Shown piece after piece: positions 1 through 64,000 of a stretch of 64,000 bases of DNA (positions are counted from its first letter, which is position 1; each line of letters opens with the position of its first letter). The notes under the pieces were generated by a model that made no database searches, was not told the origin of the DNA, and was given only the letters and a program-made list of their open reading frames with translations. Source of the DNA: Squalus acanthias. Taxonomy: Eukaryota. Where the stretch lies: contig CM059438.1 in NCBI GenBank assembly GCA_030390025.1, forward strand, positions 10,850,001 through 10,914,000. The letters are read 5' to 3'. The translations under genes and the position numbers were made by a program.

Positions 1-66
1 TGATAAAGAGTAATGTTTAAAGCTACTTTTAGCACTGCATCATGTTTAATACGTCAGTACAATTAC

Positions 67-189
67 CCTGCTTATTGGAGAGCACACATGGCAGCACCGT
101 CCAACGAAAGGCCGCTTTCTGCTCAGAAGTGACTCCTTTCCAGTAGCGGCTGCAGATCGAAACACAGCAGAACTAGGACAGTACTCCAC
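67..189 (-). CDS. GPAM: GPAM (mitochondrial GPAT1) coding exon 2; gene continues off the left edge of the window
   Basis: tacag|GTG...AGG|gtaatt, 123 nt, phase 0-0. Translates VEYCPSSAVFRSAAATGKESLLSRKRPFVGRCCHVCSPISR, matching recalled human GPAM GECGFRPTIFRSATLKWKESLMSRKRPFVGRCCYSCTPQSW (both 41 aa). KESLxSRKRPFVGRCC favours GPAM over GPAT2. Confidence 0.9.
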
Positions 190-1185
190 CTGTAAAATAT
201 TACAACAGAATAAGAGAGGCTTGAGGGGAATTCTGGTGAACAATACAGCTAAAATTAAAAAGCCTTTAGGGCTTAAGAATGTATCATCAATGACAACATT
301 TCAGAACACACCTTCTGAACTTTGCTTAAAGGCAAGTCAAGGGAAGTACTTTTTTATTCAACGTATTCCACCAGCAGCTACTTAAAACATAGGTATTTAT
401 ATATTTAGAAAAATGTTCTTTTTAAGAAGAATCCAATTTTTACAACCACTAAACACATTTTGTTAGAATCTAATCATCACTAGCCACTCTGCTGGCATTG
501 ATGATACATCGCAGAGGCCCTCTGTAATGGAGCTCTGTGACTTGGGACACTCTGGAAGCTCAGCTGGAACTGCCCAGTCCCGGGAAATCACACGACCAGT
601 TAGATGTGCAGTATACCCAGCCAGTAACAAAATTGTGGCCCCCAAAGTAATCAACGGAATGACTTTTGGACACAGGGAGCCCTTAGCCAGCGGTGACATT
701 ACCAGGGTAGCCTGAAGAGAAGACCACCTGCAAGTTGACATTTAAAAAGAATACCGAGGAGTATTATCTAAAATATGGAGGAGCACTTGGAACCAAAAGT
801 ACTTTCTGTAGACTTTCCTTCTCATTAAATGTGTTTTCTTTTATACAATACATTTGAACCAAGGGTCACTTGTTGAGGCTTACCCATAATCTACTGAGAC
901 AGTGTAAGAGTATTGTTTTACAGAACAGTTCATGACTAAATTTATGATCGTAAAATGAAAATGTACTCCAGATTCATGATTTTAATCATTTTGGGGAAGA
1001 GGGATAATTAAGTTATTACTGTGAAACTTGTAATATTCATCTTTCTAGGGGCTCTATAATGAGGTTTTTTGTACTGCATTGAAATTCAAACATATTTTAC
1101 AAATTATACACATTAGTGTCGAAGATAGGTCATTTGAACAGTTTTTTTTCCTTTAAATTGATTGAACAGTTGAGTGTTTGCTTAC

Positions 1186-1287
1186 TAGCTCGTCGTTGGA
1201 ATTCTTCATTCTGTTGCCAGCCTGTGCTCTTGAGTTTGGCAAATAGGCATTGTCTGTCACTGAAGTAATCAGCACCGGCTCAGCCAT
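1186..1287 (-). CDS. GPAM: GPAM coding exon 1 (start codon; exon starts at 1307 with 20 nt of UTR)
   Basis: Strong acceptor tttatttgcag|TAC at 1307, AGCATGG start at 1287, donor CTA|gtaagc. MAEPVLITSVTDNAYLPNSRAQAGNRMKNSNDEL (34 aa) aligns without gaps to recalled human MDESALTLGTIDVSYLPHSSEYSVGRCKHTSEEW. Confidence 0.85.
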
Positions 1288-1446
1288 GCTGCTTACACAC
1301 TCGAGTACTGCAAATAAAAAGTAAAATACACATTTCAATAAAAGGTAACTTCAATATAAAAAGTATGAAAATTGTTTGGAAAATATTAAACTAACTTCCG
1401 TGTATTCGTCCACAACTGATGCCTTAGTTACTGATAAAACCAGTTA

Positions 1447-1872
1447 GCCCGGGCTCAGTGCTAGCACTCTCGCCTCTGAGGCAAAAGGTTCAAACTTCAT
1501 TCCAGAGACTCGAGCACATAATCTAGGCTGACACTTTAGTGCAGTACTGAGGGAGTGCTGCACTGTTAATGGTACCGTCTTTCAGATGAGATGTTAAACC
1601 GAGGCCCTGTCTGCCCTCTCAAGTGCATGTATAAGATCCCATGGCATTTTTTGAAGAAAAGCGGGGGAATTCTCTTGGTATCCCTCAACCAACATCCCTA
1701 AAACAGATTACCTGGTCATGTAGCTCATTGCTGTTTGTGGGACCTTGCTGCCGTGTTTCCGACATTACAACAGTAACTACACTTCAAAATCACTTAATTG
1801 GCTGTGAAGCAATTTGGGACATCCTGAGGTAGTGAATGGTGCTGCGAAATAATTGAAAGTTCTTTTTCTTTC
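1447..1872 (+). mobile_element. SacSINE1-like Deu-SINE
   Basis: tRNA-like head plus Deu core (CAGATGAGATGTTAAACCGAGGCCC...AAGATCCCATGGCA) plus L2-type tail. Confidence 0.8.
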
Positions 1873-2941
1873 ATGAGGAAAAGGACATAAAGTAGATTCC
1901 TTCTATATTACTGTCCTTTGCCAAGTGCGTCATAGCAAGGGGTGCATTAGCAATGTATTTTTAATGCTAGCTCTGTAAGTGAGGGAATCATAATGGCATG
2001 CATCATATAAGAGGTCGCAATAGGTTAAGCAATAACACAAGAGGTCACTGTAAATAGCAGTGAGCAGAGATATGGTGCAATTGTGTGAATTAAAATGCAG
2101 TGGCCGCATGGAAGGCATGAAGGACGGACTCAGTGACCTTTCCTGCCAGAACTGTACATTATTCAATTAAAGTATCATTGTAAACTTATGAGTAGTGTAG
2201 GATTGCAACTGTAAATGCACTTTATAAACTGGAGTAGTTGTTACACTGTGCTGTACAATCATTAAGCATGGTTCATTTAATCAGAGGTTTCTAGACTAGA
2301 CTAGAGCCTCATGACTCTTCATTGAAATCTTGTAAACTTTGTCCACAATACTGGGATGGCAATTTGCAAATTGACCAGTAATATATAAAGTCATTTGCGA
2401 AAGGAGGCTGGTAAAAGATAAAGGTATCGCAGCTCACATTTATAGATCAGCTTTCTCCCTTTGGGGAGGGAAAAATAGCTTTCCAACAATAAAAAAAAGC
2501 CAAAATCTCTCGGTGCATTGAGGACATTTTCATGATAAGTATTAAACAAGTGCAATAAACTCACCCTTTGTTCTAGGGATTTATCCAAAGCGCCCGATCT
2601 ATCCACTGAGTCCTGATCCAGTCCACCGACATTAAAATCATGCTTTGTTTGTGGACCTTACAGATATCAATTCAACATTTATGGTAACAAACTGACTTAT
2701 CAAATGTTACTTGGAAGACAACTGTAACTTTTATTTTTAAAAAGGGCTCCACCAGCGGCTAACGCAGTGTGTAGCTGAGCAATACAAGCCAGGAGGTCCC
2801 AGGTTCAACTCCTGGTCTGTGCTTATTGATCTCAGCTGGGGTGGCAGTGTCCTGTAGTGTCCCTGGCCGAGGTGAGGTAACTCAGTAAAACCAGGAATCC
2901 AATCCAAGACCATCCTGCTCAGCATCATACAGATTAGCAAG

Positions 2942-3303
2942 TAATCTAGGTTGAATCTTCAGTGTCGTACTAAGGGAGTGCTGCATTGTCAGAGATGATG
3001 TCTTTCCGATCGGGCATTAAACTGAGACCACTTCTACTTGACATAAAAGATGCTATGGCACTATACGAATAGGAGCAGGAGGTGCTTCTGGTTTCTTCTC
3101 CAATATTTAGCCCCCAACCAATACCACCAAAAATAAATTTAACTGGTGATTCATCTCTTTTGCTGTTTGTGGGACCTGAGCGTGCGCCAATTGGCTGCTG
3201 CGTTATCCCTACGTAACAACAGACTGCACTTCATTGGCTGTGAAATGCATTGGGACGTCCCGAGAATGGGAAAGGCACTATGTAAATGGAAGTCTTTTCT
3301 TTC
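2942..3303 (+). mobile_element. SacSINE1-like Deu-SINE, diverged
   Basis: Same core and tail as 1447-1872. Confidence 0.7.
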
Positions 3304-3889
3304 TTACCTCACTAAGCAGTGAACTTATCAACTGAGGCACCTGAGGAAGTTGCTCAAAGTAATTTCTTTTTCCATTTTTAGACAAAATGTTCCAAGAAAC
3401 TGAATGCGGGAGGAGTATCCTGCAAATTACTCCAAAGTTATTTGGGGTCTGCCGATTTTCTTTAAGGTCAAAAGTACTTGATTAAAAATAAGTTAACTGT
3501 AGGAGAACACAGCTGCAACAAAAAAAATTGTAGCCTCTGGAAACTAGACACAATCAAATGGAAATAATAACATTTCTGTATCCGTTTAAAGTTGTATGGC
3601 AAAGCCATTATTTACAAATATGCTGGTAATAGGGCTAACGCAACTGGGTGTCTAAGCAAGTGTTTAAACAGATGGTTGCACAGAGCTTCCTGGCAGTTTG
3701 ATTAAAAATGGAGAAAGCACCAAGTCAGGTGCAATTCTTGGACTTTTAAAACTTGAAAGTGTCCTTAATGCATAGGTCTGGCATTCTCTACTTAAGGTTG
3801 TGAGTCTGATCCAAAACTGACTGCATACTTAACAAAAGGAACCACAGACATGGAAAAAAATAAACTATTTTAAGATATGCTCCTCCAAA

Positions 3890-4335
3890 TGGCTCAGTGG
3901 CAGGGGACCGTACAGGTCAGCGGGGATTGCAGGTTTGTCTCTGATCAGCGTTGAGTTAGTTGATCTCAGCTGGGGCAACAGTCGACTTTAATGCTCCTGG
4001 GCTAAAAGGTCCAAAAGAAAATAGCCTGGGTTCGTGCTCATGATTATTAACCTGTGACTATTGCCGACAAATGTGTGGGTGTGGACGATGGGCGAAGACA
4101 GGATTTGGATCAAGGCGATGCTGTCCATGGTCAAATAGCCTTACTGTCTAGGCTTATATGTGAAGAATGGCCTCATGAATAGGGTACCAGAGGACTGCTG
4201 GTACCAACCCATGGAGCTGTACCAACCCATGGAGCTGTACCAACCCATGGAGCTGTACCAACCCATGGAGCTGTACCAACCCATGGAGCTGTACCAACCC
4301 ATGGAGCTGTACCAACATACATCGGCACACTGAGA
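3890..4335 (+). mobile_element. Copy of an abundant tRNA-headed SINE-like family (GAGTTAGCTGATCTCAGC type)
   Basis: Motifs shared with copies near 11220, 18540, 41040, 57900 and 61720. Confidence 0.6.
4201..4316. repeat. 18-bp tandem repeat (GTACCAACCCATGGAGCT) x6.4
   Basis: Perfect copies visible; source of the WYSSMG-repeat ORF. Confidence 0.95.
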
Positions 4336-4351
4336 GGATGAGAGAAGAAAT

Positions 4352-4720
4352 AACAAAGAACTACCTAGCGCTTCATCATGTCCTCAGATATCGCAAAGCG
4401 CTTCACTGCCAATGAATTACTTTTGAAGTGCAGTCACTGCTGTTATGTCGGCAAACGTAGCAGCCAATTTGCGCACAGCAAAGTCCAACAAATAACAAAT
4501 GTGATGAATGATTGTTCATCTGTTTTTTGGGGGTGTTGAATGGGGAAAAATTATTGGTCAGGATACCAGGAGATCTCCTTACTGCTCTTCAAATAGTGCC
4601 ATGGGATCGTTTAGACAGTCAGACATAGTTCAGTTTAGTTTCTCATCTGAATGATGGTCTCTCCAATTACACAACTCTTAATGCAGCTTCAACCTGGTTT
4701 ATGTGCTCAGGTCCTGGAAC
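4352..4720 (-). mobile_element. SacSINE1-like Deu-SINE, diverged
   Basis: Reverse complement of the Deu core and tail. Confidence 0.7.
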
Positions 4721-6379
4721 GGGGCCAAGCTGGCGCTTGAGCACAAATAGCAAGAACCCACAGCAAAAAAGGCTGACAGAGCTTAATAAAAATCAAATCC
4801 CATATCGCTGGAACTGCAAACAGTACTAGCATTCTGCTGAACCAATTATGAGAGCCAGTAGCAAGGACAATCCGTACACATCTACACAGAATTTATGATA
4901 TTTCAGAAACAATAAATCAGAGCATTTTCCTGCCATTTTTCGCCTTAAGTCTTGCTCATTTGAACAACATTTCCTAGTTAAGTCTTGCAGTCAAGTTTCG
5001 AAAGTTGAAATACGAAAAGAAAACCTGCAAGTCTGCACACGAGGCAAAGATGTCAGTGAATTATGTTTTGTAATGGAGCCATCAACTGTTAAAGCAATTG
5101 GGCCAAAACTCCAGGCTATGAAGCAGGAAAACAACAGCCTAGATTCCAACTCTTGATTGCTATCCAATGGCGTCAAATTGGTCGGTACTCATTGCCCAGG
5201 CTCATATGTGAAGACCGACCTCTAAAGCAAGGTGCTGCAGACAGCGGTCGAACTTACCCCCAAGTCAAAGTTAAGGTCTTCAGTAGAGGAAAAATTTCAC
5301 ATTAAAACTGCTTCTGCCCACTCTCCACTTTTGAAATGTTAAAAATTAAACAGATTTTCTTTTAAAAAGCCTCTTCAACAATGCTTAAACAATCCTGCAA
5401 AAATGAATTACATTTCGAAATGCTCGCTGCCGTGCGAGTTACTTTCTCTGAACCTTGGACTTCGTGCCAGACACTTCTTACAATATTTGCTGCATAAATC
5501 ACACCATCAGACCTAGAATTATGTCGAGCGAGTAGAAGGGCTTGACTTCATTTATTTTAAAACAGCTACAAAAGCAAGTCAATTATTTGTACACAAGTGT
5601 GAGATCTAATCCTAATTCTACAGGTAGGGCCCCCCACCCCCACCAACAGAGAGACAATGCTTAGAATATGTGATCTGTACTCACTCTTCAAAAAAATACT
5701 GAGGCTCACCTTGATCCTTAATTGCAGTACAATAACATTACCAGTGGCAATGTTGAGTGCGAGAAATTAGGCAATACAAAAAATCCCTTATATTCACTAC
5801 ATATTCTGTGGTAATACAGTGAAAGCCTTTTAGAATGCAATCTTGCTTCCCACCATCAGCAGCCAGCTGGATAATTTGGCGAAATGAAACTTCAAGTAGT
5901 CGCACTATATCTGCTTTAAAACTTGAAAATGCTTCGTTCTTGAAGTAAAAGTAAAAGACTCTCTAGCCCCAAGGGGATGCGGTTGTAGCATTCTCTACTC
6001 CTTCAGGGTGTGACCGAGCCTGAAATTGACTGCATGCAGCAAAAGGTCTCCAGAAGTACCAATAAATACTTTGAAGGTAGGTTGATATTACACAATCACT
6101 TGATGATAGAACGCGAGGCTGCTGGTGACGTGTCGTTCCGTCTCATTTATGGGGCAGGAAACATTTCACAGCACAAACAACTGCACAATTTCTCATCCCT
6201 AAATCTCCACTCTATATTTTCCCTAGGATCTTAAAACGGTGGAATCCTTGATCTCTCCTCATTCTTTCTTTCCTCCTACAGTCTTCCAGCTTTTAAAGTG
6301 AAAGATTAGAAACATCTAATTGCTACTTTCTGATTCACCTCCCTTCTCTCTTTTACTCACTTAGTGATGTCCTGCACCA

Positions 6380-6916
6380 TGTGCCTCAGCTGGAGTATTG
6401 CGTACAATTCTGGGCACCACACTTTAGGAAGGATGTCATGGCCCTGGAGAGGGTACAGAGGAGGTTTACCAGGATGATGCCAGGGATGAGGGAGTTCAGT
6501 TATGTGGAGAGATTGGAGAAGCGGAGATTGTTCTCCTTAGAGCAGAAAAGGTCAAGGGGAGACCTAATAGAGGTATTCAAAATGATGAGGGGCTTTTGAT
6601 AGAGAACCTATTTCTTCTGGCAAGCGGGTCAGTAACCAGAAGTCATAGATTTAAAATAATTGGCAGAAGAACTAGAGGGGAAATGAGGAGAAATTTCTTC
6701 ACACAGAGGGTTGTTATGATCTGGAACACACTACCTGAAATTGTGGTGGAAGCAGATTCCATAGGAATTTTAAAAGGCAATTGGACATGAAGAGGACTAA
6801 TTTGCAGTGTTATGGGGAAAAAGCTGGGGTGTGGGACTAAATTGGACAGCTCTATCAAAGAGCCAGCACAGATGTGATGGGCCGAATGGCCTCCTTCTCT
6901 GCTGTAAGATTCTATG
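6380..6916 (+). mobile_element. CR1 LINE 3' fragment
   Basis: [13 protein letters not shown]...[17 protein letters not shown]-terminus and CR1 3'UTR. Confidence 0.9.
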
Positions 6917-7926
6917 TGCTTTGCCCTTCACCTTGATTCCTCTTTGCATCTTTTTCTAGCCTTCCTTAAAGGCTGGGCAGGATTAGTACAGGCTAGCAAG
7001 TGGATGTCACATCTACAAATGGGCTAAAAACAGCAGCACCCTGATGCCAGAAAAGATAGTAGCCTCTCTGAAAACAGCATTGAAAACCATCTCTGTTAAA
7101 TGGGTCGGAACTTCTGCAGGCAGCAACACGGCCTCATTTGCTCACCAAAGTCGGGGCTAGTGTCAGCAGGAATTCTGCGAGGTAAATGCTATATTATAAA
7201 ATCACCCGATTACGTATTGTGGCTGCAGGTACCCTTTTCCCGTTGACCATGAAGACGTGTCCTCTGATTTAAAACTTCGATGATGGGTTACTTATTTGGG
7301 TGAGCTCGGATTTCAAAGACTAGAGGAGAACTACTTCCAAGTCAAGTTTTACCTTTGCAACTTTTTCCATTCCCCCTTTGACTTAGTGGTTTATTCCTCA
7401 TCTCGCTGGATTCTTTTAAATTGTTTGTGCTGGTGACCAAACTGGGCAACGTCCCCCTCTCCCCCTGTTGCTCGACAGCGACCTTCCCAACTGAAGTCCA
7501 GAATAAAGAGAGAACATTCAGCTATTCTGATTTTTGACACAAAATACTGAATACAGAATTCACCACTCCCTGTCTTCTTCTGCATTCTAACCTTGCTTAA
7601 AAAATGCAGCTTTAATGACATTTTGACACACTAGAACAGTGTTACTCATTTCAGATCTGATAAGCATTTGGCATCTTGCTGATAACATTGCAAGCACATT
7701 CCACTGGTATTTTTCAGCCAACAGTATGCCAACTTACAAAGAAACAAAAGAAATACATTTAAATGCTTCTTTTATAGAGTTGTTAAAAAAAAACTAGCTT
7801 TCAACCCTCTCAACACTGCTCACTTGCAACAACCACCATCATCATTTTCCTGGGTCTCCCCTAACAAGATAACCTGCACAGCCACAACCCCTTTAATTGT
7901 GGGTAACTAGATTGTCTTTACTAAAG

Positions 7927-8336
7927 AAATAAAGACTTGCATTTATATCGCGCTTTTCACGACCACCGGACGTCCCAAAGCGCTTTACAGCCAATGAAGT
8001 AGTTTTTGAAGTGCAGTCACTGTTGTAATGTAGGAAACGCAGCAGCCAATTTGCGCACAGCAAGCTCCGCAATGTGATAATGTCCAGATAATCTGTTTTT
8101 AGTGATGTTGATTGAGGGATAAATATTGACCAGGGCACCGGGGATAACATCCCTGCTCTTCTTCGAAATAGTGCCATAAGGATCTTTTACGTCCACCTGA
8201 GAGGGCAGATGGGGCCTCGGTTTAACGTCTCATCCGAAAGACAGCACCTCCGTAAGTGCAGCACTCCCTCAGCACTGCACTGGGATGTCAGCCTAGATTT
8301 TTGCGCTCAAGCCTCTGGAGTGGGACTTGAACCCAC

Positions 8337-8377
<41 letters not shown>

Positions 8378-8381
8378 TGGC
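7927..8381 (-). mobile_element. SacSINE1-like Deu-SINE, full-length young copy
   Basis: Intact A/B boxes (TGGCTCAGTGG; GGTTCAAGTCC), Deu core and tail. Confidence 0.88.
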
Positions 8382-9262
8382 TGGTGTAATTAATGTCCTT
8401 TAAGTGCACCTAACATGGTTAAGAACTCAACTCAATATGTAACTGTATGTTCCTACAAACCATTATATGCATAGCATATATCATGGATAAAGTGTCAAAG
8501 CATAGCTGCAAAATACTAACTCAGAAATCCCACCGGCACAAGGGCCTTTGATTTATTACACAGGACAGAGAACACTGACCTAATAGCCCGAGGAGCCACA
8601 GAAAGTAATTCAGACCAATCTAAGTAAGTGATCTACTCCAATATTTTTTCTTTTTATTAACCTTTACTTAGAGCACAACGGACAAGTTACCTCGACTGTG
8701 CATCAGTGAGCTTCACAGACAAGATAACTCATTTGGTGGTTGTGGTGCTGTATTTGGCATAAAAATTGCATCAAAAGTTGATCCGGTCTTCTCTCTAATG
8801 TTACCAGATCAACCTGCGTGCCTAGGCCTCAATTGGCTTAGAGGTTAACTAACCAGAGGACAATTTGTTTCAATGTACAGTATATACCACATTAAGAGTA
8901 GACAGTGGAATCCAAGGCTTAAGCAAAAGTGTTCAAAGTTATTCACGGTACAGAATAGATTAGCAATAAAGAGAATGGAAGAGACAGTCAGGACAGGAGA
9001 AGCAAAATCTTTAATATTTCTAAGAGCATATTCTAATTGTATAGGGTTTATATCACTGGAATAAAGTTACTCCTGACATTTGAGGAGTTTTATTTCTGTC
9101 ATTTAAGGTCTTATTTTAGCATGTGTGTGGGAGCGGAAAAGATTTTATCTTTTAAAAACGGCTAATCCAGGGAGCCTGGAATTCCCTGGACCTGCCAGCA
9201 GTCTCGAGTAAATTGAATTCATCTGCAGCTCTATCATTACTGAAAAATTGCTGTGAATTTTC

Positions 9263-9700
9263 CTTGGCTCAATTGGTAGCAATCGGAGTCAGAAGGTTGT
9301 AGGTTCTCAAGCCCTGCTCCAGGATGTGACCACATTATCTAGGCTGGCCCCTCAGAACAGAACTGAAGGATGGTTGCAATTGTCTGAGGCGCCGTCTTTT
9401 GGATGAAACATTAAACGAAGGCCGCATCGTCTATTCCGGTGGTTCAGGTGAACGTTAAAGATCCCATGGCACTATACGAAAAGCAGGGAGTTCTCCCAGT
9501 GTCCTAGCTAACACTGCTTCCTCAACAAACGCTACCAAAAATAGACTAAATGGTTAATTATCTTATTGCTGTTTGCGAGATCTTGCTGTGCAAAAATATC
9601 TGCCATGTTTGCAATTCAAATTAATTAATTCTATGAGAATCACTTAGGGATGTTTCTGAGACACATGATAAAGTGCTATATAAATACAAGATTTTTCTTT
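9263..9700 (+). mobile_element. SacSINE1-like Deu-SINE
   Basis: Head, Deu core and tail recognisable. Confidence 0.75.
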
Positions 9701-10572
9701 GGATTTAGATCCAAGCACAGTATAACACAATGAATGATGGTGTTTTCTTTCTAATTAATTTGAGAGACAGCACTAAGTTGCTCACAAATGTTACTTAGCA
9801 GCCAAATGTATTTTTATACATGCATATTTATGGGACATTTATTGAACTCAGGGGAATATTTATGGCTATTATATTAAAGCGTGATCAGTTGTCTCGTTTA
9901 GTTATAGAATAATCCAGTTAATTACAGCCATGAATTCGAATACTGCAATTCAAGTAAATAATTAAAGACTTCCTGAGTATAACTGCTTGTGTGACAAGGA
10001 GCGGAAAAGTCCTGTCTCAGATGATACAAACACAGGAGCGTCACAAATGCTCAACCTGGCTCCAAACATAAACGGCAGGTTTTTCTTTCCAGCGGGACTG
10101 CGCACAGACAAGCATTTGGCAGGCTTAATTTCACACTTCATTTACCTTACAGTGCCTGGGAGATTGTTTTTAAATTGCTCGCGATGTTCCATCGTTAGAC
10201 CGCCTTGTGTTTACTGGAACTGGTCTACAGATGCTGCCGCAGCACTGCGGTGATAAAGAATTGGCCATCGACCTCAGACAGGCCCTACTTAGCCTCGTGA
10301 TCTCTGCTAAAATATAACTGCATCTTGTCCCGTGCACTTCAACTGGTGATCAGTGGATTGGGAAGAGGCAAACAACATGTTGTTTGGGGTCTTGAGGCTC
10401 AAATCATGTTGAATGTAAAATGGTAGATATGAAATAAAGTCACCCTTTGGGGGAAAAAAACCCTGTTTCTTCCTTAACAAGAAAAAAAGGCTCACATTTA
10501 CATTGCATTTCATTATATCTCAGAAACATCTTCAAGCACTTCACATACAATGAATTACTTTAAAGTGCAGTT

Positions 10573-10977
10573 AAGAATATAAGAATATAAGAATTAGGAG
10601 CAGGAGTAGGCCATATGGCCCCTCGAGCCAGCTCCGCCATCTTCGACCTCAGTTCCACTTCCCCGCCCGATCCCCATATCCCTCGATTCCCCTAGAGTCC
10701 AAAAATCTATCTCAGCCTTGAATATACTAACGACTCAGCATCCACAGCCCTTTGGGGTAGAGAATTCCAAAGATTCACAACCCTCTGAGTGAAGAAATTC
10801 TTCCTCATCTCAGTCTTAAAAGCCCGACCCCTTATCCTGAGACTATGCCCCCTAGTTCTAGACTCTCCAGCCAGGGGAAACAATCTCAGTATCTATCCTG
10901 TCAATCCCCATCAGAATCTTATATATTTCAATGAGATCACCTCTCATTCTTCTAAACTCCAGAAAGTATAGGCCCAA
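10573..10977 (-). mobile_element. CR1 3' fragment nested within a Deu-SINE (SINE parts ~10490-10572 and ~10980-11200)
   Basis: CR1 terminal repeat (TTCTTATA)n plus RT C-terminus; SINE sequence resumes on both sides. Confidence 0.85.
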
Positions 10978-11219
10978 TCGGTTGTTATGTGAGGATTCAC
11001 AGCAGCCATTTTGTGCACACTAAACTCCCACAAGCAACAATGAGATGAATGACTGGATGATCTGTTTTTGCTGGTGTTTATTGAGGGAGGAATTCCAGCT
11101 AGGAAATGGGGAGAACTCCCTGCTCTTCTTTGAATAGTGCAACACCAGAAGCATTAAAACAGGCATACATGGCATCAGTTTAATATCTCATCCAGAGGAT
11201 GGATAGAATCACAAGACAA

Positions 11220-11570
11220 CAGGCTCAGCGGGTATATGCACAAACTGGTTTGGCACTGCACCCCAGGGTCAATCCCTAGTCTGTGCTGAGTTAACTGATC
11301 TCAGCCAGAGCAGCAGTGGAGACTCTATAGCAGACAGCCTGGCGAGGGAGGGTGAAAAAACACAAGTCAGGGCTCCTCTGCCTGCTAACTATTGAACCAT
11401 GCTGCAAAGTGAGCAAGAACAGCCTGGGCTCAGCTGTGAATCCACCGGCACGCGCAAGTCCAGACTCGTGCGTAAAATATGGCCACTGGAGCAAGTGCCA
11501 GAGGGGCGCTGGTGACTACGGCACTGCACTGCAGCACAAGTTAGCACCTTCAGGGTAAGAGGAAGCTGAA
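11220..11570 (+). mobile_element. tRNA-headed SINE-like family copy
   Basis: GGCTCAGCGGGT head and GAGTTAACTGATCTCAGC motif shared with many copies in the window. Confidence 0.6.
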
Positions 11571-11596
11571 AAGGAGAAAATGGAAAAGTAATGACA

Positions 11597-11838
11597 CAAG
11601 ATTAGAACAAAAGTGAGAAGTCGCACAACACCAGGTTATAGTCCAACAGTTTTATTTGAAATCACAAGCTTTCCGAGCTGCTGCTCCTTCGTCAGGTGAA
11701 GTTCACGAAGGAGCAGCAGCTCGGAAAGCTTGTGATTTCAAATAAAACTGTTGGACTATAACCTGGTGTTGTGCGACTTCTCACTTTTGTCCACCCCAGT
11801 CCAACACCGGCATCTCCGCATCAAGATTAGAACAAAAG
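11597..11838. mobile_element. Penelope-derived palindromic insertion with hammerhead core and 17-bp direct repeats
   Basis: Perfect 86-bp inverted arms at 11607-11692 and 11705-11790; CAAGATTAGAACAAAAG at 11597-11613 and 11822-11838. Confidence 0.8.
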
Positions 11839-12027
11839 AACCTTCCTTATCTGCCATAATAGTCTCACACTTATAGCACAGCAATACCCTAGGCACAGGA
11901 GTGAAGACTGCATAATAATAACATAGAGTAGAAGTAATCTTTCGAGGGCTGTGAGGATGATTAAGTCAGACAGGAGATGATTGGTGTCCACAAGCCTTAC
12001 AATGAAGCCATGCCCCACACAAGGTGT

Positions 12028-12990
12028 TAGAATCATAGAATGATACAACACAGAAGGAGGCCATTCGACCCATCGTGCCTGTGCCGTCTCTTTGGAAGAA
12101 CGAACTAATCAGACCCACTTCCCTGTTCTTTCCCCATAGGCCGGTAATGTTTTTCCCTTTAAGTATTTATCCAATTCCCATTTGAAAGTTACAACTGAAT
12201 CACCCTTTCAGGCAGTGCATTCCAGATCACAACAACTCGCTGTGTAAAAAAAAAGTTTCTTCATGTCGCCTCTGGTTCTTTTGTCAATCATTGCTCTTTA
12301 ATTTCCTCCCGAGCTCCTGAAACTCTGACCGCAGGACATCATCCCTTTTCCTTCCTGTGTCATTGGTTCCTACGTGGATCACACCTTCTGGCTGTTCCCC
12401 TTGCCCCCTGAAAATGTTCCGCACCCTCTCAGCGACATCCTTTACCCTGGCACAGGGAGGCATCACACCATGCGGGACTCACATCGGTTGCAGAAACGCC
12501 TGTGTATCCCCCTGACTATCGAATCCCCTATGACCACTGCAGTTCTACACACTGCTGTGACCCCCTGCGCAGTCATTTGCCCCACAGTGCCGTGGATGCG
12601 CTCTGGACTGCACTCCCGAGGTGTTGTCACCCTCACTGAAAACCAGCACTGAAAACCGGTTTGAGTGCGCCAGACTCACGGAGGATTCCTGCACTGTCTG
12701 CCTCTTCCTACCCTGCCGGATGGCCAGCCACTTACTATTCCCATGAACTCTCCGTAGCTGCGGGGTGACCACCTCTTGGAAAGTGTGCACCAGGAAATTC
12801 TCAGCCTCCCGTATGCCCTGCACTGCCTGCAGCCGCTCCTCAAGCTCAGAAACCCAGAGCTCTAGCTCGAGCAACTGGAGACACTTTCTTTACATGTGGT
12901 TATCCAGGACACACGAAGTGTCTTGGAGTTCCCACATGGCACAGGAATTGCAGGCAACGGGTCTCAGCTATCCCATCATTTTGCTTAAAA
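12028..12990 (-). mobile_element. CR1 element: degenerate ORF1 (zipper plus SGNH esterase) joined to a CR1 3' end
   Basis: LELWVSELEERLQ and VIHVGTND motifs typical of CR1 ORF1 (12290-12990); CR1 3'UTR with (ATTCTATG) tail at 12028-12290. Confidence 0.82.
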
Positions 12991-13423
12991 GGCTATCTAC
13001 TTACATTATATATATATTTTTTTTTAAGTTTAGGATGCCTTACTCCTACTTATTATTTATTTCAGTTTGCTAACACCACACTATCTGTACTACTTACCAG
13101 TGAATTCCCACTCTCACCTAATTCCTGTTGCCACTCCGTTTAGCAGATACTCCCAGCTCTGTTGTCCAAAGTTCAGGCAGCTAATCGGGAAGGTAGATAA
13201 TTGAATTTCAACTGTATATTATAAATTACCGAACTTGAAATATGAAATGGTGTCTGTCCCTGACTCTGACTAGCTGGTGCTCTCAGGACAGCTATCATTA
13301 TTTCAACATAGCTGGCACATTTTCAAGTCTTCAGACCAACACTTTTTTTCCTGAAGGCTGCATGTTCAGTGATAAGAATCTGCCTCACCTGGTAAAAGTT
13401 GACACCTGATTGGCTGGCAGTGA

Positions 13424-13490
13424 TGACATGACTTATCGGTTGACATGACTTATCGGTTGACATGACTTAGCGGATGACATGACATGACTA
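13424..13490. repeat. 17-bp tandem repeat (TGACATGACTTATCGGT) x~3.5
   Basis: Visible directly. Confidence 0.85.
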
Positions 13491-13549
13491 TGAATGGTCA
13501 ATTTCATTATTGCTGCGTTTCTTTTTTTCATTATTATATTGGTAAATCC

Positions 13550-13965
13550 TGCCCATCCTGGCTGGCTTCCATTGGCTCCCCATGCTCAAGCCAACGGATT
13601 TCAAAATTCTCATCCTTGTTTGCAGACCTGTCTATGGTCTCAGTCCAACCTCCTTCTGCAACCTCCCCCAGCCCTACATCCCAACGCGTGTCCTCTGCTG
13701 TTCTGAGTCTGAACTACAGTGTATCCTCCTCCCTCTGCTCTACCATTAGTGGCAGAGCCTTCAGGCATCACATAGCTGCATTCGGGAATTCTCTTCCGAA
13801 ACCCCTTGCCTTGACGCATCACTCAGCACCTTCAAATCCCTCCTCAAAACCTCCCCTAATTCCTCGTCCCAATTCCTGCCTAATGTGCAATTCACCACTT
13901 TGTCAAACATCCTGAGATGCTTTGTTACATTAAAGGCGCTAAATAAGTGCCAGTTTTTGTTATTA
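13550..13965 (+). mobile_element. L2-type LINE 3' fragment
   Basis: LASIGSP...ISKFSSL / IGGRAF-like remnants and TTTGTTACATTAAAGGCGCT tail. Confidence 0.65.
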
Positions 13966-14642
13966 TTGTTAAATAACTTCACCGTCCTCACATGTCTCAC
14001 TGTCCTTATCGACGGATGGGGCTACTGCTACTTTAAAAGGAGCACTTAATGTTCCAGAACTACCAAAGACACTACCACAGACTTGCCTCTAAGTAAAAAA
14101 GGAAGTTTGCACAAGTTCAGCACAGTCAGAAATGCTTAAACAAAAAAACTCTTAAATGGTGGTAAGTTAGGGTTGCAATAACACTTATGTTAAAAAATGG
14201 TATATTTTAAGTACTGCAGCTTCAGGATCAGCGCTGGCTTAAGAGATAAACTACAATAACCTTTTGCTGGCATTTTTCAATTTACTACACTAGCCCTTGC
14301 TCACCGAGTTATCATTGGCTCCTTCTCCCGTTAACGTTACCCATCCCACAAACCTTATCACCAAACTCAATTTTTAAAGCCAAATATACTTCCAGATAAT
14401 AATTAATAACATAATTGTAAACAGATCTGGTAAAACTGAGCGAACTGTTGCAATTATTTTACCCTTGCCATTTTGCTTTTGTTTCAAAGTTACCAGAATG
14501 TGAATATTTTAAATTAAGTTACCAAGAATCCACTGGATTGCTTTGAATGTATGGAACCAGACTGAATTTCTAAGCAGGTCATTACAATATGTAAACATTT
14601 TATAAGCCAGATCACCTTAACTTCTGAATAACCTAACTACAG

Positions 14643-14816
14643 CACAAGGGTGGTGGAAGCAGATTCAACAGTAACTTTCAAAATGGAACTGAATATATAC
14701 TTGAAAAGCTACATTTTGCAGAGCTATGGGAAAAGAGCAGGGGAGTGGGACTAATTTCAAAGAGCCAGCACAGGCACAATGGCCTCCTTCTGGGCTGTAA
14801 GAGTCTATGATTCTAT
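14643..14816 (+). mobile_element. CR1 3' end fragment
   Basis: GGTGGAAGCAGATTC...AATGGCCTCCTTCTG...TATGATTCTATG. Confidence 0.8.
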
Positions 14817-14974
14817 GGCCTACTTTACATCAGTTGCACGCAGTGTCATTACTGTAAACAAGGACACAACCTGCACACAAGCCTCCTTTTTTGTATAATT
14901 TGTGCTACCATTTCAACTAAAAAAGGTCAGTTATTTGAAGGGGAAGGTGGTGGTCTTGTGCAGTGTAAAGGCGT

Positions 14975-15046
14975 GCGATGGTGGTATAGTGGTGAGCATA
15001 GCTGCATTCCAAGCAGTTGACCCGGGCTCGATTCCTGGCCATCGCA
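14975..15046 (+). tRNA. tRNA-Gly(TCC), probably degenerate or a pseudogene
   Basis: 72-nt cloverleaf close to vertebrate tRNA-Gly-TCC. Acceptor stem GCGATGG/CCATCGC intact, anticodon TCC, TTTT at 15057-15060. However T54 is C (GCTCGA instead of GTTCGA) and position 32 is A. Confidence 0.75.
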
Positions 15047-16529
15047 ACCAGTCAAATTTTAGCGGAGCAGACTCGAAGGGCCAAATGGCCGACTCCTGCT
15101 CCTATTTCTTATGTAAACACAATCACCAAGAGAATTTCCTCTATGAAAGAGCAGATGTCACTCAAAATGCAGCCAAGAAGAAATATTTTAATCGTGTCTT
15201 ACCAGCCCAATGGAATCTAATGTCTATATACCAGTACCGATCAGAGTGCTGAGAAAGAGCAAGAGCAAGAGAATAAAAGGACCTCTCTCGGTGGGTTTCA
15301 ATGAATGATGTATAATTTGAAATAACTACCAATTTTGCTTGGTGCATTTGAAAAATTCAATTAAAGAAACTATAATTGCATTTGACAAGGTGATGGGTCT
15401 AGATTATGATGAAGCCTTTTAGCTTCATCCTTCCCCATTCCCACACAGCAGACAATTAAGACTTGCAAGTTAATTTTGAAAAAGAAAACTTTTGGTGAAA
15501 AAAATCTTTATCACACTATGCTTAGGACACAGATGAAGAGCCTACTTGTAATGGAATAAAGAACTGACTCTTGGTGTCAGAGGAACAAAAATAGGTAAAC
15601 ACTGAGGAGTGAAATTCAAGGGGGGCAAAAAAAAAATCAGAGATGAGAAAGGCTACACAGCCTGGGCTAGCTCATCCAGAAAGAATGAAACTACAGTCCC
15701 CCAATCACAGAGCCAAATATTTGTTCAATGATTGCAAGGATTTAGCCTCTATTGCCTTACCCAAATACCAGTAATTCTTTGTGAAGAACTTCCTGATTTT
15801 AATCTTAAAGTTGCCTTTTTGTGCTCCTTTGCCCTGCTGTCATTGGTTTAATTTGACGTTGCATTCCTTTATCTTAAATGCCTGTGTTCCCTCCTTTCAT
15901 GAGTGAAAAAGTTCCTTCAGTCCGTCCTTATAGCTCTGTCCTCTGAGCGAAAGGATCAGCCTCCCCTCTGCATCACGCCCATGGTTTGAAGTTTCCCTTG
16001 TATCTTGTTGAGCAGAACGAGATGCAGCTGCCAGGATACGGTCCAGCCAGGGCACTATGCAGTTTAAGCATGACTGCCTCTGACGTATACTCCACTAACT
16101 TGGCTATGTGGTTTAACATTCCATTTGCCTTGTCGATTATTGCATGTTAAAGGCTGAGTTTTTACATATAATCAGTGTTTCAAGTCTTTGGGTTAAGACA
16201 ATGAACCCTGATGACATCACCACCCCCACCCCCACCCCACCCCACCCCGCCCCCCATTCTTTCTCCACCCACTCATTTTAAAATCTATATGAACAGTATT
16301 CCTTCGGATTTTCCACCACCCTTCCAGACTCTCTGCTCCGTGGAATACTTGTTTGTTAACGTATTAACATAAACCTTTAATTCTGTTATGAAAGTTCAGC
16401 AAGACAAATACTTAACTTAGAAAAAGACACTGAAACGCTTAAAATTCAGAAGTAAAATTCTGCTACAAATGAAGCTGAAGGATAGGGCTCGAACCGAAGA
16501 CCCCATCTTTTGACTCTCCATTCTACAAC

Positions 16530-16925
16530 ATAAGAACATAAGAACATAAGAAATAGGAGCAGGAGTAGGCCAATCGGCCCATCGAGCCTGCTCCGCCATT
16601 CAATAAGATCATGGCTGATCTGATCCTAACCGCCAATCTACTATCTATCACAGAAACATCTCCTGCATCTAACAGAATTGCACACACGAAATAGGAGCAG
16701 AATCAGGCTACACAGTCCCTGGGCCCGCTCCACTACCCACAGGGCCATGACCGATCCGAACTTAGACTCATGTCCAAATTCCTGCCCGCTCCCCGTAACC
16801 CTTAATGCCCTTTACTTCTAGGAAACTGTCTATTTCTGTTTTAAATTTAATTAATGTTGTAGCTTCTACAGCTTTTTGTGGTAGCATATTCCATGGACCT
16901 ACCACCCTCTGAGTGAAGTAGTTTT
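16530..16925 (-). mobile_element. Two adjacent CR1 3' end fragments
   Basis: (CATAAGAA)n tail and FTQRVV..WN.LP..AVEA ORF. Confidence 0.8.
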
Positions 16926-17430
16926 CTTCTTGTTTTAACGCTTGATCCCCAGGCAGCACAAGGTGAGGCTAATACTATGGATTTCTGGTTTTCATCTGAC
17001 TGTTTAAAAAAAAAAGACAACATTTGAAGCGCAAAGCAATGATGAATGGATTTGGTGCAACCAATTAGTAAAAAAGATCAACACTGAAACTCAAAAAGTG
17101 CTCAAATCTAGTCACCTCATATATGATGGTTTATAAGTGTCTAATATGAACAGCACACTTTGGAAACTGCTGCCAACAGGCCTGTCTCCTAGCCCACCTC
17201 CATGCCACTCTGTGACCAAGTTCTTGTAGGTGAACAATGTAACCCATGGTGATGCCCACTGGTAGTCCTTCCCTCCGTCCTTCAGAAGAACTGGCCTGGG
17301 GGAGCGATGCGAAAGAGTGTCAAGTCTCCCAGCCCCAACATATGACCAGGGTTACAACCATGCGGTTAATTTGCACGACCCTATGCAGACATTGGAGGGA
17401 GACTCGTCCTAACAAAACTGGCTCACTTAC

Positions 17431-17537
17431 TGTGACAAAACTGTGAGCCGACAATTGGACTGTTGTGAAAGAAGAGCTGGCTTTCGTCAGGTGGACGCGG
17501 GGAGCTGCCAACCAGCGTTGCTCTCCTGCGATCCAAA
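17431..17537 (-). other. GPAM: Candidate non-coding 5'UTR exon of GPAM
   Basis: On the minus strand: long pyrimidine tract ctttctttttggctcttctgtag|, 107 nt with no ATG, donor ACA|gtaagt. Non-repetitive; lies between the CpG island and the first coding exon. Confidence 0.45.
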
Positions 17538-19446
17538 CTACAGAAGAGCCAAAAAGAAAGTGCCTGTAACTCACATCTTACGACTCCTGATCGTAGTGGG
17601 CTGACACACCAACTCAGCCCTGCACACTTAATAAGCCAATTTCACAGGGCCATAGGCAGAGACCCTGGCCCATTTCTCAGGGAATAGTGCTGGGAACAGC
17701 AGGAGCCGCACGGCTATTATAAACAGTGACACTGTCCAATTCAATTTGTATTTACTTCTGGATTGCTGCACTGATGTCAGCATCTGGGAAACTATGAGGA
17801 ATAACGCAGGATAATGAGGAAAAAGATATGCGTGTACACTTGCTGAAGTCTTCTTTGTGCGTCTGAGGACAGGCAACTGAGTAACTAACTTCTGAATATT
17901 TTTTTTTCCCCCTGAAAAATCACCAAGGTGGCTGGCTGCCTCCCTTACCAGGATGACAGCTTCCCAGTATGTCTGAGTTTAGGCACTGAATCGGGATGTA
18001 TTTTTGCCTTACCTCTGCTCAAAGTAAATCTCATTGCTTTCGGTGGAACAATGAGGACTGCTGAGACCCATGTTTTGACGAAGATATGTTTCAGCCAATG
18101 TTCCCCCTAAGGTGAGCGGGCACAAGACCACGCACCAATCTGTTGCCGCTGGAAGATACCGTGCAGCAAATGTAAAGGGACCGCGCACAAAAAAAAAATT
18201 AGAGGGAACATTGGTTTCAGCATTTATCCACCCCCAATGACTCAGTTAGTTACTGCATCATTTTGACTGTGCTTCCAACCCCACATCCCCTTCATCACCA
18301 AAACCGCTAATTTCCAGATCCGTAACAATGCCTGCCTCAGCCCCTGCACCACGACCCTTATGTGCACTTTTCTCATCTCCAGATTCAATTATTCCAATAC
18401 CGTCCTTGCTGGCCTTCCTTCGTCTGGGCTCCATGAATTCCCCAGCGTCCTAAATCCAGCTGGCCTGCATTCAATTTAAAATCCTCATCCTCATCTTCAA
18501 ATCCCTCCACTGTCTCGCTCACCCCGACCTCTGCTACACAAAAGCAAGTTGCTGCAGTGTTAAATCAGGCACTGAGGCCTTCGGATCAGGAAGGCCTCGG
18601 CTTTGATTCCTGATCCGCGCTGAGTTCATTGATTTGAGACTTTAAAGGCGCTATATAAATACAAGCTGTTGTTGTTGTTGCAAGTAGCCTCAGCACTCCT
18701 GGGCGAGAATGGGGGGGAATTCAGCCAAGGGGCCTCCTGCTCCTGATTTCGATCCGCTGGCCTGTGCTGGATAATAAGCATTCATGGACGCCAGGTGAGG
18801 ACAGGATTGAGCTTGGCTGTGATGCCCCCGGCAGTTGAATAGCCTCGCTGCCTATGCCCAAACATGAGGAATGACCAATTGAGCGAAATGCTGGAGGTCG
18901 GCTGTCGTCCTCCAGCATGTTTCAGCACCTGCGGGCAAAGGAAGCTGAATAAAAATTGCACAATTTTCTTGAAACATGAATTAAACACAAATAAATGTAA
19001 CAATCATTTTATCTTCAAAAACGGAGACAATATCGCAGTGACTTAACCAGAAAAGACGGGGCGAGCAGCAGACTGTGCAGCTAGCTTGTCCGTTGTGCAG
19101 CGTTTAATCTTCTTTTGCTGACCAGGTACTTCACTGAAAGAGTTTGCTGCAGACTGCTGCAGGATTCTGACTTTGCTGAGTGGACAGAGGCAGCACCAGC
19201 TCTGTACAAAGTCACTGGGAGACAGGCTTCTCTTTACAATAATATTCTTTTAGCCTTGAATGAATGCAAAATCAAACGCGGGACAAAGCGTAGTTTTTCC
19301 AAAACGGGACAACTTGAAATTTGCTTCTGGATTATTATAGTCATGTTACTGCCTCATTATTTTCCAATTTTCTAACCTTCTCTTCTGATGTCACACAGCT
19401 TTGCTGAGGTACGGTTCCGTGGAGGCCAGCCACCCTCTGCTTGCTC

Positions 19447-19884
19447 ACATAGGAGGATTGTCCTATGAGGAGAGATTGAGTAGACTAGGCCTATATTCCT
19501 TAGAGTTTAGAAGAATGAGAGGTGATCTCATTGAAACATATAAAATTCTTACAGGGCTTGACAGGGTAGATGCTGGGAGTCTAGAACTGGGCGTCACAGT
19601 CTCAGGATAAGGGGTCGGCCATTTAGGACTGAGATGGGGAGAAGTTTCTTCACTCAAAGGGTTGTGAATCTTTGGAATTCTCTACCTCAAAGGGCTGTAG
19701 CTGCTCAGTCGTTGAGTATATTCAAGACAGAGATCGATAGATTTTTGGATATTAAGGGAATCAAGGGATATGGGGATAGGGCGGGAAGGGGGAGTTGAGA
19801 TAGAAGATCAGCCATGATCTTACTGAATGGTGAAGTAGGCTCGAAGGGCCGAATGGCCTACTCCTGCTCCTATTTCGTATGTTC
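19447..19884 (+). mobile_element. CR1 3' fragment
   Basis: [32 protein letters not shown] and CR1 3'UTR. Confidence 0.9.
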
Positions 19885-20275
19885 TCAAGCGTGTCGCTAT
19901 TCATGAACCTAGACACTGAGTAGCAGTAGACTCTTCCACTGTGGAGCTAATCACAGCAAAGTAATATTCCATCTTCGGCAGCGTCCACACAGGAAAGCAC
20001 TTCCTAATACAGGTAGCAGTCGGGAATGGGAACCGTTGGCAGATTTATCGCTCCCCATCTAGGAGCGCTGAGCCCAGCTGTAGCATCCCCTACTAGCACT
20101 TTGGTTGAGACGGCCTCACTCGGTATAGACCAGATTGAACCTGAAACCTTCCTGATCCATATCATGCCACACTGGCCGGTGCAGATTAACTGAGCCAGCA
20201 AGGGAGTTTGGGGAGACCACTTATGAAGGAAGACCTCACGATGAGCCCTACAACGACTGTACTCTTTAAGTACTT

Positions 20276-20560
20276 ATAGAATCATAGAATAGTACAGCAC
20301 AGAAGGAGGCCATTCGGCCCATCGAGTCTGCACCGGTTCTTTCGAAGAGCAATCCAGTTAGTCCCACTCCCCCCGCTCTTTCCCCATATCCCTGCTATTT
20401 TTTTCTCCTTCAAGTATTTATTCAATTCCCCTTTGAAGGCTACTATTGAATCGGTACCCACCACCCTATCAGGCAGTGCATTCCAAATCCTAACCACTCG
20501 TTGCGTGAAAGAGTTTTTCCTCATGCTCCTCTGGTTCTTTTGCCAATCGCCTTAAATCAG
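20276..20560 (-). mobile_element. CR1 3' fragment
   Basis: MRKNSFTQRVVRIWNALP and (ATTCTATG) tail. Confidence 0.88.
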
Positions 20561-23500
20561 GGCTGACAACTTCAAGGCAAATGATTACTGGTGAGGCAAG
20601 TTCTGATTACTTGATACCTGTGTCGTACAGGAACTCTGGTAAACAAATACGATAACATTTTGTACACCAGAAAAATGTGATGGAGCCAAAAATCAAAAGT
20701 GGATCTTTGAATTGCCAGACCTACCAGCTCTTTATCAGGGCAACAGTGATTAAGAAGGTGTGCGTAACTTTCTTTGGGGAGATGCATCTGAGAAATCAGA
20801 CTAGCAAAGTACCAGACTGGCCAAGGCGAGCTGACCACAAGCTCACTTCATCAGCTATTTATAAACGTGTGTTGATAACTGGCATTGGTGCAGAACACAA
20901 AGCTCATATTGTCAGTTCAAACAATGACAGTTTTATTCAGTATATTACGGATACTCAGTAACATTAAACTGAAGGTCACAACCGTGAGAATGGACTTGGC
21001 CAGGGCCACTCTCACGTACCTTTTAAAACTTCTTCTCTAGTACCCAATTCATGCGCACATGCATTCCAGACTGGGAACACGGAATGCAGGCCCTTAGATA
21101 CATAGTACAACAGGCTTGCTGAAGAGCCTGCGAGAGGGCGATGGGGACGGAGGGAAAGGAAGGGGAGTGCGCCATATTACAAATAGTATTGCAGTATACA
21201 ATCGCAATTTCAATTTGAAATCTGCTCCTGTAAGTACGCCAATCACACTACGGGGCTGTTTTACGAAGGAGTAGGGGGAGAAAATTGACCAGCCATGCTC
21301 TATACAGTTTTCAAAGCATTTAGTTTTCACGCCATCCCTCTTTATGATACTGAAAAGTAGCTTAAAAAGAATGGGGAAAAAAGTAAAAAGAAACTTGAAT
21401 AGCCACCATCTGCTGGCGCACTTGTATATTTCAATTTTTGACATTTCTTCCTCATTTTAGAGGCTTAGCAAACTGCGAGAAAGAATCGGAACACCCCTAC
21501 CGCTATTCCTGCTGTGGCCATCTGACTCAGCATGGACCAGAATCAAACCTGGAACCTCCTTGGTCTTAATGGCCCAGATACTCACTCTCTTAACCGGCCA
21601 GTCATTGGGGAACTTACCACAAAGAATTTTAAATTCAGCAGGCAAACTTCCTCCTATCCTAAAATAAAAATTGAAGTTTAGAATGAGAACAAAGTTTGAG
21701 CTATCAAGCCAACCCCTTCCAATAGACCGTGTATAAACGTCGAGATCATAGTCCTTCCTGACACCCATTGGTACCCCATCTCCCCTTCACCTGTGGCCCT
21801 TGGCAAACTTACTGCTCCATGGGCCTCTATGGCTATGGATCACGCTGTGATTTGGTGCTCCTTTTATTTGCTCTTCAGCAAAAGGAGGCACGGAAATGCT
21901 ATTCGGAGGCAGGCTTATGATGCGCTTAGTATGCTTGATAATAGACTCTCCTCATTACTTAATCTCTTGATTAAAGTGATATCCACAGGTACCGGTTCTA
22001 CGAGGAAATTTGGAAACATCTCCCCATTAATCTAAGGTGATTGAATGAAACTCCAGAATATCAATCCAATACAGTGATTTAACATGGCCATTTACATTCC
22101 ACAAATCACAGTCCCATTGTCCCACAGGCTGGAATCATATGGTTCTATGGATTATTTGATCATCTACTGTCATTCCATTATTATTCTTATGACCTTCAGT
22201 CCCATTTTTGTTCACTTCTCCTGAAGGCACCCACTCCCTGCTAGGACGCAGTTCCGTGGGTGCGCCCCGCTGCCTCGCTCAAGTATTCATTATTCATGTG
22301 TGGGCCATGACGGTGAGAGTCCGCAGGCTAATCCATCACTGGGGGCAGCACAGCCGTCCTCCTCACCCCACACCCACACACTTCCAGCGGAGGTTGCTGG
22401 ATATCAATCAGGAGCAGAGAGCCTGGTCTCCAGTCCCCTCTCCAGCCGGGGACACTGGTGCACACTGTAGTGCCCCTACTGCCCTCTTACACCCACCCCT
22501 AGAAGAGATCAGTTAACACCATAGAAAGGGAATCGACCCTGGCGCAACCTTGGTCTTATGGCTTGGCCACTCATTGGGTAAACTCACTGAGCCACCGGGG
22601 GAGCATTTCAGTTCCGTTTTCTGGACTCGGCATGAGTTACACTGCACAAGTTTAGTGTCAGCGCGAAGCTGCAACAGCTGCATACCAATGTTAAACTTGC
22701 AGTGCAAACACGTTGTGAACCAGATATTTATTGAGCTCTTATTTGGCGCAGTTAATCAAAGCAGCCATTGTGGAGCACTGGAGGAGGAAATCCAGATCAA
22801 ACTTCTTGGGGGGAAAAAAAGCTTTCGAAACAATTGAGTAAGTAGATTATTTGCAGCGTGGAGCTAATGCATTCATAAGTAAAAGATCTTTTGGCATAGA
22901 TTTACGACAAAAAATGTTTCTTGTTAACTCTTAAGTTACTTTTTATATTTTAAGTTAGCCTTTCAGCTATAAATAGGTTAACAATCTCAGCAACTCCAGT
23001 GATGCTAAGAATTGGGTCAGGGAGCATTACAGCAGCTTAACTTGGTCTTGCTCTACCAGTTAATTAAATCAAAATGTTTATCAAAATAAACTAAATTATG
23101 CCCCCCAAAAAATTGAAATTCCAAGAGGTTCTCTCAAAAGCTCTTACTTCTAGGTTCTACGAAGGAGGGTAACATTTAATATTACAGAAACATCACCGTC
23201 CCCGCCCCCCCCCCAATCCCAGTATCAGCAGTACAGCCTTTGACCATCATGTCCTTACACCCTGGAACTCTTTCTTAACCCCATACAACTTTCCCCACCT
23301 TCACAAGCCTCCTACAAACCCACCTCTTCAAATCAGTGCTTTGATCACCTACCCGAGCTCGTCTTTCAAATCCGCCTTGGTAGTCAATCCCCTGGAAATT
23401 TCAGACTTCCAGCAATGTTCTTTTTCCCCCGTGTGCAGCACCTTGTTACGCTTCACTATGTTAAAGCTGCCACACAAACGCAAGTAGCTACAGCTAATGT

Positions 23501-24589
23501 AAGGTCATCATCATAAGACAAAGCTCTTTTTTTATTTATATATAAACGCATTTTAAAACTGCAAACGGGCACATTTAGAATGGGTCAAATTTCCAACCTT
23601 CACAGCAAACTGTCTGCGCCAACTAAAGGGATCACTGATACCAAACATGCGTCAGCACAGCCACACACCAGATTAATTAGCTACGACAGTCGTATCTACT
23701 TGGAATGCAAACAGGGTGCAGGTCTATTGATGAATGAATCGCATTCTCGGTGCCAGCTTATAGCTTGCCCGTACAGATTTCTAGTCTTGGGGCAAGCCAA
23801 GGTCTTTTCCATGGAAAAGATGAGGTAAGGAAACAGCAGCTTCATAAAGAGCTTTCAGGAAACCGTCTCATTTCCTTTTGCAAACAAACAGTACAAGGAT
23901 ACAGCGCACATGATGTCATTGGGACACGGCCCCCCACCCCCCAAAAAAAATCCAAGAGTTTTTGAAAAACTTTTTCGCAAAGGAGGTACCTGTTTAAAAT
24001 GTTCCAGAATCTTCATGAGCGACACCACAGAAGACTTGTTTGCAATTCACAAAACTTACAGGAGGTGAAAAGAATTGTGTGCGGCTTTCAGGCCTCATTA
24101 TACTTTTCTTAAACTACTTCAACATTATTATTTTTTTTTTTAAAAGAACAGCGCAATTCATAAAGCCAGACCAGCAAGGTCTATTTTCCAAGTGAGGTGC
24201 AATTAGCTGCTGTTTAATAATTAATTGTGTGTGTGCGTGTCACGCCCTTTAAAACACAGACACACCTACGTGTGTTTGCCAACCTGAATGGGTTTGGAAT
24301 TTGTCACTCTCACTGATCGTAAAGACTACTGCCAATAATTTAATGTCACTAGTTTCATAGTGCTGTTAGTGGGATCTCACGATTACCCTTACTGAAGATC
24401 TCTCACTCTCATTTTCCCTCATACTAAGGAGCTGCCTCACATACTCTCCCATTTACTGGAGTTTTCTCGATCAATCCTTCCCCATTATCGGGGTATTTCC
24501 ATTGCATTTTCCTCGTTACTGCAGATCTCACTTATTGCTTCCCCATTTCTTAGGGTCTCTCATTCTATCCCATTTTCTGAGGATTTTCC

Positions 24590-25400
24590 CCATTACTGGG
24601 GTCTCGCCCTCAATATCTCCCATTACTGGGGTCTCGCCCTCAATATCTCCCCTTATTACTGGGGTCTCTCCTCAATATCTCCCCTCATTACTGGGGGTCT
24701 CTCCCTCTATCTCTCCCCTCATTACTGGGGTCTCACCCTCAATCTCTCCCCTCATTACTGGGGTCTCGCCTCAATCTCTCCCCTCATTACTGGGGGTCTC
24801 GTCCTCAATCTCTCCCCTCATTACTGGGGGTCTCTCCTCAATCTCTCCCCTCATTACTGGGGGTCTTGTCCTCAATCTCCCCCCTCATTACTGGGGGTCT
24901 CTCCTCAATCTCTCCCCTCATTACTGGGGGTCTCGTCCTCAATCTCTCCCCTCATTACCGGGGGGGTCTCCTCAATCTCTCCCCTCATTACTGGGGGTCT
25001 CTCCTCAATCTCTCCCCTCATTACTGGGGGTCTCTCCTCAATCTCTCCCCTCATTACTGGGGGTCTCTCCTCAATCTCTCCCCTCATTACTGGGGGTCTT
25101 GTCCTCAATCTCTCCCCTCATTACTGGGGTCTCTCCTCAATCTCTCCCCTCATTACTGGGGGTCTCTCCTCAATATCTCCCCTCATTACTGGGGGTCTCA
25201 CCCTCAATCTCTCCCCTCATTACTGGGGGTCTCACCCTCAATCTCTCCCCTCATTACTGGGGGTCTCACCCTCAATCTCTCCCCTCATTACTGGGGGTCT
25301 CTCCTCAATCTCTCCCCTCATTACTGGGGGTCTCTCCTCAATCTCTCCCCTCATTACTGGGGGTCTCACCCTCAATATCTCCCCTTTTCTGGGGGGGGTC
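24590..25400. repeat. Minisatellite, ~24 copies of a 30-34 bp unit (CTCAATCTCTCCCCTCATTACTGGGGGTCTCTC)
   Basis: Directly visible tandem units; degenerate precursor-like copies extend left to about 24390. Explains the repetitive ORFs at 24502-25519. Confidence 0.95.
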
Positions 25401-25616
25401 CTTCCCCTCATGACAGATGATCTCTCCTTCACTCTCTCCATTTCTGGGGGTCTCCCTCCATCCCTCGGGGTTTCTGCTTCAGTAAACCGGTCCAGCGTGG
25501 CCTTTGCCGGTTCCCTCATTGCTTCGCCCTGTGCAGCGCCTCTGATTGCCCCGGTAAGGCCGGGAGTCGAGCGCCGGGCGGTGCAGTGCGCTCAGGCCCT
25601 CCCGGGTCCCACTCAC

Positions 25617-25800
25617 CTCAGAGCGCGCCTCAGGACATCGTGAAGCTCTCAGCCCCGGCTCCCGCAAGGCGCCACCCGCCTCACAACTCGGACTCGCATC
25701 GACAACTGACACCAACATACGCTCATTCACACCATCCGCCGCCGGCCCGGGCTCCTCAAGCTGGTACACGGGTGAGACTCCGAGCCGCATGGGGGCAGCG
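25617..25800 (-). other. GPAM: Candidate first (5'UTR) exon of GPAM; 5' boundary uncertain
   Basis: CpG-rich segment ending in a consensus donor GAG|gtgagt at 25617/25616, oriented towards the GPAM coding exons. Confidence 0.55.
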
Positions 25801-25812
25801 TACCTTCGACCA

Positions 25813-26600
25813 GGCTCCTCCCAGCCGCAGGGTGGCGCTGTGCCCTCTCCTCCCAACCGCAGGGTGGCGCTGTGCCCTCTCCTCCCAACCGCAGGGTGGC
25901 GCTGTGTCCTCTCCTCCCAGCCGCAGGGTGGCGCTGTGTCCTCTCCTCCCAGCCGCAGGGTGGCGCTGTGTCCTCTCCTCCCAGCCACAGGGTGGCGCTG
26001 TGTCCTCTCCTCCTAGCCGCAGGGGGGCGCTGTGGCCTCTCCTCCCAGCCGCAGGGTGGCGCTGTGCCTGCTCCTCCCAGCCGCAGGGTGGCGCTGTGCC
26101 TGCTCCTCCCAGCCGCAGGGTGGCGCTGTGCCCGCTCCTCCCAGCCGCAGGGTGGCGCTTTCAGCTCCTCCTAGCCGCAGGGTGGTGCTGTGCCCGCTCC
26201 TCCCAGCCGCAGGGTGGCGCTGTGCCCTCTCCTCCCAGCCGCAGGGTGGCGCTGTGGCCTCTCATCCCAGCCGCAGGGTGGCGCTGTGTCTGCTCCTCCC
26301 AGCCGCAGGGTGGCGATGTGGCCTCTCCTCCCAGCCGCAGGGTGGCGCGTTCAGCTCCTCCCAGCCGCAGGGTGGCGCTGTGCTCTCTCCTCCCAGCCGC
26401 AGGGTGGCGCGTTCAGCTCCTCCCAGCCGCAGGGTGGCGCTGTGCTCTCTCCTCCCAGCCGCAGGGTGGCGCGTTCAGCTCCTCTCAGCCGCAGGGTGGC
26501 GCTATGTCCGCTCCTCCCAGCCGCAGGGTGGCGCTGTGCTCTCTCCTCCCAGCCGCAGGGTGGCGCGTTCAGCTCCTCTCAGCCGCAGGGTGGCGCTGTA
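25813..26600 (+). repeat. Minisatellite, 25 copies of a 32/30-bp unit (CTCCTCCCAGCCGCAGGGTGGCGCTGTGNCCT), each with a CTCF-like motif
   Basis: Core CCGCAGGGTGGCGC counted 25 times, from 25825 to 26583, at 32 or 30 bp spacing. Confidence 0.95.
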
Positions 26601-26922
26601 GCCGGTTCCAACTCACTCAATTTTCAGCAGCTTCGTCTGATGTGATTTGGAATGTGTATTCATGTTTTTTGCTGTTTCAGGCAGACACAGAGTGATACTG
26701 TATGATTGGTCGTGCATTATTCTGATCGCGGTTTGATTTTCATTTCTTCACATTGAAGTGGTTGAGAATGCGGCCTAGCTTTCATGCCAAGATGGCGGCT
26801 GTGGGAGGGCCCTGGGCCCGCCATGTTCCCCAGGCTCCCCCTGCGACCACAACCGCAGCCCAGCTCCCCAAACACACTGAACACGGGGCCCAGAGAGCAA
26901 GTGCTGCTTCACTCGGGCTCCA

Positions 26923-26961
26923 ATGGAAGTGAACGTGGGTCAGTGGAGAAAGGAAGGACAG
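26923..26961 (+). CDS. SFXN4: SFXN4 exon 1 (MEVNVGQWRKEGQ)
   Basis: ATG at 26923 with an in-frame upstream TGA at 26878; donor CAG|gtaact. Similar to human EPNVRFWITERQ. Confidence 0.8.
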
Positions 26962-29900
26962 GTAACTGTGATTAAATAGATCAGTGATTGATAGAGTGGA
27001 GGTTGTAACTGGAGGACGTTGATGAGATAAGAGGGTGAAGCAAGGTCGTGGAGGGATTTGTGAATGAGGATGCAGAATTTGAATTCTTTCCATTGGAGGA
27101 CAAGGGTGCTAGATGAGCAGGACTGAATACGGAACAGGATCCGAGCCACAACACCTTGTGGATGTGCTCTTGCATTAGAAAGAACACCAGCAACCCTTTA
27201 GGGGGCTATTAATTGGTTAAACAACAACTTGTTAGCAGACTCAATCGTGGTTTTCAAGAGGGAATTGGATAAGTACCTGAAGGATAAAAAATTGCAGGGC
27301 TACGGGGAAAGGGCTGGGAGTGGGACTAGCTGAAGTGCTCTTGCAGAGAGCTGGCACGGGCTCGACAGGCCGAATGGCCTCCTTCTGTGCTGTAACCATT
27401 CTATTATTATTTCTCTATTATTCTATAACTTGCATTTATATAGTGCCTTTAATGTAGTAAAACGTCCCAAGGTGCCTCATAGACAGGAGTGTTAGAAAAC
27501 AAAAATTTGACACTGCCATATTGGGAGATATTAGGGCAGATGACCAAAAGCTTGGTCAAAGAGGTGGGTTTTAAGGAGCGTCTCAAAGGCGGAGAGGTTT
27601 AAGGAGGAAATTCCAGAGCTTAGGCCATTGGCAGCTGAAGGCACAGCCGCCAATGGTTGAGCGATTTATAATCAGGGATGCGCAAGAGACCAGAATTAGA
27701 GGAGCACAGATATCTCAGGGGTTGTGGGGCTGAAGGTGACTACAGAGAGAGGGAGGGGCGAGGCCATGGAGGGATTTGAAAACAAGGATGATAATTTTGA
27801 AATCGAGGCGTTGCTTAACCAGGAGTCAATGTAGGTCAGTGAGGATGGGTGAACAGGACTTGGTGCGGGTTAGGACAAATGCAGCTGAGTTTTGGATGAC
27901 ATAACTAATACTTTAACCAATTAATAGCCCTTGAAGGGTTGCTGGTGTTCTTTATAATGTAATAAGACATCCACAAGCTGTTGTGGCTCGGATCCTGTTC
28001 CGTATTCAGTCCTGCTCATCTGGCACCCTTGTCCTCCAATGGAAAGAATTCAAATTCTGCATCCTCATTCACAAATCCCTCCACGACCTTGCTTCACTCT
28101 CTTATCTCTGCAACGTCCTCCAGCCTAACATCCCAGTCACAACCTCCACTCTTCTGAGCCTGAATTATTGTGTCTGCTCCCCTGCAGCCATGGTGGCCTC
28201 TGATAACTATGGTTATGGTTGGTGCGATATTTGGTCAAATGCTGCCTTAATTACTGGCACCTCTCCTCTGGTAACTAAACTTTGCTAACTTCTGAGTTGT
28301 TAAAAATAAGAACTACAAGGAAAATACTTTTTTTCGTAACAGAGTGTTTGTAACATGTTTACATCCAACAATGAAAGCTTGCAGAAAAAATAGCTTAATG
28401 GGAAAACCTATTGACTTTTGTTGCTTTTGACTGCACAGTACTTTCAAGTATCTCTTAATTGGTGAAAATGTTTCCGCTCCACAAATAATAAACTACAGTC
28501 ATTTTATAAATCTACTTTTGTTTATGTTCTTATTGGACTTAGTTTGATTGTTGTGTTCTGTAGTCCTTCTTCCATAGGTTTCTTCAATGGCTGGATATCC
28601 TGGACCCTACAACATTATTAGCATCAAACGTAAGCAGAGTTTTATTTAAAACAGATGTGATTACATGTAGAATTATGAATAATTGAGTTTTTTTTACTGA
28701 AGGGGTTTGAATGATGTTGTAAACCAGTGAGATTCGTCGTACTTCATTACAAGAGGATTTGAGTACAGGAGTAAAGAAGTCTTACTCCAATATATAGGGC
28801 CTTGGTGAGACCACACCTGGAGTACTGTGCACAATTTTGGTCTCCTTACCGAAGGAAGGATATACTTGCCATAGAGGGAGTGCAACGAAGGTTCACGAGA
28901 TTGATTCCTGGGATGGCGGGACTGTCGTATGAGAAGAGATTGAGTAAACTAGGCCTGTATTCTCTTGAATTCAGAAGAATGAGAGGGGATCTCATTGAAG
29001 CATACAAAATTATTATAGGGCTTGATAGGGTGGATGCTGAGAGAATGTTTCCCTTGGCTGGGGAGTCGAGAACCAGGGGCCACAGCCTCAGAATAAAGGG
29101 TAGGCCATTCAGGACTGAGATGAGAAGAAATTTCTTCACACAGAGGGTGGTGAATCTTTGGAACTCTCTACCCCAGAGGGCTGTGGAGGCTCAGTCATTG
29201 GGTATATTCAAAACAGAAGTCGATAGATTTCTGACTAGTAAGGGCATCAAGGGATATGGTGATAGGGCCGGTGAATGGAGTTGAGGCAGAAGATCAGCCA
29301 TGATCTCATTGAATGGCGGAGCAGGCTCGAAGGGCCGAATGGCCGACTCCTGCTCCTATTTCTTATGTATAGGCACTCCACACAGCCAGAGGCCATTGGC
29401 ATCCCAACTTTTTGTCATCTGTGACCCTTGATTGATCTGCTCATAAACCATACAGTTGTGGGATGTTGCCAGAGCCGGGCTTCACCGCCATTCTCAGTTT
29501 CTTAACTCCAGTGAGAGAAAGTACAGGAAAACTATTTGGAAATAGGACTATCCCAGCATCTGTAGAATGTGAAAGGGCCAAAAGGCAACACTGCACTCCA
29601 TGGAGTCATGAGTGTAGACCTGTGTCCCTTTACTCTGTTGCTCTATGCGGCAGCGGGTTTTGACATGTAATAGCCTCCCTCAAGCACGGCACTGCATGGT
29701 ATTATAGTCTTCTACAAAAAGTCAGTAGCACTCTCCTAGATAGGAAGAAAGCTCATGTACTTTGTAGCTGTTCTCGTGTTCTACAATTCAACAAAAACAA
29801 TAAGAACTTGTATATATCTAACGCCTTTAACATAGTAAAACGTCCCATGGCGCTTCACAGGAGCATTATGAAACAAAATTTGACACCGAGCCACACATAA

Positions 29901-32900
29901 GGAGATATTAGGACAGGTGATCAAAAGCTTGGTCAAAGAGGTAGGTTTTAAGGAGCGTCTTAAAGGAGGAAAGAGAGGTGGTTTCAAAAAAAAATACAAG
30001 GAAGACTTGCATTTATATAGCGCCTTCAATGGCCTCAGGAAGTCTCAAAGCGCTTTACAGCCAATGAAGTGCTTTTTAAGTGTAGTCACTGTTGTAATGT
30101 AGGGAAATACCAGTTTGTGCACAGCAAGGTCCCACAATCAGTAATGAGATAAGTGACCAGATAACCTGATTAAATAATGTCAGTCATACTTCAAAGCATC
30201 AAATGTATATGAGAAAATGAAAGCCAGTCACTTCATGCTGACTTCTAATCTGGAGCTGATGACACATCTGACCATCTGTAAGCTTATCTCCTCAATAGCA
30301 AGTATCCGAATGGACCTCATGACGTGTCTATAAACAACATTTAGATTTTGTGGCCTTCAAGGGACAGCCCAGAGTAAATGCAGCTCCACCTTAGCAGCAG
30401 AATAATGCATTGGTAAATGTTCCTGTTATAAAATAACGTATCATCTGACTTGTTACGAGCAATGCCATGGGAGATCTGCATGCATCAGAGTGTAAAATGG
30501 AAGTCATGCTAATAAAAGTTAAAAATGGAACTCAAGTAACATTGATTGAAGACCTACCTAATTTGTCATCATCATTGCAGGATAATATTTTCACATTATC
30601 CACAGGGAGGTGGATTATTTTGCAGATTTAAACCAAAACTGTTTTAGTGGATGTCTGTAAGTTAATTACAAGACAGAAATCCAGTTGTAGGGACTTTGTT
30701 TCTGGGTTGCTGCTTGAACCTATTGACAGATGACCACATTTGTCTCTGTATTAGAACACCTTGGGTGTTCCAGTCTGAGGGCCATAACACCAAGTTGTTT
30801 GGATGACCCAGTGGAAATATTACTCTTCAGTTGCTTTACATATACTTTTCTCCATACCCAGTGCAAAGGACAGTGAGGAAAGCCCACGGGCTCGATTTTG
30901 TCAATGGGGACGTGATGGAGGCGGGACTCCCACTTTTTGGGTTGTAGTCCCGCCTCCATTGATTTGTGGCCAACCCACGCTATTTTCCCTTGATTGACCT
31001 TGTTAAGCCCGCCCAGCGGGCTCAGCAGGCCAATTAAGGGACACCTGGATACTGGTGACGTCAGCGATTGACATTTCATCTGTCAAGAGCTTTTGACAGA
31101 TGAAATATCAGCGTTTGACAGCTCTGAAGCTGTCAAACACTGACAATCTGTCTTCTAACTTGAGTCCTTCTACTCCGACTCAGTTAGAAAGCAGAGGCTG
31201 CAGCTTTTGACAGCTCAGCGGCCATTCTGCTTTCTGTGCCGGTGAGCTGAGGGACTCCCGAGAACTGAAGGGAGGAAGCCTGGAGGAGAAAGTAAAGGTA
31301 AGTAAAACTTATTAAAACACTTTATACACACACCAAACACACTTACCTCTGCACTCATGCACCCATCACTCACCTGTACACTGGACATCTCGACCCCTCC
31401 AAGCTCTGCAGACCGACGGTCCGCCTCGCTAACTTGGCGTGGTTTGGAGCCGTCGGGCAGCCCACACTTCAGGGCTAAAAATAGGGATTAGCCAAAAAAC
31501 TGCCTGTTAACTACCTGTTAACAGGCAGTTAATTGGCACTAATCTCCTTCCCGCCTCGGGGAGGCGGCTCCCAGCACAGGTCGGGTACCCGCCTCCTGGG
31601 ACATTGGCATGGAGGCGGGATGGGTACGTGCCCCCCCCGAATCTGCAATTTTCCCACCACTCCCGCCTCCAAACCCGCCTCCACGGGGCTTGAAAATCGA
31701 GCCCCACATTTCCTATGAACTGCAACATAACCTTATCCACAAAGTATGATGTGGCTTGCACTGTATTCATTGAGCTTATTCTTATAATGAATTATTGTTC
31801 ACCCCTGGATTGCTACCTCGCAGGCTTAGGGTGAACAATACACCCCTTATAAAGAAAGGAAGACTTGCATTTATATCGCGCCTTTCACGACCTCGGAACG
31901 TCCCAAAGCGCTTTACAGCCAATGAAGTACTTTTTGAAGTGTGGTCACTGTTGTCATGTAGGAAATGCGGCAGCCAATTTGCGCACAGCAAGCTCCCACA
32001 AACTGTCGGGGCCGCCGACGGTGCCGCACTCCCTCAGTGCTGCACGAGAGTGTCAGAGGCGAGTGTGCTACCCGCTGAGCAACGGCTAACACTATATGCT
32101 GTTGAGAAACTCATTGAATATAGTGTGAGACACCTTTTGCCCTTCACATCTCTTCTGTAGACAGAAAAAATACACCAACTTATCATGAGCAATGCCGTCC
32201 GAAATCTGCTGATAGTTTTAGATTGATTTGTTACCTTCAACGGAGGGAAAAATCTGTCTTTCAGTCTTGCTCCCCACACTATATTTACTTCTGAACATGC
32301 AGGGGAGAGTGTGATGAAATGATGCTGCCACTTTACTGTCTTTTTAGAGGTGAGATTATCAGCTGTTTTGGCTTTTACAGAATGAAAGGATGGAAGAACA
32401 ACTTTTTGCCCAGTCTAGAAGGTAGATTTATCGCCCATTCATAGTCATTGGGTGGAAAATCTTGCCCAGGATGTCTTCATGTCACTGCACTGGAGAGGAG
32501 CAGATGATCGGCCTTGCCTGTTTCCATGCAGCTCTGACACCAGCCACTCAGAGGTGTGAGGATATTCCCAGGGCATTTCCCTGTCTCTCTCTTTTTCTGC
32601 TGTTGATGAAACACAGGCCTCTGCCCAGGTCCTCCTGCTGTGACGTAGTTGGGAAAGCGGACCCCCCTCCACACCCCCTCCCCTGCCTTCATCCCCACGG
32701 TGGCATCTCGTGGCATGCACCCGTGTCCTACTAAATGGAACAGGCCATTAGCACTGATGCATTGCCGATAGCCACGTCGCCCAATGGAAAAAAAATTCTA
32801 AAAGTTGTGATTCATGGGAATGATTTGAGTGTACTACATGACACTGAGCAGTGTTCAAATTAATGAGTGGAAGTTTGTCAGAAGTAGGTATCAGTTGGTT

Positions 32901-35900
32901 GTTTCCAATAAAATAACAATCTCAGAACTGTTATTAAAAACTGTTTGTGTACTTCAACAGAAGGAAATAGAAAATGCTCAAACTCTGCTTCAGAGCAGCC
33001 CCCCGAGTCTGAAGGAGACAGTGAAAGATGAAAAGGTGAGGCAGCCGGAGAGCAAAAATAAGCTGCTGTAAAAGGTAGCCTTCTCTGAGGTTTTCATTTT
33101 ATACTTTATTTACTTCTGTAACTTATTTGCTTTCTGGTCATGTGTTTTTAACTGCTCCAGTTTTTTAAAAAACTTTTTTTCCCCTTTCAGATTAAAGCAG
33201 CGTTGAAACTTACTCTGGTGAGCAAACTTTCTTGAAAGCTGGCTGAGCTCGTCAAGGGCACACTGAATCACCGACACAGATCCTGTCTATAACTAGACCG
33301 TGCTCATTGTTGTCACAAGAATCTCCAGTAAAAAGTTAATGATGGGCATGTGAAAGAAAGAATACCAACACGAGCAGCTTGGGCCAAATGGCCTGTTTCA
33401 GTTATGTGATTTCTATGAACTGGCATTTATATAGAACCTTTCACATCCTCAGGGCGTCCCTTTACAGCCAATTAATTATTCTTGAGGTGTCGCCACCGAT
33501 GGGTTGTAGGCAAAGGTGGCAACCAACTTGCACACAGCAAGGTCCCACAAACAGCAGTGAGATAAGTGATCTCTTTTTGATAGTTTTGGTTGAGGGATGA
33601 ATGTGGAATTCTTGCAGTATGTCCACAAGCAATGAACATCAATCAGCTAGCTGGTGAAAGTTACCAGTTAATAGGATGCTTTGAATTCAGACCTGGTCCG
33701 CCTGATCACTAGTTAAACACCCACCTCTATAGTTGCTAGGAAACCAGAAGAAGGCGAACTTCAAAATCAAATTGTCAACTTGGGTGCTGTCACTTTTGCA
33801 CCTGTAATCCCCACACTGCAACCTCCTGATCATCACTGAATTTGTTTTGGTGTATGGAGGTAAGACATGTCAAGTGAGGATTAGGTGTTACTTCATGGGT
33901 AAGGGGGTTTGGTAAATGTGTGGTCCTCCCATCTGCTTTTTTATATCTCTTAAGGACATCTTTTAGAACAGCATTAGCACAGGCTCAGGAGGAGGTCTCT
34001 GTTTGCTCTCTCTCTCTCACAAGCAATGATGCAAAACATGGGGACAAGGGAACTGTTAACCTATTTAGTGAATTTAATAGGGAAGTGGGAAACTTGGGGA
34101 AAGGGACAAAATATGAATCATGAAACACAAAATGAAAATGCACTGTATATGAATTTGTGAGATTTAGAAACCAGAAATAACAGGAACAGGAACAGGAGTA
34201 GACCATTCAGCCACTCGAGCCTGCTCCACCATTCCATTAGATCATGGTTGATCTGCACCTCAACTCCATTTACCGGCCTTTGTTCCCTATCCTTTGATAC
34301 CCTTACCTAACAAAAATCTATCTCTCAATCTTGAAAGATAGTCCTATTATCCTCATTTTTTGCGGGGCGGCGATGAGAGAGTTCTAGATTTCTACTACCC
34401 TTTGTGTAAAAAAAAAAAGTGTATCCTGATTTCGCTCCTGAATGGCCTCACTCTAATTTTAAGATTATGCCCTCTTGTTCTGGATTCCCCTACCAGAGGA
34501 TATAGTTTCTCCGTATCTACCCTATCAAATCCCTTTAGCATTTTAAATACCTCGATTAGATCACCCTTCAATCTAATATACTCAAGGAAATACAAACTAA
34601 ATTTATGCAACCTGTCCTCACAATTTAACACTCAAAGCCCGGTGGTATTCTGGTGAACTTGTGCTGCCCTGTACTCCCTCCAAGGCCAATATATCCTTCC
34701 CGAGGTGCGGTGCCCAAATCTGAACACAGTACTCCAGATGGGGGTCTGACCAAGGCTCTGTACAACGGAAGCACAACTTCCTCCCCTTTGTATTCCAACC
34801 CCCTTGAGATAAAGACCGACATTCCATTAGCGTTTGTGATAACACACTTTCTTTTTTTAACAACACTTGACCACTTGCTTTCTGTTTACAACAGCACTTG
34901 ATACGGTGTTGATGTAGGTGAAAATATTTGTGACTTTATACATCTTGTTACTGATACAAATGTCTGTCTTCCTTTGTAACTGATAATAGCAAATGTAATT
35001 ACTTATCATTACATGTACCATGTAATTTGGCAAATACTGCTCAATGATCAGTCTTTAATCCTTAGCATTTTTGCCAGTGTCCACCGGTGCTGTGGTTAAT
35101 GTAATGCCCATTTCTTTACCCTCTGTCTCCTCAGTCTTCGGTTCATCCAGACACTGGCGATGTGCTGCCAACAGTATTCCGTGCTTCAGGTGAGTGTTGT
35201 TCACATCATTCAGTATTTGTTGGCCTCCTTCCTTGTATTTCTTTGTTTCGGGATCAATAGTGGTTTCCTGTGACGTTGCTCACGGGTAGTCTGGAGCACA
35301 GCTGCTAACCTGACCTGTCCCTTTTTAAAGCCAAAAAGTCCAGTTGCTGTAAATAAGCACACCCGGAAGGCCAATTAGAGGCTAATTGCTGGTGAAGTTT
35401 TTCTGTAGATTGACAACTCCTTGTAAATCCTTGGCTGCCCTCCAAGGTCAAAAGAAACCAGTGCAAAATGACTGGCTTGCTTTCTCTTTTTTTTAAATGA
35501 ATACAAATTTGCATGTGTGACAAAGTGTGATTAATGCATATCAAAACATTTATGTATGGACATATATTATGAAATAAACATGTGTGTGTGTTACATAATA
35601 TGAAATAAGTACTGTTCTTTTTCTCCCTCCCCCAGCATTCACACCATTTGCTGTCCCTTTGGTAAGTGCTAAAATTCCAACATGTGAATATTTAGTTGAA
35701 TGGCTCAATTTGCCATGGACTCCTTTTCCCTACTTCCAAAATAGTTGGAAGTAGTTTCTGCTCATTGAATCAGAGGAGATGCTGTTTATGTCAATATAAC
35801 ATAGCAGTTTCCAAATTCTGTGCTGTTCTGCAGTAAATAACACCTCTGTTTTAAGATGATACAGTAATGCCTTGTTAACTTTTTGATGTGTAGGGAACGT

Positions 35901-38900
35901 AATTAATAGAAAAGAAACGTAGAATACTTTGAGCACAAGATGATTTTTCACTAAATACTTTCCTTGTCTGTGGAGTTAAACTCATAGCGCTGGGCATGAA
36001 TATATAGCCTTAACAAATCATACCTATTATGGATTTCAGAATGATCCAACGAATTCTCCTTTATTTTCAGGTTATAGCTATGCTTCTGCCTCACAAAGGG
36101 ATGAAACCAGCTATATTTTGGCAGGTAATGGTGGTTCCTGACTGGGCCTGTTTTGCTTGACACTATTCAGACTCCTAAATTAGTTTGAATAGCATGGCGT
36201 TTCTGTGAGAAGCCAGTAACTGGGGGATTTTTCCCACCTATTCGTATATGATCTGATCAAAAAGGTGATGGTCAGAAAGTCGGCAACGTGAGTTTTTTTT
36301 TAAAGTGAGAGTTAAAGGTGACAAGGAAATTAGACAGATCAAAACACAGCTAAATCAGTGGGAAAGTTGCAGGAAGTAGACATACATCAGTGATGAGAAG
36401 TTTGACCCTGGAAGCTCGTTCTTCTAGTAAATGTAACAATAGCGTACGTGTTAATGTGCATCAATAATTCAGCTACCCATGTAGTTTCTTGCATTTACCA
36501 CAGTTCATTTTTAAAAAGCATTGGATTACTGTTTTGGGTCACACTGAGGTTAAGTATTCAAAGCAAGATTGAACCTGATGTTATATCAACCTGAAGCACA
36601 GATAAGGTAATCTAACATTATAAGTGAAATGCATTCACTTATCACTTTTTTAAATTATTAAAGTTTTATAAATATATATGACAAGAATTACAGTAAAAGG
36701 ATTATAATTGTAAAGCAAAGAACAAAACTTTATAGGGAGTCATGAGTGAACTGTGGATTAACTATCTTTGCTGAATCAAATGCTACAAGAATGGACCTAC
36801 TAGAGGGGAAAACAACCTTCTCCCAAAGCAGGAGAACCCTAATTATTCACAAAAATTTGGTCCTAAAGATCCAGCAAACTGAGCAAGAAAATAAGTTCGA
36901 TCTTGCCCAAAATCAACCAACCAATCTATTGGCGTTCCCCCACGCCCCCCATTCCTTTTTAAATGCTGTCCATCTGTAATTGTTTTCAGTTCTGATGAAG
37001 GGTCCACACTTGAAACGTAAACTTGTTTGTTCTCTCCACAGATACTGTCTGATCGGCTGAGTGTTTTCCAGTATTTTCTGTCCCCCTCTCTCTCTCTCTC
37101 GTTCTGAATTCTTCATTTTACAGAACGTAGATTTAACCGATAAATAAAAATACTAAACCAAGACCGAACGTTTTTCCTGTTTCCTGCACTTTCCCACCAG
37201 GCTGCTGGTTCTAGGGCAGTTGTAATATGTATATGTAGCATCATTTCCGTTTTATAGTGTTTAGTAAAGCTGGCCATAAGAAAATATATTAATATTGTTT
37301 TTCGTCTGTAGTTTCTCTTTCAGTCGTACAGTGCAGGATACAACTTGGCAAACAGAAATAAAACCACATGCAAAGTAAGTGTGTCATTCCTTTCAACTTG
37401 GGTCATATCTGATTTTTTTTTTTTAATGTGTACAATGGCTCCAGAAGACACTCTACAATGACTATGAAATTGTCGGGTTGACGTAAAAACCCAGCTGGTT
37501 CACTAATGTCCTTCGGGGAAGGAAATCTGGCCTGTACATGACACCAGTCCCACACTAACATAGTTGACTCCTAACTGCCCTCTGAAATAGCCTAGCATGC
37601 CACTCGGTTGAATCAAACCTCGACAAAGAATTTTAAAAACCGGACGGACCACTCGGCTACGACCTAGGCATCGAATTCGGGCACATCGAAGGCACACCCA
37701 GCCCAGTCAACCCTGCAAAGTCCTCCTCGCTAACTTGTGCCAAAGTTGGGTGAACTGTTCCACAGACTAGGAAAAATAATTCCAAAATGTTTGGGAACTA
37801 AAGTAGAAGTTAGATGAGAGCAAATGGAGGAGGACAGCTAAGATCTAAATTTGCTAAAATGAATGTTCAAACCACAAAGCGCTTAGGAGAAACATGATAC
37901 TGATCCTGAACAAAATCTTGAAATCCAGATGAATCACACAGTCACCTACTCTAACTCATTCTTTCAGTCTGGGAAAGATTGTCTCTTCAGACCTCCCACA
38001 TTTTACATTCCTGACTATACAGAACTACAGACATTTGTTGAAAATAATTAAAATATTTTGGAAAAAGTGTCAATTATTTTATCTGCATATTGTGTTTGAA
38101 CCAAAGTAATACCTTTCAAAAATGCTATTTCTTTTTAGGATGAAAAGATTCCTCTGAAACAAGTTCTCCTCTTGGTTGGATCTGTGTCCTATACTACATG
38201 TTTGGGAGTATGTAATCGGAATAGTATGTGTTTTATGAAAAATTATCTGACGTGATTTAACAATTGTGACATGGAGTGCCTATATTGGGAAATGTGTTTT
38301 TGGTTGAAAAGAATAAGCTAGCTATCATCACTTACACTTTATTGTTTAACATTTTTTTCTTTCTGGACTACAATTAGTGCTAGAAGCCAATAGAACCATT
38401 TGTAAAATTCACATCGTGTGTGTCTTTGTGCTTGAAGAAATGCTCTTAGCACCAGACTGAGCTAATTACAGAATGCTCCTCCACTATCTACTTCCAACGA
38501 CTACTTTTTTGTTACTATAACATGTTCACTTTAACATACTTCAAATGATTTGGCAGTTGATATAAAGTGCTTTTAGAGAGATTGAAAACATTTAAATCCA
38601 GTGAAGGCATTTGACCAAGTGGAATGGATGTACCCACTCTATTCTCTTTGTGGCTTTAGTCTATGAACGCTGTGGTGGCAATCATTAATAGTCAAACGTC
38701 CTTCCCCCTTCCATTTTTATTCCTCTTGCCCAAACTCTTCCGCAGATGCTAACTTGTGCTGCAATTTGGTTCCACTGGTGTTGGCAGGCCTTCAGTACTC
38801 AACCAAATTGGCATTTTTCATTTGTAAGCCCAGCCAATGAGTGTTGACAGACTGTTCAACAATGGAGGGCATCACGGTCAAATCCAATCCTGTCCTCACC

Positions 38901-41900
38901 TGACATCCACTTCCTGCAGGGGTTGCTTGATGGAAAATAATAATTCAAAAATTGCTGTGGCTATTTACTTCAGCAGTCCGAAGTGAGTTTTGCACTATAC
39001 ACAAAACATTTGGGACGATTTATTTTCATGTTTTATTGGAAATGGTTAATTTTTTTTTTAACTTTTTTTAAAATTAGGTTTTCCCTCAGTTTGTGATGCA
39101 TCGCTATGGATCAAACAGTCCTGCAATGTACACTCTGTTCAGAAAGATTCTGCCAGTTCCTGTACTTGGTAAGTAGAAAATTGGTTGCAACAGTCAGACA
39201 GGGCACCAGGACCATTGTTCTTGGGAATCACACTGGCACACTATTGCAGTAAGAGGTTGAGATGAATGTACATTGTTGAAGGGGACCTTACCCTACACCT
39301 ACATCACGTCTACTTGATAATGACACTGGGGACAGAGTAGGAAGGTGTATGGGTGCAAATTTACTTCCTATTAAAAGAAATGGCACACTTTCTAACTTTA
39401 ATATAAGGGCCACATTAAGGCACAACATCAATAGTGTGAAGTGGCAATTTGTTCTGCAGACTATGTTAACATTTCAGGTTTAGGTTTTGTGTTTCTTTAC
39501 TGCTATAATTTTCAGTCAAGCTGTTTAGTATGACTCCACTGCACCACAAACCAAGCTGGGGAGCTTTCTCTACAGGGTCGGAGACAATTGGAGTGAAGAT
39601 TGCCTCTGGCTTTTGGCTGAAGAGTATTCGAGTGCTTGAAGAAGCAGCTAAATTGCCCGCTGTCTCACTCCAGGGATTGTGGGGAGAGATGTGAAGGGGT
39701 GGAGATTAATTTTTCTGTCCCTCTGCCTTTTAATCACTACTAGAAAGCATGAGAAAAAGTCAAGATGATTTTCCCATCAATTTTTCTGGGAAAGTGCCCA
39801 GGTTTGACTAGCTGTAATTTATTGGTGTCTATCATGCGTTAAGGGGATGATTTTAACCCTACTCGCTCAGCAGAAACCTGGCAGGTGGGCAGTTAAAATT
39901 GCCCTGGCTCTTACCTGTCCAAAAGCCGCCATGATCGCAAGATCTGCAACTTTAACCTGCTCTTCTGAGCAGGCAGCAAGGACAGGCGCCCCAAGCCAAC
40001 AGGGTCCTTCTTACATATGCATGTTGCAGCCCAGTGACATCATTGAGACTGGACTGTAATTTTAACTCTGGCTTGAGCGGGGAATCCACTTGGAGTTAAA
40101 ATCGGGGCCTAAAGAAGGATTCATAGTATGCGATAAGCTACAAATTACTTGATGCTTCTGGTTTTCATACTTGTTTAGGACCTGTTTTTATTTCACGGCT
40201 CTCTTTCCTAACAGCAATTGCAAGTGCTTTCAATGTGGCAGCAGTTAGAGGCTTTGAATTTGAAAAAGGAATTGAAGTTGCAGATAAAAATGGAAACGTG
40301 GTAGGAGTCTCTCAGATAGCTGGAACTAAGGTAAGGGTATGATAATGTAGTGGACTAACAGACCAAAGTTTGAGAGTTCATACCTCGGCACGGCATTTTG
40401 TAAAATTGAATTCAATTTGCAAACCAGCACCAGAGATAATGACTAAATGCGACCAAATTGATGTAAAAACCTAACTTGTTCACTGGAACCTGCACAGTCT
40501 GGCCTACACATGATTCTAGTCCATACTATGTGGTTGACTGCTAATGCCCTCCTGAAGTGGCCTAGCAAACTGCACCTTCTAAAGGCAACTAAGGATAGGC
40601 AGTAGACGCGGCCTTGCCAGCATCACCCACATCCCAAGAACAAAATAAAAAAAACACTTCAAATCATAAATTCTTAAGCTACTTAATCCCCTTCATTTAA
40701 AAAAAAATGAGTGCATCTTTTGTCACTGTAGTTGCACATAGGTGAAGCCAAAGATTTGGAAGTTACTTCTGTTATCTCAGTATGATCATTAGCCTGTTGC
40801 CTGTGATGATTTCTCCATTCATTTCCCCAATGCTAGGGTCCTCTTGAGTCTCCACACTCTTACATATTTGCTGTTATTATTGACGTATTGCTGGTTCTAT
40901 TTGAGGTTTATCTTCTTCAATGTAGTAATATGGAATGAAAGCCAAAAAGAACAAAGACTAATAAAAATAAAATATTAAGCATCCTCAGGGGCTCATTTGG
41001 AAAGTTACCCAATAAAGTGTTGACTCGCATAGAACAAGAAAGTTCCAGGTTGCATTCTCAACCTATGCTAAGTCAATACATCTATGTCTAGGCAGTAGTT
41101 AAGGTGCTAGTAGTGAGTAGATTAGACCTATATTCTCTAGAGTTTGGAAGAATGAAAGGTGATCTCATTGAAACATATAAAATTCTTAGAGGGCCTGACA
41201 GGGTAGATGCTGGGAGGATGTTTCCCCTGGCTGGGGAGTCCAGAACCAGGGGTCACAGTCTCAGAATAAGGGGTCGGCCATTTAGGACTGAAATGAAGAG
41301 AGATTTCTTCACTCAAAGGGTTGTGAATCTTTGGAATTCTCTACCCCAGAGGGCTGTGGATGCTCAGTCGTTGAGTATATTCAAGACAGAGATCGATAGA
41401 TTTTCGGATACTAAGGGAATCAAGGGATATGGTGATAGTGCCGGAAGGTGGAGATGAGGTAGAAGATTAACCATGATCTTGGTGAATGGTGGAGCAGGCT
41501 CGAAGGGCCGAATGGCCGACTCCTGCTTCTAATTCTTATGTGCTACAATTGATCTCGGCTCCCCTTGGGTAAGGAGAGAAATAAGCCAGAGTTACTGGGC
41601 CTGATTACTTTCTGGTAACCATTGCTAGAAAGGGCAATGGGCATCAGATGAGGACAGAATTGGACTCTGCTGTGGTGCTCTATGCAGCTGCCCACTCTGG
41701 AATTCCCTCAAAATCTGTCCACCTCCCTCTCTCTTTTAAGACTCTCCTTTAAAACCCACCCATTGACCAAGCCTTTTGTCACCCTCCTATTCTATCTTTG
41801 GCTTGGCATCCGTTTCCCTCATACCTCGGAGAAGTGCATTGAGTCATTTTTCTATGTAAATGTATGTTGTTGGAAAAAGGCTGTTAAAATTGTGGGAAAT

Positions 41901-44900
41901 CAGATACTCTTCCAGTAACAATGCTGTGTAACACTGTTCTGAGTCTGTGCCAATTAACCCTTTCACTGCTAAGTTCCAAAAATTTGACGACCCATATTGG
42001 TGACAGTAATTATATTTTATTCAGCGAAAGTGAGATTTGATACATTACAGCATCAGAGCAGTAGTTAAACAAGGTGCAATCAAGGTTTATATTACCCGTT
42101 GGGCCCTGGGTAGAAGACGTGATCTCACCAGGCCAGCCCCCGTCGGACCTGGCCTCTAGGCTCGCTCGTCCGCCCGGTGTGACACGTGTGGGTCCTCCGC
42201 CAACCCGAAACTCTCCTCGGCGCGTCTGGTGGATGTTCCCAAGCTTCTTGCCGAATTCCTCTGCAACCTAAGTGTTTGAGAGACCCCTTCTTGTACTACT
42301 TCCCAGCAAAGCCTATGCGGACCAGTTAACGCAATCATTGACTTACACCTGAACCCCCCCCCGCCCCCGCCGTCCAATTACAGTGATGCCACGTACCTAA
42401 TGATCCCCCCCAGGGTCAGGTCCTCATCTCATGACACCCTGACATCATCTGCTTTTGACCATCAAGACTCGTATCTGGGGTAGTTATGGCAATACAAATG
42501 GCAACACAAATGGAACATGTCTCCATAGGCAGAGATATGGTGGCCTTGCTGTTTGCCTATGTTTTTAATTCCCTGCGGATGTTATAACGTCTCTCACAGT
42601 GGCAGCCACACATGACCTTGCTTCCCAGGCTAGCTGTCTGCTGTTTGTGTGCCAGGAAGGCTGCTGGCTGTATCTTTGATTTTGCCAACCAAGGCCCAGT
42701 GCTTCGGTCTCTTCCATTTTAAAATCTAACCAAGTTTACCCAGGGCATATTACAACAGGGTTTGCAAGTAGATAATAAGTGCAGCAATAACATAATTAAA
42801 TCTTTAAGTTAAAATTAATAATAGAATCAATTGATTTTGTTCAGGTTAGTTAGTAGGGAGACTCTGAAATGAAGATTTCCCCCTTTCTTGCAACTGATAT
42901 CTGATAATTTTATTTTGGCTTCTGCTACTCATCATTGATGATACAGAATTGAATTCCAAATATATTTCATAATCTGAGGGAGGATGCAGTTCATCGGTTA
43001 ATAATTAATATTTGGTTCGTTAGTGGTGATTGACCTCTCGTCACCCTGAAGTACAGTAATCTGCAGATTTTGCTGTGTTTTGAATATGGCAAAGTGAAGT
43101 GAACTCGTGGGTCAAAACCAAAAGGCTTTAAAAGTTGCACCTTTGACTGTGAGATTAGCGGAAGAATTTTCAAAGTTTATTTTCTCCTCTCTAGGCAGTA
43201 AAAGAGACGGCACTTTCTAGAGCAGTATTAATTGGAACTACAGTAGCTGCACCCAACATGCTTGTCAGCTATTTACAAAGGTATGAAATATTTCTGAAAA
43301 ATTCTTGCTTTGCTTTTCAAACTCAGTACAAAAATTGCCCTGATATTGCGGTCAGCGGCGTAGCTACGGAGTACGCCGCTGACCTCCGAACAGAATGCGT
43401 ACTTACCTGCTGAGAACCTTCCTCGGAGAAGTTGCTGTCAGACGCTGTGGAGTTGAGCGGAGTGTAGTGACCCACAGATCCAAGGGGCGCACCATGTGCG
43501 TAAGCGTACCTGGGATCATGTGGGGCGGTGCTCCAATCAGCAAACAGAATTTCTCTCATTCAACCCCAGTTTCTTACTCACTCCAGTCTGGATTCACGTT
43601 GTTAGAATTGGAAATGAATTTTGGGGGAAATTATCAAAAGACCAGAAACAATCACACTACACTGCAGGCTGCTTAACTACTTTGTTCAGGCAGAGGTGTA
43701 CATTCAGATAATATTCAACTGAACTTTTGGGGGTTTGCTAATCCCTCAGGCAGGCAGGCTCAGTGTAAAGGGCAAACATATTTATAGCAATCCAAATCAG
43801 ATTGCAATGAATGCATTGCATATTGCTATATGGTGTACTAATGTAACACAAGTAGATCACTTTTTCATATATATTTAAACAAAAAAGCATCAGATGAAGA
43901 TTTTTTGTCATGATGGGTGTGTCCTTGTGCTGTGCAAACAGGCTCCTGCTCCTGTTTGCGCAGCCGTGACATTTTCATACATAATTGCTGGGCAGATAGC
44001 CCAACTCTGCACCAGCAATGAGGATACTACAGTCAAAGCAGATGATCTGTCAAGTCGGAACTTGATAGATCTCAAGTTCGGGATTTAGCGCAAGCGTATG
44101 CGGAAATCCCAGACTTGCTGTCCATTTCAAAGGCGGTATGACGGTGTATCCTGAGAGTACGTCGTCATACCAACCGCATGTTCTGCCCCGATGTCTCCAT
44201 ATTCTTCTCTAAACACTGTTCCTAACAGTGTGACAGTTAAAATTTAGAGAAATTGAAAACAAACTGTCAGTGCATTAACTTAGGGTCAATTTGATTTTAT
44301 TTTCCATATTTTGCCCTACCTTTAGCTCTCCTACACCATGCACAAGGAAACAGAGAAAAGACATGCCCCCAGGGCTCCTACCAATGTTTGGTGGCAGCCT
44401 GGGATGACTCGCCCTCTAATCTTCCACCCGTGCCTGCGAGGATATGCCTGGTCACTGTCCTGCATTCCCTATGAAGGTGTGATTGACATCAGGAACCACC
44501 CAGTAATTTTGATTGTAATCCATTCTTCAGTGTGTCAAGCTACTGGCTTGGCAGACACTCTGTGCCAGTAGATTAACGTACATAGGAGTAGGCCATTTAG
44601 CCCCTCGAGCCTGTTCTGCCATTCAATGAGATCATGGCTGATCTGTGACCTAACTCCATATACCTGCCTTTGCCCCATATCCCTTTGGTTAACAAAAATC
44701 TATCAATCTCAAATTTAAAATTAACAATTGATCTAGCATCAATTGCCATTTGCGGAAGAGAGTTCCAAACTTCTACCACCCTTTGTGTGTAGAAGTGTTT
44801 CCTAATTTCATTCCTGAATGGTCTGGCTCTAATTTTTAGACTATGCCCCCTAGTTTATCTAAAATAGTGTCCAAAAAAGTTTTAACCTCACTGGTTGTCT

Positions 44901-47628
44901 GCCTGATACAGGCTGTTAAAGTTCAACTGTAGTTAGTAGTAATGAGCTGTATGCTAAGAGTGCAACTAGGAAGCAGTGTGGGTTAGAACAGTATCTTTTA
45001 ACTCCTGAGACCTGCCTTTGAATCTAGTACAAGATGATGGGATACAACTCCTCTCCTAGGTGTTACTAACAGTCCGGAATGAAACTTAATCAGCAAATGT
45101 CAATTAAAAGATGTGAATGGGTGCAAACCCGCCCTATAATTCAGCACTAAATTTGCAGCCTCGGTGACGCTACCAGACGTCCTGGTGTGGCCAATAGGAA
45201 TGTCACAATGAATAGAGTAAGAATGTTCTTCCATGTTTGGGGTTACGGTATGATGTTGTGGCAGAGCCGAGAGAGCTTTTCTCTGCATTTTGGCGTGTTC
45301 CGTACCATTTGTGGGCAACACGGTGGCATAGTGGTTAGCACTGGTGTCTCACAGCGCCAGGGACCCGGGTTCGAATCTGACCTCGGGTGACTGTCTGTGT
45401 GGAGTTTGCACATTCTCCCCGTGTCTGCGAGGGTTTCCTCCGGGTGCTCCGGTTTCCTCCCACTGTCCAAAAATGTGCGGGTTAGGTTGATTTGGCTATG
45501 ATAAATTTGACCCTTAGTGTTAGGGGGGGATTAAATATGTGGGGATAGGATGGGATATGTTAGGGGAATTAAATACGTGGGGTTACGGGGGTAGGGTGGG
45601 ATATGTGTACTGTGGGGATTAAAGCAGGGACAGGGTACTGGATTTGGATGATCAGCCATGATCGTATTGAATGGTGGAGCAGGCTCGACGGGCTGAATGG
45701 CCTACTCCTGCTCCTAGATTCTATGTTTATAGGAGTGGCTGTTGCTGACATTGGATAAGAAAAATGGAAAGGAAGAGGCACATAGAAAGAGAAAAGGAGT
45801 ACTGGGTACATGGATTTTGGTGATAGGTTCACAGTGGATCCAGTGCTCCAGCTGTCCTAGATATCCGGTAAGATTGACTCGATTAAAGGATAGCTAAATG
45901 CTTAAATATACAAATAACAGTGCACCCAGTTGGGACAAGGTACATAAAAATGTCAATTTTGTGATTTGTTTTATATACAGTACATTTTTAGTACTGTTGA
46001 GTGTTCTGTGATTTTTTTTTTTTTTCTAGGACAAATTTCGTCAGACGAAATCCACTTGCTCTAGCCCCTATTAGACATATAATGACTGCCTTGGTACTAG
46101 GACTAATGGTACCCGTTTCCTTCAGCCTCTATCCTCAGACAGGCAAGGTATGTGATGAGTTTAACACTTGCAGTATATTCCACTCCTGACTCTGTTGTTA
46201 TGTATATTGCCAACAATTCCAGCTCTCACCAGTCTTTTGGAACTAATATTTTCACCTGATAGTTATGAACATTTTCAAACTGGGTTCCCTTGGGGGTCTG
46301 TGAGCTCATCAGATCCTTTTCCACTTGTCATTAGATCTGTGTTTTACTGAATCAGATGATTTACTAATTTTTTTTCTTGCTGTAATTTAAAACAAAAATT
46401 CTGCAACGATTGCACCCTTTCCTTTGGGTAGCTGGTGCTGGGTTTATCTAGTTCGGGCTTGTCCCCTGGACTGTGTCGGTATTTACAAAGCGTCCCTGGG
46501 AGATTTGCTGCTTGCAGCCTCTCTTTCTCCCCTGCCCCTGCCCACCCCTGAGAGTGTCAATATTTGCAGAATGCCCGACACAGGAAAGCTTGAAAACCAC
46601 TGCTTCAAAACCTTTAATGCCAGCAGGGGGGAGGTGAAGAGAAAATGTGCAACGCTCAACTTGCATAACAAGATATCCAACGTTTCTTAGTATTTAAGTG
46701 CAGGAGATGACCCTAGATAGTCTTTAGTTATAGGAACTCTATATGAGAAAGAATGATAACAAAACCTGCAATGGATAAAATTGAAAAATTTGTAAGTACT
46801 TTGTGTTGCTGGGCTTTTAATACATAATGTGATATAGGCAGGGCAGGAATACCCCACATTTTGAGTTGCCAGTGGGATGGGCAGTCAAGTGAGATGAGGC
46901 ATTTCCACTTGGGCTGAAAGGAGGTCGAGGAGGTCAGAAGAGAAAGAAGTCGGATCTGGCTCCTTTAACATGCCTCCTAATGGTCAGTTACAGAGCAGCA
47001 ATTGGTGTTGGGGCTGGGGGATGTGTGTTGCACAGGGGGATTTAACATGGATAATTCAGGGCATTTGAGTTTGAAGAGTGAAGTTTACAATTTAGAAATG
47101 GGTCCAATAGCTCAATATGTAACAGCCCTCTGTGCTATTGGATCAGGACCGTCTCCAGTTTGATCCCTTGTTTACGTTGAGTTTGTCGATGGCAATCAAT
47201 TCAGTGGTGGGGAAACAGCAACGGGTTTCAGTATCCCTCGAGGAAGAGGAATAAAGTGAGTCAGGTTTGCACTCCTCTCGTAAAGTGTGGATGTCACAGG
47301 TTTGGCTGATGCTCCCCTTCCCCCCACTCACAATTGCTGTGAGTATCTCCGCTCACTTATTCAGCATAGCCTCTTGAGTGAGGTAGCAGAGAGCTATCTG
47401 TGCCTGTGGAACTGCATCCAGTCATGAGTCAGGATAGCAGGGGGGAAGTAGGAATATGAAAGGTGGAAAAATTAGAAATGCACTCTCCCAAGGAAAATAG
47501 AGTTTATTTTTAAAATCTAAGCAGCAGAATAATTGTCAATTTTATTTCAGATAAACCGGAGCAATCTTGAACCTTTGATCCAGTCAGCCACAACAGAAGA
47601 TGACCTTTATTACAATAGAGGTTTGTGA
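26923..47628 (+). CDS. SFXN4: Sideroflexin-4, complete 14-exon gene model, 963 nt / 320 aa
   Basis: join(26923-26961,28564-28629,32961-33035,33191-33217,35135-35189,35636-35661,36071-36124,37312-37374,38139-38207,39078-39168,40215-40330,43195-43280,46030-46147,47551-47628). All introns GT-AG with compatible phases. Peptides match recalled human SFXN4 (RFLQW..LDPT, VHPD, GIxVxDKxGNV.G.S.IAGTKAV.ET..SR, GLMVP.SFS..PQ.G). Tail-to-tail with DENND10 as in human. Confidence 0.93.
26993..28152. repeat. ~230-bp inverted duplication (26993-27221 / 27912-28152) enclosing a CR1 3' end and an L2 3' fragment
   Basis: The same MARILFRIQSCSS.TLVLQWKEFKFCILIHKSLHDLA ORF occurs on opposite strands; the arms align with scattered mismatches. 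Confidence 0.9.
28564..28629 (+). CDS. SFXN4: SFXN4 exon 2 (SFFHRFLQWLDILDPTTLLASN)
   Basis: tgtag|...|gtaagc, 66 nt; human SFIRRFLQWTELLDPTNVFISV. Confidence 0.93.
28744..29367 (+). mobile_element. Young CR1 3' fragment with an uninterrupted RT C-terminus
   Basis: ORF 28802-29284 [14 protein letters not shown]...[10 protein letters not shown]. Confidence 0.93.
29805..30170 (-). mobile_element. L2 3' end plus Deu-SINE tail fragment
   Basis: ACTTG(C/T)AT(T/A)TATAT...AAAACGTCCCA tail motifs on the + strand. Confidence 0.7.
30888..31704. mobile_element. PIF/Harbinger-like MITE
   Basis: 12-bp TIR GGGCTCGATTTT/AAAATCGAGCCC, 3-bp TSD CAC on both sides, internal hairpins. Confidence 0.75.
31853..32090 (-). 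mobile_element. Deu-SINE, internally deleted
   Basis: Tail nearly identical to 7927-8070, joined to shortened core and head pieces. Confidence 0.75.
32961..33035 (+). CDS. SFXN4: SFXN4 exon 3 (KEIENAQTLLQSSPPSLKETVKDEK)
   Basis: aacag|...|gtgagg, 75 nt. Confidence 0.9.
33191..33217 (+). CDS. SFXN4: SFXN4 exon 4 (IKAALKLTL)
   Basis: tttcag|...|gtgagc, 27 nt; human IQEAWKRSL. Confidence 0.88.
34186..34842 (-). mobile_element. CR1 3' fragment, diverged
   Basis: [36 protein letters not shown]. Confidence 0.88.
35135..35189 (+). CDS. SFXN4: SFXN4 exon 5 (SSVHPDTGDVLPTVFRAS)
   Basis: ctcag|...|gtgagt, 55 nt; sideroflexin HPDTG motif. Confidence 0.93.
35636..35661 (+). CDS. SFXN4: SFXN4 exon 6 (AFTPFAVPL)
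   Basis: cccag|...|gtaagt, 26 nt, phase 1-0. Confidence 0.9.
36071..36124 (+). CDS. SFXN4: SFXN4 exon 7 (VIAMLLPHKGMKPAIFWQ)
   Basis: tttcag|...|gtaatg, 54 nt. Confidence 0.9.
36985..37085 (+). mobile_element. Penelope-type terminal fragment with degenerate hammerhead core
   Basis: CTGATGAAGGGTC...TGAAACGT...CTCTCCACAGAT, homologous to 53616-53716 on the minus strand. Confidence 0.65.
37312..37374 (+). CDS. SFXN4: SFXN4 exon 8 (FLFQSYSAGYNLANRNKTTCK)
   Basis: ctgtag|...|gtaagt, 63 nt; an alternative in-frame acceptor is possible at 37324. Confidence 0.88.
38139..38207 (+). CDS. SFXN4: SFXN4 exon 9 (DEKIPLKQVLLLVGSVSYTTCLG)
   Basis: ttttag|...|gtatgt, 69 nt. Confidence 0.9.
39078..39168 (+). 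CDS. SFXN4: SFXN4 exon 10 (VFPQFVMHRYGSNSPAMYTLFRKILPVPVL)
   Basis: attag|...|gtaagt, 91 nt; human VIPQFVQMKYG...LLPV. Confidence 0.92.
39843..40110. mobile_element. Short Harbinger-like MITE
   Basis: Imperfect TIR GGGGATGATTTTAAC...GTTAAAATCGGGGCC. Confidence 0.5.
40215..40330 (+). CDS. SFXN4: SFXN4 exon 11 (AIASAFNVAAVRGFEFEKGIEVADKNGNVVGVSQIAGTK)
   Basis: aacag|...|gtaagg, 116 nt. Confidence 0.94.
40340..40655 (+). mobile_element. SINE whose tail matches the LINE 3' end at 54990-55295
   Basis: tRNA-like head; tail GGCCTTGCCAGC...CACATCCCAAGAA. Related pieces near 37480-37620 and 58730-59030. Confidence 0.6.
41113..41540 (+). mobile_element. CR1 3' fragment inserted in a SINE, probable TSD GTGCTA
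   Basis: ORF 41104-41457; GTGCTA at 41104 and 41540; host SINE sequence continues on both sides. Confidence 0.88.
43195..43280 (+). CDS. SFXN4: SFXN4 exon 12 (AVKETALSRAVLIGTTVAAPNMLVSYLQR)
   Basis: ctctag|...|gtatga, 86 nt. Confidence 0.93.
43336..44189. mobile_element. Harbinger-like MITE (same family as 55983-57867)
   Basis: Shared ends: CGTAGCTA.GGAGTACGCCGC and AAGTTCGGGATTTAGCGCA...TTTCAAAGGC.GTATGACG. Confidence 0.6.
44581..44853 (-). mobile_element. CR1 3' end
   Basis: VEVWNSLPQ..I...SI..FK.EIDRFL and 3'UTR. Confidence 0.85.
45312..45726 (+). mobile_element. HE1-type V-SINE
   Basis: tRNA head, V domain TGTGGAGTTTGCACATTCTCCCCGTGTCTGCG.GGGTTTCCTCCGGGTGCTCCGGTTTCCTCCCAC, and CR1-derived tail. 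Confidence 0.9.
46030..46147 (+). CDS. SFXN4: SFXN4 exon 13 (TNFVRRNPLALAPIRHIMTALVLGLMVPVSFSLYPQTGK)
   Basis: tttctag|...|gtatgt, 118 nt. Confidence 0.94.
47551..47628 (+). CDS. SFXN4: SFXN4 exon 14, terminal (INRSNLEPLIQSATTEDDLYYNRGL*)
   Basis: tttcag| acceptor, TGA at 47626-47628. Candidate AATAAA at 48966. Confidence 0.93.
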   Translation: MNRSNLEPLIQSATTEDDLYYNRGL

Positions 47629-48442
47629 AAGAGGGCTACAAAATAAGATTGCTGGCTTGTATTCTGCATGGAGATCATTTGTTCACATGGACAATTCTTG
47701 TTAAGCACAGATGCTAACACAAAATGAGTTACCTCAGAAACCCTGCAGAATACTGCAGAAATTTTACTTGATGCAGAAGTGCTTATAATGAGTGTAAAAA
47801 TTTGAACTCCATTGTAATAATGCGTGACTAAATATTGATTGTTTTAACACTTTACATCCCAACTAGGCAGAAACCAGTTGTACTTCCCTCTATTTTCTGA
47901 CACTTAAAAGTCAAAGAGCAATTGCAATTTATTGTGATAGCATTCAGAGATCGTACTTTTCTGCTTGTAATGCGTTGTATAATACCTTTTTTTGGGGTGG
48001 TGTTCCAACTTTCGTCCATCCTCTCATGAAGGCGGTGGCTTGTGGTGGAATATAGTTCCATGCTTAGAGTCCTCTGGTACCTCTGGAAGTGACCAGTGTT
48101 TATATGTGAGATCGGTCAGTTTGGGGAAGATATATAACCATGGGGACATCACAGTCAATCCCCATCCCCCCTCACTCAACATCCACGCAGGCACTGACCA
48201 ATAGAAGTCACTGGATGGTGATAAAGAGCAATGCCCATGTCTGATTTCCCTACCCATTCTCTGGCTTGGAAATAGAGAGGCCTATCATATTGCCCTCATG
48301 GCTGTCCTGAGTGACGGCACAAATTGAATGTGGGACCTTTCTGGTCTGAAAGTGGAGCTCAGCACCACACTGGTTGGTATATTTAATCACTGAGTTATTG
48401 AGGAGTTTGCATGTGTTCCCTTTCTGGGGGCAGAGACATTAT

Positions 48443-48841
48443 GGCCTAGAAATTTGTTGTGGCCACACGTGCCTAAGCATCCAATATGGCCCATCGTATT
48501 GGTAAAGGTTCCAGTATAGGCATCCAGGGCCCGTGCCTGAAACAGGCGTTGGGCCCCTTTGCATCTGCAAGTAGTGGGCCTAATGCCTGTTTGAGGCCCT
48601 CTTCCCAAAATTCCCAATTGCCCCCCCCCCCCCCCCCTCTCCCAGGACCCACCTGAGGGCCACTGCAGGGGAGGCAGCTGGCCCACCCTCTTCCTCTTGG
48701 AACCGGTGAGCTGCCTCTGGACTCCCGGTTGGTGTCCACAGATCGTCGACAATACGGTGATGAGGCCTGGGGCCCAAATCCGGATGAGCCTTGGGCCTCT
48801 GGCGCACGCTCCAAAAATGGGCCGAAACAAATTTCCACCCC
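48443..48841. mobile_element. GC-rich MITE-like element
   Basis: Imperfect TIR GGCCTAGAAATTTGTT...AACAAATTTCCACCCC. Confidence 0.5.
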
Positions 48842-51794
48842 TGTGTCTTATATGCAGCTGAAATTTACATGTACTGTGAATGATTGCCAAAATATGTAAA
48901 TTTTAATTGTACTTTAAGTTGCAACAGTTGTAATTAAGTAACAAATGCTCATCATACTGTTGGGTAATAAAGGCACTTCAATTGATTTTTTTTCCCACTG
49001 GTTGTTTCATTGTTGATTGGAAACTATCCCATTTTTCATTCAGGTGCCTGTTCTATTTCTGATACTTGAATGGGTTAAGTAAGTCAATTTATCTTGAGTG
49101 AGTCTCATCATTAATGCTTTTAAAGTGGTTTGATCACCATTAACAAGTATTATTTCTGGTGTAAAATATCATTTATACAGTCAATACTAAGAAGAGTTAG
49201 TGAGCCCAATCATACAGACCATTTCCAATGTAGATACACATTTGAAGCTACACAATAGCTAAAAGACATTTGGGGGTTAATGATGGTCTCTACTGAAGTT
49301 AATTCAGCTCCTCAATGTTGTCCACTTCCCTAACTCCTCCAGAAAGATACTCTAATCACAGACCGTGTTCTATTTAAAAAAACACACAAATGTAGACATG
49401 GGTATAGAATGATTTTTAAGGGCGTGTGATGTATGCTATGAATTCTCCTCATTTATGGTGTGGGGCAGATTTAGAGTACCAGCAGAAACACCGTGTGATC
49501 TTGCCCATATCCAATTCTTCAAAAGGCCCATAGGTTTGGGAGGATGGTCCATCTAGAGATTGTGAGAACTGAATTGCTAACCTGTACAAACAGAGCAGCT
49601 GCTCACTGCCAGAGCAAAATGGAAAGAAGTGATGTTCAGCATCCATTGCACATCTACGACTGCTGAACTCTGGAGGTACTTTGCACCACCTTGGTTTATA
49701 TATACAGCCTCCTCCAGAGGCAGCACTGTAATATGATGCTCATTGTAACTATTTAATTCTAAGCAGTGGGGCTAATGGTGAGACTAGAATTTAAGAGTTC
49801 TGAATATGTACTTTTTTTAACTAACTGCATCAATTTTAGATTTAAATATCTCAATACAATAGTTTTTTTGTTGTGTGAAGCAATATATCAAGAATGGGAA
49901 TAAATGGCAGTTATAATATGGTGGAGGTGGATAGGCATCAAACCACAAGCCTGAAGTCAGTGCTGTAAAGCAAGACTATTTCACATTGGTAAACTTGCTT
50001 AGTGCTTCAAAATAGTTTTTTTTTCTCTCCTGTATAAATTGATGCATTTTAACACTTTTTTATTCAGTATTAAATATAAAGTCACATTTTTCTGGAACAC
50101 TTTACACTTGTGCAAAATCATGCTATTAACTTGAAAATATTGTTTTCCATTGTTTAGGAGCATTTAATTTGGGGCATGTATACAAAATGTAATTGAGCAT
50201 TGTTGTTCATACTGTGTCTCACTAAATGATGTTCGGATGTGAAATGAGTTCTTCCTCGTCTCTGTCGAGTTGAGCATAACTCTACAATTGGTAAAATACC
50301 ATTTGCTGCCACAGGACAAGTTTGAGTTATAACCTGATCGAACGAAAGGCCTGCTTCTCAATTTGGAGTTTCTGTATTCCAAAGACAGTAAGTGCGTCAG
50401 GTTGGAAGGGGCCTAAACTGCATCTGGATGGAAGTGTTCACAGTCTAAGATCTCCCGAGTACGCATAGTATTTAGCCTTTGAATACTGAGCTTGCTTGCA
50501 GCTAGCATACAACTAGCATAGGAATGCATATGATGGGCACCTCCAGGCCTGAGTAAGCATCATTACAGTAGAGCTCCCACACCATGGTTAGATTTAGAGT
50601 TTCCTGTTAATTTTACCAGCACTCAACTGTACTTTCCCTATATAAGCCAAGACATTAAAACATTAACGTTAAAAATGTTGCTTGAGCTTTTAATGTTTTT
50701 TGAAGCATTTTCATTGTTTTGCTGTTCTTTCCGACATGCTGCATCGCTTTTTTAATATCTTTTGATGCTTGTTCTATTAATCATTTTGCTTTTTAAAAAA
50801 AAAGTTTACTGGTGATAAAATATCCACCGTATGCTCCACATGGTAATGACGGTTAAATTTTATTTCAACCGCATACGTTTCAGACACAGCTCTCCCAATG
50901 GCTGTCAGTAAACTCGTAGTCCAGTGTCAGTGAGCCATTCGACCAGGGAGGTTACCGGTTCTATTCCTCTGCCTGTTCCACAAACGGCCTCTGCAATTTA
51001 TTCATACCTAGTGACTTCTGAGAAGTGTGTGTGTATACATCATGTGAAGATAGCATTAAAATTGCCTATCACTCCCACATGGTGAAATAGCCTGCCAATA
51101 TTCACTGCCTAGATAGACAGGTAAAGAATGACCACTTAGACAAGGTACTGACGTGTAACTGGTACCTGTGGAACTTTCCCTTCAGGAAAGGAGGTGAAAA
51201 TTGGAGCAATAATATAAAAATACAATCTCGGCAAATGAAGCAGAGCATTGCTTTCAGAAAACTATTCATCTTCGCTCAAGAATACAAATGGAAAAATGCC
51301 ATTTCATTTAAATTCTACTTTTCCACAGATATGGAACAGCCTGTACCAATAAATGGAAACACTTAGTAACATGGAAGGATTGTATTATAATCTATTTCGC
51401 ACATTTGCTATAATTGCTCTGAAATGTTTTGTAGTGACAGAGGTTTCTGCTGCCGAGAGCTCCGTATTTACTCTTTGCATGTAGTTCAACAATTACTTTT
51501 TTAAAAATAGTTATGAATTGTGATTCTAAGTGAAAAGCTAATTAAAATTAAATAAATCCTACAAATTATAATAAAGTAAGAATTAGCAAAATCCTCGCAG
51601 TCTTTCAGAAAATGTTGGATTTTTTTATAAATGGCAGACCAGATGGAAAATCAAAATGTGGCATACAATAAAACCATTGCTCTTGTGTAAACTTCAGCAC
51701 TGTAGTAGCATTCACACACATTCACATATTTTGTACACTTAAAAAAAAATACAAACTTCCTCAAGCTGCATTGCACTAGCTTGCTGCAAAATTA

Positions 51795-52040
51795 CAGTAC
51801 ACTCTTTCGTATCCGGCACCTACGGGACCAGGATGGTGCCGGTTGATGAAATTCTGGATAACAGAGAGGTAGGCAATTTTTAACAAAAAAAATAAAAACC
51901 ACTGACTAACGTGGCCACTGTGGGGAAACTCGGACTTGGGAAAACGAAAAATGGATGGATTCGGCAAGATTACCGGTTATCTATTTTGCCGGTTATTAAA
52001 GAATTCCGGATGATGAAGTGCCGTTTAAACGAGTTTACTG
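51795..52040. mobile_element. Tc1/mariner (Tigger/pogo-like) MITE
   Basis: TA|CAGTACACTC...GAGTTTACTG|TA: TIRs with TA TSD. Confidence 0.8.
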
Positions 52041-52471
52041 TACATAGAATTTACAGCACAGAAGCAGGCCATTCGGCCCAACTGGTCCATAAGACCCTCC
52101 TCCCACCCCTCTTCATCTAACCCTATCAGCATAACCTTCTATTCCTTTCTCCGTCAAGTGCTTATCTAGCTTCCCCTTAAAAAAATCTCCTGAGCTAGAT
52201 AGAACTAGTTGACTGTTAAAAGCTTTAAAAAAATCAACCTTAATATAATTTAAGGAGTCTTATTTAAAACTGTTAAATTACAGAACAGACCATCAACTAG
52301 TCCGTTGAATATTGCAACATTTTTAAGAAGTGTGGATGGATTCCAATTCAACTGGAGATCATAAACTTTGTGCCAAGGCTGGACGGAGGCAAAAAGTTCT
52401 GAGTTGGTGCTGTACGTGTAGCTAAATAGGGTGAGCCATTGCTCAGTCCCACCTTCTTTATGGTGAGGTCT

Positions 52472-52845
52472 AGGGCTCGATTTTAACTCCCCACCCCCAG
52501 CGGAAACCAGGAGGGATAGTTAAATGGAGCAGTGGACTTGCACTCCTTCCCCGCCCCGACCGAGCTGACTGTAATTTTTAATGATGACATTGGGCCTAAT
52601 CTGCCATTTTAACCTGAGATCGGAGCGGGGATCAGTGAGGACTTCACTGCTAGGCAAAACCTGACTGGAACAGCAGCCAAGGCCAGAAGAGGCCCAGTAA
52701 AGTAAATTTTAAAAAAAAATGAGTTTCCTTGTGGGCCTGATTTTAACAGCCGATCAGCCACTTCCCGCCGACTTCTCAGCTGTTTTGCTCGGGACGTTGG
52801 GACACAGCATGCTAATGAAGCCCGGCTGTTAAAATCAGCCGAGCC
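52472..52845. mobile_element. Harbinger-like MITE
   Basis: Begins GGGCTCGATTTTAAC (same start as the 30888 element) and ends GTTAAAATCAGCC. Confidence 0.5.
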
Positions 52846-53613
52846 TGTCTTCTGCTGCTTGTTTTGCTGCCATCCTGCCCGGGAGATAAAAGCGAGCCCC
52901 TCGTTTCCAAAAAGGAAGTCCCTTATTTGTCAAATGAAGTTAATGTTGAGCAATCTGTTCCGTGTGTCTCACCTCAACATCGTAAAATTGAAATGCTTTT
53001 GAAACCCATCTCCCCCTCCCCCCCCCCAAAAAAAACTGTAATCTTCAAGAATGTAATCTTTTGGTACGACAGATGTAACTTTATTTTTCAGTGCTGTTAT
53101 GCAGAGCAGATTTTTATCCGTACCAGTTATAACTATTACAAACAGCAGAGTAATTATGGTCTAGTCTCATTAATCCAGGCAAAACCGTCACAACAAAATG
53201 TGTCATTATTAAAGTGTGGTATTGTGGATGTTTATAAAGATTTGCTATTATAAATCCCTGTAGATCACTTCCATCCATTGCCTTTTACAAGTTGATCACA
53301 ACCCATATATAATTAGTTCTTTTTGGAGTGTGTGTATATTGAATAACCCTGATCTATTTTCAGGGTCGGTATATTAATGTGGTTAGATTTAACTTTTGGC
53401 TTCCTTGTTACTTTGTTAGATACAAACTCTGAGAACATCGGGTTTTTTTATTTAAAAAAAGGTAGTAGAAGACAAAAGGCTCATTACTCTCATCAGGGAT
53501 TAATCAAATTAAACCTTAAGAGATGTTTCAGTTTAGTAAAAAGTTAGGAGTTGTAAAACAGGGTGGTACAGTCGTCGGCACACTGCTCTTTCATCTCTAG
53601 GGTCTGAATTTGG

Positions 53614-53970
53614 AATAAAAACAGAAAATGCTGGAGATACTCAGCAGGTCAGGCAGCATCTGTGGAGAGTGAAACAGAGTTAACGTTTCAGGTCGATGAC
53701 CCTTCATCAGAACTGGAAAAAGCTGGAGATGGAACAGGTTTTTAAGCAAGTGTAGGGGCAGGGAAAGAGGGGAGGGGAGGAAAGAACAAAAGGGAAGGTC
53801 TGTGATAGGATGGAAGGCAGGAGAGATTAAGAGACAAAAGGGATGATGGTAAAATGGGATAAGTTAAGAAACAAAAGATGGCTCTAGATGAAGTGTAAAT
53901 GGCAATGGCTGAATGGTCGACAGCTGAGAGAGAGAAAAAAAGATAGGGGCAGAGGTTATGGTCTGAAATT
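53614..53970 (-). mobile_element. Penelope-like element end with hammerhead core
   Basis: Minus strand: pyrimidine-rich tract, then CTGATGAAGGGTCATCGACCTGAAACGTTAACTC...CTGCTGAGTATCTCCAGCATTTTCTG. Confidence 0.7.
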
Positions 53971-54989
53971 GGATTTGGGCCAGACAAATGTGATAAGTCT
54001 ATCTCTGTGAGTGTAAGGTCTCTATCTAAGGGCTCTAGTGTCACTCTCACCTCTGAGGCTGGGTCTCGGCGACATTGTTGGGAGATTAAGAACACAAATC
54101 ACAGAATGAGAAGTTTGCCATATCCTCCTGTTACATAGAATCTACTTTTATCATGGACTTGACTCCACCCATTTAAACTCCTGAAAGAATGTTTTGAATA
54201 AATACTCCCAAATCCCCAAAACTAGTCAAACAAAACTCCAAGATATTTATTAATTCCCACATCTTCATTATTCTGCTCTCCACAGCCAACATGCTAAACC
54301 CCAGTGGTAAAGAAACTACTCCTATGTAGAAGCTGATGGTCTCAATATAAATCAGTAATCTTTCTTCAATTCTGGATTCCAAACCAGTACCAGTTATAGC
54401 TATCATCTTGATGAGCACAGACATCATCCCCAATCTTTTCTAAACAATTGCAATCAACTGGAGCTGAAGAAGAGATGGGGCTGTGTCTCTGATGGCTGGT
54501 ACAAATGCAACACAAGCTTGTGAATAGAGCAGAAATGGGCCCCCAAGATGGTTCAGGACTCCTACATCAGAGTGCTGTGAATAGTGCTGCATATTTGTGC
54601 ATGTAAAATCTCTACTGTTTTATTCCAAGGAGCATATAATAATTCATTCACCTCAGAATTCATTACATTTAGAGCAACAGCATAAAAAAAGCTTTCTCAT
54701 CAGTCTGAGCCTGGGAGGGGTGTGTCATGGGAGTGCATCTCAGAATTTATTTTCCTGTAATGTGATTGGGCAGAAAATTTGCCGTGGGGGCGGTGTTGGG
54801 TGGCTAGAAAGGTTTTCTGGAATATGATTGGTGAATAACAAGAGTAGAAAGTGACCAATTAGAAAGACGAAAAATACAGATCTAGCCAATGACAAAGGTA
54901 AAAAGACCATGAAATCATCAGATCGAAAACTGCCTGTCATACACCAGTCACAATGTTCAATATAGGCACAAAACTTTACGTAAGTTTTT

Positions 54990-55295
54990 TTTAATTCATT
55001 CTTGGGATATAGGCGTCGCTAGCAAGGCCAGCATTTATTGCCCTGGTTGCTCTTGAGGGAAGACGGTGGTGAGCCACCTTCTTGAACCGCTGCAGTCCGT
55101 GTGGTGAAGGTACTCCCACAGTGCTGTTAGGGAGTTCCAGGGTTTTGACCCAGCGACGATGAAGGAACGGCAATATATTTCCAAGTCAGGATGGTGTGTG
55201 ACTTGGAGGGGAACTTGGAGGTGATGGTGCTCCCATGCACCTGCAGCCCTTGTCCTTCTAGGTTGTGGAGGTCGTGAGTTTGGGAGGTGCTGTTG
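54990..55295 (-). mobile_element. CR1/L2-clade LINE 3' end
   Basis: SFIVAGSKPWNSL C-terminal motif and A-rich tail. Confidence 0.75.
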
Positions 55296-55753
55296 AAGAA
55301 CAGTAGACAGATAAATAAACAAGTATATAGACAGGAAAATGAATCCTGTTAACTGTAATTGTGTGGGACACACAAAATTGTTCAAAAACATAATTTCAGA
55401 GAAGATAAATTTTTACTAAGTCCATAACAATTTGTGAAGCTTTGCTTCAAACAGATGTTTAGATTTCCAAATATTTGGACTTGCATGTAGTGCCCTTAAC
55501 TAAGAATGCCATGTGATCCTCTAAATATGTCAAATGTACAATCAAGTCTGCACACATTCATTTTACTGATGGGCCATACGGGAATTCCATTCAACTTGTA
55601 TTACTGAGAAGCCAGGAAGTGAAATGCCATGTGCAACTTCAATTTCAATCTTTTATTCATTTAACCAATGTGTAGTTGTTAAGCTGGATACTGTCTCTCT
55701 ATTAATTCACCTTGGTCCACTATTTAAAGGTAGCACAATGTAAACAGTAACAG

Positions 55754-55924
55754 TCAGATGTGAAGCATCTGCTCCGCAGCTGCTAGGTGATATAGGAAGC
55801 TCTCGGTTGCAGGTGGGAAGCGGCGTTCCTTCAGAATCTCCAGAGTGATCTTGGATTTCCCCCCCTCATCTGGTGCCAGCGAGGCTAAATTGGTCAATAT
55901 TTCTTTTGTTTTTTGTGAAATGTC
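55754..55924 (-). CDS. DENND10: DENND10 terminal exon ([10 protein letters not shown]...[11 protein letters not shown])
   Basis: ttcag|GAC, 171 nt to TGA. Confidence 0.95.
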   Translation of the reverse strand, partial: DISQKTKEILTNLASLAPDEGGKSKITLEILKERRFPPATESFLYHLAAAEQMLHI

Positions 55925-58900
55925 CTGAAAGGAACAATGAAAATGGAAGTCAACACAAAGGGGAACGAGTCTGGAATTTGTTGGCCCTGAATTCGCGGCC
56001 GGCGCCGTAGCTAAGGAGTACGCCGCCACCCGAACGAAATCGCACTTACCTCGAGCGAACCCCCCTTCGAAAAATTGCTTTCAGACGCTGCAGAGTTGTG
56101 CCCCACGGATCCCGGGGCCGCGCCGTTGTGCGTATACAAACCTGGGATCACGTGTTGCGGTGTTCCTTTCACTTCCTGACTCTTAACCAATCAGGAAACA
56201 GGAGATGGCTGATTTGCCCACAACTCATTTTAAATAATTTAGCAGCCAGAAATGCTATTTTATTAATAAATTACGATCAGTGCAATAGTATTTAATACAC
56301 AAACCGAGATTATAATACACAAACCTAGAATTACAGTCTCCTCTATTAGACTAACTTTTGATTAATTTAAATCATCTAAAATCGAGAGTTTAAATGTCCG
56401 ATAACATGAGGAAATCGTGAAAGTGAATTAAATCCTATCTAAATAGAAGTTGGGAAATAATTAAACCGAAACTACAAAAGGCGTTTGGGCAGCAAGGACG
56501 TGTGGCACAAAAAGACCCTGTTAAGAACATAAGAAATAGGAGCAGGAGTCGGCCATTCGGCCCTTCGAGCCTGCTCCGCCATTCAATGAGATCATGGCTG
56601 ATCTTCTGCCTCAACTCCATTCACCGGCCCTATCGCCATATCCCTTGATGCCTTTACTAGTCAGAAATCTATCGACTTCTGTTTTGAATATACCCAATGA
56701 CTGAGCCTCCACAGCCCTCTGGGGTAGAGAATTCCAAAGATTCACCACCCTCTGTGTGAAGAAATTTCTTCTCATCTCAGTCCTGAATGGCCTACCTTTT
56801 ATCCTGAGGCTGTGGCCCCTGGTTCTAGACTCCCCAGCCAAGGGAAACATTCTCCCAGCATCCACCCTATCAAGCCATGTAATAATTTTGTATGCTTCAA
56901 TGCGATCCCCTCTCATTCTTCTGAATTCAAGAGAATACAGGCCTAGTTTACTCAATCTCTTCTCATACGACAGTCCCGCCATCCCAGGAATCAATCTCGT
57001 GAACCTTCGTTGCACTCCCTCTATGGCAAGTATATCCTTCCTTAGGTAAGGAGACCAAAATTGTACACAGTACTCCAGGTGTGGTCTCACCAAGGCCCTA
57101 TATAATTGGAGTAAGACTTCTTTACTCCTGTACTCAAATCCTCTTGTAATAAAGGCCAGCATACCATTTGCCTTCCTAATGGCTTGCTGCACCTGCACAT
57201 TAATGTACAAGGACACCCAGGTCCCTTTGAGCATCTGCATTCCCCAATCTTTCACCATTTAGGAAATACTCTGCCTTTCTGTTTTTTCTACCAAAGTGGA
57301 TAACTTCACATTTATCCACATTATATTCCATCTGCCATGTTCTCGCCCACTCACTGAGCCTGTCGAGATCCCTTTGAAGTCTCTTCACATCCTCGTCACA
57401 ACTGACACTGCCACCTAGCTTTGTATCATCAGCAAATTTGGAAATGTTACATTTAGTCCCCTCATCCAAATCATTGATATAGATTGTGAATAGCTGTTTT
57501 CAAACTCGAACAAATTAAAGTTTCTTTCAGAGTTTGTATCCGCTCAGACACGAACCAATGCCTCATTGTAGCATAAACAAATACAATTTTCTCATCCCCC
57601 CCCCCCTCCCCTTATGCTATGCAACAGGCTCCTGTACCTGTTTGCACCAGACGCAAAACAATTTCAGGGTAATTGATGCGCAGTAGGTGGGCAATTAGCC
57701 CAACTTTTTGCCAGCACGTTGACTTGAATGGGTAGGGGAAACGTGCTGCAAAGCCGAATGCGCAGTCGGAATTTGACAGATCGCAAGTTCGGGATTTAGC
57801 GCATGGAAATCCCATACTTGCGTTCAATTTCAAAGGCAGTATGACGCCGTACCCTGAATTCAGGGCCTATTTTCACCTTTTGTTGAAATCTGCACCCTCG
57901 GCTCCCCTGACGGCTCTGCGACTGCGAGTATATCTAGTGTGTAACTAAGTCACACAAACCAGGAACGTCTTAAGTTTAATCCCCAATCAGTGCTGGAGTA
58001 GCTGATCTCAAATAGGACAATGGTTGGTGCGGCACCATTGGCCTCAGTACCCTGAACTATGGAGAGAAAAGTCAGCATTGGCTCTGCTCATTACCTCACG
58101 ATCAGCAACCCCTCCTGGAAGTGTACATGTGTGGACTTGGGTGAAGACAGACCTAGCACTGCCTATGTTGTTACCCATGCCTTAATGGCCTGGCAATACT
58201 GACCATTAAGGTTCATGTATGAATGCCAATGAGGCACAAAGACAAACTGTACCCCAGCATAAGAATCAACACCTTCAGGAGAGAGGAAAGAAAACTGACA
58301 AGCAAAGAATAAAGCTGCAACCTGAAGCAAACTAATTGGTTTTAACAATGATGCCTATGGCCTGGGTGGTGCAGTGGGTCAGCACATTGCCTTTTCACCT
58401 GCAGGACTGGGATTTGAATCCCATTTTAAAGGTCCTACATGATGGGAGTTGAGCAGTCTTAACCTAATTCCCAATGCGTTTGAACCCTCCGCACAGAATT
58501 TGTCAGTCTCACGCAGAGATCATTAAATAATCCACTGTGATATGGAATAATCCAATGTTTTCAGTCAATTAATCATAAAGGAAAATCTTCTGATTCTTAT
58601 CAGAGGCTTTATTTGCCTCCAATGGGAATTAAATAAATTGGGAAGAATCTATTCTGGTTTAGACTGTGCTTGTTCCCTCATAATTTCTCATCAATTGGAT
58701 CCTCAACTAAAATAAAATGGTACTTGTGTTGCCTCCACTCCACTGGATATTTTTATCATTTGTTGTCCATCCCTAGTTACCTGAGGAGATGATGGTAGAG
58801 GGCATTAAGCATCACATGTAAAGCAGGCTAGGTAGGGGTAGCAGGTTTACTTGCCTGAATGCTATTAGTGAATTAGTTGAGTTTTTAATGATAATCTGAG

Positions 58901-60311
58901 AGCTTTCATGGTTATGCTTTCTGGTTGCAGATTTATTGAATTCACCACAACACATCTTGACTTGACTTTAGGATTTGAAGTTGGCCTTTAGATTGCTAGT
59001 TCAATACCATAACCGCTACACCAGCTGGTATACCATCATTTACTCTACCGCCACTTTTGTAAGGCTTTTCTCCTTTTCTCCTCACTTTTCTCCTCATCAC
59101 CTCTGCAAATTTGCTGAGATTGGGAATTTGTCAGAAGGCTTATCTTCCTCCATTCTCTAATGTTTGCAGAAAAGATATGGGTATCAAGCAAGGAAGCATT
59201 CGTGAACAGAAGGAAAAAATACCCATGTGCAGGCAATTGTGTATACAGGGCTTAAAGAATAAAATAGGACTATGAATACACATATGAACCAACTAAGTAC
59301 TAGTGAATGGAGCAATCACTAGATACTCTCCCAAGTTCTGCAGAGGAGGACATAATGGCAAATAATCACCTTAATCACTTGACCATCTGATTTCTCCGGG
59401 TCACCGGCTGACTGGACAATGAGTTGTCCAATATCCTTGTGCAGTTTACCCATCGTCATTGTCTCTATGAGAGAAAGAGTTAAACAGTTTCACATATGCC
59501 ATCAAACAGTAACAATTTTATCCTGCATTAGCGGATCTCCCTGTTGTGTTGTTCATGGTGAGTCAGACAATTTATAACAGTAGGGTTATTACCAACAAAG
59601 TGTGACAGGGAAATGCTACAGGATGTGAGTGTGACACAAGAAGGGCACGCTATACATAAAACTTTGAATATATTAGTTAGATAATAGGTATAATTCCTAA
59701 TTCTGTGAACATCATCACATATTGAAGACACTGAGCACAAAGCTGCTGTTGCACCACCAGCTGTTGCAAGTATTAAATGGACCCAATGTCCTATAGGAAC
59801 AAAATCACACTGAAACCAATATGCTGTAATGTTATACCAATATGTTTTTTGTACAATATTCTTAATCCATCAACCTCAAATTGCTCCAACCACTACCAGT
59901 ACCAGTGGCAGATCTGCAGCCACCAAAACTTCAGAGTTTGATTCATTTAAAATGCTCTGTCCAGAAACAATATAAGCTTGGAAGGACAAACTCTATAATT
60001 CTACTGCTGCATGAAATCTTAGTGCCAACACTGTATACAATTACAACAGTAACAACTTGCATTTATATAGCACCTTTAACATAGTAAAACGTCCCAAGGC
60101 GTTTCACAGGAGCGTTATCAAACAAAATTTGACACCGAGCCACAGAGGGAGATATTAGGGACGATGACCAAAAGCTTGGACAAAGATAGGTTCTAAGGAA
60201 CATCTTAAAAGAGAGAGGCAGAGAGGTTTGGGGAGGCAATTCCAGAGCTTAGGGCCTAGTCAGCTGAAGGCACGACCGCCAAGGTTGGAGCGATGAAAAT
60301 CAGGGATGCAT

Positions 60312-60343
<32 letters not shown>

Positions 60344-62799
60344 CTTGCATTTATAAGGGGCCAGAATTGGAGGAGCACAGAGATCTCAGAGGGTTGTAGG
60401 GTTGGAAAGGGTTAGAGAGATAGGGAGGTACGAGGCCAGTGTGGGATTTGAAAACAAGGATGAGAATTTTAAAATGTGGGTCAGCGAGCACAGGGGTGAT
60501 GGGTGAACGGGACTACAGTGAAACAAGAACTGCACTGAAGCACGAAAGCGCCAGTGATACCTTTAGCATGTGGCGCAACAATGATCTCACTTTCCACCAG
60601 ATTCACAAACACGTCGTAGATGTCTGGACGGTCAGTCACCTTTAAGTCTGTGAAACCAGCTACGTAACCTGAGTGTGAAATGAATACAACTGTTAGAACT
60701 GTTTTCAAAGTCTCTGGATGTTTACCCTCTATTATAGAGGAAACTAGTAGGGTTTGCTGCTTGATGAAAGGACACCTTACACATTCCACACTTAGTCAAA
60801 GGGATTTCCCTATCAAGTTACTGCAGCTCAAAGTGGAACTAGATATTTCAGGATTGGCACAACAACAAAAAAGTTCTTGTATGTAGATTTGAAAAAAACA
60901 ATATTCCTACCAGTGCAAGTCTTCAAGGCCTCTAGCTCATCTTGATTTAAATGCACATAAGGATGAAGTATTGACCAATCCTGCCTGTGCCAAATTAATG
61001 TAGGCAAAGTCCTGGAATACGATATAAAAAAGTTAAATGAATATATCTTGCATCTAGCAAACATCTGCCACACTTCTGCCACCATACACTGAAGTGTCAA
61101 ACTATATTTTTTAAAAGGAGAAATAAAACCAGTTATTTCCCTCTGGTTTTCCTGGCCTCTCCGCAAGGACAAGAGTCAGGGATCTACAAGCAAATGCCAA
61201 TTTACAGAACGTTCCCCAGCTATTAGCTTCTAGACGACCTCAGGATGCACCTACTTGCACCACTTCTCCATTTGGAGTGCCTCGGCATTGTCCATTAAAA
61301 TCGCGGGCAAAATGTCCAGAGATGAGTGATGGAAAGATTGTGTCAAATTGTTATGGCAGCCAAAAGAGTTGGTTTAGGTGGTGTGGAATATAGAATGCAA
61401 ACGCTGCGAAACACTATGTGCCATTATTTGTTCCCTGCGTGTTGTTTTTACCTGGTAAACTCCTGCAATGCTTCTATGCGAGGATGATAGACCACAATTC
61501 TCTTCTTTAGCATCAGTGCAGTGTACAGGATGATGGTTTCCATTCCAAACTGATTTACTACATCTAGAAAAAAAATGCATTTCATTGAAAACAAAACTTC
61601 CCCGTCTGTTTCGCACCATCACCAGAAAAAAGCTTTGTTTAATAGCCCAAAATAAAATATGGCTGTTGTGGAAAGTCTAAAACTCCTAGCTCCCCTGAAA
61701 GGAACCACTTGGTATTGCAAGTTTGATTCCCAGTCTTTGTTGAGTTATCTAGTTTCAGTGGTGGCATGAGTTGAGGCCTCAGCATTCCTGGGCAAGGGAG
61801 GGGGGGTAAACATCAACTATGGTCCCCATTCTGATTGCTGTCCATTTTCCCTTGCTGGGATATTTGCATGGGTGGATGCCTGGTGTGGACAGGACTGAGC
61901 TCATCTGTATTATTCTCCACAGTGGAATGGTCTACCCACACTCACTATCTAGGCTGATATATCAAGAATGGTCATGTGGATGCGATATCAGAGGGCAGCT
62001 GGTGGCCATCTACTTTCAAGAGAGGCTGGGTGTAAAATTAAAAAAAAAAAATAGTTGCTTAACTATGGAAAATGGATCATCATATGTAAAATAGTTAAGT
62101 TAAAATAAAGGCAGTTCAAAAATAAACAATTTCTCTAATAAAATGTACGAGTTTAAATAAGTTTGAAGTAAATGTTCCTATTACTTGTGGTTTAATGTTA
62201 ATTATAAATTGCCATTTTTGACACAATAGCTTAATATATCAATGGTTTAAAGATCTGCTTGGCAAAAAGTGACACAGTACTGTATCTAACACATTTCAAG
62301 ATCACCACAGATCAGACATTAACACATATAGGTGACCATATTTGCTCAGAATGAACATATTCCCATATACTCTACGTTGCTTGTTGCATAAGAACAACTG
62401 GATAAAGGGAACAAGCTCTTTCCCTAAACAACTGTCCCATCTAAGAGCTTTATCTTGCCCTTGGCTCCTGGTGACTGCAGTGCTCCAGGACAACGCACCA
62501 TGCCACATATCATAACGCAAGAGGAAGTGCAGACAAGGTCAGAGAGCAATATCACTGGACTGGATTGGACCTCAACCCCACTCAACACTTTTGGAAGAGC
62601 TGGATCCTTTGTTTACGTCATAACATAAAGCATAACTTTTATGTGTTTACCTTTAATGGAACCAGCAAGATATGCCTTTTTAGCATCATAATCCTTTGTC
62701 AGAAATGACCCATTCTCTTCATTTTGACAGATGCCATTGGTAAGAACAGAAATATAACCTTCCATCATCCTGGCCGGGTTACCATATTTCATGTACATC
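55754..62799 (-). CDS. DENND10: DENN domain-containing protein 10 (FAM45A), last six coding exons; 5' part lies beyond the right edge
   Basis: complement(join(55754-55924,59370-59464,60561-60668,60911-61011,61452-61563,62651-62799)). All GT-AG with compatible phases; closely matches the recalled human protein throughout (e.g. [41 protein letters not shown]). Confidence 0.95.
55983..57867. mobile_element. Harbinger-like MITE carrying a nested CR1
   Basis: Perfect 12-bp TIR GGCCCTGAATTC/GAATTCAGGGCC. Confidence 0.65.
56524..57496 (-). mobile_element. Young CR1 3' ~1 kb (RT with FADDTKL)
   Basis: ORFs 57200-57469 ([12 protein letters not shown]) and 56611-57258; one frameshift/deletion between them. 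Confidence 0.93.
59370..59464 (-). CDS. DENND10: DENND10 exon ([32 protein letters not shown])
   Basis: catag|...|gtgatt, 95 nt. Confidence 0.94.
60045..60515 (-). mobile_element. L2 3' fragment, interrupted by (GAAA)n plus a short SINE tail at 60313-60355
   Basis: Same family as 27428-27900 and 29805-29980. Confidence 0.75.
60561..60668 (-). CDS. DENND10: DENND10 exon ([36 protein letters not shown])
   Basis: ctcag|...|gtatca, 108 nt. Confidence 0.95.
60911..61011 (-). CDS. DENND10: DENND10 exon ([33 protein letters not shown])
   Basis: tccag|...|gtagga, 101 nt. Confidence 0.95.
61452..61563 (-). CDS. DENND10: DENND10 exon ([38 protein letters not shown])
   Basis: ttctag|...|gtaaaa, 112 nt. 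Confidence 0.95.
62651..62799 (-). CDS. DENND10: DENND10 exon ([49 protein letters not shown])
   Basis: ctgaag|...|gtaaac, 149 nt. Confidence 0.95.
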
Positions 62800-63565
62800 C
62801 TTCAGAAAAAAGATCAAAATTATTAGACTTAATAATTAAATTGATGAACTTTTTTCTTAGAAGAAATGTTTGTTTTTAATGAATGGAACAGTACAGAGGG
62901 ACACTACTTTCTCTCATATGAAAAGGTTTCTTTTTCAAGTGAGAACCACTCTCAGGAACTCAAAGTTTCATCTTTCTAAATTGCAAAAGCCAATTCATTT
63001 TCAAATTCAAGTTTCTGACTGAAATTGAGCTTGATGTATACCACCAGGCAAGTGCATTTCGAGCCAATTTGTATCAATCATGCACTATCTATCCGACCAG
63101 CAAGATATTAAATACATAATTCAAAAACTCCCAATATCATTCTGTTGGACCACATAATGTAGTAGAGAGAACAAAGCCAGTGACTGTTTGGCAGGGCTGT
63201 AATACACAGCATCACAGGGTCATTGTAGAGCAACACAAAAACAACCCTGTGATGCTGTTGCCTAATCATGGCAATCACTCGCTATCAATTAGTCTACAAC
63301 AGACCCAGGTTTGAGGTTAGGAAAAACCCCAGTGGTGGAAAGCTTTGGGAACCATAGGCCCAAAGTCACTAGTTCCTCCCAGGCCTGATACAGTTACCAT
63401 ATGCCATGTCTGAAAATACTCATATACTGAATCCTGAAATATTATTTTCTGAAAGAAATCTATCTAATTTGCATTTGAATGAATCAATACTGTCTGCTTC
63501 CACTGTCTCCCTAGGAAGCCTGTTATATAGCTGTACCACTCGCTCACAGAAATAATGGTCCCAAG

Positions 63566-63705
63566 GCTAAGGGGATCAAGGGATATGAGGAGAAAGCAGG
63601 GACAGGTTACTGAATTTGGATGATCAGCCATGATCGCATTGAATGGCGGAGCAGGCTCGAGGGGCCGAATGGCCTATTCCTGCTCCTATCTTCGATGTTT
63701 CTATG
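63566..63705 (+). mobile_element. CR1/HE1-type 3' end
   Basis: GGGATCAAGGGATATG...GGCCGAATGGCCTATTCCTGCTCCTAT. Confidence 0.8.
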
Positions 63706-64000
63706 ATATTTGCGGGGAGGGTGCGGGTGAGGCTGAGAACGGCCGAAGAACCCAGCAAGGCCGGAAAGTCCTGCCGATCTTAACGGCGGGGCCTCATTTG
63801 CATCTTGTACCTCCGCCTCCCGCCCGACAGCCGGGTAAATGGACAGCCTGGATAACAGGTGGAAGGCTACACCAGCGAGAAGAATTCACAGCCGGGGACT
63901 CTTGGGGACAGTCCAAACAATCGGGAAAATGGGTGTGGAGGTCAGCAATTGGAAGGTGGGGAAGATGCTCCGGTCGGCAATTGGGAAGAGGAGAGGCCTG

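Follow-up and report, generated by a model that had tools for sequence, protein, structure and literature searches.

The window analysed is a stretch of 64,000 nucleotides of Squalus acanthias (assembly GCA_030390025.1, contig CM059438.1, positions 10,850,001 to 10,914,000 of the forward strand), and all positions below are counted from its first letter. The first two coding exons of GPAM (1287-1183 and 189-67) were found on the minus strand by tblastn, with 97% and 95% identity to sawshark GPAT1. A protein search with exon 189-67 returned 11 proteins, 10 of them named GPAT1 and the other an unnamed bamboo-shark protein with the same domains (best identity 93%); Pfam gave no match for the GPAM exons, and a PDB search with a GPAM exon gave none either. 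The coding exons of SFXN4 (26923-47625, plus strand) were located by tblastn with shark proteins, with the start codon at 26923 and the first donor at 26962. Nine of the ten proteins found with exon 40181-40330 were named sideroflexin-4. These homology searches agree with the flanking genes, GPAM (-) and SFXN4 (+), both mitochondrial, named in a preliminary description of this DNA. SFXN4 is followed on the minus strand by a DENN-type gene (Avl9, E 1.7e-4), which we take to be DENND10. The GPAM and SFXN4 matches share a chromosome in catshark and in Hypanus, which does not show adjacency. The human genes are presumably about 7 Mb apart, and the head-to-head order in the shark would then correspond to one inversion with its breakpoints at the 5' ends.

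The GPAM and SFXN4 coding exons are separated by a stretch that includes a CpG-island core (25481-25812; GC 67%), a probable promoter region. Its CpG observed/expected ratio is 0.92, compared with 0.54 in the adjoining array and 0.40 in the window background. The array, to the right of the island, is a CTCF-like minisatellite of 788 bp (25813-26600), consisting of 25 units of 32 or 30 bp; every unit carries a single CTCF-like site of 19 bp on the plus strand.

Array anatomy and neighbouring repeats

The array was identified by Tandem Repeats Finder at 25815-26599, with a period of 32, 24.8 copies and 88% matches. Across the 64-kb window its 14-bp core is present 25 times (chance expectation 1.64), every time on the plus strand within the array; 21 of the 25 occurrences are exact, and the other four (25985, 26017, 26175 and 26303) have one mismatch. 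Repeat finder and core search both bear out the same-strand array of 25 units that had been described at 25813-26600, and the variant units named at the time, the shared orientation of the sites and the placement of their CpGs are also as reported. The common orientation is automatic in a tandem repeat. A dispersed repeat was rejected, the core being absent from the rest of the window.

The complete units number 24, with a length of 32 bp in 19 and 30 bp in five, and one partial unit is added to them; in the 3' third of the array the two lengths alternate and form a 62-bp dimer. Seventeen of the 24 complete units are distinct, the mean difference among the 32-bp units is 8%, and five column pairs fail the four-gamete test. 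The incompatible column pairs, together with the number of distinct units, point to exchange between units or to recurrent mutation. Head-to-tail units of 10-100 bp with variant units interspersed define a minisatellite or VNTR, and the array is of this kind. Its DNA is about 72% GC, the linkers between sites are 11-13 bp long, and the array is known from one haplotype.

Two features were absent from the earlier inventory, a diverged 26th CTCF-like site (25782-25800, plus strand) and a neighbouring 33-bp array. The 26th site lies upstream of the first unit at a distance of 40 bp. Of its 19 columns, 13 are identical and six differ, for the most part at tolerant positions, and a score of 9.1 bits is retained (P 0.05). 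Having been found by similarity, it is not independent evidence. It is the sole site in the window with at most one mismatch to the H19-type pattern quoted in the preliminary description, from which the array unit differs by three mismatches.

The second minisatellite (24591-25385, 795 bp, 33 bp x 24), which serves as an internal control, lies beside the CpG island towards GPAM. The two arrays are almost equal in length and stand one on each side of the island. A CTCF motif was not found in the 33-bp array, where the best score was -3.8 bits, and a motif-free twin beside the island suggests that the promoter region spawns minisatellites with or without a CTCF motif. The 32-bp period, for which a length of about three helical turns had been pointed out, is uninformative, because the motif-free neighbour repeats at a similar interval and five of the 24 units measure 30 bp. 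The 33-bp array is almost without CpG, is G-rich on the GPAM sense strand, and lies within the probable first intron of GPAM.

CTCF motif match and sequence variation

Sites were scored with a CTCF count matrix taken to be that of JASPAR MA0139.1; the column sums are consistent, and a literature search did not find a printed source of the numbers. The commonest site, present in 13 of the 25 units and here called the main unit, scores 12.7 bits (p 1.2e-5) against a uniform background and 8.4 bits (p 1.2e-4) against a background of 70% GC. With this matrix all 25 sites reach at least 8 bits, a cut-off that was used for skate CTCF sites (PMC10115646), and 20 of them at least 10 bits. At p<1e-4 the number of array sites is 21 of 25 with the uniform background, 25 of 25 with the window background and 4 of 25 with 70% GC. 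The main unit stands at the 16th percentile of sites sampled from the matrix, from which it departs at columns 6, 8 and 9. The expectation of a strong plus-strand hit in each unit was borne out as far as a hit of at least 8 bits in every unit is concerned, but by this matrix its strength is moderate. The upstream ZF9-11 motif was not seen at a spacing of 17-18 nt (by eye, against a consensus pattern). Outside the array, 14 sites in the window reach at least 8 bits, the 26th site included, and two of these score as high as the main unit.

Since the copies in the array represent one event, a single unit is the right null. The main-unit score was reached by 0.46% of the mononucleotide shuffles of the unit (20000 in all) and 1.0% of its dinucleotide shuffles (10000 in all), by 2 of 591 circularised 32-mers of the island and by 2 of 3846 32-mers of the window, and 0.4% of 20000 column-shuffled decoy matrices matched as well. 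The CTCF likeness of the unit exceeds composition, yet similar matches would recur by chance across a genome. The CTCF motif is described as near-identical from lamprey to mammals (PMC5504073) and should therefore hold for sharks, and skates are reported to use a CTCF orientation code (PMC10115646). Binding of CTCF to the array is plausible. By the usual orientation convention the array sites presumably face SFXN4. CTCF ChIP-seq data for a shark are reportedly found in Hara et al. 2018.

According to the preliminary description, variation is concentrated in the spacer, which would mark the core as conserved. In the 19 long units, invariant columns make up 12 of 19 in the core versus 8 of 13 in the spacer, and the distinct alleles number seven versus six (binomial P 0.44); what is confined to four spacer columns (22-25) is the common variants. 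Rotations of the 19-bp window that are as conserved as the core amount to 10 of 32, and for columns 4-17 to 4 of 32. The difference between core and spacer is not significant, and core conservation was rejected as evidence of selection. The seven core variants are mild, with a mean cost of 0.19 bits versus 3.1 bits for random changes (P 0.008-0.018). This signal comes from one of several tests run; its P is 0.02 with the changes of the 30-bp units added, but weakens to 0.05-0.06 when singletons are taken and to 0.04-0.08 within columns 4-17. A single unit among 25 should be almost invisible to selection.

The two CpGs of the unit fall on matrix columns 5 and 15, a distance of 10 bp. Decay was seen in 2 of 50 core CpGs, a count that rejects a 10-fold CpG mutation rate (P 0.028) and does not reject a 5-fold rate (P 0.23). 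Two positions of the CTCF motif have been linked to methylation (Wang 2012, PMC3431485), and by a numbering map that we infer the CpGs of the unit correspond to them; with this spacing, CTCF binding would probably be methylation-sensitive.

Promoter layout

Splice sites were scored with general splice-site frequencies. A putative non-coding first exon of GPAM (25617-25770, minus strand) has a strong donor at 25616, its 5' end being a guess, and implies a first intron of about 24 kb (about 1290-25617) between this putative exon and the first coding exon. Within the same putative exon, at 25664-25677, the right half of the array core recurs in part and inverted; the left half is missing from this copy, which gives no CTCF match. 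Upstream GPAM exons were also sought with the N-terminal extensions of six homologs, with only a weak match at 23648-23619. Here ten codons on the minus strand match the N-terminal extension of catshark GPAM isoform X1 at 7 of 10, without a donor, and may be a decayed alternative exon or a chance match.

Two layouts were considered for the start of SFXN4. In one of them the gene would start to the right of the array, and a candidate core promoter at 26705-26797 (plus strand) speaks for it, with a reverse CCAAT box at 26705-26709 and a YY1-type motif at 26789-26797 (by consensus), as does the minimum of the cumulative GC skew at 26634. In the other, for which the position of the CpG island to the left of the array speaks, SFXN4 would start within the island, and the array would fill a possible 5'-UTR intron (25772-26680, plus strand), whose donor at 25772 scores 8.2 and whose unusually good acceptor at 26680 scores 12.3, acceptors of this class occurring at 0.07 per kb per strand. 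This second layout is judged the less probable one, though with a fair share of the probability, and with it the array could not separate the GPAM and SFXN4 promoters. A location of the array between the two first exons is thus a prediction from the sequence. Within the YY1-type motif, an ATG (26792, plus strand) stands in strong Kozak context and out of frame with SFXN4. Its reading frame extends beyond the start codon of SFXN4 (26923), and translation could be repressed by it in transcripts that include it; splicing to a weaker acceptor at 26833 would leave the ATG out.

Interpretation and related systems

The array is best explained, in a judgement in which confidence and doubt are about evenly balanced, as a young VNTR that was amplified from a promoter CTCF site and is probably bound as a clustered promoter-type site. 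A young, recombining minisatellite would have grown at the edge of a CpG island serving GPAM and SFXN4, and the DNA that gave rise to its 32-bp unit would already have contained a CTCF site, moderate in strength and with CpGs. The source was probably one of an older same-strand pair of sites, the other member of which would survive at 25782. Amplification would most likely be a by-product of local repeat instability, by slippage and unequal exchange. The array is probably unmethylated, and CTCF, joined by CTCFL in testis, would bind it as a clustered promoter-type site; once bound, it would help to maintain an open state of the region and may put up a modest barrier against cohesin that comes from the direction of SFXN4, with copies beyond the first few probably contributing little insulation. 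Clustered CTCF sites are described as typical of active promoters and as co-bound by CTCFL in germ cells (PMC4562119), and sharks are reported to have a testis-biased CTCFL with 11 zinc fingers (PMC7471279). Such a cluster is recognised where a CpG-island promoter holds two or more motifs within about 100 bp, an arrangement that the array has at a promoter predicted from the sequence.

A neutral, GC-rich minisatellite that resembles CTCF sites by chance and has no appreciable binding is a less probable alternative, but one of real weight. About 1% of composition-matched units score as high as the main unit, which would amount to many among the minisatellites of a genome, and the score is low for sites of this matrix, the core shows no greater conservation than the spacer, and the twin 33-bp array is without the motif. 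This is countered by the mild core variants, the retained 26th site and the low CpG decay, and 25 copies in a probably open CpG island would favour some occupancy. It is quite unlikely that other GC-box factors (KLF/SP-type CACCC or purine-rich G-run binders) use the array as a homotypic promoter or first-intron enhancer, with the CTCF match being incidental. There are 24 CACCC-box hexamers on the minus strand of the array, plus one on the plus strand at 25672 (25 in total), and the array adjoins the CpG island and is possibly within SFXN4 intron 1; a hexamer in DNA of 72% GC, however, carries little information, and the array was searched for longer KLF, GC-box, NRF1 and ETS consensus patterns without success. 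A REST site was rejected as well, the best match to a consensus having six mismatches.

The preliminary description had proposed a super-anchor, in which 25 sites of one orientation together stop cohesin strongly from one side, with looping to SFXN4/DENND10 and with copy number and methylation as means of tuning. The presumed one-inversion difference from the human gene order means that the GPAM-SFXN4 junction may be a boundary. In skate, TAD borders are reported to carry oriented CTCF motifs and most rearrangements to lie at TAD borders (PMC10115646), DXZ4 and ICCE are described as CTCF repeat anchors (PMC6125249), and in a Sox2 reporter insulation rises with the number of tandem boundary sites (10.1101/2020.07.07.192526). 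In the same reporter, however, the gains are reported to diminish once there are more than two sites, and tandem series of six or fifteen non-boundary sites attracted CTCF but gave no insulation, flanking context being required (10.1101/2020.07.07.192526); the flank in the array is 11-13 bp. Strong insulation by the array is doubtful for these two reasons. In addition, known superloop repeats are described with units of 3-5 kb (PMC6125249), the convergent minus-strand candidates to the right of the array (32698, 33814 and 58103) are at chance level, and the two start sites may not be on opposite sides of the array. Such an anchor is regarded as improbable. An elaborated form is held to be just as unlikely: one promoter CTCF site at an old rearrangement junction would have been amplified in one shark lineage to about 26 co-oriented, methylation-sensitive sites in 820 bp, making a one-way cohesin barrier that varies with allele length and with germ-line occupancy by CTCF versus CTCFL. 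If true, the locus would hold a natural allelic series for site number versus boundary strength, with a site density far above that of the kilobase-unit mammalian anchors. An architectural role of the array is unsupported so far, and at present the array counts as an ordinary promoter VNTR with a plausible CTCF motif.

The locus had also been put forward as the best candidate for an undescribed system, a claim that is not supported, since CTCF-bound promoter VNTRs and simple repeats are already described (PMC2848977, PMC5007689). The promoter VNTR of SLC6A4 (5-HTTLPR) resembles the array in its short, GC-rich promoter units with matches to the CTCF consensus; it was bound by CTCF in ChIP and EMSA, as reported together with a second VNTR (Stin2) in an intron of the same gene, and over-expression of CTCF left the activity of the LPR reporter unchanged (PMC2848977). 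As described there, its units are 22-23 bp long and belong to a single promoter, whereas the shark units hold a full 19-bp site in 25 of 25 cases and belong to a head-to-head gene pair. Repeats that CTCF and BORIS bind together number 171 and are mostly VNTR-like simple tandem repeats, plus TAR1 (Pugacheva 2016, PMC5007689). Some are long enough for one site per unit, as in the array, and their tandem layout clusters the sites; in these human K562 data staggered partial sites dominate, unlike in the shark array, and Table S2 lists neither unit sequences nor positions (PMC5007689). The 2xCTS are likewise groups of at least two close motifs, often on the same strand and 10-100 bp apart, and are enriched at active promoters with YY1 and Pol II (Pugacheva 2015, PMC4562119). 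According to that source they are usually unique sequence with about two motifs, whereas the shark has 25-26 motifs with linkers of 11-13 bp, made by amplification.

DXZ4, ICCE and Firre share with the array a CTCF motif in each tandem unit, and are described with methylation-linked binding and YY1 motifs (PMC6125249). By the same account they have units of 3-5 kb, are specific to the inactive X, and have a motif conserved across mammals and beyond the core; kilobase units mark macrosatellite superloop anchors, and the shark units of 30-32 bp fall outside this class. The HSV-1 elements CTRL1 and CTRL2 are short tandem repeats like the array, bind CTCF and are reported to block enhancers; they are viral and defined by a short C/T-rich pentamer, whereas the shark unit is a full 19-bp site (PMC2789235). 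Promoter-proximal CTCF that lies between opposed core promoters and acts independently of looping was described by Luan et al. (10.1101/2021.10.30.465508). As given in that preprint, single sites within about 100 bp of the start suppress non-coding antisense RNA, whereas the shark array is flanked by two protein-coding genes. The shark array is distinct in its density of one full site per 30-32 bp, in its host and in its head-to-head setting, and searches of the open-access literature that covered CTCF minisatellites of sharks, GPAM together with SFXN4, and promoter CTCF-motif minisatellite arrays returned nothing on this locus. If bound, it would show CTCF sites being multiplied outside mammals through the growth of a minisatellite and not through transposons, and would offer a natural test of whether a boundary results from many closely packed cores; synthetic arrays suggest that it need not.

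Several other kinds of element were examined and rejected. An Rfam scan of 24000-28000 for structured RNA gave one weak bacterial sRNA match (24.5 bits against a gathering threshold of 51 bits), which was taken as chance. As regards a hairpin, four units fold worse than 198 of 200 shuffles, and inverted repeats are short and scattered. The G4Hunter-type peak, calculated for G-quadruplexes, reaches 1.04 in the CTCF-like array and 1.24 in its 33-bp neighbour, which is unremarkable. Open frames in the array are repeat-derived only. Elsewhere in the window, two near-identical open frames (28775-29281, plus strand, and 56614-57258, minus strand) gave no Pfam match and have related fragments throughout the introns; they resemble the 3' end of a CR1/L2-type LINE. 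A perfect tandem repeat of 18 bp x 6.4 lies in a GPAM intron at 4201-4316.
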